From Octopus sinensis (lineage: Eukaryota): a DNA stretch of 64,000 bases. Shown piece after piece: positions 1-64,000 of the stretch. A program made the position numbers and the translations under genes. Where the stretch lies: positions 3,596,001-3,660,000 of the forward strand of contig NC_043011.1 of assembly GCF_006345805.1 (NCBI RefSeq), written 5' to 3'. The notes beneath the pieces were generated by a model. That model ran no database searches, was not told the origin of the DNA, and saw nothing but the letters and a program-made list of their open reading frames with translations. Every line of letters begins with the position of its first letter. The first letter of the stretch is position 1.

Positions 1-34
1 CGGTGTGCTAACGTTTCTGCCAGCTCGCCACCTC
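1..34 (-). mobile_element. 5' head of tRNA-derived SINE family B, cut by the window edge
   Basis: gtgctaacgtttctgccagctcgcc is the reverse complement of the family B head at 4252 and 10817. Confidence 0.7.
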
Positions 35-799
35 CATTCTTCATATCATCCCTTCCCACTATATTTTCTATTAATCACCCACTTTGTGCCACCAGTTATC
101 ACTCTCTTTCCCCTGAGCTACATCTTATGACTTCCCATTGCTCATTCATAACACCCTATCACATCAGCTCTCATTCTCAATACCTTCTCTTCTTGATGAT
201 TGATAGCCCACCATCACCTTTGTCTGCCACCCTCTATATCCAACCCTACACAATTCCGACCTTCACCCCTGTTACTATACATCACCACCCACTCACTGCA
301 TATCTTCTTCCTGTTTTCTGATCTATCTACAATTTTCTTATACTGCTCCTTTCTACCCACTTTGTACTGCTACCTACCACCTCCTCATTTCCTGAATCTC
401 TAACATCTTCTTTCATCTACCCCAACCATACATACACTCTTCTTCACCATCCACTACACACACCTCTACCCCATTTCTAACCACCTATCACTCTTTTTTC
501 ACACTCTTATGAACTTTACCATCCATCCTACACAATCCTCTATCTGTATTCTCTCTTAAGCTCACCATTTTGTACCTTGAGTGTGTACTCAGGTACCTTT
601 CCACTTGCATCGTTATTTCTCTTTCCAGTTACTCCTAGCCATCCTTATATAATGCAGGGTCACTCTGAATCTTCTCTTCCGAAAGACACCTGCTGCTCTA
701 CATTACTTCTTGCTCAACTACATCTCTAATCAGTCAAGGGAGCTTTTTTTTTATATGCAAATTACTCTGCAACTTCACTCATATTAGTGTCATGAAGAT

Positions 800-980
800 A
801 AAGCACTCACTACACACTACAATGTGGTTAGTATCAGGATGGGCATTCAGTGATAGAAATCATGCCAAAACAGACATTGGCAATTTATGCAGTCTTGCAG
901 CTCATTGGATCCTGTAGAACTGTCCAACTCACACAAGCACGAAAAGTAGACTTTAAATAACTATGATGAAGATGATGATG
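800..980 (+). mobile_element. RTE-type LINE 3' tail, diverged
   Basis: aaagcactcactacac...gggcattcag...tagaaat...(GAT)n, the same motif as the copies at 7370, 32620 and 35580. Confidence 0.6.
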
Positions 981-989
981 CCAGTGGCA

Positions 990-1020
<31 letters not shown>

Positions 1021-1024
<4 letters not shown>

Positions 1025-1192
1025 AATACAAGAGTAGAAAAACAGCCAACAACTGATGAAGGGTCGTTCTTTATGTTGTTTGTCTTGTTTTCCCTTTGTG
1101 TCTTTTGTTGTTCAAAATAGTTCATATTCCATGTACTCATACTTCACATTTTTTGTTGTACATGTTTCATGATGTCCTGTGCCCACATTTAC
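1021..1192 (+). mobile_element. Short PLE-derived fragment in (TA)n with a partial hammerhead core
   Basis: Flanked by (TA)n on both sides; CTGATGAAGGG at ~1053 with no GAAA half; T-rich tail. Confidence 0.4.
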
Positions 1193-1206
1193 ATATATAT
1201 ATATAT

Positions 1207-1712
1207 ACTAGCAGTATCACCCGGCGTTGCTCGGGTTTGTAAGGGAAATAACTATATAAGCATTTTAGAGAGTTACTTCCCTTATAGATGCCAATTCGGG
1301 CTTTCTTAGCCATTTCTGTTTTGGTGTCTTCAAGCCATGAAGTCGTTGTTCTAATAGAACGCTGGTCTCCTTGACAACGCTTTACGACGTTGATTTCCTT
1401 ACACTCCCTTCCCCACAGCTTCACGAGGGAGGGAAGAAGGGGAAGAAGCAAACAGGTGCAGGTGTGACCATGGACGCCAACTCCGCCGCCATCGACACAC
1501 GAAAAATTATGCATTAAAATGGAATAAAAAATGATGTTAAATTATTTTTAAAATCGTAGACTCATCGTAGACGCACGCTAATATTCAGACAGGCTCGATA
1601 TGAATCACGACTATAAGATACCCGAATTTAGTTAAACTGCACCGCAAAATGTGGGAGTAGTTAGGAATCTAAATCGAAGGGGACAGACACTCACACAACT
1701 ACAGTTTTATAT
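1207..1712 (-). mobile_element. Non-autonomous Helitron
   Basis: Minus strand begins TATATATAAAACTG and ends in the hairpin CCCGAGCAACGCCGGG followed by CTAG|T, a typical Helitron 3' end. Confidence 0.7.
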
Positions 1713-1790
1713 ATATATATGTACCGATGTAAGTATGTACATACACGTATGTATATATGCATATATATATATGTATATAGATATATATAT

Positions 1791-2043
1791 ATTAATGGGG
1801 AAGGTCGATTTATGGGATTGCTGTGACTTTCCCATCCATAAAGAGTTTAGCTTTATGACATATCATTAGACCCCAAAACCTGCTGGCTCACAGGTTTTGG
1901 GGTCTGACGATATGCTATTAAGCTAAACCCATTATGGATGGGAAACCCATGGCAATCTCATAAACCTGCCTTCCCCATTAATATATAATCTGCTCTACAT
2001 CTTAGAGTGTGCTTCTTCTCAGGATTTATGTTTTATACAAACG
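1791..2043 (+). mobile_element. PLE-derived fold-back element with a degenerate hammerhead
   Basis: 92-bp imperfect arms 1791-1882 and 1891-1982, unpaired 3' tail to 2043, (TA)n flanks; GGGGT-CTGACGA(1904)...GAAA(1942)...ATCTC. Confidence 0.65.
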
Positions 2044-2051
2044 ATATATAT

Positions 2052-2595
2052 ATATTAGAAATATTGAATTTCTAAATGTCTCAGAGAGACATAAGCGGTG
2101 GTGGAGCGATATAGTGGTCATATACTGTCAACTCAATGTGACAGTCCCATAAGGGAATTACACCACCACCATTTAGCCCTAGGAAACATCAATGTCTCCT
2201 GTCGGCTTTGACACATTTTCTCTGCCCTTATATTTGCAAAGGGGAGGCAATCACCCCCGCAAGCCGGGACAAGGCACCTGAAGACATATGTTTCTGAGTG
2301 TATTGCTCATCGTCAGTTCAGGGTAGCCTGCCTCGCTCGCTGAGATGACTGCAACCTCTCTGTAAATATATCATATTATCAGTAAAATTTATTTACTGAT
2401 CACCGAAATTAGAAATATAAGAAGACAGAATATAAGAACAAATATAAGGCAAATATAAGGACACAAAAAATAAGGTAAATATAAGGACACAGAAAATGTG
2501 TCAAAGCCGACAGGAGACGTTGATGTTTCCTAGGGCTATATAGCGGTGGTGTAATTCCCTTACGGGACTGTCACATTGAGTTGACTGTATACGAC

Positions 2596-2603
<8 letters not shown>
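2052..2603 (-). mobile_element. PLE-derived element with an inverted 5' duplication
   Basis: ~127-bp inverted arms 2109-2235 and 2477-2603, tail 2052-2108, internal hammerhead, (TA)n flanks; relative at 58321-58565. Confidence 0.75.
2277..2322 (-). ncRNA. Minimal type I hammerhead ribozyme, canonical core
   Basis: Minus strand: CCUGAA CUGACGA UGAG caauaca CUCA GAAA CAUAUG UC UUCAGG. Stems I and II are perfect, stem III is palindromic, cleavage triplet GUC. Confidence 0.85.
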
Positions 2604-2630
<27 letters not shown>

Positions 2631-2659
2631 CATACATACACTAGTTTCAAGAATTTGTC

Positions 2660-2832
2660 AGTAAACATTATCTGTCCATGAACGCACAGACTTACTAATG
2701 AATACACCAAGGTCAACTTTGCTTTTCATCCTTTCAGATCGATAAATTAAGTACCAATTGCATACTGGGGTCGATCTAATCGACTGGTCCCCTCTCCCAA
2801 AAATTTCGGGCCTTGTGCCTAGAGTAGAAAAT
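2660..2832 (+). mobile_element. SINE family B-related fragment
   Basis: Central motif ggtcaactttgcttttcatcctttcagatcgataaattaagtacc...ctggggtcgat. Confidence 0.6.
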
Positions 2833-3594
2833 ATATATATATATAAATTTAAGTGTATTTTGTATTCTTTGTGAGTGTGTGTGTGTGTATACACACATAC
2901 ACTTTCAGCTTCCTTTCATGTGTGTGTGTGTAAATAGTGCAATATATAGATTCATAAAATCCTATCGTAACTGAAATTATTACATGCTTATGGTTGTGAA
3001 AAGGCTGGCATCCTACGGATATCAAGAGGTTAAATAAATATATTCACCTCTTATATCTCCTGACTTATGATCTCTCTCTCACTCTCTCTCTCTCTGTATA
3101 TATGTATATATATACATTCCAATGTACATTATCAATCATAAGTCTATAGTACACAGAAGATATCTATTTTATTTTTTAGTTTTTCTAAAACAATATTTTT
3201 GTTGAAATTAAACAATTTGTTGTATTCAAGCTTTTTAAAAATCGATGTAATTCCTCTATCCATAGACAAAATATAGTAATAAATTCTAGCATGATTATCT
3301 TGAACATTCTTTAAATCCTTCACATACCATTAGCAAGCTTTTCTGACTGTAAGAACTCCAAATTGCTCGTATTCTTCCTGAATTGCTGTAATTAAAGATA
3401 ACTTGGTTTAAAAAATTTCTTGAAATTCAGCTCTGATTTAATGATCGATCATAAATATTTAGTAGGTTCATGTCTGGAGTCTGTCCATGTGAATGAAATT
3501 ATCAATTTCATGATTTTGAAGAAATTATTTCTCTTACTCAGCAGAATGAACAGGAGTATTATCCTGTTGTTATATGGCCTGTCTGGAAGGTTTG

Positions 3595-3981
3595 TGGAGG
3601 CGCAATGGCCCAGTGGTTAGGGCAGCGGACTCGCAGTCATAGGATCGCGGTTTCGATTCCCAGACCAGGCGTTGTGAGTGTTTATTGAGCGAAAACACCT
3701 AAATCTCCACGAGGCTCCAGCAGGGGATGGTGGTGATCCCTGCTGTACTCTTTCACCACAACTTTCTCTCACCCTTACTTCCTGTTTCTGTTGCACCTGT
3801 ATTTCAAAGGGCTGGCCTTGTCTCTCTCTGTGTCATGCTGAATATCCCCGAGAACTACGTTAAGGGTACACATGTCTGTGGAGTGCTCAGCCACATACAC
3901 GTAAATTTCACGAGCAGGCTGTTCCGTTGATTCGGATCAACCGAAACCCTCGTCGTCATAACCGACGGAGTGCTTCCATTA
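3595..3981 (+). mobile_element. tRNA-derived SINE family A, tail type 1, full length
   Basis: A box tggcccagtgg, B box gtttcgattcc; 14-bp TSD gtctggaaggtttg at 3581-3594 and 3982-3995. Confidence 0.9.
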
Positions 3982-4251
3982 GTCTGGAAGGTTTGAATTG
4001 GTGAATAAAAGGAAGAGGCTACTCTTGTAAAATATCTTTTTTTTTTGTATATAATGTATATACACTTTCATCCCCAGGGTCAGTAAACCAATACTTTTAC
4101 TGATGAATTACCTCTATACCATTTTAGCAACAGCCCTGACTCTTATCAGTCAGAGGCAATCATCTCTACACAGTTTCTTTGATTTTCTCAGACATACTTA
4201 AAGTTCACTAGGACGCTTGATCTATTTCAGAAAATGGTATTTGGAAGAAAC

Positions 4252-4482
4252 GGCGACGAGCTGGCAGAAACGTTAACACGCCGGGTGAAATGCTTAGTGG
4301 TATTTTGTCTGTCTTTACATTCTGAGTTCAAATTCTGCCGAGGTAGACTTTACCTTTCATTCTTTCAGGGTCGATTAAATACGTACCAATTACGTACTGG
4401 GGTCGATATAATCGACTTAATCCGTTTGTCTGTCCTTGTTTTTCCTCTCTGTGTTTAGCCCCTTGTGGGTAGTAAAGAAATA
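4252..4482 (+). mobile_element. tRNA-derived SINE family B, full length
   Basis: B box gagttcaaatt; 16-bp TSD ggtatttggaagaaac at 4236-4251 and 4483-4498. Confidence 0.9.
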
Positions 4483-5257
4483 GGTATTTGGAAGAAACTG
4501 AGGTCCTTTCAGTATGTTGTTCTTTGTCAACAATTCTAAAAGACCAAAGTTTTCAAGCACAAGCTTTAAGACAATTCCTAAATCATTTTAGAGATCTTCT
4601 GATTGTGTTTCTGGAGGGAAATATTTTGCTATTAAGAAGTTATATTGTTCTGCTTTTGTACTCGGGGCTAATTTATCTCTATTTTCCTGGCAGCTTATCT
4701 TTTAATATGTCTATTAGAGATATGAAGAAAGCACTTTCTTCATAATGTGAACAAATCCTTTATAAGTTTATAAAGTTTGCTTTTTTAGTGACAGTTATTA
4801 AATGAACACTAACTCTGATTCCTTAGAGCCTACAAGAATAGTTTGCTTGTCATTCAACTGTGGTCTCTTGCTCATGAGAATTTTGGCCAAATCTTGACAT
4901 AAGCATTACCTTCACTCTGGTATATTATGGGAAGATATAGCTAAGTTGCCTAGATAAGTTCTATAGCAATCTCACATCTCTTGAAGTGGAAGCTCCATGT
5001 CAGAATGTATTATTATTGCATGGCTTTTTGTAAACCCACCCACCCATCCAGAATGTGGTGATTGTCTCAACTCTTCTTCCATATTTTAATGACTTACTTT
5101 CTGTCTCTTTTCTCCTCTGTAGAAGCTACAATTACTCACTACTCCCTAACTTTCCACACACATTAATCTTATTTTAGTTCAGCTTCAACAGTTCACCCCT
5201 ATGCCTGATTTTAACTTCTATGTACAAAGACCTTACAAATCCTTCAATTAATGTATA

Positions 5258-5500
5258 TATTTCTTTACTACCCACAAGGGGCTAAACACAGAGGGGACAA
5301 ACAAGGACAGACAAATGGATTAAGTCGTTCACATCGACCCCAGTGCATAACTGGTACTTAATTTATCGACCCCCCCCCCCCCCGAAAGGATGAAAGGCAA
5401 AGTCGACCTCGGCAGAATTTGAACTCAGAACGTAACGGCAGACGAAATACGGTGACACATTTCGCCCGGCGTGCTAACGTTTCTGCCAGCTCGCTGCCTT
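5258..5500 (-). mobile_element. SINE family B
   Basis: Reverse complement of the 4252 element with an expanded G run. Confidence 0.85.
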
Positions 5501-5889
5501 AAGGTATAACAAGCTTGTTTTTTGTTTGTCTTTTTCCGCAATCACAAAGACACTCTTCTGGCACACATCAGGGTAACAGTTTTGTAGCCCAGTCGCTTTA
5601 AGCAGGATCATTATTGTGTCTCCAAGTATGATTGGTAAGAGAAAAAATAACATTTGTCACTTACATTATTTGTTGTCTGCTGGAAGATAGTAGAGGTTTG
5701 CTCACCTTCTGGTAAAATATATGTACAGAGTGCAGGCTGCACCTACAACTAGCTGGTGGAAGATCTGCCTGGGGTTAATCTTGTAGTAACATTGAACAGC
5801 TATATTGATGTGGCAAGTAACTTTACTTGTTACTATAGTTACCACTCTCTTCTCTTATTGAGATTTTACAACTAGTTACTTTGCTCATG

Positions 5890-6145
5890 TGTGTGCATGT
5901 GTATTTATGTATGTGTGTCTTTGTATCTGTGTTTGTCCCCCCCCCACCACCACCATTGCTTGACAACCAATGTTGGTGTGTTTCATCTCTGTAACTTAGC
6001 AGTTCAGCAAAAGAGACGGAAATAATTAGTACTAGGCTTACAAAGAATAAGTCCTGGTGATGATTTATTCAACTATAACTATTCAAGGCAGTGCTTCAGC
6101 ATGGCTGCAATCAAATAAATGAGACAAGTAAAAGAATAAAACAAG
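5890..6145 (+). mobile_element. SINE family C (CORE-like), 3' half
   Basis: gtgtttgtcccc...ttgacaacc...cagcatggctgca...aagtaaaagaataaaa. Confidence 0.7.
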
Positions 6146-6150
6146 ATATT

Positions 6151-6190
<40 letters not shown>

Positions 6191-6197
<7 letters not shown>

Positions 6198-6405
6198 ATA
6201 CAAACTGGGACAAGAACGCAAAACATTTAGAAGACAATACAAAAAACACGGACGGGACATTCGAAACCTTCAATCTTCAGTCAAGAACCAGATCATCCTC
6301 GCAATTTCGGCTGATTAATCTTCAGATTGCTCCAACCTGGCCAGCCCCAAAGGAAAATCTAAGCCAAGCGCATTAGATTCCTTGGAAGAAAGCCTCAAAT
6401 GTATG
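6191..6405 (-). mobile_element. Microsatellite-adjacent short element, probably PLE-derived
   Basis: Abuts (TG)n; T-rich tail on minus; GGCTG...CAGCC-GAAA hairpin but no clean core. Confidence 0.35.
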
Positions 6406-7219
6406 GTTAGATACCTATATTTGTTTATTTTTTATGCATGCCTATATATATTTCCATGTATACAAATAGGGAAATATTTGGACATAGTTTTTCAGTTACC
6501 AATAACACCTATTGTTATTTTGGAGCAATTTGACCTCTGAACTAGAACTAGCATGTTCCTAAAATTTAATCTCTCTGTCAGTATTAATTAAGTCCTGTTA
6601 TTGAAACCAGTATAAAGTTCATCCCTAATAATTTAATTTTCTTCAAATAATTTCATTTAACTCTATTGTCAATGCAAACGTGAGTAAAATAAAGGATTGT
6701 ACCAAGTCTTTCATGCATACACACATCTTAAGAATAACTTTCTGTTACAAACTTCCATCCTAAAGTTCACAGGCACTTATCAGTAATTTCAGTCATCAAT
6801 CCTAAGATAAACGCACTTTTCTATACACAGTAAGCAATTTGCTCTGCCCCACAGTTGGGATCAACTCAGAATTTAATTCTAAGTAGACTGTCAATTTTGG
6901 ATAGAATCTACCCATTTATATCAGATAATATTTGCATTATGTAAAGTATATTTTTAATATAATTTACACCCCTTAGAGTGTGTGTGTGTGTGTGTATGTG
7001 CTCATGCATGTGTGTGCGTGTATCTGTTCCAGCTTTTGTGTATTATTATTTCGGATCCTGCTTTCTCATTGTAAAGTGGTAACACATCTGGTGGAAGATG
7101 TGGCTGCTAGCATCAATTTCAAAAACAAGTAGAAGCAGTTTCCTTTATTTGATTGGAAGCTTAGCTGTTACAAATCGTAACTGCATCAAGAAAGGCCATT
7201 TCTCTAATTGTAGAAGGAA

Positions 7220-7740
7220 TGTGTGGATGGGGTAGACCCAGGAAGATGCGGGACAAATTGATGAGAAAGGATCTTCAGAATTTTAGCTTCACAGAGGATA
7301 AGACAAGGTACTGAGACTTTTGGTGGTTTGCTGCGCTTGAAAAGACATGTCAAGCTGAGCAAAACCATGGCCATCCATGAATACAAGCATGTCCTCTACA
7401 TCTGTCTCTCAGCCAAGTGGTCCTAGTCTTGTGGACTCATGGGTGCAGGTGTCAGTGCTAGTGTCACATAAAAGCACCTATGCCAGTGCCACATGGGAGC
7501 AATTGTGCTGGTGTCACATAAAAGTGCCTATGCAGGAGTCATGTAAAAGCATCCAGGTTGGTGCCACGTTAAAAGCACCCAGCACACTCTGTAAAGTGGT
7601 TGGGCATTAGGAAGGGCATCCAGCTGTAGAAACGATGCCAAACAGATCAATGGAGCCTGGGAGCTTTCCAGTTGGCCAGCTCCTGTCTAATCATCCAATC
7701 CATGCCAGCATGGAAAACAGACATTAGACGATGATGATGT
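7220..7740 (+). mobile_element. RTE-type LINE 3' end
   Basis: Decayed RGRPRK-like ORF end, repeated gccac/gtcac...aaaagcacc units, ggaagggcatccagctgtagaaac, (GAT)n tail. Confidence 0.7.
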
Positions 7741-8044
7741 TACTGTCATGCCCCATCACTTGTGTACAACATGTGTGTATCATATATGTATGCACTGGTG
7801 GTCAAAAGTCTGAAAACACTGATAAAAATAAGGTTTTATACTGCAATTGATAATGTAGATGACAAATAAAGATGGTATTTTATGATAAAATTCACAGATA
7901 ACATTCAAATATCAATGTTATACTACTTACACTAAAGATTCCCACCAAACTTAGAAGCTGAGTTGTGTTTGATAGCCAGGTATTGAATTTGGTTGTCAGA
8001 GGCTGTTTGAGAAGCATTTCTTTGTTGTAGGTGCTTATCCCTGC

Positions 8045-8282
8045 TATATCTTCTCGGCTTATCGAAGGAGAGGGGCTTTCTCCGTTCAGGTTGCGGATCC
8101 GTGGAATAAGCTGCCAGACGAGATAATGAAGATGCTGACGACTGCTCGGTTCAAAGTCTCTCTTGACCAGAAATGGCCTGAACTCATTGCATGAACACCC
8201 TCCCTGTACGTAACTCCATGTCCCCCTACATGGCCTTGCTTTTTGCTTTTTGAGCCAAAAAATTAACTTAACTTAACTAATT
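8045..8282 (+). mobile_element. CR1-like LINE 3' end
   Basis: Translates FSVQVADPWNKLPDEIM...FKVSLDQKW; tail of TTAAC repeats. Confidence 0.7.
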
Positions 8283-8289
8283 AGGACGA

Positions 8290-8960
8290 TTACCAACCAC
8301 AGCTGTGAGATGGAGGTTTATTAAATGTTCCCATACCTTGTCACCACCATCAAGGACAACCTCTTTCTAGATTTTGATATTAACAGGCATTTTGAAAGAA
8401 CATATTCCACAATAGCCAGATCGGTAACACAAGCCTGGAAAGCACTGCGCTAATGTTGCACACTAAGGTTGCATTCTGCAATGCTTGTGTCTTCACTGCA
8501 CTGCTTTATGGCAGTGAGAGCTGGTGCTTCTACTCAAGGCAAGAGCAGAATCTCAACTCTTTCCACCGTCACAGCCTGAGATATCCTGGCCATCAAGTGG
8601 ACTTAATTATCAACAATGAGATCCTGGCTCTTGCTCAGGCACCCTTTCTCTTCTTCCAAAGACAAGAACGATGCCTCTTCTATCTGGGCTGTTTACATTG
8701 CATGACAGATAGGAGGATCCTAAGACACATGCCATATGGAGAGAACAGGCCTCCAGCAGAGGTGACTCCATTTTCGTTTCAAGGAAGTCTGCAAGAGAGA
8801 CATGAAGTCTCTTTACATAAACACTGAAAGATGGGAAGACAGGAACTTGACAATACAAGCATTGAAAAGATGAATGAAGTGGCAGATTGTATATTTGGAT
8901 TCAGGTGTCGCAGCCAGGACTGTCACTCGCATGAGCATCTCTGTAGTTCACAGCAGACTA
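8290..8960 (+). pseudogene. RTE LINE C-terminal ORF relic
   Basis: ORF 8453-8827 TKVAFCNACVFTALLYGSESW...LNSFHRHSLR, homologous to the 27604 RTE piece; frameshifted. Confidence 0.8.
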
Positions 8961-9096
8961 TTTGCTGCCAAGAACACCAAAGCAGGACTTTCTTGTAAGA
9001 TTAAACATATTCCTATCTCTCTCCCTCCCCCACTCTCTCTCCTTCTCCCTCTTCCCCTCTCTCTCTCTCTTTCTCTCTCTCTCGCTTTCTCTCTCG

Positions 9097-9142
<46 letters not shown>

Positions 9143-9499
9143 CATTGTTTAGCATCTGCCTTACATATATATTTGTGTGTGTGTGTAAAATGGATGAAAA
9201 TACACAGTAGAATTAAAAGAACTGTGATCTTATTTTAGAAAAATTAAAAGATAAAGTACAAATGTAATATTTAATTTAGATATATCAAATATTCTTAACC
9301 TACATTTTAACTGGTTTCATCTATTCAAAGGAACTTATCAAAGGAAAATGCTGTTGTAACTACAGTATTTGAAGTATATAGTGTTGAAATTGTTGCAGCT
9401 AGACAGAGAACTAGGGTGTCAGGTGAGAAGACAAAAAATGTTCACTAAAAAATTTGAGGGAAAGTATATGATTTTTAAACAGTATGTGTATATCTTTAT

Positions 9500-10615
9500 G
9501 CCCATGTTTGTCTCCCCAGCATCGCCTGACAATCAATGCTGGTGTGTTTACGTCCCTGTAACTTAGTTCAGCAAAAGAGACAGACAGAATAAGTTCTAGG
9601 CTTACAAATGTTAGTCCTGGGGTTGATTTCTTCAACTACAAAAATATCTTTTAACCCTTTCGTTACTGTATTTATTTTGAGATGCTCTGTATTTCTTTCG
9701 ATTACTTTAAATATAACAAAGAATTTAGTAAAATAACTTGGTTATCATTCAGCTAGTGTTAGGAACATAAATTGTGACTAAGGTTTGGCGGAAGATTTTA
9801 ATTCAAAACTTATGAAAATAAGACATTTATACTCAGAGCCAGAGGCGGTTTCAGCCAGATTGGTATCAAAAGGGTTAAATATAACAAAGAATTTAGTAAA
9901 ATAACTTAGTTATCATTCAGCTAGTGTTAGGAACATAAATTGTGACTAAGGTTTGGTGGAAGATTTTAATTCAAAACTTATGAAAACAAGACATTTGTAC
10001 TACAGAGCCAGAGGCGGTTTCAGCCAGGTTAGTATCAAAAGGGTTAAATATAACAAAGAATTTAGTAAAATAACTTAGTTATCATTCAGCTAGTGTTAGG
10101 AACATAAATTGTGACTAAGTTTTGGTGGAAGATTTTAATTCAAAACTTATGAAAACAAGACATTTGTACTACAGAGCCAGAGGCAGTTTCAGCCAGGTTA
10201 GTATCAAAAGGGTTAAATATAACAAAGAATTTAGTAAAATAACTTAGTTATCATTCAGCTAGTGTTAGGAACATAAATTGTGACTAAGTTTTGGTGGAAG
10301 ATTTTAATTCAAAACTTATGAAAACAAGACATTTGTACTACAGAGCCAGAGGCAGTTTCAGCCAGGTTAGTATCAAAAGGGTTAAATATAACAAAGAATT
10401 TAGTAAAATAACTTAGTTATCATTCAGCTAGTGTTAGGAACATAAATTGTGACTAAGTTTTGGTGGAAGATTTTAATTCAAAACTTATGAAAATAAGACA
10501 TTTGTACTCAGAGCCAAAGCTGGTTTCAGTCGGGTTGGTAACAAAAGGGCTAAGGTGGTGCTTCAATATGGTGGCAGCCAAATGACAGAAACAAGTAAAA
10601 GAAAAGTAAAAGAAT
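9500..10615 (+). mobile_element. SINE family C 3' half split by a MITE array
   Basis: SINE sequence stops at TTAA 9651 and resumes ggtggtgcttcaatatgg at 10554. Confidence 0.7.
9651..10553. repeat. piggyBac-type MITE with five tandem ~169-bp units
   Basis: TTAA-CCCTTT left end; unit junctions at TTAA 9707, 9875, 10044, 10213, 10382 and CTAA 10550; single-unit copy at 39781-40008. Confidence 0.9.
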
Positions 10616-10619
10616 AAAA

Positions 10620-11450
10620 TATCTGAAAATGTTGAGACATTTTAGGCTACAAATATTTTGATCATTCCATGCATTCTCTCCAGCATCCAGATAAGGGATG
10701 ATCTGTGCCGTTACCCATTTTAGCAGTATCATAAGCTTTAAGTCAAGTTTCATACATTTTGCAGAGTGCAGTATGTGTCATCCTGTTGGAATGTGATGCG
10801 GTATTGGGCGATATAAGGTGGCGAGCTGGCAGAAGCGTTAGCATGCCGGGCGAAATGCTTAGCGGTATTTCGTCTGCGTTACGTTGTGAGTTCGAATTCC
10901 GCCGAGGTCGACTTTGCCTTTCATCCTTTCAGGGTCAATAAATTAAGTACCAGTTACGCACTGGGGTCGATGTAATCGACTTAATACCTATGTCTGTCCT
11001 TGTTTGTCCCCTCTGTGTTTAGCCCCTTGTGGGTAATAAAGAAATAGGTATTGGGCGATCATATGAGCAGACAGTTTCTTATTCAAAATATCCAGGTGGG
11101 GTTTAGAATGCATCATTTTTACCTTGAGGCATTCTCTAATATCCAGCTGCCCCTTTTGCTGGAATTACATCAATTCATAATGAACAGGCATTGCTTGAAT
11201 CTTGCAAATGAGTCCCTGATTTTGTATGTGGAGTTTGATAGACAATAATGCGAAGGAGTATTAGATGTAAACTGCTTAACAGATGTTTTATTGCTAAATG
11301 TGATCAGTCAGTCCTTTGTAATTCAATTTTTATGTGAAATGGCATAAAATTCTTGATATAATAGTGTTTTTTTCATTCAATATCATGCAACTAGATGGCA
11401 GTCTTCCAGTGATCAATGACCTTCTGTCATATTGCTGCATTTTGCTTCAC
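10620..11450 (-). pseudogene. Degraded Tc1-family transposase
   Basis: Minus-strand remnants LDILNKKL, FQQDD, LLKW and ENAW; interrupted by a SINE. Confidence 0.55.
10817..11046 (+). mobile_element. SINE family B, full length
   Basis: TSD ggtattgggcgat at 10800-10812 and 11047-11059. Confidence 0.9.
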
Positions 11451-11622
11451 TGGCAAATGGACTGATGAAATACTGCTAGATGAGAAAGGGGATAGAAAAG
11501 AAGGGCAATGAATCATTTCATTGGTTTGCAAACTAATGACACAATATCAGCCTGATCTGTCAAATGAATTGCATCTACCTACCAGACGAAGTTGTAACCA
11601 ACCTTTCTGGACAGCACTATCA

Positions 11623-11974
11623 AGTGGAGGTGCAATAGCCCAATGACTAGGGCAGTGGACTTGCAGTCGGAGGATCACGGTTTCGATTCCCAGACCGGGC
11701 GTTGTGTGTGTTTATTGAGCGAAAACACCTAAAGCTCCACGAGGCGGAGGCAGGGGGTGGTGGCGACCCCTGTTGTACTCTTTCGCTCCAACTTTCTCTC
11801 ACCCTTTCTTCCTGTTTCTTGTCCCCGACTTCCTATGCAATCCCTGCGCCTGGATGCTCTCGGTGTCGGGGGTTGACCTGCTTTCTCTTCTGCAGGTCTT
11901 ACGAATAGCAAAGGACCACGTTTCGGACTTCTAGGAAGAAGACCACTTCGCTCAACAAACAAACAAACAAACAA
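11623..11974 (+). mobile_element. SINE family A, tail type 2, (AAAC)n end
   Basis: Same head as 3595; 12-bp TSD acagcactatca at 11611-11622 and 11975-11986. Confidence 0.9.
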
Positions 11975-12395
11975 ACAGCACTATCAGAAATTGTAGCAGA
12001 ACATGTGTCCATGGCTATGTAAAATAAAACTTTTGGTCCTTTTTCTTATTCAGATGACAATTCTATAGATTTATAGGAAACAAGTTGTTTTCAATGTTAG
12101 ATACAAGATATAATTCTAAAATAACATTTCATCAGTCCTCTATTATTAATACTCAGTATAAATTAATTAACTTTGTTATTTGCAAATATTTTACAAGATA
12201 ATTAGGTTTTATCTTTATATCAAAATATATTTGGAAAAATAGTAAATGTCATCTCTATATACTAACTCTTGACTAGAAAATTACGCTTATATGTGTGTGT
12301 TTGAATGTCTGAAACATACATATATATATCAACTGCTATCTCTCTCTCTATATATATATAATATATATATATATTTATATATATATATATAATAA

Positions 12396-12429
<34 letters not shown>

Positions 12430-12490
12430 TGATTCATACACACACACACATTTATATATATATATATATCTATATATATATATATATATA

Positions 12491-13342
12491 TAGAGTGTGA
12501 TGAATAAATTGTCATCAAAATTATGCAAAAATGAAAATAAAACTGACGTCTCATTTTAAAATATATATTTACCAAAATTTCATTAAAATATCCTGAAATA
12601 CTAGATAGCAAATTTATTCAATAAAATCACCACAACCACCAAACAACTTTGGAATAATCTGCAACTCTTCTGGACAATCTCCTTGTTTAAGTTTGTGAAT
12701 GCTGCCATAATCCTTGCCTTCAGTTCATCTTTGGTGTTACAAGGAGTTTTGTTGGTCTCTTGCTCAACTGTGCCTCACACATAATAATCCATGGGTTTGC
12801 AGTCTGGGGAGTTAGGTAGTCAGATGCCGTTACAGAAATTGTCTGACAACCATCACTGGGTTCTCCTGCTTATGTAGCATGGTGCAGAGTCTTGTTGCCA
12901 GGCGTAAGGTCTTCCAGCAGCCAACCTCTTGATCCAGGGAAGCACTACCTCCTCTAGACACGTGATGTTGACCTCTCTGTTGATTCTGAGATGGTGTAGG
13001 AAGATGAATGGAGGTATAAAGTCATCATCACTAGTGATCACTCCAAACACCATGATGTTGACTGGATGTTTGATTTTTATCACTCTCAATACATGTTCAT
13101 ATTGGTACATGTTTGTATTGAAACTTCCAACGCTTTGTAATGGAGCTTCTGGAATGAATGCCAAGCAGTACAGCATGTTGTTTCCAAATTTCTGGGTGAG
13201 TGAATTGCATCATGGTGCTGTTTTTCTCACAGGCAGTGCCCAACTGGCCTTACTATACTGTGTAGTCGACAAAATCAAAAACCAAACAATATGCATGTGT
13301 GAAATTAGAAATATAAAATGGTGACAATTTATCCATCGCACC

Positions 13343-13347
<5 letters not shown>
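12491..13347 (-). mobile_element. Internally deleted Tc1/mariner element (maT/DD37D-like)
   Basis: ~25-bp TIR (cagggtgcgatggataaattgtca) in TA context; transposase relic IMVFGVITSD...WQQDSAPC...NSPDC. Confidence 0.85.
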
Positions 13348-13384
<37 letters not shown>

Positions 13385-13690
13385 GAAGCATGACCTTCGA
13401 ACATTGGACCTCACAGAGGCAATAATGGGAGATCGAGACCTTTGAAGATATGCTGTGATTAAGAAGACCCAGCAACTAAAGTGAAATTGCAGACATGGCT
13501 GATGCCATTATTGCATTTCTGGCCCATTTAAGAATACCCTTGATGCATCGGGCAATATGATATGCTTGGGGAGACCTGTTGAGTCAAGTAAAACCAAAAT
13601 CGTAGCTGTGGCCAGTGCTCCCTGACTGTGGCCAGTGGCACATAAAATGCACCATCCGATAGTGGTCAATGCCAGTGCCTGATAAAGGAC
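13385..13690 (+). mobile_element. RTE-type LINE 3' fragment
   Basis: gaccttcgaacattggacctcacagaggcaat ORF end followed by gtggcacataaaatgcacc UTR motifs. Confidence 0.5.
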
Positions 13691-13828
13691 CTGAAATACC
13701 TGGTAGCAGGGCATGCAAGAAATAGCAGCCAAATCTCTCCTTTTGGGGGAAAAGGAGTTGTTATAGGCATGATCTCAATATTACATTCATTGAAAACATG
13801 CGAAATAACATGGAAAAAAAAGAAAAAC

Positions 13829-13895
13829 CTGCGAAACAAAACTATATTGCTGGGAAACTCAGACTTCCCTGGTGACCCAATGGGTCGTAGGTAGT
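13829..13895 (-). CDS. Candidate host-gene exon 3 (DYLRPIGSPGKSEFPSNIVLFR)
   Basis: Acceptor ttttatttattaccag, open frame in phase with the 23235 exon; donor GTTTTT is weak. Confidence 0.3.
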
Positions 13896-14214
13896 CTGGT
13901 AATAAATAAAAGCAAGATTTCTTTTTACGGTTTTTCTCAAATGTGAATGACATAATATGTAATAGCTCTTAATATATTAGATTTTAAAATCCATTGACTA
14001 CAAAACCAACCACAGGACTCAAATCATGTATCAGCTAGAATACATATGGTCGTGATACTATTACACTGAAGTAACTCTCTGACTTCCAACCCCTGAAATC
14101 ACAGACTGCAATCTTGCAAACAAGAAAAGGCATTGTTTTACATTTAAAAGATAATTTTAGATGCATTGGCATATATTACAGAGAAATGCATGCATACATA
14201 TGCACACGCACAAC

Positions 14215-14430
14215 ATCATCATCATCATCATCATTTAACGTCTGTTTTCCGTGCTGGCATGAGTTGGATGGTTTGACAGGTGCTGGCTAGGCAGAAGGCT
14301 GCATTAGGCTTCACTGTTTGTTTTGGTGGGGTTTTTACAGCTGGATCCCCTTTCTAACACCAACCACTTTACAGTGTGGACTGGATGCACCAGCATTAGT
14401 GGGGTCACCAAGTAACTTGTAAGATAAAGA
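14215..14430 (-). mobile_element. RTE-type LINE 3' tail
   Basis: (CAT)n ttaacgtctgttttccgtgctggcatg...tacagctggat...accactt. Confidence 0.65.
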
Positions 14431-15054
14431 TCCTTTGAAAGGGGGATGGGGAGGAGGCATTGAAGGAGTTAGTCTTGTGTCAGCTGATGAGAGGTTAGAG
14501 CGTGGCAGAGAGAAAGAAACAAGTGTCTTGCTGTTGAGGAGACAAGTGGTTATCCAGTCAGAGGGAGAGAGCAAGAGAAAGATGGAGAGAGTGAGTGAGT
14601 GATCAAGAATGTGGGAGAGAAAGCGAGTGAGAGTGCAAGGGAGAGCAGAAGTGAGATGGTTGTGAAGTGCTAGGGCATGCACTTACAGTACAGTGATCAG
14701 AATATAGATGGGATGGTAGAGTATTGCCCAGGGAGTAGGGACTTCACATGAATCAAAGAAGAGTGTCGGAGAGGGGAAAGCACTGACTGGTGACATGTGG
14801 GTAAATATACATATAATTTTGTATACATACACACACACACACACATACACACACACATATATATATATATGTATGTATATATATATAATGTATGTATAGA
14901 ACGTATACAAGGAGTTTTCAACTGAAATTTTGTGTTATGAGTGTTCAGTCTGGTTTACCACTAAAACTCCAGCTTGAACTGCAACTGAAAAAGTAGTGTT
15001 GAGACTGCCTAGGAAAAGCGGCAAGAAGTGGTATATATGGATGTGTGTGTCTCA

Positions 15055-15790
15055 TTAGGCTATTCCTGCTTGACATGTTAGGAAGAGCCTTTCCTGGTGT
15101 ATATTTTGCTATTTATAGGGACGATACTTGAACTTTAGCTAAGAATAACAATGGACCAATGCAAGATCAGTTAAGGAAAGGTATTATCCATCTTATGAAA
15201 ACATTCGATCTTAACATAACAATACATCAATTTCCTTGATGTATCTCAAGATTTACAAAAGAATATTTACAAACCCTAGAGAAAGCCCAACGATAGACTT
15301 AGTTATATTAATGTAGGTTCCTGCCACCCCATTATAGTGTTTAAAAATTTAGTTTAGAATATTAGTAGGAGAATCTCTAGCCTCTCCTCCAACATAAACG
15401 TATATTATAATACTGCCCCACTATATAACAATGCCCTTAAAGCTGGTGGATTTAAAGAGGAAACGGATTACAAACCTACTATTAAACCAGAAATAAAGAA
15501 AAGGAAACAGGCACAGGAAAACTATCTGGTGCACACTCCCTTACTCACTCAAAGGGACCTTTAATATAGGTAAATATTTCTTGTCACTTAGAGATTAGAC
15601 ATTTTCCAATACATTTCTCTTTTTTTCTTTTTTATCTATTAAATTAACTTCCCTTTTATTCAACGGTTTTTTCATAGTATCTGTTGCCATTAATAGCCAA
15701 CAAGAATGTATCGCAGCTCTTAGTTCCAAGATTCAAAACCCTGAGTACTATAATGACAAACTTTTTCTGTTTGTTCTAAATTATAACCTA
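15055..15790 (+). pseudogene. Penelope-like retroelement reverse transcriptase relic with 3' tail
   Basis: GLFLLD...IYRDD (15114-15125)...INFLDV...YKP*RKPND.LSYIN..SCHP...ISRRISSLSS...YNNALKAGGF...RKTIW; stops present; ends in (TA)n. Confidence 0.8.
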
Positions 15791-15798
15791 TATATATG

Positions 15799-15837
<39 letters not shown>

Positions 15838-15905
15838 ATATATATATGGATATATGGATATATATATACATATATATATTGATATATATATATATATATT
15901 ATATA

Positions 15906-15938
<33 letters not shown>

Positions 15939-16335
15939 GATATATATATGCATATACATATATATATGGATGTGTGTGTATATGCATATATAAATCTACT
16001 GCAATTTCCATCAGTAATTGGTTCCAAGACATGTAACTACTTGAAGAATGATGTAACACCACGAAAAATCATTTTAAAAACTTTATTAGATTTTATCTGT
16101 TTTAATAAATGGTTTGTACATATTTTCACATGTATTGTATTTGATTGCTTCTTCAGTGTTGGTTTTTAGGCGTTTTTTGAAATTTTTATGATTTTAAACA
16201 TGTTCATTGCGACTGACATAAAGTCAGATAATTCAGATGAAGTTCAGGTTTATTTTTTCCATCAATTTCTTTAAAAAATGAGGTGAGGTTCAAAAGACAT
16301 AACTCAATATAATATAATTTGTAGTATACCTAATT

Positions 16336-17260
16336 ATGTATGTATGTATGTATGTATGTATGTATGTATGTGTGTGTGTATGTGTGTATGTACGTGTGTA
16401 TGTGTGTATGTATGTATGTATGTATGTGTGTATGTATGTATGTATGTATGTGTGTGTATGTGTGTATATATGTATGTATGTGTGTATGTATGTATGTGTG
16501 TATTTATGTATGTGTGTATGTATGTGTGTATGTGTGTATGTGTGTATGTATGTATGTAAGTGTGTATGTGTGTATGTATGTATGTTTGTATGTGTGTATG
16601 TGTGTATGTATGTGTGTATGTGTGTATGTATGTATGTATTTATGTAGGTATATATGTGTGTATGTGTGCATGTGTGTATGTGTGTATGTATGTATGTATG
16701 TATATGTGTGTGTGTGTGTATGTGTGTATGTATGTATGTGTGTATGTATGTATATATGTATGTATGTGTGTATGTGTGTATGTATGTATGTATGTATGTG
16801 TGTGTATGTGTGTATGTACGTGTGTATGTGTGTATGTGTGTATGTATGTATGTATGTGTGTATGTATGTGTGTATGTATGTGTGTATGTGTGTGTGTATG
16901 TTTGTATGTATGTGTGTATGTATGTATGTGTGTATTTATGTATGTGTGTATGTATGTGTGTATGTGTGTATGTGTGTATGTATGTATGTATGTATGTAAG
17001 TGTGTATGTGTGTATGTGTGTATGTATGTATGTTTGTATGTGTGTATGTGTGTATGTATGTATGTATGTGTGTATGTGTGTATGTATGTATGTATTTATG
17101 TATGTATATATGTGTGTATGTATGTGTGTATGTGTGTGTGTATGTATGTATGTGTGTATGTGTGTATGTATGTATGTATATACGTGTGTATGTGTGTATG
17201 TGTGTATGTATGTATGTATGTGTGTATGTATGTATGTATGTATGTATGTGTGTATGTATG

Positions 17261-17294
<34 letters not shown>

Positions 17295-17385
17295 TGTGTG
17301 TATGTATGTGTGTATGTATGTATGTATGCATGTGTGTATGTATGTATATATGTATGTATATGTGTGTGTATGTATGTACATATGC
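16336..17385. repeat. Compound (TATG)/(TG) microsatellite, ~1 kb
   Basis: Seen directly; source of the long M/Y/V/C and H/T/Y ORFs. Confidence 0.95.
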
Positions 17386-17389
17386 ATGT

Positions 17390-17495
17390 ATCATCCTTAT
17401 TATCATCGTTGTTGTCATCATCATCATCATCATCATCGTCATCATCATCGTCAACATCATCATCGTCATCATCATCATCGTCATCATCATCGTCG

Positions 17496-17530
<35 letters not shown>

Positions 17531-17570
17531 GTCATCATCATCATACCATCATCATTATACCATCATCATT
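17390..17570. repeat. (ATC)n microsatellite
   Basis: Seen directly. Confidence 0.95.
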
Positions 17571-17794
17571 TTTTAATTGTCACATTTGTTGAGGCAGATT
17601 TTCTACTGCCAGATGCTCTTCCTGTCACTAATCCTAAACTGCTTCCAACCAAGATAATCTTTCCTGATAGCCAGACATGTCTGCAAAGAAGATTAGAAAA
17701 CAGAGGAATCTATTTGTATGATGGGACACTTGTTTATAACTATCGAGTGTTGCCAAGACGAGAGAGACATAAACACACACACACTTATGCACAT

Positions 17795-17829
<35 letters not shown>

Positions 17830-18001
17830 ACACACACACACACATATATATATATATACATGCATACTTGTAGCACTCTCAGTTGACCTTGCTCTTTCTC
17901 TCTCTCTCTCTCTCTCGCCTTCTCTCTCTCTTGCTTTCTCCCTCTCTAACACACACCCATGCATACATATATATACATACATACATACATACAAATATAT
18001 A

Positions 18002-18124
18002 CATTAGCATAGCTAGGAGGGGTCGGTAGGAGCAGCACTTTTAAAGGGGGGGTTTTTTTGTGGGTTCTGGGCACAGAAAATGGAACGGCTGCCCCGGGTT
18101 GCACGCACTCTAGCTACACTAGTG
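18002..18124. mobile_element. hAT-like MITE
   Basis: Imperfect TIR cattagcatagctag/ctagctacactagtg; 8-bp flanks aatatata and agtatata. Confidence 0.55.
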
Positions 18125-18264
18125 AGTATATATACTTTTTTAATTATTATACATCTTCTACTGTGGAGGGAGCTGGTTTCCAACAAAGAGACAAGGCTCC
18201 ATCTTTGGAATGTAGCTAACACAGACAAATTCACTTTTGGAACTTGAGAAATGTCTTGCATATT

Positions 18265-19205
18265 TTTACTGTTCCACTCACAGATTGGACTTGTAATGTA
18301 TGAATTAGCCAGTCAATTTCTCTTTCTGAAAATCCCAGTTTATCCAGATTGTCCTTTAAGCATTTACTAACAAAACCTAGGGCTCCAATTATTATTGGTA
18401 TGAATATGAATTCAATTTAGAAGCTGGAGGTTTCGAAATAGTTTTCCATAGATATCCTCTTTTTCTTTGATTTTCAGAGAGATTTATATCTGCAGGGCAA
18501 CTGACCTCTATGATGGTTACTTTTGCCCCTCTATCCCAAACAACAATATCTGGCCTGTTCTGTTAACAGTCGACAGAGGTTTTGATGGGAACATTCCACC
18601 AGTATTCCTTGAATTGGTATCTATGAATGTATTCCATAACAGAGGGATTTTCCAAGTTTATTTCAAACAGTCTTTCTTGCGGATGGCATTGTAAATTGTT
18701 TTAGTGGTATTATGCTGAATAGGGAGGTAGTACCATGACAACATTTTAGAACAGCTGCTAATTACATGTGTGATGTCTTCCACATAATCATGACATAACC
18801 TATACATGCGATTGCACCTTGGGATTACAAGAGCATCGTTGTCTCTCTTGTTCACCAGGTATTTTGAGGCAGTCTCCTGTTCCTGGATTGCAAATGCATA
18901 GCCTTCAAAGTGTGATGTAATGTAGTGGTCTTGTGTCCAAGAAAGGCTGTGCTTTGTGTCAATTCTACTGTCTTCCAGGCAACATACGCGTGCATAGTCA
19001 TATTTTTGTATGCTGAGTGCTTTCCATCCAGATCTTCTCTGAGGTAAGAGAGCCCAGCTATTATGGGGCTGTAGAGGCGATCATTAGGAAGAGAGTGTTT
19101 CTTGAGGAGTTCACTGCCAACTCGTACAATGTTGCTCACTTCACTTTTCTGCACTGCATTTATATATTTATTTTTGCTGTTGTTGCTCAGCAGATGCTGC
19201 CTGAG
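18265..19205 (-). pseudogene. R4/Dong-like (RLE) LINE C-terminal relic
   Basis: Zinc knuckle RLCHDYVEDITHVISSC, then PDIVVWDR (PD..D endonuclease) and FIPIIIGALG. Confidence 0.75.
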
Positions 19206-19315
19206 TGATACAATATGCCATATATGTATGCATATATGAGTATATCTATTTATAGATATAAATGTGTATATTTGTGTGGGTGTGAACAAGAATTTTTTCT
19301 AAGCATGTATACACT

Positions 19316-20140
19316 CAGGGGTGGTGAATGGATTGTCTAAATTATGCAAAAATGAAAATAACACTGACATCTCATTTTAAAATATATATTTATAAAAATT
19401 ACTTTAAAATATCTTGAAATACTAAAGAGTAAATTTATTCAATAAAATCACCATTGGCTTCAACCATAGCCTCCAGATGACTTCAGAATTTCCTGCAACT
19501 CTTCTGGACAATCTCCTTGTTTAAGTTTGTGAATGCTGCCATAATCCTTACCTTCAGTCCATCTTTGATGTTACAAGGAATTTTGCTGGTCTCTTGCTCA
19601 ACTGTGCCTCACACATAATAACCAAGGGGTTGCAGTGTGGGGAGTCAGATGGCCAGATGTTAGGGGTGGTGTGGCTGCAGAAATTGTCTGACAGCCATGA
19701 CTGGATTCTCCTGCTTGTGTGGCATGGTGCAGGATCCTGTTGCCAAACATAGGGTCTTCCATCAGCCACCCTCTTGACCAAGGGCAGTACTACCTCCTTC
19801 AGGCACTTGATGGAGGCTTCCGTGTTGAGTCTGAGACTGTGCTGAAAGACAAATGGAAGCATAATGTCACCATCACTAGTGATCACTCCAAACACCATGA
19901 TGTTGACTGGATGTTTGATTTTTATCACTCTTGGTACATGTTTGTAGCACATCTTCTGGCGCTTTGTATTGGAACTTCCAGCATGAATGCCAAGCAGTAC
20001 AGCATGTCGTTTCCAAATTTCTGGCAGAGTGGCACAGTGCCCAACTGACCCTACTATACTGTATAGTCGACAAAATCAAAAACAAACAATGCACGAAATT
20101 AGAAATATAAAATGGTGACAATTTACCCATCGTCCCCTGT
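19316..20140 (-). mobile_element. Second copy of the maT/DD37D-like mariner
   Basis: ORF 19554-19952 IMVFGVITSDGD...WQQDPAPCHTS...WPSDSPHCNPL; colinear with 12491-13347. Confidence 0.85.
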
Positions 20141-20188
20141 ATATGTATATGTGTAACTTCATGTAGTCTATTATTATCATCATCATCA

Positions 20189-20237
<49 letters not shown>

Positions 20238-20277
20238 CATTATTATTATCATCATTATTATTATTATTATTATTATT

Positions 20278-20385
20278 CAGTAGTTTTATTTTTATAGCGT
20301 GCTTTCACTTCACTACCGAGCGCAGCTCTGTGTGCCTTGGGTATGTGCTGTGATTTGTTGTGATGCTCTGATGGTTATTGTATGG
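20278..20385 (-). mobile_element. Short insert in (ATT)n, probable 3' end of a Dong/R4-like element
   Basis: Flanked by ATT repeats; Dong/R4 elements are known to target (TAA)n. Confidence 0.4.
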
Positions 20386-20400
20386 ATTATTATTATTATT

Positions 20401-20850
20401 GAGTGAGAGAGCAGTTCATGCCATCAAAGTGACACTGGGGTAAAATATACGAAGCCCAATATACCCATCATGACTACCCGTCTGATAAAGGTACACCAGG
20501 CACATGCATCACAACCATATGTGCGCGACATGGTGATCTCATATCAAGATAAACAGCACATGACCTTGCAGGTGGGGCCCAGTTAGAATTTTCTTCAGGT
20601 TGAGTAGCCCATCCCGCTCAAACGGTCCCTGAATAAGGGTTGTTTAAGGATGTTGAAAGAACCACCCATGTTTCCAGAGGTGAACTATTCAAACCCCAAA
20701 GAATCCCTCTCAACACATGGCTATGATGCTCCCCCACTACTTCTGCTCGTGATCAGAGATGCACATATCTTCAGCCACTAAGGGACATGCTCAACTGGTT
20801 AAGGTCAAACAACTGACAAGCAAATCTGTGGTATTGAGCAGAATATTTGC

Positions 20851-20852
<2 letters not shown>
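20401..20852 (-). mobile_element. ~450-bp non-coding element inserted in (ATT)n
   Basis: Complex, relatively GC-rich sequence with sharp ATT boundaries and no ORF. Confidence 0.55.
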
Positions 20853-20895
<43 letters not shown>

Positions 20896-23234
20896 CATTA
20901 TTATTATTATTATTATTAATATTATTATTAGTAGTAGTAGTATTATTATTATTACTATTATTATTATTACTGCTGCTGTTGCATCTGTTGTAATTGCTTT
21001 GTCATTACATTTGTTATTATTGCTGAATTGCATTGTGAAATATGTTCTGAAAATTGTACTGTTTAGTTTTATTATACTTATTTTCTCAAATGATTTATCA
21101 TTTTTTTTTTTATTTATTGTTCATACATCTAGGAAGACGTAGAGAGCAAAGCTGTTATTCAAATGTTCTCATTTAGGGAGGAGAATATATCTTATTTCTT
21201 ATTTTCCTACCTGAAAAACTGAAGTGCATTTTCAATAATGCCTGCAGGAGTGTTTTTTTTTTTTTCATAACAATGGTAGTCACATTCCTCTCATACTTTG
21301 CAGGAGAGATAAACAAAATATTTGGAATAATTACTCCAGTAATGGTGGTAATACACACATTTACAGCCGCAGTAACAAGAACATTATTGCAAGAACAATG
21401 AGAAGAAGAACAAGAAGACAGCCTAATGTGACAATAACAATGGCAAAAACATTAATAACCACAACAATTGCAGCATCAACAATAACAGCAACAAGCACTT
21501 TGATAGTAAGGAAAAGAACAGCAGATACAGAAATACCTTTGTAGGTGTTGTTGCTATGGAGAAAATATACCTGTACTAAAAATGTTATTGAATACACGGG
21601 TATGTGTCAGCAGCAGAAAAGACATATTCCCAGAAACATGGAGAAAAAAAGAAAGTAGGTAAAGTTGGTACTGATGCGGATGTACTCAGGGTTGGTTTTG
21701 AGCTAATTAAATTTGTTCGAATTGGATCCCCACTCCTAGGCACATGCTTGTGTGGAGGATGCTATAATGAATTTTTAGTATATCATCGTGACTAATGGTG
21801 GAAACTCAAGCCCTCAACATGTTTTGGCTGGGACTAACATAGTCCACAAAGCATAAAACATCGATCTTCCATTTTTGTAGAGTAGAGGATCCTACTGACA
21901 ATGCTCTGATTGGGCCCCATACTTCCTAGTGCCAGCCCTGATGTATGGAATCACATGTATAAAATATTCTTAATTGAAATTTATCTTTCAGTTGGAGAAA
22001 ATATAGAAATATAGAATATGGTACATCTCCCATCATATGGGAGATGTACCATGACAAGATGTGAAATTATACATAATCATTGTAAGATGGAACCCTTATT
22101 TGAGTTAAATGAGTGCATGCAGATCTGAATCACAGGTCTTCCCTCATCTCAGACAGTCCTGGCTGGTGGATTTCCTTGTCTGCAAAGCCTGTCAATAGTG
22201 CTACCAGGTCAAGAATTTACATATGTTACCAGCACAGGAGCTTTTTATGTGGCACCAGTACATGGAAGCAAGAAACCGGTATATGACCCTTTTGATGCTT
22301 TTGATGCTTTAAGAGTCATATGGTACCTTGTGTGGGAGTTTTCTCTTTGAATTACCCTCAGTAATCCATAGTTTCCACCTGAAAGTCTTCTGTAATAGAC
22401 CTATCAATTGATTTTGATCTTTGCCCAGAATGCTCCTGATCACATAATCCAATGGGTCCTTCCCTTTTGTAAAAGTCACTTACGTATGTTTTGAAGGAAT
22501 ATTTGGCTACTATTTCTGACATAGCAAATGACTATGCAGATCAAAGGTTCTTGACCTTTTCACTACCCAAGAACTGTTTAGTTTAAATTAATTTTTCCCC
22601 ACAAACCCCAGGCTTCTGAAAGGTTTGTTATCTTACTGACATGTTCACATTTTCGTTTGAATGAATGAGGATCATTATGATTTAAAATCTGCTTTCCATG
22701 CTAGCATGGGTTGGACAGTTTAACAAGAGCTGCACGAGTTTCCATATTCTATTTTGGCATGGTTTCTATGGCTTGAGTGATTTACATGTGGAATCAGAAT
22801 GGGTGCATTATATGTGGGACCAGCATGTGTGTTTTATACATGCACCAGCACAGATGCTTTATACATGGTACTAGCATGGGTACTTTACACATAGCACCAG
22901 CACATGTACTTTTTATGTGGCATTAGTACATGGAGGCAAGAAACCAGCATATGGCCCTTTTGATCCTTTAAGAGTCATATGGTACATTGTATGGAAGTTT
23001 TCCCTTTGAATTACTCTCAGTATACCACTATATGACCCCCCCCCCATATTCACTGAGGACATCCTGAATTCCCTAATATATGTAATGATATTATAGCTTT
23101 TATAGATCAGCCTTGATTTAGCAGACTTCTACAAGTTAAAATTCAAAAATTTCTAAAGACATTAACAGGCTGCTTTTATGTGTATCCATGTGGTTTAGTC
23201 TCAAAACAGTTCGAGTTAAATATACTTGACTCAC

Positions 23235-23335
23235 CTGACATTTTTTTTATTTCATATGCAGTGTGTTTCAGATGATATAATCTAGGCTTTCCTTTTTCTA
23301 AAACAGCCGAATCTGATTTGTGAAAGATTTCATCG
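23235..23335 (-). CDS. Candidate host-gene exon 2 (SDEIFHKSDSAVLEKGKPRLYHLKHTAYEIKKMS)
   Basis: Strong donor CAG|GTGAGT, acceptor ttcttgcaaag (alternative aaatcag near 23313), open frame in non-repetitive DNA. Confidence 0.4.
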
Positions 23336-23604
23336 CTTTGCAAGAAGATCAAATGACCATTTAGAAGTCCCACTTCAGCTTGGCTTTTGTGTCAATGCAT
23401 GTGTGTATGCTTCTATGTATTTGCATGTATGCCAATGTGTATGTATATATGATGTATTCAAATAAACATTGTTCTGTGTGTGTGTATTTGTGTGAGTATA
23501 TGTGAGTGTGTGTGTGTGCATGCAGCAATCTACATATGTAAGTAGATACGTATATATGTATGCATGTAAATACACACACACACACACACTCATATATGTA
23601 TATA

Positions 23605-24003
23605 TACTCTTTAGTTGTTTCAGTCATTTGACTGCGACCATGCTGGAGCACTGCCTTTAGTCGAGCAAATCGACCCCGGGACTTATTCTTTGTAAGCCCA
23701 GTACTTATTCTATCGGTTTCTTTTGCCGAACCGCTAAGTGACGGGGACGTAAACACACCAGCATCGGTTGTCAAGCAATGCTAGGGGGACAAACACACAC
23801 ACACAAACACACACACATACACACATATATATATACATATATACGACAGGCTTCTTTCAGTTTCCGTCTACCAAATCCACTCACAAGGCATTGGTCGGCC
23901 CGAGGCTATAGCAGAAGACACTTGCCCAAGGTGCCACGCAGTGGGACTGAACCCGGAACCATGTGGTTGGTTAGCAAGCTACTTACCACACAGCCACTCC
24001 TGC
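23605..24003 (-). mobile_element. SINE family C (CORE-like), full length
   Basis: tRNA head, accttgggcaagtgtctt CORE-like motif, internal (TA)/(TG) tract, (TAAAAGAG) tail. Confidence 0.9.
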
Positions 24004-24022
24004 ACACACATATATGTATATG

Positions 24023-24086
<64 letters not shown>

Positions 24087-24130
24087 TATATATGTGTATA
24101 TATATATATGTATATGAATATATATGTGTA

Positions 24131-24172
<42 letters not shown>

Positions 24173-24241
24173 ATGTATCTATAGCCACCTATATTATAAT
24201 GCATCTAATATATCATAATATATTAATTTACTACACTATCT

Positions 24242-24271
<30 letters not shown>

Positions 24272-24272
<1 letters not shown>

Positions 24273-24553
24273 GTGGGTATGCATAGCTTAATGGTTATGG
24301 TGTTGCCCTCATGATTGCATGATTGCGATTCCAATTCCTAGCTCAGGCGGGGCAAAGCACTTCATCTCACATCGCTCTGTGATCACGTCAACTCCTGAAG
24401 CATGGCACACAGTGCACCTGTTCAGACAATGTCGATTTGATGGAGAGAGTGTACTGAGGTACAGCATGAACATTTGATTCCTATAGACAAATTAACTGTG
24501 CAGGTTGTTTGACAAAAGCTGAATGCTCATTCGTCATCTTCAATGGAAGAGTA

Positions 24554-24558
<5 letters not shown>
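24272..24558 (+). mobile_element. Old tRNA-derived SINE
   Basis: Degenerate A and B boxes (tagcttaatggtta, gattccaattcc); tail resembles family A type 1. Confidence 0.5.
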
Positions 24559-24584
<26 letters not shown>

Positions 24585-24824
24585 ATTCAACAATTGAGGG
24601 TAAAATTAATTAATTAATCAATTTCACCAAGTGTTCAGTATGCAAAGGGACCATTTAAGGCAAATTCAAATTATTACATTATAACATTACATTATATAAT
24701 GTAATATATATATATATATATATGCTCACACACATACACATATATGCATGTATATATATGATTGATTCTAGTTTCAGCTCATGAGCTGTGGCCATGCTGG
24801 GGCACCGCCATTTATATATATATA

Positions 24825-24990
24825 ATATCAAAATAAGCAACAAGAATAACTCTGGTAAATTGTTGTTTATTCTTGTTCCTTATTTTGATTATAATCACCC
24901 CACGGATTTATATAGATAACACCATACAGAATTCTGGTGCATCTAACTTAAGTACCATATTCATTTGAATCTAAATTTTACTGAACTTAT
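24825..24990 (+). mobile_element. Small fold-back element in (TA)n
   Basis: atcaaaataagcaacaagaataa / ttattcttgttccttattttgat inverted arms plus an unpaired tail. Confidence 0.5.
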
Positions 24991-25199
24991 ATATATATAT
25001 ATATATAATAATAAATATTAGGGAATAAATACAAATTTACAGGGAAAAATCAGATTTAGGATTGAATCCAATTTTATAGTAAAATATTATATTATATTAA
25101 ATTAGAGACAAAACCACTATTATGCAAATCAAACAAAGAAAGACTTAAGCCAATACATAAAATAATTTATATAAATTTAGAAATTTAACAATTATAAAT

Positions 25200-25260
25200 A
25201 ACCACTACGATCGTTTCATGTCTTATTTCAGCACATCTTTGAGACATTCTTCAGGTGGTT
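25200..25260 (-). ncRNA. Minimal type I hammerhead ribozyme
   Basis: Exact reverse complement of 26349-26409. Confidence 0.85.
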
Positions 25261-26348
25261 TCAAAACCTAAAATATAATCACGCGCAAAGAATTTATCAA
25301 AAATTTATTCTATTTTTTGCTTATAACGTAATTCTATGAGTTTCTCTTAAACACTGTTTGTGATTCAAATTAGTCCATAGTTTAAAACTCGCCAAGAAGG
25401 TACGTATCTTTTAAGATCTCCAAATGTTAATTTTTAATATTGTATAAGCCTTAGGAGTAATAATATTCTCTTTATGTTAATATGCTGTTTATGTAATGAT
25501 CTATTTATCGTAATTTTCTATGTTATTAGTTATTAAATAATTTAGATAAACTTTGATAAATTAGATAGGTTTCGACTTAAGATGGTTTAGGCCATGTCTA
25601 ATATAATAGCATAATTTATATTAGATAATATTCCCATTCATAATTTTGTTTATAGTACTTATAGTATTTTTTAATACTATATTACTAAGTATGGAATATT
25701 CCTATAAGTATGTGGCTGAGTATCTGTGGCTACTGGATGTTGTTTCTCCTCTGTGTTAGTGTCTTGCAGTGTGCATACGTTAATGATTGAGTGATTGTAT
25801 GTGTGTGTGTGTGCGAGTATGCATAATTAATGTGTAGAAATATAGGGCTGCATTATAAAATATCCGTGTCTATATGTATTTGTGTATGTATAGATATATA
25901 TATGTGTGTGTGTTTGTTTACGTATTTATATATGTTTATTACATACATATAGTATATAGTATTTATTTAATACTATTTTACTAAGAATAAATATTTCTAT
26001 AAGTATGTGGTTGAGTATCTGCGGTTACTGGATGTTATTTCTCCTCTGTGTTAGTGTATTGCTGAGAGTATATGTTTATGAATGAGTGATTGTATGTGTG
26101 TGTGTGCGAGTATGCATAAGTAAGGTGTAGAAGTATAGTGCTGCATTATAATATCTATATAAGTAGATATAGACTAAAATGGATATTAGAATATGGATTT
26201 CTACCTTATAAATTAAAGTTAATATTTAACATTATAGTCGATTTCGATATAATCATATTTAATAATAGAGTTTATTGTAAGTAAATTTTTTATTTAGATT
26301 ATATAGATTATTTATATCTTAAATATATTGATTATTTTTAGGTTTTGA

Positions 26349-26409
26349 AACCACCTGAAGAATGTCTCAAAGATGTGCTGAAATAAGACATGAAACGATC
26401 GTAGTGGTT
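26349..26409 (+). ncRNA. Minimal type I hammerhead ribozyme
   Basis: AACCAC CUGAAGA AUGUCU (18 nt) AGACAU GAAA CGAUCG UA GUGGUU. Confidence 0.85.
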
Positions 26410-26507
26410 ATTTATAATTGTTAAATTTCTAAATTTATATAAATTATTTTAGGTATTGGCTTAAGTCTTTCTTTGTTTGATTTGCATAATAGTGGTTTTG
26501 TCTCTAA

Positions 26508-26552
<45 letters not shown>

Positions 26553-26556
<4 letters not shown>

Positions 26557-27043
26557 AAACAAGTAAAAATAGAAAATGCTAAAATAATTTTATAGTGAAC
26601 ATTTCAGTACCGGTTTCGGTCATTTTGAGACCTTCAACTGTAACGATTAAATAATTAAATTTAGAAAAATTAGAAGAAAAGTTTTTTTAAAAGAATATTT
26701 CTATAGTAGTGTTCAGATTTAAGTGGCATTCTGCCTTTCTCTGACTCCCTTGTTTGCACTTGTGTGTTCGAGGTAGTTCAACTACTCGAACACACAAGTG
26801 CAAACAAGGGAGTCAGAGAAAGGCAGAATGCCACTTAAATCTGAACACTACTATAGAAATATTCTTTTAAAAAAACTTTTCTTCTAATTTTTCTAAATTA
26901 ATTATTTAATCGTTACAGTTGAAAAGGTCTCAAAATGACCGAAACCGGTACTGAAATGTTCACTATAAAATTATTTTAGCATTTTCTATTTTTTACTTGT
27001 TTTTCATATATATCAACTCGTGTGTTCCTTTTCACCCTTATAC

Positions 27044-27050
<7 letters not shown>
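26553..27050 (+). mobile_element. Near-perfect 453-bp palindrome with 3' tail, PLE-derived
   Basis: Arms 26553-26778 and 26780-27005 around a 1-nt centre; tail to 27050; (TA)n flanks. Confidence 0.85.
26913..26956 (+). ncRNA. Hammerhead variant with U3-A8 core
   Basis: CAG UUGAAAA GGUC ucaaaau GACC GAAA CCGG UA CUG. Confidence 0.7.
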
Positions 27051-27088
<38 letters not shown>

Positions 27089-27315
27089 GTATATATAGAT
27101 GGTTGTGAATTGTAAAACATAACTGACACCACTACCACATCAACCTGAAGATTGCATACTTTAATGCATGAAAGTACTAGTTCAATCAGAATGGATCATT
27201 TAATATACTATCATTTTATTATATTATCTTATATTATCTTACATTATATTATTATAAGATTGTAAATAAAACATAAAAATCAAAGTTGGAATTTCTTTGA
27301 GTAATATATATATAT

Positions 27316-27500
27316 GATAGATCGCTAGGCACTAAACCTTTTTCTATTTTCTCTCCTTGTTTATTTCTATGTTCCTTTCTGTCAAAGAGTTTAGGCTCAA
27401 AACGTAAAAGACTTTCTCACTTCCTGACCATTAAACTAATACATCTGTTTGTTGTTTAAATACCCGTCTTCGTCTTTTGTTTTTTTTTGTAAATTCCCAC

Positions 27501-27501
<1 letters not shown>
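27316..27501 (+). mobile_element. PLE-derived fragment in (TA)n with a decayed hammerhead
   Basis: 27375-27410 CUUU CUGUCAA A GAGU uuag GCUC AAAA CG UA AAAG, the same layout as 36281-36315 with core mutations. Confidence 0.5.
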
Positions 27502-27528
<27 letters not shown>

Positions 27529-27531
<3 letters not shown>

Positions 27532-28400
27532 TTGTTGGCAATTATTTTTGTCTCGGAAGACAATGATGTTGCGCATAAAATAATCTAGTCCGGCTTTTAC
27601 ATTTCATGTCCTAATACATCTCCTGCTGTGGCTGTGTAGTCCTATCCTGGACAAACACTCCCTCTGGCAGGTGCCGCAAATATAGCAAAGACTTTGCCTG
27701 GCTGGTTGTAATGTCATAGTTTCTTGTTGACATCTTTTCTTGTCTTTCCATTTCTCCTCTCTCCCTCTGTCATTCCTTTGTATTCCCTCTTTTACGGTAC
27801 GTCGCCAATCTCCACAGTTGCTGGCAACTTCTTCCCAGTTGCTAATATTGATGTCGCAGGCCTTCATGTCCCTTTTGCAAACATCTTTGTATCGTAAGAA
27901 TGGTTTTCCTACAGACCTGGTGCCCCTAGCAAGCTCCCCATAGAGTATGTCCTTGGGGATTCTGCCATCTTCCATACGGCTAACATGTCCAAGCCATCTC
28001 ATACGTCTTTGTGTGAGGAGTGCAAACATGCTTGGTATTCCTGCTTGCTTGAGGACATCTTTGTTGAGGACATGATTCTGCCATTTGATGCCAAGGATTT
28101 TCCGGAGGCAGCGTGTGTATGGTGTCCAAGTCTCACTTCCATACAGTAGAGTGCTAAGTACACATGCCTGGTAAATCTTCATTTTTGTGGTCTTAGTCAG
28201 CTTATTATTGTGCCATGCGAAGACCAAAATCAGAAGCGTCCTGATCAAGGAGATGTTATTTGCTGATGCTGCTGCTCTGGTATCAAACACAGAAGAAGCC
28301 CTGCAAAGGCTCATCAACTGTTTTGAGCTAGCGTGTAGTGACTTTGGCTTAGTTATTAGCCTCAAGAAGACCAACATCATGGGCCAGGTTACATCGGACA
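27529..28400 (-). mobile_element. 5'-truncated RTE LINE with 5' inversion
   Basis: Minus 27604-28215 encodes KIYQACVLSTLLYGSETW...WLGHVSRM...CGTCQRECLSRIGLHSH; plus 28215-28395 encodes EMLFADAAAL...ISLKKT; (CAA) tail; TA flanks. Confidence 0.9.
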
Positions 28401-28409
28401 TATATATAT

Positions 28410-28595
28410 ATTGTTATATATTGTTATATTTAAGGATGAGCTTTTATTTCTTTTGCCTTTTCACCACATACACTATATACCTGTTCTTCAGTTCAGCTTT
28501 ATTATTTTTCCTATTTTAGCGTCGTTTGTCTGAAATGTTTCATCACACATCCTGTGACCTCTTCAGCAACTCTCCATTCCACATGTCTCCTCCAG
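28410..28595 (-). mobile_element. PLE-derived fragment with a degenerate hammerhead
   Basis: 28524-28570 minus: GUUG CUGAAGA g GUCACA ggaug UGUGAU GAAA CAUUUC; weak stem I. Confidence 0.55.
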
Positions 28596-28684
28596 TATAT
28601 AGATATATGCATGTATATGTAATCATACTGTGAGATTTAGATTCAGATTGCATAAAAAAAAACAGTATCTAAAACTCTATGAGC

Positions 28685-29065
28685 ATGTGTGGCTGTGCGG
28701 TAAGAAGCTGGTTCAGTCCCATTGCATGGCACCTTGGGCAAGTGTCTTCTACTATAGCCTTGGGGTGACCAAAGTTTTGTGAATGGATTTGATAGACAGA
28801 AACTGAAAGAAATCTATTGTATATAAATATATGTATATATTTTTTGGTGTGTGCATATGTTTGTCCACCCACCATTGCTTGACAACTGATGCTGGTGTGT
28901 TTATATCCCCATAACTTAGTGGTGCAGCAAAAGAGACCAATGGAGTAAGTACTAGGCTTACAAAGAATAAGTCCTAGGGCCAATTTCTTCAACTAACACT
29001 CTTTAAGGTGGTGCTCCAGCATGGCCACAGTCAAATGACTGAAACAAGTAAAAGAATAAAAGAAT
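28685..29065 (+). mobile_element. SINE family C, older copy
   Basis: Colinear with 40669-41079. Confidence 0.8.
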
Positions 29066-29413
29066 TCTTATATATATCTCCAAAGAAAATAATCATGTCG
29101 TTCACTTGATTTGTAGTCTGAATTTCCTTTGATTGGTCCAGAGTAAAAAATAAGCGAAACAAACAGATGAGTTTACTATGGTCATTGATAATGTAACACC
29201 ATCTGCAGTCCAGTATAAATTTTAAAGATCACTAGTGAAAGTAGGGCAATCTCTGAAGGTTTGACAATGCAATCAGCTTAGAAGATTTTCTTCATAAAAC
29301 AGATTATTTTTATTGTTAATGAAACATGGATTAGATGATGATACAACTAAATAATTTCTGAATAAACTCTCCAACTGCATTTTGTTATTTCTATGCCTGT
29401 ATATGTGTGTGTG

Positions 29414-29480
<67 letters not shown>

Positions 29481-29646
29481 ATACATACATACATATATAT
29501 ATATATCATATATGTGTTGATATGTTCATATGTGTGTGTGTTTGTGTATATATATGTATATATGTTTATATATGTATGTATATATGGAGGTATGATTGCG
29601 TGTATATATATATATACATATATATATATACATATGTATGTATATA

Positions 29647-29680
<34 letters not shown>

Positions 29681-30169
29681 CATATGTATATATATATACA
29701 TATGTATATATATATATACATACATATGTATGTATGTGTGTATGCATATATACATATACATGTGTATACATGATCATATGTATGTTTGTGTTTATGTTCT
29801 TCTCCATATTACACCTGCATATATTCAGGATGAGATTGTTGAATGTATGTACACTAACATACACATGCACAATCACACATACTTATACATACATGCATGC
29901 ATGCATTCACAAGCATGCACACACACACACAGGAAGTATTTGCTACTTATAATGTGGGTATGTACGTGTTTCGAGTGTATGATTACATAATATAGTTGAT
30001 GTACATGTTAGTTAATGAATCTGCAATTCTGCATGTGTGTGTCTGTGTCTGTGTCTGTGTGTGTGTGTGTTGTGTGTGCGTGCGTGTTCATTTGAGCTTT
30101 TCATGTATTTCCACTTTTTCCAACTGTCACTCAGAGTGGCTGGATTTCTTTTGATCTTGTTCTTTCATT

Positions 30170-30740
30170 CTGATTTCTTCTCTCTTTTCTTCTCTGTCAC
30201 TTCCACCTTTCACCCCGCCCCCCCCACCTCATTTCCTTTTTCTGACTTCTAATTCCACCCCCCTCTTTCTCTCTCTCTTCCTTCCTTCCACTGTCATTCT
30301 CTCCTCTTTCTTTCTCATTTCCTTAATTTACACCACTCTCCTTTCTTTCTCTTTCTCTACTTCTATCCAATCCTATTCTCTCACTTTCTTTGTTTCTCTC
30401 TCTCTCTCTCTCAGTCTCTCTCTACTTCTCTCCATTTCATTCTCCTCACATTTCTCAGTTTTTTCTTACCATTACTCTGCCTCTCTCACTCACTCTCTCT
30501 CTCTTTTTCCATTTCATTCTCTCTTTTCTCGCTCCCCACCTTTCTCTCACCTCACCTCTTTTCTTCTCACTCTCACTCTCACCTTACTTTCTCTCTCTTT
30601 CTCATTCCATTCTCTCCGCTCTCATTTCTCCCTCTCTTCTCTTTACTCTTACTCTTTCCATTTCAACCTCTCTTCACATTCTTTCTTCACTTCTCCCTTT
30701 CTGTCACTCTACCTTTCCCCTTTCTCTCCTCTCTCTAATT
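30170..30740. repeat. Degenerate (CT)-rich low-complexity tract
   Basis: Pyrimidine-rich composition seen directly. Confidence 0.8.
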
Positions 30741-31336
30741 TTATTATATCCTGAGGAGAAATTCTTTTCCATTAGTCAGCTCTTTCATTTCCATAGCTTC
30801 CAGCAAACATTCACTCATTGATAGCTGTTGCGTCTCTCAGTGTTTCATTTCTCTACTTAATACTGGCCACTCCAGCTGTGACTCTTGTCCAAGCTGGTTA
30901 TAAATTCTCAGTACACGGTTCTCAGACATCCTCATCACAAAAGTCCACACCACATCATTAGAATTAATTTAAGTAGAATGTAATTCTTGATGAGAAAGAT
31001 ATAAAACATTCATAATAGTGCTTTCTTCTAACTAAAAAGTAATTGTTCTCTTTATACATTAGCAGTGAAGCAAATTAGTTTCTCTGCCATACTTTCCAAT
31101 ACAATGTGATCCAAGGCAACAGATCAGCTTCTAAGTGGTAATTCACCGTGCTAGAAATAGCAGTCAAAATTTCTAAAAATCACACTTTTTTTTCTCTTGA
31201 AAAGTAAAGGATATGCTAGATAAAAATAGAATGGCCATGGTTGGATAATCTTGACCTAGATACACTATGTCCAAAATGAACAGGCAGCATGGTCATAACT
31301 AACAAAGCTTTTACTTATTGCAAAAATTGATGCTAC

Positions 31337-31568
31337 TGTTACACATTCATATCTATGTGTATACGTAGGTATACGTGTGTAGAATACATCCCCACTTTTG
31401 GTTCTATTTTGTTAGTAAACAGTACGAACTGTGTCTAAAGTATATATGTATCACTACGCTGAATGTTGACAGTTCGTTTTACATGTAAAGTAAATAAACA
31501 CGTAAAGCAATAACAATGCCTTCATTTGAGTTGTCTATCACCCATCGAGAACGAAACTACACATAACA
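31337..31568 (+). mobile_element. Solo LTR
   Basis: TGTTA...TAACA termini, AATAAA near 31493, flanks gctac and actac (5 bp, one mismatch). Confidence 0.65.
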
Positions 31569-32619
31569 ACTACAATCAAATATTTGACTTCATTCAATTA
31601 GTTAAACTCTTTCTCTCCATTTTTGTGGTCTTATTATTTTGGTTATCACTAACTAAGCTATGACTTAACTGAACCAGATTAAATATCTTGCAGTATTCAG
31701 TTTTGTCTTTCATCTTTCCGAAGTCAATGGACTAGCATATTTGTTAGAGTGTCAGATGGGTTGCCTTGCCTTGCAGTATCCCATCTGTTTTCTGACTTTT
31801 TGCATTCTGGTAAGAACATCTGTGGTGGCACTGCTATCCTGCTGCCATCAGCCTTGTCTTTCCTATAGACGTTGGTGGCACAGAGAAGAGAAACCTCCAA
31901 CTACTGGTATTCCATTGCCCAAGTCTAAGAGATGAAATTTCCAGGTACATCTCCATAGTCACATAAAACTACCATCTGTCAGTGAAACGAGTGGAAAAAA
32001 ATGTAGGATCATGAAACGCATTTTCTTATTTTATCTTTCTGTCATCTTGTGTACAAAGCCTGCCAGAGTTGATTCTGTATTTTATTCTTCGAGTGAGGAT
32101 TAATAAATTAAATTTCTATAATAATGGAATAACTTGAAAATTTCTTGCTTTGTCAGTTCAAAAAGTTAGTACATTCTTTTCTTCTTATGAAAGATTCTGC
32201 TCAAAATGTTAATGATTTCTCCATCTCAAGAATTTAACACATCCCAATTCAAGCTGAAGAGGAGGAGCAGACTTCTAAGAAGTCATTTGACCTCCAAGAA
32301 ATAACATCTATTTCCTCATTGCATTACACCCTGCTATCTCTAAAATAGCTTGAATATTGTAGTCTTAGATACATTATGTCTGGAAACAAGTTGGAATGGT
32401 CACAGTTGCACAGTCTTTGACTGTAGATCTGTTCAATCAGGGTTGGCCTGATGAAACAAGCCTCAACATTACAGCTACAAATACCAGGTTTTATTTCTGC
32501 TTTTTAGTGTGTCAATTCTTGCTAGGCAACTAAACATGAGCAGCTCAAGGTTCCCAAAATACTTAACAATTAAAGTGAACAGCTGAACTCAAGGAAACCC
32601 ATAATTTATCATTTTCAGG

Positions 32620-33053
32620 CAACGAGCATGATCGTTGCCAAAGCAACAAGCTGGCCTCCGTGCCAATGGCACATAGAAAAGCACCAGTCGAGCGTGATTG
32701 TTACCTACACCATCTTACTGGCACTTGTGCTGGTGGCATGTGAAAAAACATTCGAATGAGGTCATTGCCAGTGCCGCTGGACTGGCTCCTGTGCAGGTGG
32801 CACATAAAAAGCACCATTGAGTGTGCCCGCTGCCAGTACTACCTGACTGGCCCTCGTGCCGGTGGCATGTAAAAGCACCCACTACACTCTCGGAGTGGTT
32901 GGCGTTAGGAAGGGCATCCAGCCATAGAAACTCTGCCAGATCAGATTGGAGTCTGGTGCAGGCATCTGGTTCGCCAAACCTCAGTCAAATCGTCCAACCC
33001 ATGCTAGTATGGAAAGCGGACGTTAAACAATGATGATGATGATGATGATGATG
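32620..33053 (+). mobile_element. RTE-type LINE 3' UTR
   Basis: Repeated ggtggca...aaaagcacc units, ggaagggcatccagc, (GAT)n tail. Confidence 0.8.
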
Positions 33054-33780
33054 ACATTCATTTTTAACAGTAACTTTAATAGATTCAGGTTTCATAGCAG
33101 GATTCGGCTCAAAATGTTTTGCATGATTTCTGCAACTTTTTGATGCTTGATGTTAGTATTGTCATCTTGTTGCAGTTTGGGCATCCACACTGAATCTTTT
33201 AAATACTGTCATGTTTTAATTACACAGCAGTTAAACCTCAGAATAAAAACAATGTTAGTTCCCTTAGGAATAAGACATGGCAAGAAATACAACATAGACT
33301 GTTTTTTAATAATCATAAAATTTTAGACTCACTGTGAAAATAAAGAAAACTGTTACACCGCAGGGTTTTATCTTACCATTTGTACAAAAATTTGGTTCAT
33401 ATGATTAGTTTCTAGAGAAATAATAGCCATCTCTTGCCTAGAGTGAGATTAATAGCTTATAGATGTTTACAGCTGGTGGGGTACTATAAATTTCATGTGA
33501 TTGTATAAAACAGTAATGATGAATACATGCGTGTGTACATACACATATAAAAACACAAATATATATAGAACAGGTAAAAAGATATATTTTCAACACATTT
33601 ACTGTTCAGGATTTATGTGTTGAAAATATCTTTCTACTTATTCTACAATACATTTCAACGCTTCAAAAAAACAAAAAAAACTTAGGTTTGTTTACATATG
33701 ACGTTACAAATATATTTGTCTGTGTGTGTACACACACACATATACATTATATATGTCTTGCAAATAACTTGCACATGCAA

Positions 33781-34226
33781 GTGCTACCAGTCAATAACTC
33801 TGTATACCGGAAGCCAGCAAGTGTATGGGGTCATCAGGAGAGAATGCGCGCTGTTTCAGGGCCTACCTCTCGACGGCATCAATGCGCACCGGCCCCCCTC
33901 ACTGATATGAGGCCCCGCTTGCTGGATGAGCTGGTTATCAAATAAAGCTCAATATCCTTCTAGCCATCGCTCATCGTCTCTTTTTAACCAAATCCAGTGG
34001 CTAGCCTTCTCCACTGTAGATTGGATATCGGTCATGGTGGTATTGACTTTACGATGAGTTAGGCCTAGCGATAACAACAGTCGTCTCCGCTGTGTCCAAC
34101 GAACCCTCTACATCCGACTTCGATTGGAAAATGTTCTGCTTTCCAGCCTGCGTTTTCACATTCCTCGAGGAGGTTTACATAACGGTTAAATTTTCGAGCC
34201 CAAACGGCGTCCATATTATCTTCATG
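33781..34226 (-). mobile_element. HERO-like (R2 group, RLE) LINE 3' end
   Basis: ARKFNRYVNLLEECENAGWKAEHFPIEVGCRGFVG then, after a frameshift, VEKASHWIWLKR; stop at 33949-33951; GC-rich 3' UTR. Confidence 0.8.
33827..33899 (-). ncRNA. Hammerhead-like motif in permuted order in the HERO 3' UTR
   Basis: GUC-GAGAGG ... GAAAC ... UCUCUC-CUGAUGA; stem I pairs over 6 bp, stem II is non-canonical. Confidence 0.45.
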
Positions 34227-34855
34227 TTTGTATGTATATGAGTGTGTGTTTTTGCATGTGTGTGTCTGCATGCTTAATTGATAGTGGATCCAGATTACCA
34301 TGAACATTTCTTTGTAATTATTCTTTAATTATGAAATAAAGTAATATTTTGCTTGTTTTAGATATTTCCTAATTACTTCTCTTTCTTATGCTTTTCTTTT
34401 AACCTCTTCAAGTAGATAAACACTCAAAACTGCATATTGCCCTTACTCTTTCAATTTATCCCCCTCTCATCCTTTTATTTCCTTCTCTTCTTCTTTCTTT
34501 TCTGTCCTTACTTCTTTGTTTTCTCTCAGATCATTGAGATTTCCATTGAACTTAATCTGGACATACGTATCTCAGATGATTTATGATACTCTGTGCTAGA
34601 TACACAGGTTGAATACAGTTCTATATTTAAGAGACTAGGAATTATGTACATTATTTACATTTGATGGATATTTGTACTCATCTTGTTTGTTATTAACACA
34701 ATATTCCAACTGATATACCCTTTAATTTATTCATATAGGTCATGATGAAATGATAACAGCTTTCCATTATATAATGAATCTCTATATATATATAATGGCA
34801 GTGCCCCAGCATGGCCACAGCTTGTGAGCTGAAACTAAATAAAATTAAAAAAATA

Positions 34856-35222
34856 ATAATATAAACGGCAAAATGTCTGTCTGTGTGTGTGTGTGTCCTT
34901 TATAGAAATCCACAATTTTTCAGTTAGAGGGTTCGCACTTTCTATGGTCATTTAAAACTGTCCAAGGGTGGTCGTGCACATCTTTAAATTTCTCCAGTCG
35001 CCCAACAAAGCCATTAAAAAATCATTAGAAGTGACTTTTTTGTGAAATTTCTATCCAAAACCCAATCAAAATGCCCGAAACTTGATACGCCAATTGAATG
35101 CCAGCTAGCTGTATGTGATTGGTTGGAGATTTGGACAGTACTCGCGTGTATGTGTGCACGCACGCGGCTGTATATGCATGCACTAGCACTATGACTCAGT
35201 GTTGCCGGGTCATAGTGCTAGT
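34856..35222 (+). mobile_element. Non-autonomous Helitron
   Basis: Ends in the hairpin actagcactatgac...gtcatagtgCTAGT; tgtctgtctgtgtg tract near the 5' end. Confidence 0.65.
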
Positions 35223-35385
35223 ACTCCATAATCAATGCTATATAATCATTCAAAATGTTGAAACAGCTGTAACCAAGGAATAAATACACTATACCGATAC
35301 CTTCATTCTTTGCTTGTTATATATTTATGTATGAATGGATTGGTGGATGGATGACTGGATGGATGCATTGAGGAAAGTTTAGTAC

Positions 35386-35462
35386 CTAACAGAAGATAGT
35401 TTACTCCTAAACAGGTATTTTTTGGTCTGAGGGTTTCCGCTCAAGATGAAATTACTAGTCAT
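35386..35462 (-). CDS. Candidate host-gene first coding exon (MTSNFILSGNPQTKKYLFRSKLSSV)
   Basis: Acceptor attttatttcag at 35485, ATG at 35462, donor AG|GTACTA; phase 2 matches the 23335 exon. Confidence 0.3.
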
Positions 35463-35579
35463 ACTGGCATTGAATTTTCAACAGCTGAAATAAAATAGTT
35501 AGATTGAGTGAATCAACTGGAACACTCATCATTGTAACTGTCAGAGAGCGAGATAGATATATACACATATATATATACT

Positions 35580-35870
35580 TACGCTCGAGCGAGGTCATTG
35601 CCAGTGCCGCTGGACTGGCTCTTGAGCAGGTGGCATGTAAAAAACCCCATTTGAGCATGGCCGTTGGTAGTACCACCTGACTGGCCCTCGTGCGGGTGGC
35701 ATGTAAAAGCACCCACTACCCTCTCAGAGTGGTTCACATTAGGAAGGGTATCCAGCTGTAGAAACTCTGCCAGATCAGATTGGAGCCTGGTGCAGCCATC
35801 TGGTTCACCAGTCTTCAGTAAAATCGTCTAACCCATGCTAGCATGGAAAGCAGATGTTAAACGATGAAGA
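35580..35870 (+). mobile_element. RTE-type LINE 3' UTR
   Basis: Colinear with ~32755-33040. Confidence 0.8.
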
Positions 35871-36120
35871 TAGGATATAGCATACATACACACACACAAA
35901 CACACACACACACGTGTTTTCATCCTTGTCTTGACATGGCATAAGGGCTGTAGACAAGCATCACCATCCCTGTCTTCTGTGCAAAACATGTTGGGCCATG
36001 CTTGGGAAAAAGTGATGGTAGTTTACAGAAAGGGCAACCAGCCTTAGAAAATCTGCTTCAATGAATTCTATCTGATGTATACAAGCATGGAAAAGTGGAC
36101 GTTAAATTGATGATGAGGGC

Positions 36121-36179
<59 letters not shown>

Positions 36180-36385
36180 GTTAATCCAAACATGAAATCA
36201 CAAAGAGAAAACACAACAACGCGAGGACGTGGAAGAAGTATAGTATTATTGGACGCTCAGGAAAGAAGAAATGAAGGAGGGTTTAACGTTTCAAGCTGAG
36301 CTCTTCGTCAGAAACATAGGAAAAGGAAAAATCCAAAGAAGGGAAGATGGAGGAAAAAAATTCACCAACGGTACACATGCAGTCA
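36180..36385 (-). mobile_element. PLE-derived fragment between (TA)n and (CA)n
   Basis: Carries a minimal hammerhead and a T-rich tail on minus. Confidence 0.6.
36281..36315 (-). ncRNA. Minimal hammerhead motif
   Basis: GUUU CUGACGA A GAGC uca GCUU GAAA CG UU AAAC; stem III reduced to an AACGUU palindrome. Confidence 0.65.
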
Positions 36386-36438
36386 CACACACACGCACGC
36401 ACACACACACACACACGCATATATATATATATATAGAT

Positions 36439-36505
<67 letters not shown>

Positions 36506-37250
36506 TAGGTATGTGTGTGTAGGTGTGGGGTATGGTTATGTATGAAACTTCTTGATCTCTCATTCACACGCACACACATGTACAATTATATATGTATGTA
36601 TATTTGATTGGTGTGTCAGCTAGAAAGAAGCTTGAAGTAATGAAAAAGTTGTCAAATTTACCTACAATACATGTATATACATGTGTGTGCTAGTGTGTAT
36701 ATATGTGTACTGAAGTTTTGACCATCATTTACGTGATTCTGTCAAAAGAAAAGCGTGTACCTCAGTATATAAGCAAGTTGATAGGGGGGAAGTATATTGG
36801 AGATATTGAATAACACTAAATGAACCGTATTTTTTTTATTGCAAAGTATATCCCAATAGGGATGATATTATAACATGACCTCAACCAGAGAAGACAAGTA
36901 TAGCTCATTAGCCTTCATTTTTAGATGTTCGTCAATAATATTTTAAAATACCCAGAATTAAAGACAATTATTCAAACATCAATGTTTATATGTATAAGTG
37001 TATGTATGTCAACAAATATATGTGTGTATCTATGCATGTGTATATGTATACACATAAAACATGTGTACCCACATTCCTAAATGTGTTCACATATACATAT
37101 GTGTGTGTGCGTGTGTGTGTATTGATAGATAGACAGATATGCATTCATATATATATATATAGAAATATATATATTTATATTATACATATATATATGTGTG
37201 TGTGTGTGTATGTATGTATAGAGAGAGATACATATCATTTATATGTTTAT

Positions 37251-37311
<61 letters not shown>

Positions 37312-37474
37312 ATTTGCTTCCCAACCACATGGTTCTGTGTTCAGTCCTACTGTATAGCATTTTGGGCAAGCGTTTCCTAGTATAGCTTCCAGCTGACCAA
37401 AGATTTGTAAGTAAATTTGAGAGATTGAAAGTGTAAGAAGCTTGTCATATGTACATACATACATATATATATTT

Positions 37475-37505
<31 letters not shown>

Positions 37506-37559
37506 CATGCATATGTATATGTGTATATATATACATGTATATGTGTATATATGTGTATA

Positions 37560-37892
37560 AAAAACATGCCTGAAACAGCTGTAGTGATGAACCACTATTC
37601 ATCTGTTGTTATTTATTTCATTCACCTAACTCAGAACCTGCAATTAGCATAGACCTGCAGTCTATCGAGTGCAGTACAACTGGTGCAGTGTTTATACTCA
37701 GGTACAGTATGGAGACGTGATATATTCTGTCAGATACTTATGATCGTACATGCAACTGGAGTATTAATCTGTCTTTACTTCAGTATGTATGTATATGTTC
37801 CTCTAATGTTGTTTTGTACATGATAGCAATCTCATTGACCCGACCTTGGTGCTTTATTATTTGAGGATCTGATTCACTCAAATCCTGAACAT
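37560..37892 (+). mobile_element. PLE-derived fragment with the 3' half of a hammerhead
   Basis: GAAA CAGCUG UA GUG at ~37572 with the 5' half missing; microsatellite flanks. Confidence 0.4.
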
Positions 37893-37916
37893 GTATATAT
37901 ATACATACATATATAT

Positions 37917-38115
37917 GCAGCACGGATTTTTATCAGTGAACAGGTCGCCGTCTTAAAGCGACGAAAATATTTTGACAAATTAAACTTAAATGTTGAAGTG
38001 AATCGAACGGCTTTTGTGTGTTTCTTAAATGGCTTACACCTTCCACGCTGCAATTGTTTTCGTTTCAGCACACGATCTCAGATCAAATCACTTGCTATGC
38101 AAGTACATCTCCGTA
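37917..38115 (+). mobile_element. PLE-derived fragment in (TA)n
   Basis: TA flanks; contains the G3-C8 hammerhead variant. Confidence 0.6.
37929..37979 (+). ncRNA. Hammerhead variant with G3-C8 core
   Basis: UUUAUCA GUGAACA g GUCGC cgucuuaaa GCGAC GAAA AUAU UU UGACAAA. Confidence 0.65.
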
Positions 38116-38136
38116 ATATATATATATGTATATATC

Positions 38137-38550
38137 CATTTATTCTTTTATTCTTTTACATGATTCAGTAATTGGACTCTAGCCATGCTGGAGCATCGCT
38201 TTTAGTCAAACATAATGACCCTAGGACTTATTTTTTGTAAGCCTTGTATTTATTCTATCAGTCTCTTTTTCCAAACAGCTAAGTTTCGAGGATGTAAACA
38301 CACCACCATTGGAAGTCAAGTGATGGTGGTGGGGGGGGGGACCAAACCCAGACACAAAGGCACACATACATAAATATATATATACATATTTATATACACA
38401 ATGGGCTTCTTTCAGTTTCCATCTACCAAATCCATTCACAAGGCTTTGGTCAGCCTGGGACTCCAGTAGAAGACACTCGCCCAAGGTGCCATGCAGTGGA
38501 ACTGAACCTGGAACCATATGGTTGGGAAGCAAGCTTTTTACCACACAGCC
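38137..38550 (-). mobile_element. SINE family C, older copy
   Basis: Reverse complement of the family C layout. Confidence 0.8.
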
Positions 38551-38851
38551 ATATATCTGTGTGTCATTGTGTCTGTGTTTCTCTCCCACCACCACTTGAC
38601 AACTGGTGTTGGTTTGTTTACATTCTCATAACATAGTAATTCAGTAAAAGGACCATTAGAATAAATATCAGACTTAAAAATGTCCTGGGGTGAATTCATT
38701 CAACTAAAATTTTCCCAGGTTGTGCCCCAGCACTGCCATAGTGTAGTAAATGAAACAAATCAAAAATAAAAGACATATAAATACACACACACTCACACAT
38801 ATTTACATATCTCTCTCCACCTCTCTCTCCCTCTCTAACTATATTTCTCTT

Positions 38852-38965
<114 letters not shown>

Positions 38966-38980
38966 TATATATATATATAA

Positions 38981-39270
38981 CACGTGATCACGTGACTGAC
39001 CAGACCATCAGATGTTTTACACATCGCTGGTCACAATGCATTCGCATTGTTTTAGCCTTCGAATGACGCCACCCCACTGGCTAAGTGAGCAGGCCAACAG
39101 TAGAAAGAGTGAGAGAAAGAGTGGTGAAAGAGTACAGCAGGGATCACCACCCCCTGCCAGAGCATCATGGAGCTTTTAGGTGTTTTCGCTCAATAAACAC
39201 TCACAACGCCCGGTCTGGGAATTGAAACCGCGAGTCCGCTGCCCTAACCACTAGGCCATTGCACCTCCAC
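38981..39270 (-). mobile_element. SINE family A, tail type 3
   Basis: Family A head with a different tail ending gtcacgtgatcacgtg; inserted in (TA)n. Confidence 0.85.
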
Positions 39271-39780
39271 ATATATATATATATATGTATATATACATAC
39301 ATGCATACATATATGTGTGTGTGTGTGTGTGTATATATATACATATCTATACGTATATATATATATATATGTACACACACACACACATATATGTATGTGT
39401 GTATGTGTGTGTATATACAAACATACTTGCATGTATATATATATATACATAATACATAAACACACACAAACAATATAAAACATTTTTACTGGAATAATTT
39501 GTGATTTCTTCCTTTTTATATTATTATCCTGTTGACTCACTCGATTAAATTGCTTTAATAAATTTCTGTATTGGCTGAAAATCAAATGTTGTAACACTAA
39601 TTCAAAAAATGCTAATAAAAAAAATTAGGGTAAAATTTTATATAATAATATCACATTTAAGAGTAACTTCAAATATTGTATCATAATCAACATCATCATC
39701 ATCATCATGAACACCACTACCATCACCACCACCACCACCACTACCATTACCACCACCATCATCAACAGCCTCGTCATTGT

Positions 39781-40008
39781 TTAACCCTTTCATTACCATA
39801 TTTATTTCGAGATGTTCTGGGTTTCTTTCAATTATTTTAGACGTAACAAAGAATTTAGTGAAATAACTTGGTTATCATTAAGCTAGTGTTAGGAACATAA
39901 ATTGTGACTAAGGTTTGTTGGAAGATTTTAATTCAAAATTTATGAAAACAAGACATTTGTACTCGGAGCCAGAGGTGGTTTCAGCAAGGTTGGTAATGAA
40001 AGGGTTAA
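39781..40008. mobile_element. piggyBac-type MITE, single unit
   Basis: TTAA-ccctttcattacca ... tggtaatgaaaggg-TTAA; perfect 14-bp TIR and TTAA TSD. Confidence 0.9.
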
Positions 40009-40668
40009 TGTCCATTTTCCATGCTGGTTTGACAGAATCTGGAGAGCCACACGGTTTCATCAAGCTCCAATGTCACCTTCACCCTGGTTTTTTAGGTCGG
40101 ATTCCCATTCTAATGCCAATCATGTTATAATAATTATTGTCTATGGATGGATAAGCTACAGAACACTAGATTTTCCTTGTATACTTCTTTCTTATTTATA
40201 TATATTCTTGATCAATGATTCTCAAACTTATTTTGTTATATTATATCTATTGGTATTCCCAAAGATCACGGAACCCATCTATGATATTCTGAAATATTTT
40301 AGAACTTATATCTACATTTTCTGACAACTCTTGCTTTCCTGATTTTAGAAAGATATTAGATGAAAGAAAAATTTTTCTTGGAAAACTACTATTTTCTTAA
40401 AAAGCATACAACTTTCTATTTTGAGAATAATGAATACTATTATCTTATCAAATCAATTTCTTAATGAAATTTTATTAAAATTTTGGCACAGAATTTTGGG
40501 TTTCTTTGGCACCCACTTTCAGAGACACTGGTCTTAATCATTCACATTTCCTAGACACAATAACCATCTCAAACAGAGGCTGTTCACTCATTTGGCTGAG
40601 ATAAATGATGTGTCTAAATCCTATTAACAAGGCTACGAAAAACAATATTTTCTACAAGAAAACCAAGC

Positions 40669-41079
40669 AGGCGCAGGAGTGGCTGTGTGGTAAGTAGCTT
40701 GTCTACCAACCGCATGGTTTCAGGTTCAGTCCCACTGCGTGGCACGTTGGGCAAGTGTCTTCTGCTATAGCCCCAGGCCGACCAAAGCCTTGTGAGTGGA
40801 TTTGGTAGACGGAAACTGAAAGAAGCCCGTCGTATATATGTATATATATATATATGCGTGTGTGTGTTTGTGTGTCTGTGTTTGTCCCCCTAGCATTGCT
40901 TGACAACCGATGCTGGTGTGTTTATGTCCCCGTTACATAGCGGTTCGGCAAAAAGAGACTGATAGAATAAGTACTGGGCTTACAAAAGAATAAGTCCCAG
41001 GGTCAAGTTGCTCGATTAAAGGCGGTGCTCCAGCATGGCCGCAGTCAAATGACTGAAACAAGTAAAAGAGTAAAGAGTA
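40669..41079 (+). mobile_element. SINE family C, young full-length copy
   Basis: ggcgcaggagtggctgtgtggtaag head through to an aagtaaaagagtaaagagta tail. Confidence 0.9.
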
Positions 41080-42749
41080 TCCGAATACTTTTTCATCAAC
41101 ATTGATAAATTGATTTATTTTTGTGGGGTGTAACTGTATTTATTTAGGCCAATGTCATATCGTTTTCATTATGTTTGATATCAAAACAGATAAACTTATG
41201 TTGTTCTTTTAAATATGAAATAGATATTTTTTTATTTCTTATTATATGATGTTATTTATGTGATTCTGTTATTGTTCTGATCCCCATTATTACATTCTAT
41301 TGTATATTTTTGCATCATGTTATATCATTTTATGGTGCTGTATTGCCATAATGCATGTTAGGTATCTTATATGTGTATTATTGTAATATTCAGTTTAACA
41401 ATACATGTTATCCAATTTAATCTGATATGTTGCCATTCTACGCATGCTTTCCATCTTAATGTCAAAAGTATATCCAAGTTGTAAATGGGATTGTAACTTC
41501 AATAACAACAAATAATGTTGTCTTTAGAAATATGGCAATAAATATTTCAAGTGTGGGAAGAGAGAGGGAGACATTTAGCATTCATGACGACCCTAATGGC
41601 ATCTGAAGAAGTGAAACCATGTTAGATATATTTAGGAATCACTCTTACTTGAAACTTGCTCATTGCTCTAACACAAAAATTACTTTGCATAGCTTGGGTA
41701 AGAGCGAAAAATCAGAACTTACTGTATCTCCTCCCCTTTAAAATAGTGTTATTTGTATGTCCACTGAAAAGTATGCATAAATGAGGAAACGTGTTTCAAT
41801 GAAATATTTAAGCTACTTCGTGATATGAAGCAGAGAACAAAATACAGGGAATAAAGTAATGTCTACATGTGTATTGACCTCCAAATTGTCCTCAAATTAC
41901 ACCTACCAGCTTCCCCCGCAAAAGAAAACAAAGAGAGAGAATGGACAGATTAGCTAGTGTGGTCTGACTTCTTCACAGCTGGAATATCTTTAGCTCCATA
42001 GACAGAGCTGACCTGGTTTTAAACAAAATATAACAACAGCCAAACATATTTTGAATTAACGATATTCCACATATGGCTTCTACTAAAATTCCAATAAAAT
42101 TTCACAGTCCAAACTAAAATGAGAGAATTAGGAAGAACATGAGAAAATAAGATATATCAAAATAAATGTTAAAACATAAAAAATATGCATACACCCCCCA
42201 CAAGGTAAAACACAGCATAAATCAAAACAAATTAAAATCTAGAATAAACTTGTATAAACGAAGTATTAAAAATAAAATTTAAAAAATAGATGATATTTTG
42301 GATAGACATTATGATTAGCATATTAATAATTATTGATTTTGCCACAAGACAACGATTTAGGTATTACGTGGCTGTCTTGGTCATTGCAGCTGTTAGTTTG
42401 CAGAAATTTTTAGCCACAAACAGTGGAATTGATTGTCATTCTTTGTTCATGACTGTAGAGTTAAAACAAATCAAGATGGTTTAAAATTGATAGTTAAATA
42501 ATGAGTTACTCACTTTTATGCTTCCTTTTTTTATCATTAAGAAATTATCATCATCATCGTCATCAATATAATTTAGTTTTATTTTCGTCAATTCTACCTT
42601 TTGTCTGTTGATTGTCATTGCTCACTGAGTTAAATAAAACTGTCTCAGAAGAAATATATACATATATATATACATGAATATATAAATAAATGAATATATA
42701 AATCAATAAATTTAGTAAATAGTCAGTTTGGTGTGTTTATATATATATA

Positions 42750-43040
42750 TCATCATCATCATCATCATCATCGTTTAATGTCCGTTTTCCGTGCTACCAC
42801 AAGTTGGACGGTTCGACCAGGGTCTGGGAAGCCAGGGGAGGCACCAGGCTCCAGTCTGATCTGGCAGTGTTTCTACAGCTGGATGCCCTTCCTAACGCCA
42901 ACCACTCCGTGAGTGTAGTGGGTGCTTTTTACGTGCCACCGGCACAAGTGCCAGGGGAGTCTGGCATCGGCCACGATCGGTTGGTGTTTTTAACATGTCA
43001 CTGGCACGGAAGCCAGTCAAGACGGCACTGGCATCGGCCA
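42750..43040 (-). mobile_element. RTE-type LINE 3' UTR
   Basis: (CAT)n...ctacagctggatgcccttcctaacgccaaccactcc. Confidence 0.75.
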
Positions 43041-44430
43041 TATATATATATATGTATATATCCCTTTTTAGCAGTATGTAGCTGCATGTGTATATATGTG
43101 TGTATAAGTGTAAAGTTTATAGCAATATATATTTATGAATATAGGAAGGTAGATATATAGTTATACATACTCTTCACAACCACATAGTTTGATGTTCGGC
43201 CCCCACTGTATGGCACTTGGGCTTTTTTCTTTACTGTTACTCAGTATGATAAACAGAAGCTGAAAGAAACTCCTCATATATAAGTGAAGAATGGAGTTAC
43301 TGGCATTATATTTATTCTATGGTTTACAATCATTTCTATAACATATGGGTGACAAATCAAATACCATGCATAAAGATATGAACGAGAATACTGATATAGT
43401 TGTGTCATTTATATAAAGCCTATTATGTAACGATCTCCTCGTGGTCATTTAGCCACAACTGAATAAACAAATACTGGATATTTCACTTATAAAGGAAAAT
43501 TATGGTAATCTCATGAAAAGTTGTCTCCAAGTTCTAGACGAAGAAAGGGCTAATAATGGAATTTCGGCAAGAAACAAATTGGAATGATTAACTGTATTCT
43601 TCAATGTCACTGGTGCCATTCATCAGTTAACCGAAGTGTTTACATGTTTCTCTGCCTGGCTTACAAATCTGGGTAATTTTGGCAACCGGCTCTGAGTTAA
43701 TGCTTCAGGTGATGGGAGTAGGATGAAGGGTTCACCCATCAAAAGTTGAGGTTTGCTAATGATAAGGATAGAGAAGATGTGTGACCTGGAGAGTGAATTG
43801 AAGAGCATACTCTCACACACAGTACATTGGCACCATAGACAAAAAGGGGTTATACATGCCATATACATATACATGCCATATACATATATTCCTATATATA
43901 CAGAAAGATATATCAACTGACTCACAACTCATGTTAGCCATGTGTGTGTGGGTGTGTGTGTGTATGTGTGTATGTAGATATATATATATATATAAATATA
44001 TATATATTTGAGGAAGCCTTGTCTCCCTTCCAAAGCAAGACACCTTTTTTGCCTCAATACTGCTCCCCCAGCTGTAGGGTCTCGTTCTGCAAGTTACTTG
44101 GTGAACCTCATTGATGCTGGTGCCATGTAAAATGCACCAAGTACACACTTTTAAGTGGTTGGCATTAGATGAGAACATCCAGCTGTAGAAACCATGCCAA
44201 AACAGACATCAGAGACCAGTCAGTCTTCTGACTTGTGAATTCCTGTCAAACTCTCCATGCCTACTTGGAAAATGGATATTAAATAATGATGATGATGATG
44301 ATGATGGTGATTATATACATATAGAACTTTGGAAAACTGTTTACAACCTATATCTGCCTTTAATGGAATTATCTCCAATATTTCATAAGTATAACCTCAC
44401 CCACTAAGATGTCTGGAGAACTCATATGTA

Positions 44431-44523
44431 TTTTAGCTGATGAGTACGGGACACTTTTATATGCTGCAATTTTTGCAACTTGTAATAAAGCCTGTCTTTG
44501 TATGAAACAATTGTACTCTAAAC
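44431..44523 (+). ncRNA. Hammerhead motif with a long stem II
   Basis: UUUAG CUGAUGA GUAC...(60-nt fold)...GUAU GAAA CAAUUG UA cu CUAAA. Confidence 0.6.
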
Positions 44524-45134
44524 TAATCCATTCTTGTTGCTTCTTTCTCGTGTATAGATAGGTAGATAAATAGGTAGATAGACAGACAGACAGATAGACA
44601 GACAGACAAATAGATATATAGACAGACATATGTATATAAATGGAAATAGATATTCAGAAAATCAAACAGAGCTCCCAGTAAGCACTCTACATGGTTCCAG
44701 CTATCAGATAACATATTAGTTAAGTTTAGGATGTAATTTAATGACAATGTTATTCTAGAAATCCAGGAAGCAAAAGTTGTGGAGTGTATAATGGTTAATG
44801 CATTGCAAGAGAAATATGGGGTAAAAATATATTTATTCCATATGTTTACATCTGTTTCGTAATCCATATTCAGTTACATCATCAATACCAATTATAAGTT
44901 GCATATCATTTTTATAGACATACATGTAAGTTTGCACACATAATCATATGATAGCATAATGAAGTACTGAACAGAACTTATGGGCATTGAATATCTAACT
45001 CTGTTGTATGAAGTTGGGTCAGCCCAATTTATATAGTATTGCTAGAAAAGGGGAAATTTTCTCGTATACAACATAGCTTCTTAAATCTAGATTTCAGAAG
45101 CGCCCAGTTTACTGAGAACATATCATCACAAATG

Positions 45135-45561
45135 TTACTCTTTTACTCTTTTACTCTTTTACTCTTTTACTTGTTTCAGTCATTTGACTGCGGCCATGCT
45201 GGAGCACCGCCTTTAGTCGAGCAAATCGACCCCGGGACTTATTCTTTGTAAGCCCAGTACTTATTCTATCAGTCTCTTTTGCTGAACCGCTAAGTGACGG
45301 GGACGTAAACACACCAGCATCGGTTGTCAAGCAATGCTAGGGGGACAAACACAGACACACAAACACGCACGCACATACATATATATTTACATATATACGA
45401 CAGGCTTCTTTCAGTTTCCGTCTACCAAATCCACTCACAAGGCATTGGTTGGCCCAGGGCTATAGCAGAAGACACTTGCCCAAGGTGCCACGCAGTGGGA
45501 CTGAACCCGGAACCATGTGGTTGGTTAGCAAGCTACTTACCACACAGCCACTCCTGCGCCT
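45135..45561 (-). mobile_element. SINE family C, young copy
   Basis: Near-identical reverse complement of the 46495 copy; (TACTCTTT)4 tail. Confidence 0.9.
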
Positions 45562-45706
45562 GTATGTTACAATATGAAAATTTAAAATAAAGATTATAAA
45601 TAAAAGTAACAATGACAAAACCAATAAAAAACATTAATATATTGTATATATGTAAGGCAATGGGCAAACAGAATTGTTATTATGCTGGGCAAAATGCTTA
45701 TCAGCA

Positions 45707-46077
45707 TCGGTTACGACGACGAGGGTTCCGGTTGATCCAAATCAACGGGACAGCCTGCTCGTGAAATTAACGTGTAAGTGGCTGAGCACTCCACAGACAC
45801 GTGTACCCTTAACGTAGTTCTCGGGGATATTCAGCGTGACACAGAGAGTGACATGGACGGCCCTTTGAAATACAGGTACAACAGAAACAGGAAGTAAGAA
45901 TGAGAGAAAGTTGTGGTGAAAGAGTACAGCAGGGATCACCACCATCCCTGCCGGAGCCTCGTGGAGCTTTAGGTGTTTTCGCTCAATAAACACTCACAAC
46001 GCCCGGTCTGGGAATCGAAACCGCGATCCTATGACCGCGAGTCTGCTGCCCTAACCACTGGGCCATTGCGCCTCCAC
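45707..46077 (-). mobile_element. SINE family A, tail type 1
   Basis: Reverse complement of 3595-3970. Confidence 0.9.
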
Positions 46078-46494
46078 ATTGAAACCAATATATTGTATGG
46101 GCGTGTGTGTATGTGTGTGTGTATTTACATTTGCATTTAATGAAAATCACATGCATATGCAGTGTTGCTGTGTATACTTGTCCTGTCAACAAGTTATCTA
46201 CTGATAGCATATATTCACCAACACAGATGTGTGTGTGTGTATGTTGTGTGTGTATGTGTGTGTGTGAATATATTTATATACTTGTGTGTGTGTATATGCC
46301 TATGCCTGTATTAGTCATACGTTGTTTTGTTTTTTTTTCAGAATCCACAGTTCATTATTTTCACTGGGGCTGTAGGTTCTAATCCAGCAATATGAACTTT
46401 GTTTTAGTATCAAAATAAGAATATACTGTGTTATATTCTTTGTTAAATCTTTACCAAACATTGTTGTACAGGAGCAGCAAAAAATATTATACAT

Positions 46495-46673
46495 AGGCGC
46501 AGGAGTGGCTGTGTGGTAAGTAGCTTGCTAACCAACCACATGGTTGCGGGTTCAGTCCCACTGCGTGGCATCTTGGGCAAGTGTCTTCTGCTATAGCCCC
46601 GGGCCGACCAATGCCTTGTGAGTGGATTTGGCAGACGGAAACTGAAAGAAGCCTGTGTATATATGTACTATAT

Positions 46674-46740
<67 letters not shown>

Positions 46741-46960
46741 ATGTGTGTTTGTGTGTCTGTGTTTGTCCCCCTAGCATTGCTTGACAACCGATGCTGGTGT
46801 GTTTACGTCCCCGTCACTTAGCGGTTCAGCAAAAGAGACTGATAGAATAAGTACTGGGCTTACAAAGAATAAGTCCCAGGGTCGATTTGCTCGACTAAAG
46901 GTGGTGCTCCAGCATGGCTGCAGTCAAATGACTGAAACATGTAAAAGAGTAAAAGAGTAT
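46495..46960 (+). mobile_element. SINE family C, young copy
   Basis: Full family C layout. Confidence 0.9.
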
Positions 46961-47261
46961 AGGTTTATGTCTTGTATTTTGTAATATGGTTAATATTGTT
47001 TGCTTTTTAATATAAAATCAAAAATAATAGATAGCAATTCTCAAGGTAGACAAGGTGATATGCATATAGCAACTAATATAGCTTTCAGAAATGATATCTT
47101 CGAACAATGTATATTTATTATTACCTGTGTGGAATTTTATTTCATTTAAAGAACCAATGTTTCAGAAAAGATACAATTTCAAATGAAATTATTTATTTCT
47201 TCAGCCCATTTAATTGTTTTTCATAATAGTGAAGAAATTTCAAATGGTACTGCTGCTGTTG

Positions 47262-47536
47262 CATCTTCTTCTCTTCTTCTCTTCTTCTTCTTCTTCTTCT
47301 TCTTCTTCTTCATTCTTCTTCTTCTTCTTCCTCTTCTCTTCATTCTCTTTCTTCTTCTTCTTCTTCTTCTTCTTCTTCTTCTTCTTCTCTCTCTTCTCTC
47401 TTCTTTTTCTTCTTCTTCTTCTTCTTCTTCTTCTTTTTCTTCTTTTTTCTTTTTTCTTCTTCTTCTCTTTTTTTTCTTCTTCTTCTTCTTCCTTCGTAGT
47501 AGTTGTAGTAATAGTAGTAGTAGCAGTAGTAGTGTG

Positions 47537-47578
<42 letters not shown>

Positions 47579-47580
47579 TA
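47262..47580. repeat. (CTT)n followed by (GTA)n microsatellite
   Basis: Seen directly. Confidence 0.95.
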
Positions 47581-47649
47581 TTTCATTGCAGAGTATGGAT
47601 TTAAAATACTGACTTTTGGTGTTTTTTTCCTTCCTCTTAAAAATCAATC

Positions 47650-48088
47650 TTTAACAAAAGGCTCTAAATAGAAAGTTCTTTCCTTAGATTATTGACTGCT
47701 TCAAGTTGAAGCAAATGCTTCAAGTCGAAGCAAATGCATGCCTTGCTTTGCTGTTCAGTCATTTGAGTAAAAATGATGGCATTTTAGCAATTTAACCTAC
47801 TGCTCCAGTGATAATTGGTATAACTTACACTTTTGCAGTTGAACATACCTAGATTCTTGATATTTCTACTTGAAAGTAGCATAGTTTAAGAAACTTTTCT
47901 GCATTTTTATCTGCAATGTTTTTGTTCAAAGCAATTTCAACATCTATAATTGAAATGTTAATTTTGTTGTTATAACGACACTTAATCTGCAGAGTTCAAT
48001 TGTTTTCTCTATCTGGATATCAAAATCCCAGAGAATTTTGATTTCTAAGTTCACTTAGAGCCTTTTCTACTCCATAATTATATCACCA
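47650..48088 (-). pseudogene. R4/Dong-like LINE endonuclease relic
   Basis: KILWDFDIQ...IIDV...VIPIITGAVG on minus; a homologous KILWDFDI piece lies on plus at ~50970-51080. Confidence 0.65.
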
Positions 48089-48424
48089 GGTGTGTGTGTG
48101 TGACTGTGTGTGTATGTGTGTGTGTGTGTGAATATATTTATATACTTATGTGTGTGTATATACCTATGCCTATATTATTCATATATGTTTTTTTCAGAAC
48201 CCACAGTTCAATATTTTCACTGGGATTGTAGATTCTAATCCAACTATACCAGTGTTGGATCCATATTTTTACAAAGTAACCAGTGTAAATTAAGATGAAC
48301 CTTATCATGATAATTCTTGTACTTCTTCTGAGGTACTTCTTGTACTTCTTTCATAGCTTGCTACAATATACTGAATGTTTTCCTCTTGCTGGTTACAGAG
48401 GTAGATATGTCTATTTTTTCCTAT

Positions 48425-48770
48425 CTTTACTTGCTTCAGTCATTAGACAGCAGCCATACTGGAGCCCCGCCTTAATGAATTTTTAGTTAAATGAATCTAC
48501 TAGCAGTACTTATAATACTTTTTTAAAACCTATTATTTATTCTGTCAGTCCCATTTGCTGAATCGCTAAGTTATGGGGATGTAAGTACACCAACACTAGT
48601 TGTCAAGCAGTAGTAGGGGACAAACTCATATACAAATACACACACATACACACACATGACAGGCTTCTTTCAGTTTCCATCTACCAAATCCACTAACAAA
48701 GCTTTGAACTGCCTGAGATTATAGTAGAAGACACTCACCCAAGGTGCCAGACATTGGAACTGAACCTGAG
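48425..48770 (-). mobile_element. SINE family C, older and 5' truncated
   Basis: Family C motifs. Confidence 0.75.
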
Positions 48771-49029
48771 GCAAATAAATTCACTTGCCAATTGAATTAG
48801 TGTTTAGAACTTGATCTGCAGCAGCTACAAAAAAGCTCTAAGTTTTTCTCTTTAAATTTCCATTCTAGAACCCCTCCAAAGATGAGCCATGACCTTTTAT
48901 ATCATTGGTTGGTATCTCTGTGATACCATCTATATCACTTTATTTCCTTTATCACTTTTCTTTCACAAGCTATTCTGATTTTCTATGTTTTCTTTTCCTT
49001 ACATTCAACACAAGTCATTATTGCTGTTG

Positions 49030-49360
49030 CTGTTGTTGTTGTTGTTGTTGTTGTTGAGCGAACGGTCTTCATTCCAGAGCTCGCAAGATAGGAGAAGTCT
49101 GGATCGTGGTCCTTTGCTATTCGTAAGACCCGCAGAAGAGAAAGCAGGTCAACCCCTGACACCAAGAGCATCGACAGATGGATGAATGTGCATCCAGGCT
49201 CAGCGGTTGCGTAGGAAGTCGAGGAAAAGAACAGGAAGAAAGAGTGAGAGAAAGTTGGGGGCGAAAGAGTACAACAGGGGTCGCCCCCACCCCCTGCCGG
49301 AGCCTCGTGGAGCTTTAGGTGTTTTCGCTCACTAAATACATACAACGCCCGGTCTGGAAA
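49030..49360 (-). mobile_element. SINE family A, tail type 2, 5' truncated, (CAA)n end
   Basis: Reverse complement of ~11690-11955. Confidence 0.85.
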
Positions 49361-51079
49361 TGCTGTTGCTGTTGAGTGGTGGTGTCAGAAGAGGAAATAG
49401 TGGTAGTGGCAGCAGCAGCACTCACAGTAGCAGCAGCAGTAACAGTGGTGACATCGTTGCTGTTATTTGTAACTTAAACAGTTAAGGTACTTTCCAAGAA
49501 TATTCATATTATTTTGATTCTATTTTTCTTCTGCAATGAGATGATAGTTCATATAATAATTCTAACGCATCAGTTGCTTTAAATTTCTTCTTTGAGTCAA
49601 AACTAAAGTTTATAATCAAATGTTATAAACTTTCTTTCGTATGCCAAGCATTTTGTTCAGAAATATCAATCTGAATTTATGTCCAGCCCCAAATTGCATA
49701 TAATTTGGACAATTTCAATTTTTGTTCTCCATATGATTTAAATTTTTTATTAGATTTATTGGGTTAAATGCAGACATAATGTCTGAAATCAGACATATCT
49801 GACAACTCTGCTCAAAGATATCATCACTCATTCATTTACAGAATGAAATGCATTTGTTTCACAGATGAAATAGACAGGTTCTGGCAAAAATGCAAGAAAA
49901 TAAATACGTCTGTAAAGCAACATGTTCGTTAATATTTGTGGCATTCTAACTTCTTTGAATGAAAATTGTGTTGCTTCAATAATTTTTGATAGTTTCACTT
50001 AACTTTTCAACACATTTCTGAATGCATTTGACATTTATTCATGTTTTGCATTTAGTAAGTTTCTTTACTTGTGGCTATTTCGTTTTTCTTTCTGGATTCT
50101 TTTTCTGGTGGTGATTGTGAAGAACGTGTGTGTTTGGTGGTACTATTTTTATGAAAACCAATCCAATGAAGAAGTTAAAATCACATATGTTATTCATTAA
50201 GACTAGGCTGTCTGAATATGTTTTGAGAGCCTTGATTATTTATGAAATCAAGCAATACCATTAAGATATTAAGTAATTAATCTATGATAGGTTTTAATTC
50301 TCCGTATCTCCAAGATAACCCTGTTACACTTTGAGATTTAGTCTCCATTGACTATAATGCATTCAAAGATGGCATATCATTTGGTCTAACCTCCAGAGAC
50401 TTGAAGAGGCTCTGAGTAGTCTCGGACCTATTGCAGGGTGGTTCGGCACTTATTGTCATCTCTAGGAAAGCAAGATATATCCATAAAGGTAGACGTAGAT
50501 GGCAAGCAGAAGACACTCATTTATTTTTGCTGTCAAACATCTATGAACACTGTTTATATCTTCCGTGTCATCAAGACATTTTTCAACAGTTTTGTAGAGT
50601 TTCAGCTCTTGCTTTCTGAGTTCAGTTTTAACCAATTCATAGAAAACACTAAGGCACTTCATTCATAAGGTTTTATTTTCTTTGGTGATAAATCTGAGTC
50701 GTGTTGCAACTTGCTCATTTCTGCTGACATCTAACATTTCATGAATAATGATGGAATACTTTAAACTCTTTTTCACATTACTTACCTAAAACCTAGCTTA
50801 ACTATGAAACCAAAACTATTTTGAATAGCAACTGAAATTCATTTCTTGTATGCAACTAACTAACATGGAAAACCTTGAAGTTTTAAAAAGTTATCATAGT
50901 TAATATCATAAACTTTGTTCAATTTAGTGTGGCCCTCTGAATGACTCTGTAGTGAATAATTAAGTTTCAGACTGGTGGTACAATCATGTCACAGAAAAGG
51001 CTTTAAGCGAACTTGGAAATCAAAATTCTCTGGGATTTTGACATCTAGACAGAGGAAACAATTGAACCCTGCAGATTAT

Positions 51080-51630
51080 CATTGGTAAGAAGGTTGTTTC
51101 TCAACCACATGGTTCCAAGTTCAGTTTGTGAGCATGTGTCTTCTATTACAGCCCTATTTCGTCTGTTGTTATGTTCCGAGTTCAAATTCCGCTGAGGTCG
51201 ACTTTACCTTTCATATTTTCGGGGTCGATAAATTAAGTACCAGTTTCGCACTGGAATCGATGTAATCAACTTAATCCCTTTGTCTGTCCTTGTTTTAGCC
51301 CCTTGTGGGTAGTAAAGAAATATATTACAGCCCTGGGGCCAACTAAAGCTTTGTGAGTGAATTTGGTGGATGGTAACTGAAAGAAGCTCATTGTATATAT
51401 GTATGTGTGTATGCATGTGTGTGTGTGTGTTTGTCCCCCATACCTCTTGACAACTGGTATTGATTTGTTTATGTTGCTGTAAGCTTGCAATTCAGCAAAA
51501 AATTCCAATATAATAAGTACCAGACTTAAAAAGAAAAAAAAAAATAGTGAAGTCAATTATTCAGCAAAAATCCCTTCAAGGTGGTGCCCCAGCATGGCCA
51601 CGGTCGCATAACTGAAAGAAGGAAATGACA
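51080..51630 (+). mobile_element. SINE family C with a nested family B copy
   Basis: Family B at 51156-51322 with 12-bp TSD tattacagccct (51144-51155 and 51323-51334). Confidence 0.85.
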
Positions 51631-51675
51631 AAAATAAATGGTATGCATGTTTCAGTGTTAAATATGTGCATGTTA

Positions 51676-51763
51676 TTGTTAATCAAAAGTCATTGTTAAT
51701 CAAAAGTCATTGTTAATCAAAAGTCATTGTTAATCAAAGACATTGTTAATCAAAGACATTGTT
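51676..51763. repeat. 16-17-bp minisatellite (attgttaatcaaaagtc), ~5 copies
   Basis: Seen directly. Confidence 0.9.
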
Positions 51764-51902
51764 ATTGTATATGATTCCTTCTCAGACGCATATTCAACCA
51801 TTGAGGTTTTTGCTCTTAAAAGGACAAAGGGAAATATTACCTGACTTGCAACCGAGTGAAGATATGCAACAGGAAGAGCATCTGGACCGTTAACGATTTA
51901 CG

Positions 51903-52255
51903 TGTTTCTGTCATTAGACTGTGCCCATGCTGGGGCACTGCCTTGAAGAATTTTTAGTCAAATGAATTGACTCCAGTAGACTTCATTTTAATCCTGGTAC
52001 TTATTTTGTTGATTTCTTTTGTCATAAAACACACTAACACAACTTGTGAAGCAGTGGTGGGGCCCAAAAACATGCACACATACACACACATATACAATGG
52101 GTTTCTTCCAGTTTCCATCTAACAAATCCACTCATAAAGCTTTAGTTGACCTGGTGCTATAGTAGAAGACATTTACCCAATCTGCCATGGCAATGGGACT
52201 GAACTCAGAACCATGTGTTTGGGAAGCAAGCTTCTTACCACAGAGCCACACCTGC
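51903..52255 (-). mobile_element. SINE family C, older copy
   Basis: Family C motifs. Confidence 0.75.
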
Positions 52256-52406
52256 TTCAACAAAATTTATCTTGTACATACAAGTATGAAAAAGTGGACC
52301 TTGATGTCGATTCTATTGACCCCAACAGCTTATTTCAGTTTAGTTCTTCCATCTATTCATCCATCCTCCTCACCCACTATTCCTGGGAGGAATGTTAGGA
52401 TAGCAT

Positions 52407-52570
52407 AGGCGCAGGAGTGGCTGTGTGGTAAGTAGCTTGCTAACCAACCATATGGTTCCAGGTTCAGTCCCACTGCGTGGCATCTTGGGCAAGTGTCTTC
52501 TGCTATAGCTCCGGGCCGACTAATGCCTTGTGAGTGGATTTGGTAGATGGAAACTGAAAGAAGCCTGTCG

Positions 52571-52601
<31 letters not shown>

Positions 52602-52836
52602 TATATGTATGTGTGTGTTTGTGTGTCTGTATTTGTCCCCCTAGCATTGCTTGGCAACCAATGCTGGTGTGTTTACGTCCCCGTCACTTAGCGGTTCGGC
52701 AAAAAGAGACCGATAGAATAAGTACTGGGCTTACAAGGAATAAGTCCCGGGGTCGATTTGCTCGACTAAAGGTGGTGCTCCAGCATGGCCACAGTCAAAT
52801 GACTGAAACAAGTAAAAGAGTAAAGAGTAAGAGAGT
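52407..52836 (+). mobile_element. SINE family C, young copy
   Basis: Full family C layout. Confidence 0.9.
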
Positions 52837-53463
52837 CCTCAGGCACAACCTCTACAGGGTCCTGTCAGAAGCAACCATTATTACACTTCCTGGCTGGATT
52901 TTCAAATGTGACCACCTGATATTCCCTAACCATCTCATTCTTGCTCTAAGACAAGGTCTCCTGCCATCTGACTTGGCTACAAGACTCCATCTCTTGATTT
53001 CCAACAACATTCTATTCATACATCTGTTGTATCGGAATTGCGACCTATCAATACAGCAGAGTAATAGCTCAACTTACCAGTACTTAAATTATTAATTGCT
53101 ATTTATTGAATGGCTGTGTTTCAGTCGTTTTTAAATAAAGGGATGCACACAGAGCTACAGAAATATAATCAAGCAAACCCATTGATACACACACAAACAC
53201 ACACACACACACACAAACACACACAAATAAAGTTTGCGTGATAGTGCGTGAGTTGAGAGAATTTGTAAAAGAAAATAATTAATTGAAAGGCGTTCTAAAT
53301 ATTCCAATTATTTTGTTAAATAAACCAATCATTAATGCAATATATTTTATAATTCCTGCAATCTGCAATAGACAATGGCTATACACAAAATTTCTTGAAA
53401 TATCAAATTCATTTTTCTCTCTTGTTCTCTCTCACTTTTACTATATGTGCATATGAACACACA

Positions 53464-53499
<36 letters not shown>

Positions 53500-53510
53500 T
53501 ACACACACAT

Positions 53511-53543
<33 letters not shown>

Positions 53544-53630
53544 ATATATATATATACATATATATATTATACATACATAATATATATATATATACATACA
53601 TACATAAATACATATACATACATAAATACA

Positions 53631-53662
<32 letters not shown>

Positions 53663-53931
53663 AACACACACATATACATACATATAAGAGTGAATTGGGC
53701 ATGAAATTGTATAATCTATTATAGCTACCTCTCTTAACGCATGCAGGACATATATTCATTCTGGATATTTAAAGAACAGTTCAAGTTTGTCGTCAGATGA
53801 ATGCTTTACCTGAGGTGAACATGAAATGCCAACTTGCAAGGTAATGTCAATAACAGACTCTATCATCTCAATACACAACACACATACACAACGCACACAA
53901 CACAAAATATGCATACATGCATATATGTTAT

Positions 53932-53972
<41 letters not shown>

Positions 53973-53983
53973 CACACACACAC

Positions 53984-54044
<61 letters not shown>

Positions 54045-54945
54045 TAAAATATATATATACATATATATATGTACATATACATATATTCATATATATATAT
54101 ATGAACATATATATATATATATGTACGTATATATATATACATATATATGTACATATATATATATATATATTATATATATATATATATACATATAATTATA
54201 TATTTAAATTTTATATATATATATATAAAATCTTATTTCTAACATGTGTATAATGATATCTATCTTATTTATTTATGCGCGAGTGTGTATATATGTATGT
54301 ATGTGTGGTGTGGTGTGTGTATGTGTGTGTGTGTGTGTGTGTGTATGTGTGTGTGTGTGATGTGTGTGTGTGTATAGGTAGAAGAATGTATATAGCCAGC
54401 CAAATGCCAGAAACGTGAGTGTGGAGAAGAAAAAGTCATACGGAATGCTTGTGACATGACGGGTGCCAAAATGTCTGGCAGAAACCATTCTTCTCATATT
54501 GTGAATCTATCCCTGGCACTGAAGACAGACAGAGAATATAAATGATGTTAATTATTTTACTAATATTGGCATTACATATCCTCTTGCATCTTTGCAGAAG
54601 TGTGTGTTTTCCAGCTTGCATTGGTATTTTTCGTTTGCATGTGTGTGTTGGTTGTTTAGTGTTTGTGCCTGTGTACAGATGAACATGCCTGTGTCTCTAT
54701 ATGCATGCATGTCTAAATATATCTTCTGTTGTATGCTCACAGACGGACACACGTATATATATATGTACTTGGAAATGCAAAACACATATGCATGCACACA
54801 GACTCACACATACACACACACACACCGATGCACATACACAAATGCACACACACATACACTGATGCGCACAGACATGCACATATGCATGCATGCACACACA
54901 CCCATGTACACACACACATATCATACACATGCATACACCCATGCA

Positions 54946-54976
<31 letters not shown>

Positions 54977-55129
54977 CCATGTACACACACACACACACAC
55001 CTATGCACACACACACACCTATGCACACACACACACCTATGCACACACACACACACACACACACAGGAGTTTACTGTGATTTCAAGCTTGGATTTTTGAA
55101 TGATTTGAAGAAAGCCTTAAGAGGCAAAA

Positions 55130-56580
55130 TATGAACTCCCATCCAACACCCACCTCTTTTTCCTGAATGATGTCCTTCTCAATTCCTCTAAGTAAATCTG
55201 TTTCCTCCCACAATCTCCAAACCTCTCCCTATCACTAACACTCTTTGCCCATAATTCTTCCTGCATCAAGAATATCTACCTCTTTCTGATTTAATCATCC
55301 ACCATGACTTCAGTGCTCACATTTATCCCATTCTGATGTGATACTATTCAGCAATCAGATAGTTTATATTCTTCAACTACCTCCGATGATTGAATTTGTC
55401 CCCAATTTACATCTCCGATGAACATGCATATAGAGACACAGGCATGTTCATCTGTACGCATGCACAAACACTAAACAACCAACACATACATGCAAACAAA
55501 AAATACCAAGACAAGCTGGAAAACACACACTTCTGCAAAGATGCAAGAGGATATGTAATGCCAATATTAGTAAAATAAATAACATTGATCTCTTTATTGC
55601 CCCTAAACCTATCCTCTACGAAATTATAATTGTCTCTCTGTCCCTATTTCATCATCTGAACGTTGCTTTAGCATGACTTCTCACATCCACATTCCATATA
55701 ACCTCCCTCATCTCAAATATAATGGTTCTGTAACCAGAAATCTCAGGAAGAAAGACTTCACATCTACTTAGTTCTATAGAAAATACTTTCACATTTACTG
55801 ACAATTTTGAATCCAGCCCTTCAGGGTCACACTGGTGGAGATCTTTTCTGTAACTCTTCCATTCCTCTCATCTAGATTCACTGCTCTGTACAGACACACA
55901 GCAGGTATGAAATTAACTACTTCCTGACAATATCGCTTCCTTTATCCTCAAACAATGCAAACAGCCATCCTTATCAAACTTTTCAGTCTCTGTCCCAATC
56001 TTTATAAACACATTTCTCAGGCCAGCCACTCTGGCCTTGCCAGTTACCATCTATTGCACCCTCTTCCAACATCTGATAGATTATGGAGAGTACCATTAAT
56101 AACAATCTCCTCCAGTTACTTGACTCTTTCTCTCTCCCTCTCCCCCTCTCTCTCTCTCTTTCTTTCTCTTCTCAGTTACTACCGATATAACTTCTCAAAG
56201 AGAAATCTGTTGGAGGACCACTCCACTAATTATTCAGCAGTGTGCCCTCACCCTCAAGAAATTTGATGAAAACAATTATTCCACTCTGTATCAGCAAAGC
56301 ATTTAACTGTGCTCCACAAGGAAATTACTTGGCAAAACTGCCTCCCTATGGGCTCCATTCATCTAACTTCATTAGGTCAGTAGCTTCTTTTCAGCTCTGA
56401 CCATCATAGCATGTGCTGATGGCACTCTTTCTAATCCACATTCCATCTGCTGTTGTGTGGGACATCATTTGATTTACTTCCCTACACTCTCTCTCTTAGT
56501 CATCAGTAAAGTAATTTCCATCACTTCTACACCTTACATTCCTCACTAAACTCCAACATCCAGTCATCAGCCATATGTAA
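55130..56580 (+). pseudogene. Old CR1/Jockey-group LINE RT relic
   Basis: ISKAFNCA...LLGKT/LPPYG remnants near 56290-56360 resembling DxxKAFDxV...LLxKLxxYG; heavily decayed. Confidence 0.5.
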
Positions 56581-56582
56581 GT

Positions 56583-56992
56583 TACTCTCTCTTTTCTCTT
56601 TTACTCGTTTCAGTCATTTGACTGTGGCCATGCTGTAGCACCGCCTTTAGTCGAGACAATCGACCCCAGGACTTATTCTTTGCAAGACAAGTACTTATTC
56701 TATCGGTCTCTTTTGCCAAACCGCTAAGTTACAGGGACGTAAACACACCAGCATCGGTTGTCAAGGGATGTTGGGGGGACAAAGACAGACACACAAACCC
56801 ATACGCACACACATATATATATACATATATATGATGAGCTTCTTTCAGTTTACATCTACCAAATCCACTCACAAGGCTTTGATCAGCCTGAGGCTATAGT
56901 AGAAGACACTTGCCCAAGGTGCCATGCAGTGGGACTGAACCCAGAACCATGTAGTTGGTAAGCAAGCTACTTACCACACAGCCACTCCTGCG
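56583..56992 (-). mobile_element. SINE family C
   Basis: Full family C layout. Confidence 0.9.
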
Positions 56993-57021
56993 TTAGGGAC
57001 CTTATGCAAAACTTACCCTGA

Positions 57022-57720
57022 CATACTTCTTGCAGAGAAAGGGTGGATAAGGTCATAGAGGTAGTCAGAGTGAGTGATAAAGTGCTTAATCTCAGGTTAG
57101 TCTTGCAGAATAGCATAGCATCACAGAACTCCAGTAGCCTTGTTCCTTCTTTGTTTCATGAACCAATTCCATGGCCTCCATGTACAGCATGGAAAATACT
57201 GGGCTGCCATCTGACATGCCCATTGAAGTCCCCAGCCATGAGGATGAGATCCTTGTCATTCGTTTTTGAGGTAGCTTGCAGGTGAATATCATAAAAATGG
57301 TCCTTCTGTTCATTTGGTAGGCCTGCTTGTGGGGTAGAGGCAGGGATAATTGATGCTATGCTATTCTGCAAGACTAACCTGAGATTAAGCACTTTATCAC
57401 TCACTCTGACTACCTCTATGACCTTATCCACCCTTTCTCGGCAAGAAGTATGCCCACACTGCCTACCCCATCACTGTTACCTTCCCAGAAGATTTTATAC
57501 CTATGTGTCTTGCCTGTGAGGAACCTGGTCAAAGCTCCTCCCCACCTTACTTCTTGCATGCAGCATACATCAACATCCGTCCTTTGAAGCAGCTCAACAA
57601 TCTCATTAGACCTACTTTAACAGTGCCTACATTAACAACATGCTGCATAAAATCATAATTAACTGGTCCTCCTGCACTTTCTTTTACATAATGCCTGGAA
57701 CTTTTCAGTACCCACTTGTA
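57022..57720 (-). pseudogene. RTE LINE AP-endonuclease relic with an inverted duplication
   Basis: DKVIEVVRVSDKVLNLRLVL...PQAGL...ILMAGDFNGHV...HGGHGIG; 102-bp inverted copy at 57022-57123. Confidence 0.8.
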
Positions 57721-58320
57721 TTTAACACAGCAAAGTCTAAAACCAAAGTCTAAGCCCTCTTTAATTCTTAATACCCTGCCAGGTTCAGATGATGGCCACA
57801 ATGGAGTGCGATCAACACATCTGATATATTGCATTCACAGACAGTCCTCGAACTGATTGACATGAAGTCACTCACTGACACACTCTAACCTTTGGCCCAC
57901 AGGCACAGTGTTGCCACTCTTTGATTTTCCTAAACTACAACAATGTGCACAACTACATTGGTCCAAGCTTCAAGAAGGTGACCCCTTCTTGTACCACTTC
58001 TACTCAAGTACTCATCACTTACTTATCTTTCCCCTTCTCATTGTATTGTTTTACCCCTCCAAACCTCATACTAATCCTTACAACCAGTCCTTTATTTCTC
58101 ACAACTTCGACCTTCTGAAATTTCTTCTCTTCACATGTGTTTCCTGCAACAATCAACTTGTGACTCTTCTAGAGGAACATTAACCTTATTAGTCTCACCA
58201 GGGGTATAACCCCTTTCCTTCACACCAAACTGAAACATGAGAATTCTTCTCACCAGTGACTTAAATATTTTTTTATTTCCAAGTTTTGTACAGTTTTTTA
58301 AGAAATATACTTGTTATAGT

Positions 58321-58565
58321 ATGGTTGTATACTGTGTCCTTATATACATTTACGAAGGGGGAGTTTGTCTCCCCTTCGTAAATGTATATAAGGACACAGG
58401 AAAAATGTGTCAAAGCCATCAGGAGGCGTCGATGCTTCCTAGGGCTAAACAGCGGTGGTGTAACCCCCTACTGTTACGTTCACGTTAGATTGACAGTATA
58501 CAACCATTCTATCGCCCCACCACCGTACATATCTCTATAAGAGATTTGGAAATTTGATATTTCTG
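58321..58565 (+). mobile_element. Truncated fold-back copy of the 2052-2603 family
   Basis: 29-bp perfect hairpin stem 58332-58399, then sequence homologous to 2477-2600 and to the reverse complement of 2056-2110. Confidence 0.75.
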
Positions 58566-58874
58566 ACTTGTTGTAGTATTTATATTGAAACCTTTACTAT
58601 TAGTTTTCAATGTGTGTTTGTGTGTCGGTATGTATATGTGTGTGTTTGTGTGCATGTGCAGCCTTTCATATATTTTTCTTTATAATTTTACCAATAAATA
58701 ATAAACGATATGATGGAAATCAGCCCTTGTGTATAATTATTGATAAAGATAACTCTTTCTGAACACAAAATTATGTATGCATGTGTGTGTGTGAGTGAGA
58801 GAGATTGTACACATGTATAAATGTATGCATGTATTATACACGTGTATATGTATGTATATATATATATATATATG

Positions 58875-59012
58875 TCTTTACTGCCCACAAAGGGCCAAAC
58901 ACAGAGGGGACAAACAAGGACAGGCAAAGGGATTAAGTTGATTACATCGACCCCAGTGCGTTACAGATACTTTATTTATCGACCCCAAAAGGATGAAAGG
59001 CAAAGTCGACCT
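58875..59012 (-). mobile_element. SINE family B, 5' truncated
   Basis: Family B 3' portion. Confidence 0.8.
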
Positions 59013-59082
59013 TGGGATATATATATATATATATTTAGTCCAACCCATGCTAGCATGGAAAGCAGACGTTAAATGATGATGA

Positions 59083-59122
<40 letters not shown>

Positions 59123-60716
59123 CACTTGTGTACTCATACTTGTATATGACTATCTGTATGTGTGTTTGTGTATGCATGTGTATTTTGGGAGATGTCAAAG
59201 GTCTACGTTCTCCTCTGCAGAAAAATAAATGGAGATGTGTGCAGATTAAGTAAGATATATCAGTTTACAAGCTGTGCATCCACCACGTGCATGTAATGCA
59301 GAATATGCATGTACATGCAGTAATGTATTCAAATTGATAGATATTTAGTGCCTGTGTCTCAGTATATTCATATTTTGGTACATTTATGTATATTCATAGA
59401 CATATACTTGTGTGTATATATGTGTGCATGCATATTTTGTATATAACAGCTGTATTGTGCAAGTACAGTTGGCATGTTGATAGATGTCACTTTATCTCTG
59501 GACATGTCTTTATTTATTTCTGCTGCTAAAGGAAGGGAAAATAGATCTTTAACATCATTGGAAGCAAGCACACACACACACACAGATACACACACACGCA
59601 CACACACACATACACACACACACATACACACGCACACACACACATACACACGCACGCACACACACATACACACACACACGCACACACACACACATACACA
59701 CACACATACACACGCACACACATACACACGCACACACATACACATGCACATGCACACACACACGCAAACACGCACACACACACACACATACACACGCACA
59801 CGCACACATACACATGCACACACACACACATGCACACACACACACACACACACATGTTTACACTCACTATCAAAGTACTTTTGATAACTGTTATCACTCA
59901 CTGTTTTTAACCCATAGGATACATGCATATAAGGTTATACTGTAAAATTGATATACTAATTTTTCTAGAATGTGCTTTGCATGCACACATCAGTTTTTAT
60001 CTCTTTTTATTTTCATCTTTTGGCTCTTCTTTTGAGATTCTTCAGTCAATAAAATATTCAAAGACTATTGGAGAAGTAAATCATTGCACAAATCTTCAAG
60101 GTGTATAGAAACAATAGAAAAAGTAATAATTCCCACTGCCCCCTCTTATTTCATAACATATTTGGTCATTTCCTCTTTCCTATTAAATTTACAATAAATT
60201 CTTACTTTGTACCACCTGCTTCATGCTTCCTGAACTAACAAAATTGGTCAGATTTCTTAGGCTGAAGTAATTAAATTAACTAAACTGACCACTGATCTAT
60301 TGCCTTTGTTTTGTTTATATTCGAATTCATATATATTGTTTTCTTATATTTTGTTACATTCTGGAAGTGATTGAACGGCCTTTGTTGCTTTTCTCAGTAC
60401 TTTGATCTCTAAGCACTTTAAATGAATAGATTTAGATGTGAGTGATGTTTGATAATTTATTGGATCAGGGGGATACCACAGAAGAAATCATCGACAAATG
60501 ATGGGACCAGGAAGGATACACTGCAAAGTTGCAAAATAGTTGCTATTCTTTCAGTTCTCTTTTGAATAACAAGTTGGTAGATATTAAAGAATGAGTGATG
60601 ACTGGATGGAAGAGTGCCAGGGTTGCCTGCTGCATAGAAACTTAGCAGCAAAATGGACGATAACATACCTGATGTTAAGAGACCAGAAATGCAAATTACC
60701 TTACATACACATATAT

Positions 60717-60943
60717 ATTTCTTTATTTCCCACAAGGGGCTAAACACAGAAGAGACAAACAAGGACAGACAAAGGGATTAAGTCGACTACATCGACCCCA
60801 GTGCATAACTGGTACTTAATTTATCGACCCCGGAAGGATGAAAGGCAAAGTCGACCTTGATGGAATTTGAACTCGGAACGTAATGGCAGACAAAATACGG
60901 CAATGCATTTCGCCCGGCGTGCTAACGTTTCTGCCAGCTTGCC
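60717..60943 (-). mobile_element. SINE family B, full length
   Basis: 19-bp TSD accttacatacacatatat at 60698-60716 and 60944-60962. Confidence 0.9.
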
Positions 60944-62789
60944 ACCTTACATACACATATATGTCATAGCAATACACAAGTCACAGTAGTACATAAGTCT
61001 CGTCTTCTTTGTGTTTATAATATTGTGACTTTTGCTGTTGACTAATACATAAACTGCATGTTGCTTTTCATAAATACTATTTGTATCTTCACTAGAAATT
61101 GGGATTATTTCAGCTAAGCAAAACATTTAGTTAAAATAATCACAAGCATTGTCAATGCAGTCAAGCAAAGCACCAGAGCCATAGATATGGTAGCTATATT
61201 TTTCTATAGTCTACAGACCAACTTTAATTTTTAAATCATCAGTCTTGACTGGCAGACAGATAGTGCAACTTTATTTGATTAAGATTACTATTGCAGGATG
61301 GAGAACTCTAACTGTACGTTTTCAATATCCGAAGGTTATTTTTTGTTTTTGTACAAGATGTCAACCGACATATGTTCATTTATACCACTGATATTCATAT
61401 ACACGCATATGCACACATGCTTTGCATAACAGTGCAAGGATGTGTGTGTGCATGTGCGTGTATGCATGTGCATGTGTGTGTGTGTGTGCATGCATGTCTG
61501 TGTGAATGCATGTGTTTGTGCGTGCATGTGTGTGTGCATGCATGTGTGTGTTCATGCATGCGTGTGTGCATGCATGTGTGTGTGTGCACGTACAATGTGT
61601 TTGTCAGTGTGTGTGTCTTACTGCATGCTGCAATTCTGAAGCCCAAGGCAAAGTCTGAGTAGAAAAGTCACATGCAGTCTATTGTACCTGAGGAAAAGGC
61701 TGCTACTTGTCTATGAGTATACATGACAATTGAAACTGCATTTTTTGTAATGAGAAATCATTATCTAAATATCTAAGATATAACAACCATAATCATCTCA
61801 CCTCGGCGAACAACTAGGATTACCTTATCTTTTAAATTTTGCCTTTTTTAGATTGTAGTGTGCAGTTTGAACATAGTTACATCCTATTTCTAACAGTTGA
61901 GCAACAACATAGAGGGTCACTTATTAATTTGAGACCCTGGAAGTAAAATTCATAGGTGTTTACTCTTCCATTTCAATTTTGTTGGGCAATTATAAAATAA
62001 ATTAGTATTGATTTCATGTGACTATTTTGATCCTCTTAAAAACTTTGGTCTAGTGATTAGTGAAAATAAGTCATCATCATCATCATCATCCTTATCATTT
62101 TGTTCCTATTTTTGCTTTTCCTTGTTGGTGTGGGTCAGACAAATCTTATTAAAGCAGTATTAGTTATAGCTAAGAGCCCTTCCCTTTGCCAACTTTTACC
62201 TGTTTTTCACTGATGATGCAATGTTAGGCCCTTGTATGGCTCTTGAGCCTTACCAAAGATTTGCACATTCTATTACATAATGCAGTTGTGCTGGTTAGCA
62301 GAGGGTACAGGTTCCACAGTATGAATTTTGTGCCTTTTTTTAGACTTCAGCCAGCCATGTACATGCAAGAGGTTCATTTCCTTTTCCTTTTGAGTAATAC
62401 CTGTGTTTCATGCTTTTTAAAGTGAAGAAAAGTTTTGCACAGAACTAATCCCATTCGCTAAACTACAAAGCATGATACAAAAAGAAGAGCAACTTCACAT
62501 CATTGGGTGCATTTGCAGTCACGAGTTTCATATCAGACTGTCCTTTAGCCAATCTTTGTTCAATCAAAGGCCAACCACAAGGCAGCAGTGATGCATTTGA
62601 ATTCAGAGTTACTTTCTCCTAGATAAATGGTAAGGTTTGATGACTGAGATATTTGGTTGCTATTTAAAGCAGGTCAAGTGATAACGGAGAGACTTCCTTG
62701 AATTTTATCTTTGATGGATTAGATAGAGATAAAGTAGTAGAGATAAATGTAACCAAATAAATGAGGTATGTCATTTAAGACTATTTTCC

Positions 62790-63190
62790 AGGTGTGCCTG
62801 TGTGGAAAGAAGTTTGCTCCCACACCACATAGACCAGGGTTCAATCCTACTGTGTGGAATCTTAGACAAGTATCTTCTACTATAGCCTCAGGTCAACCAA
62901 AGCCTTGTGAGTGGATGTGGTTGATGGAAATCGAAAGAAATCCATAGCATGTATGTGTGTGTGTGTGTGTTTATTTTAGTCTGTGTTTGTTCCCTATCAC
63001 TGCTTGACAACTAGTGTTGGTATGTTTCATCCCCCGTAACTTAGCAGTTCAGCAAAAGAAACTGATAAAATAAGTACCAGGCTTAAAAAGAAAATTAGTT
63101 TTGGGTTCAATTCATTTGACTAAAAATCCTTCAATGTAGTGCCCCATCATGGCCACAGTCTAATGATTGAAATAAATGAAAGAAAAACTA
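62790..63190 (+). mobile_element. SINE family C, older copy
   Basis: Family C motifs. Confidence 0.75.
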
Positions 63191-64000
63191 AAAGATCATT
63201 TTCCTTTAAAACAATTCAAAATTCAGTGTTCTAAACATTTAGGGCTTCAGTCTATCAGCAACCTAATTTTTGGAACATTTGAATGTAGCCTTTTCGTTTT
63301 TGGCTTTCTCACATCCAGCCTTATAACTGACAATTCTTATGTGGCCACAAGACCTTGTACGATTCGTTTATAATTGGCTGCTAGCATTTTACCATATCTC
63401 TAAGTCATATACTTACAATCTAAATTTATGTATCACAATATTCATTAAGGAGCATCAAATTTATGAAGAAATATATCTCTGCTTGAATTCAGTATCTAAA
63501 CTGCAACACAGCAGCCTGTGTGGTTGATGAAAAGATAAAAAGAAGAAAAAAGGAAAAGTGAAACTTGTCATTGGTGAACATTTTCTTAACAGTTCTTATG
63601 AAATCTATTACTACATTTTCTTTTTCCTTTTCATTCATTAAAGAATGAACTTTGGATATCATGAAGTTTCTTTGTTGAGTATCTGAAGTCATATCTGCAT
63701 GAGTAGGCTGAGAGGTTGTTCAGTGGTGTGCATCGAATCTAGACTTATGTACTGTCTAGCTGTAGATTGTCAGTCAGATTTGGAAAACAATTCCACTTGA
63801 TGATAATGGTTTCTGGTTGCTTATGTTATTCAGATTTTCCAGGTTGCTATTTTGGGAAAGAATTATTGCTGAAGAAATAAGTGTCTGTTGTTTTATACAG
63901 ATTATCGGCAACTTCTTTCATGGTTTCATTATTACGAAGTTTTTAGTCGAGCATTCCACTTAATGCTGTAACAAATAAATAAATTGATGTGAGAGATCTG

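Follow-up and report, generated by a model that had tools for sequence, protein, structure and literature searches.

Can a natural hammerhead carry both nucleotides of its 3-8 core pair in exchanged form, and would such a swap reflect a constraint on pairing rather than on the letters themselves? The question is raised by positions 37929-37979 (+) of the window analyzed here, a 64,000-nucleotide stretch of the Octopus sinensis genome (3596001-3660000 of its contig, NC_043011.1). The hammerhead core box has the consensus C3 U G A N G8 A9 (CUGANGA), and its 3-8 pair has been proved by laboratory swaps. The literal box is absent from the window motif, which differs at positions 3 and 8; a Watson-Crick G3-C8 pair could form instead, as judged from the sequence alone.

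Architecture of the motif in the window

Direct reading of the window letters confirms a hammerhead-like motif at this place, described here with hammerhead position numbering and in a putative register taken from the hammerhead consensus and sister families. On the + strand, the 5' arm of helix I (37929-37935) leads into the core box G3 U4 G5 A6 A7 C8 A9 (37936-37942, with G3 at 37936, C8 at 37941 and A9 at 37942), which is followed by an extra G between positions 9 and 10.1 (9.1, at 37943). Helix II (37944-37948/37958-37962) has five Watson-Crick pairs, including G10.1-C11.1, and encloses the variable loop II (37949-37957); G12 A13 A14 (37963-37965) then precede A15.1 (37966), the first base of a palindromic helix III of six bases (37966-37971, U16.1 at 37971) that is predicted to pair between two molecules. 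U17 (37972) would be followed by the predicted cut (37972/37973) and by the 3' arm of helix I (37973-37979), in which one A-C mismatch (37932/37976) breaks a pair; most family copies have G at 37932, completing helix I, and the A of the window copy is a private change. The window motif thus has U4 G5 A6, A9, G12 A13 A14, A15.1-U16.1, H17, G10.1-C11.1 and a base at 9.1, each of which is present in 95-100% of 158 copies, a sample partly selected by those same letters.

The original prediction, made from the letters of the window, had named GUGAACA in place of CUGANGA, a perfect 5-bp stem II and a stem I with one mismatch, and all three are borne out. Its palindromic stem III survives in part: a 10-base palindrome is present (37964-37973), but the hammerhead register allows helix III in the central six bases only. 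The motif it described is real, although the extra G at 37943 and the host element had been left out.

With positions 3 and 8 left free, a hammerhead descriptor returned 61 matches in 464 kb (51 of this family and 10 others) versus 1 in reversed sequence, and a stricter descriptor returned 185 in 1.53 Mb of overlapping loci enriched for the family, versus 1 in reversed and 1 in complemented sequence; descriptor matches exceed chance. Five motifs were found in the 64-kb window by the free descriptor, all with a palindromic helix III though none was required, and a later descriptor added a sixth. The further motifs of the window, likewise with palindromic helix III, have position 3 at 26355 (+), 25254 (-), 2316 (-), 36311 (-) and 26919 (+); four of these five are C3-G8, two of them identical, inverted and separated by 1.1 kb, and one is U3-A8. 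That C-G, U-A and G-C versions occur within one window, as had been stated, is correct (C-G four, U-A one, G-C one). A tandem repeat (unit 169 bases, 5 copies, 97% matches) occupies 9707-10553.

Folding of the window copy is no better than that of shuffles (z -0.16; opposite strand, z -2.17), a consequence of its private G>A at 37932; modelled pair probabilities in helix II are 0.80-0.86 in this copy and 1.0 in an intact one. In the family form, stems I and II are the best structure (z -3.40 and -2.59), with pair probabilities of 0.87-1.0 in both helices, outermost pair excepted. The opposite strand scores z -3.41, so that folding leaves the strand undecided. In a modelled dimer, helix III, whose six-base palindrome in this family is A/U, brings no added stability over the same fold without it. 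Rfam at gathering score gave no match in the window, a null that is uninformative since Rfam also passed over the canonical C3-G8 motifs there, and a PDB sequence search returned no match.

The repeat family and its host element

The motif lies in a ~200-base unit flanked by TA runs (37915-38117, +). This unit is a Penelope-like element's 3' end (pLTR) in a copy cut short at the 5' side; it sits inside a (TA)n tract and is 91-97% identical to other copies over this span. Searches of the 2.7-Gb genome found at least 7,004 places matching a 17-letter family pattern, versus 6 for a control pattern. Copies stop near 38056 or near 38117, the intervening stretch (38057-38117, +) being an optional 3' tail, and their 3' ends cluster at +144-150 in 83/254 and at +200-215 in 145/254 copies. 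Many form head-to-head pairs whose outward-facing 3' ends fall at two fixed points; upstream sequence is retained in 574. Variation among subfamilies is concentrated in loop II, and one subfamily of more than 100 copies (L344-L373) has two bases inserted in the helix I 3' arm. Directly downstream of the window copy lies another abundant repeat (38146-38551), 67-88% alike to copies at many loci.

In four of 35 rows, two of them duplicates, the arms of inverted pairs come from different loop-II subfamilies (L040, L201, L217 and L221), as if two RNA templates had entered one insertion. Of 26 copies that meet other DNA at the usual 5' end (just before 37915), 18 carry an extra G ahead of that end, where the genomic pLTR has C or T in 48/48. 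Such a G would fit a copied RNA cap or, alternatively, a spliced leader, given the likeness of the sequence upstream of the family 5' end to a branch point and splice acceptor. Assembled contigs of four runs cover the repeat, in a form from which ends and strand are unreadable. The window copy itself, with one stem I pair lost, is probably inert and derived from a short RNA that had not been cut.

Longer family copies run, on the same strand as the motif, into an RT plus GIY-YIG ORF, and the ORFs of these copies (793, 722 and 1,042 aa stop-to-stop) contain RT motifs, a CX3CxxC linker and a GIY-YIG domain with CCHH, the linker (CX2-5CxxC) and the CCHH of the endonuclease having been matched by eye from one translation. 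The DKG motif of the RT reads DKS. Pfam recognizes GIY-YIG on a 225-aa fragment only (E 3.6e-5) and nothing on two long ORFs at E 0.1; in an atlas comparison, look-alike proteins of the family ORFs carry RT, HTH_animal and GIY-YIG. The window copy is without this ORF. In the longer copies the motif is located ~1 kb past the ORF stop; within 1.5 kb of 26 RT loci of the family we find a G3-C8 motif at 15, G3·G8 at 2 and none at 9, and a relaxed descriptor applied to one element returned the G3-C8 motif as its sole hammerhead-like match. Because the longer copies end a Penelope-like element, the motif of the window repeat corresponds to its pLTR minimal hammerhead; the family shows a pLTR with this motif, an inverted 5'-truncated partner, the optional tail and (TA)n targets. 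The host appears to be a C-terminal EN+ Penelope-like element of Neptune/Nematis type, a clade assignment made by motif. Readings as Helitron, MITE or SINE were rejected after the longer copies led to the RT and GIY-YIG ORF. Coding constraint on G3 was likewise set aside: the motif lies behind the stop, and the one full-length ORF copy viewed has no pLTR ahead of the ORF, though in tandem copies the motif may overlap an ORF start.

Pairing at positions 3 and 8

Among 3,943 pattern-matched copies with stem II and GAAA intact, 3,638 (92%, across all subfamilies) retain G3-C8; the others are G3·G8 (124), G3 with U8 or A8 (96) and non-G3 (85). C3-G8 was found in none of the 3,943, and none of the 85 non-G3 copies has G8, which eliminates a C3-G8 subfamily among them; one older copy of the family (L171) has U3-G8. 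Family copies with uninterrupted ORFs have G3-C8. The element has thus spread in the G3-C8 form, and all its copies count as one evolutionary event. Around this pair, U17 is present in 149/149 descriptor matches of the family; within the family, variable positions number 1 of 39 in core and stems and 13 of 110 in flanks, a difference short of significance (P=0.12).

Position 8 changes often in this family. The 124 G3·G8 copies compare with 4 C>G changes at a control C (~30x), the corresponding figures being 67 vs 54 for C>T and 29 vs 7 for C>A. G3·G8 copies occur in all subfamilies, inverted pairs that contain G8 mostly have it in a single arm (12, vs 1 with G8 in both, by eye), and double changes at positions 7-8 are recurrent. 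Descent of the G8 copies as one sub-lineage was rejected, as they show no association with a stem I marker (6:11 vs 7:7, P=0.48). The excess may reflect a copying hot spot at position 8 or minor G3·G8 source elements.

A sister family at ~55% protein identity has a homologous motif behind its ORF, with C3-G8 in 19/19 RT-linked loci and with three further compensatory double changes relative to the present family, in helix I, helix II and 15.2-16.2. Its commonest form (L131-L149; 2,678 genomic matches) has C9, either C17 or U17, and a helix III that is not palindromic; by hand count, A9C is present in 86 of the first 100 of these matches, and this spread shows that core changes are tolerated in the clade. 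A pattern requiring Y3/R8 and A9 is matched by 903 relatives, the first 100 of which are C-G (81), U-G (13), C-A (4) and U-A (2), again counted by hand, and older related families (L153, L172-L181) have a U3-G8 wobble, with few U3-A8. Outside the clade, with 3 and 8 free, we count C-G 5, U-A 7 and C-A 2, after seven rows of the present family and one sister row were reassigned by eye; both C-A rows resemble listed C-G families.

To examine covariation, we aligned 28 hand-picked, related rows, 27 of which have G at 9.1. Individual pairs vary in stem I (U-A 12, C-G 7, U-G 7), helix III (G-C 14, G-U 7, A-U 4) and stem II (A-U 17, G-C 7), and the covariation score is 0.256, compared with 0.150±0.016 for shuffled and at most 0.127 for slid alignments, kinship being uncorrected in this score. 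These three covarying pairs lay outside the search pattern, which partly built in the 100% pairing at 3-8. The family departs from consensus at two of 11 near-invariant core positions, exactly those that pair, and in Watson-Crick fashion; by our own arithmetic the odds of this coincidence are ~1/55 x 1/3, uncorrected for a case picked in advance.

Because unrelated families have C-G or U-A and the sister family C3-G8, the original inference of constraint on the 3-8 pairing, not on its letters, holds at the family level, and the counts above show G3 mostly with C8 and, in other families, C-G or U-A. We infer that the swap is derived and compensatory; its direction, C3-G8 to G3-C8, is suggested by position 3, a pyrimidine in every sister group and in the published consensus.

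Predicted cleavage and comparison with known hammerheads

We favor, with a probability of roughly 0.68, a minimal type I hammerhead in a Penelope pLTR whose ancestor likely swapped C3-G8 for G3-C8. The swap would have been kept because the pair is needed, and weak self-cleavage of the RNA after U17 is therefore predicted, probably in a dimer that the element's protein assists. In the hammerhead of PAc (Poseidon, Anolis), the C3G/G8C double mutant partly restores activity, and PAc needs the element's protein (Frangieh et al. 2024, PMC11167929); partial rescue by the 3-8 swap is also reported in a general review (PMC8495972). The 3-8 pair forms in a catalytically poised conformation, and G17 is stated to suit G3-C8 better than C17 does (PMC3884650, data not shown in that paper); the present family has U17. 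Published minimal hammerheads cleave slowly and as dimers. Several observations count against this reading: a single row among 56 published Penelope hammerheads has G at 9.1 (PMC4209133), the G3·G8 excess would allow for sources whose 3-8 pair is broken, core and stems are weakly protected relative to flanks, the dimer fold gains nothing from helix III, and A9C in the sister family is a core change that is not compensated.

We propose that the pLTR likely contains a promoter and that, by analogy with PAc, reverse transcription would be initiated internally, either ~145 or ~205 bases in, and would yield many short copies such as that in the window. The hammerhead, 17-66 bases in, would fold, with its palindrome paired to a second RNA or with a protein holding it; the cut after U17 would be slow, and uncut RNA seemingly the main template. 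A bolder version, which we consider doubtful, posits an active G3-C8 hammerhead, fixed in nature, in which U17 (avoiding a G3-C17 trap) and protein make up for the cost of the swap, with the copies recording capped short RNAs, two-RNA inverted insertions and a position-8 hot spot that regenerates the G·G intermediate.

Alternatively, the motif might be a hammerhead by descent that has lost cleavage, its fold now a protein-binding or RNA-dimerising handle for retrotransposition and G3-C8 structural, an explanation that we regard as unlikely yet worth serious attention. Copy ends show no clear pile-up at the predicted cut. The 51 matches to predicted-cut junctions, 30 of which were examined, gave 16 clean, 6 ambiguous, 7 with internal changes and 1 duplicate (~27 clean when scaled); junctions one base earlier were clean in 16/20 and one base later in 11/13, and two bases past the cut 4-6 of 30 examined (of 184) were clean. 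Copies starting at the cut are thus at most ~2x those at neighboring bases; a frequent small deletion made one further control unusable. In a sample biased to whole motifs, the majority of copies contain the complete motif and begin upstream of it, and so derive from uncut RNA. Insertion by PAc in vitro does not require cleavage, and no RNA-seq ends are reported at its cut site (PMC11167929); the inverted pairs of mixed subfamily and the spread of A9C in the sister family also favor loss. On the other hand, U4 G5 A6 A9 G12 A13 A14 A15.1 U16.1 are all retained in the family, the 3-8 pair belongs to the poised conformation (PMC3884650), and the laboratory swap is partly active (PMC11167929, PMC8495972).

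Neutral decay, with two unrelated changes fixed in the source element and complementary by luck while the pair was unselected, appears highly improbable. It would accord with a single event, with the core drift (A9C) of the sister family and with the frequent changes at position 8, but all family-level states are paired (C-G, U-A, U-G and G-C), the other core positions stay intact from one subfamily to the next, unlike loop II, and 92% of copies hold G3-C8. A chance DNA or RNA hairpin near the element end we dismiss, despite the equal folding of the opposite strand and the absence of an Rfam match, as the motif shares its pLTR location and ORF-strand orientation with Penelope hammerheads, its column-for-column homology to the canonical CUGANGA/GAAA motif of sister families largely refutes it, and Rfam missed the canonical motifs as well.

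The weakly cutting G3-C8 hammerhead that we favor would leave hammerhead chemistry unchanged. The need for cleavage in Penelope hammerheads is described as an open question (PMC11167929, 10.1101/2021.04.23.441226), and thousands of G3-C8 copies beside C-G, U-G and A9C sisters form a natural series on whether these hammerheads must cut. Descriptor searches that fix CUGANGA overlook entire families.

Minimal type I hammerheads (min-HHR) occupy the pLTRs of metazoan Penelope-like elements, and an extra base between 9 and 10.1 is their hallmark (Cervera & de la Pena 2014, PMC4209133). They resemble the present family in pLTR location on the ORF strand, the extra base, G10.1-C11.1 and a short palindromic helix III, and in their mostly solitary truncated copies and opposite-strand pairs; U17 is also frequent in their C3-G8-type motifs (24/56 rows of Fig. 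S3, by hand count). In contrast to the G3-C8 and 9.1 G found here, those 56 rows have C3-G8, U3-A8 or U3-G8 only, and the descriptors used fixed position 3, so they could not have caught G3-C8. Natural C3-G8 and U3-A8 are already in print (PMC3088659, PMC4209133), and the U3-A8 variants on record (Perreault et al. 2011, PMC3088659) are, like G3-C8 here, natural covariation of the 3-8 pair; U3-A8 takes two transitions, with a U-G wobble step possible, whereas G3-C8 takes two transversions via G·G or C·C. An incomplete survey of the literature, including the 56 motifs of PMC4209133, found no natural G3-C8 hammerhead.

Neptune/Nematis EN+ elements (Craig et al. 2021, 10.1101/2021.04.23.441226) share with our family the RT, the CX2-5CxxC linker, GIY-YIG with CCHH, the inverted 5'-truncated copy, the tail and (TA)n insertion; they differ in having DKG where we find DKS and a tail of 30-40 rather than ~60 bases. 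PAc likewise has two 3' ends, AT-rich targets and a tail, defined there as the stretch between two RT start sites (PMC11167929), a definition that we carry over to this family by analogy. Its ORF begins inside stem II, whereas here an ATG 14 bases ahead of helix I meets a stop inside 14 codons in that one frame. The same swap in PAc was engineered and partly active, whereas here G3-C8 is the natural state of a family, which is likely the natural counterpart of a variant otherwise made in the laboratory.
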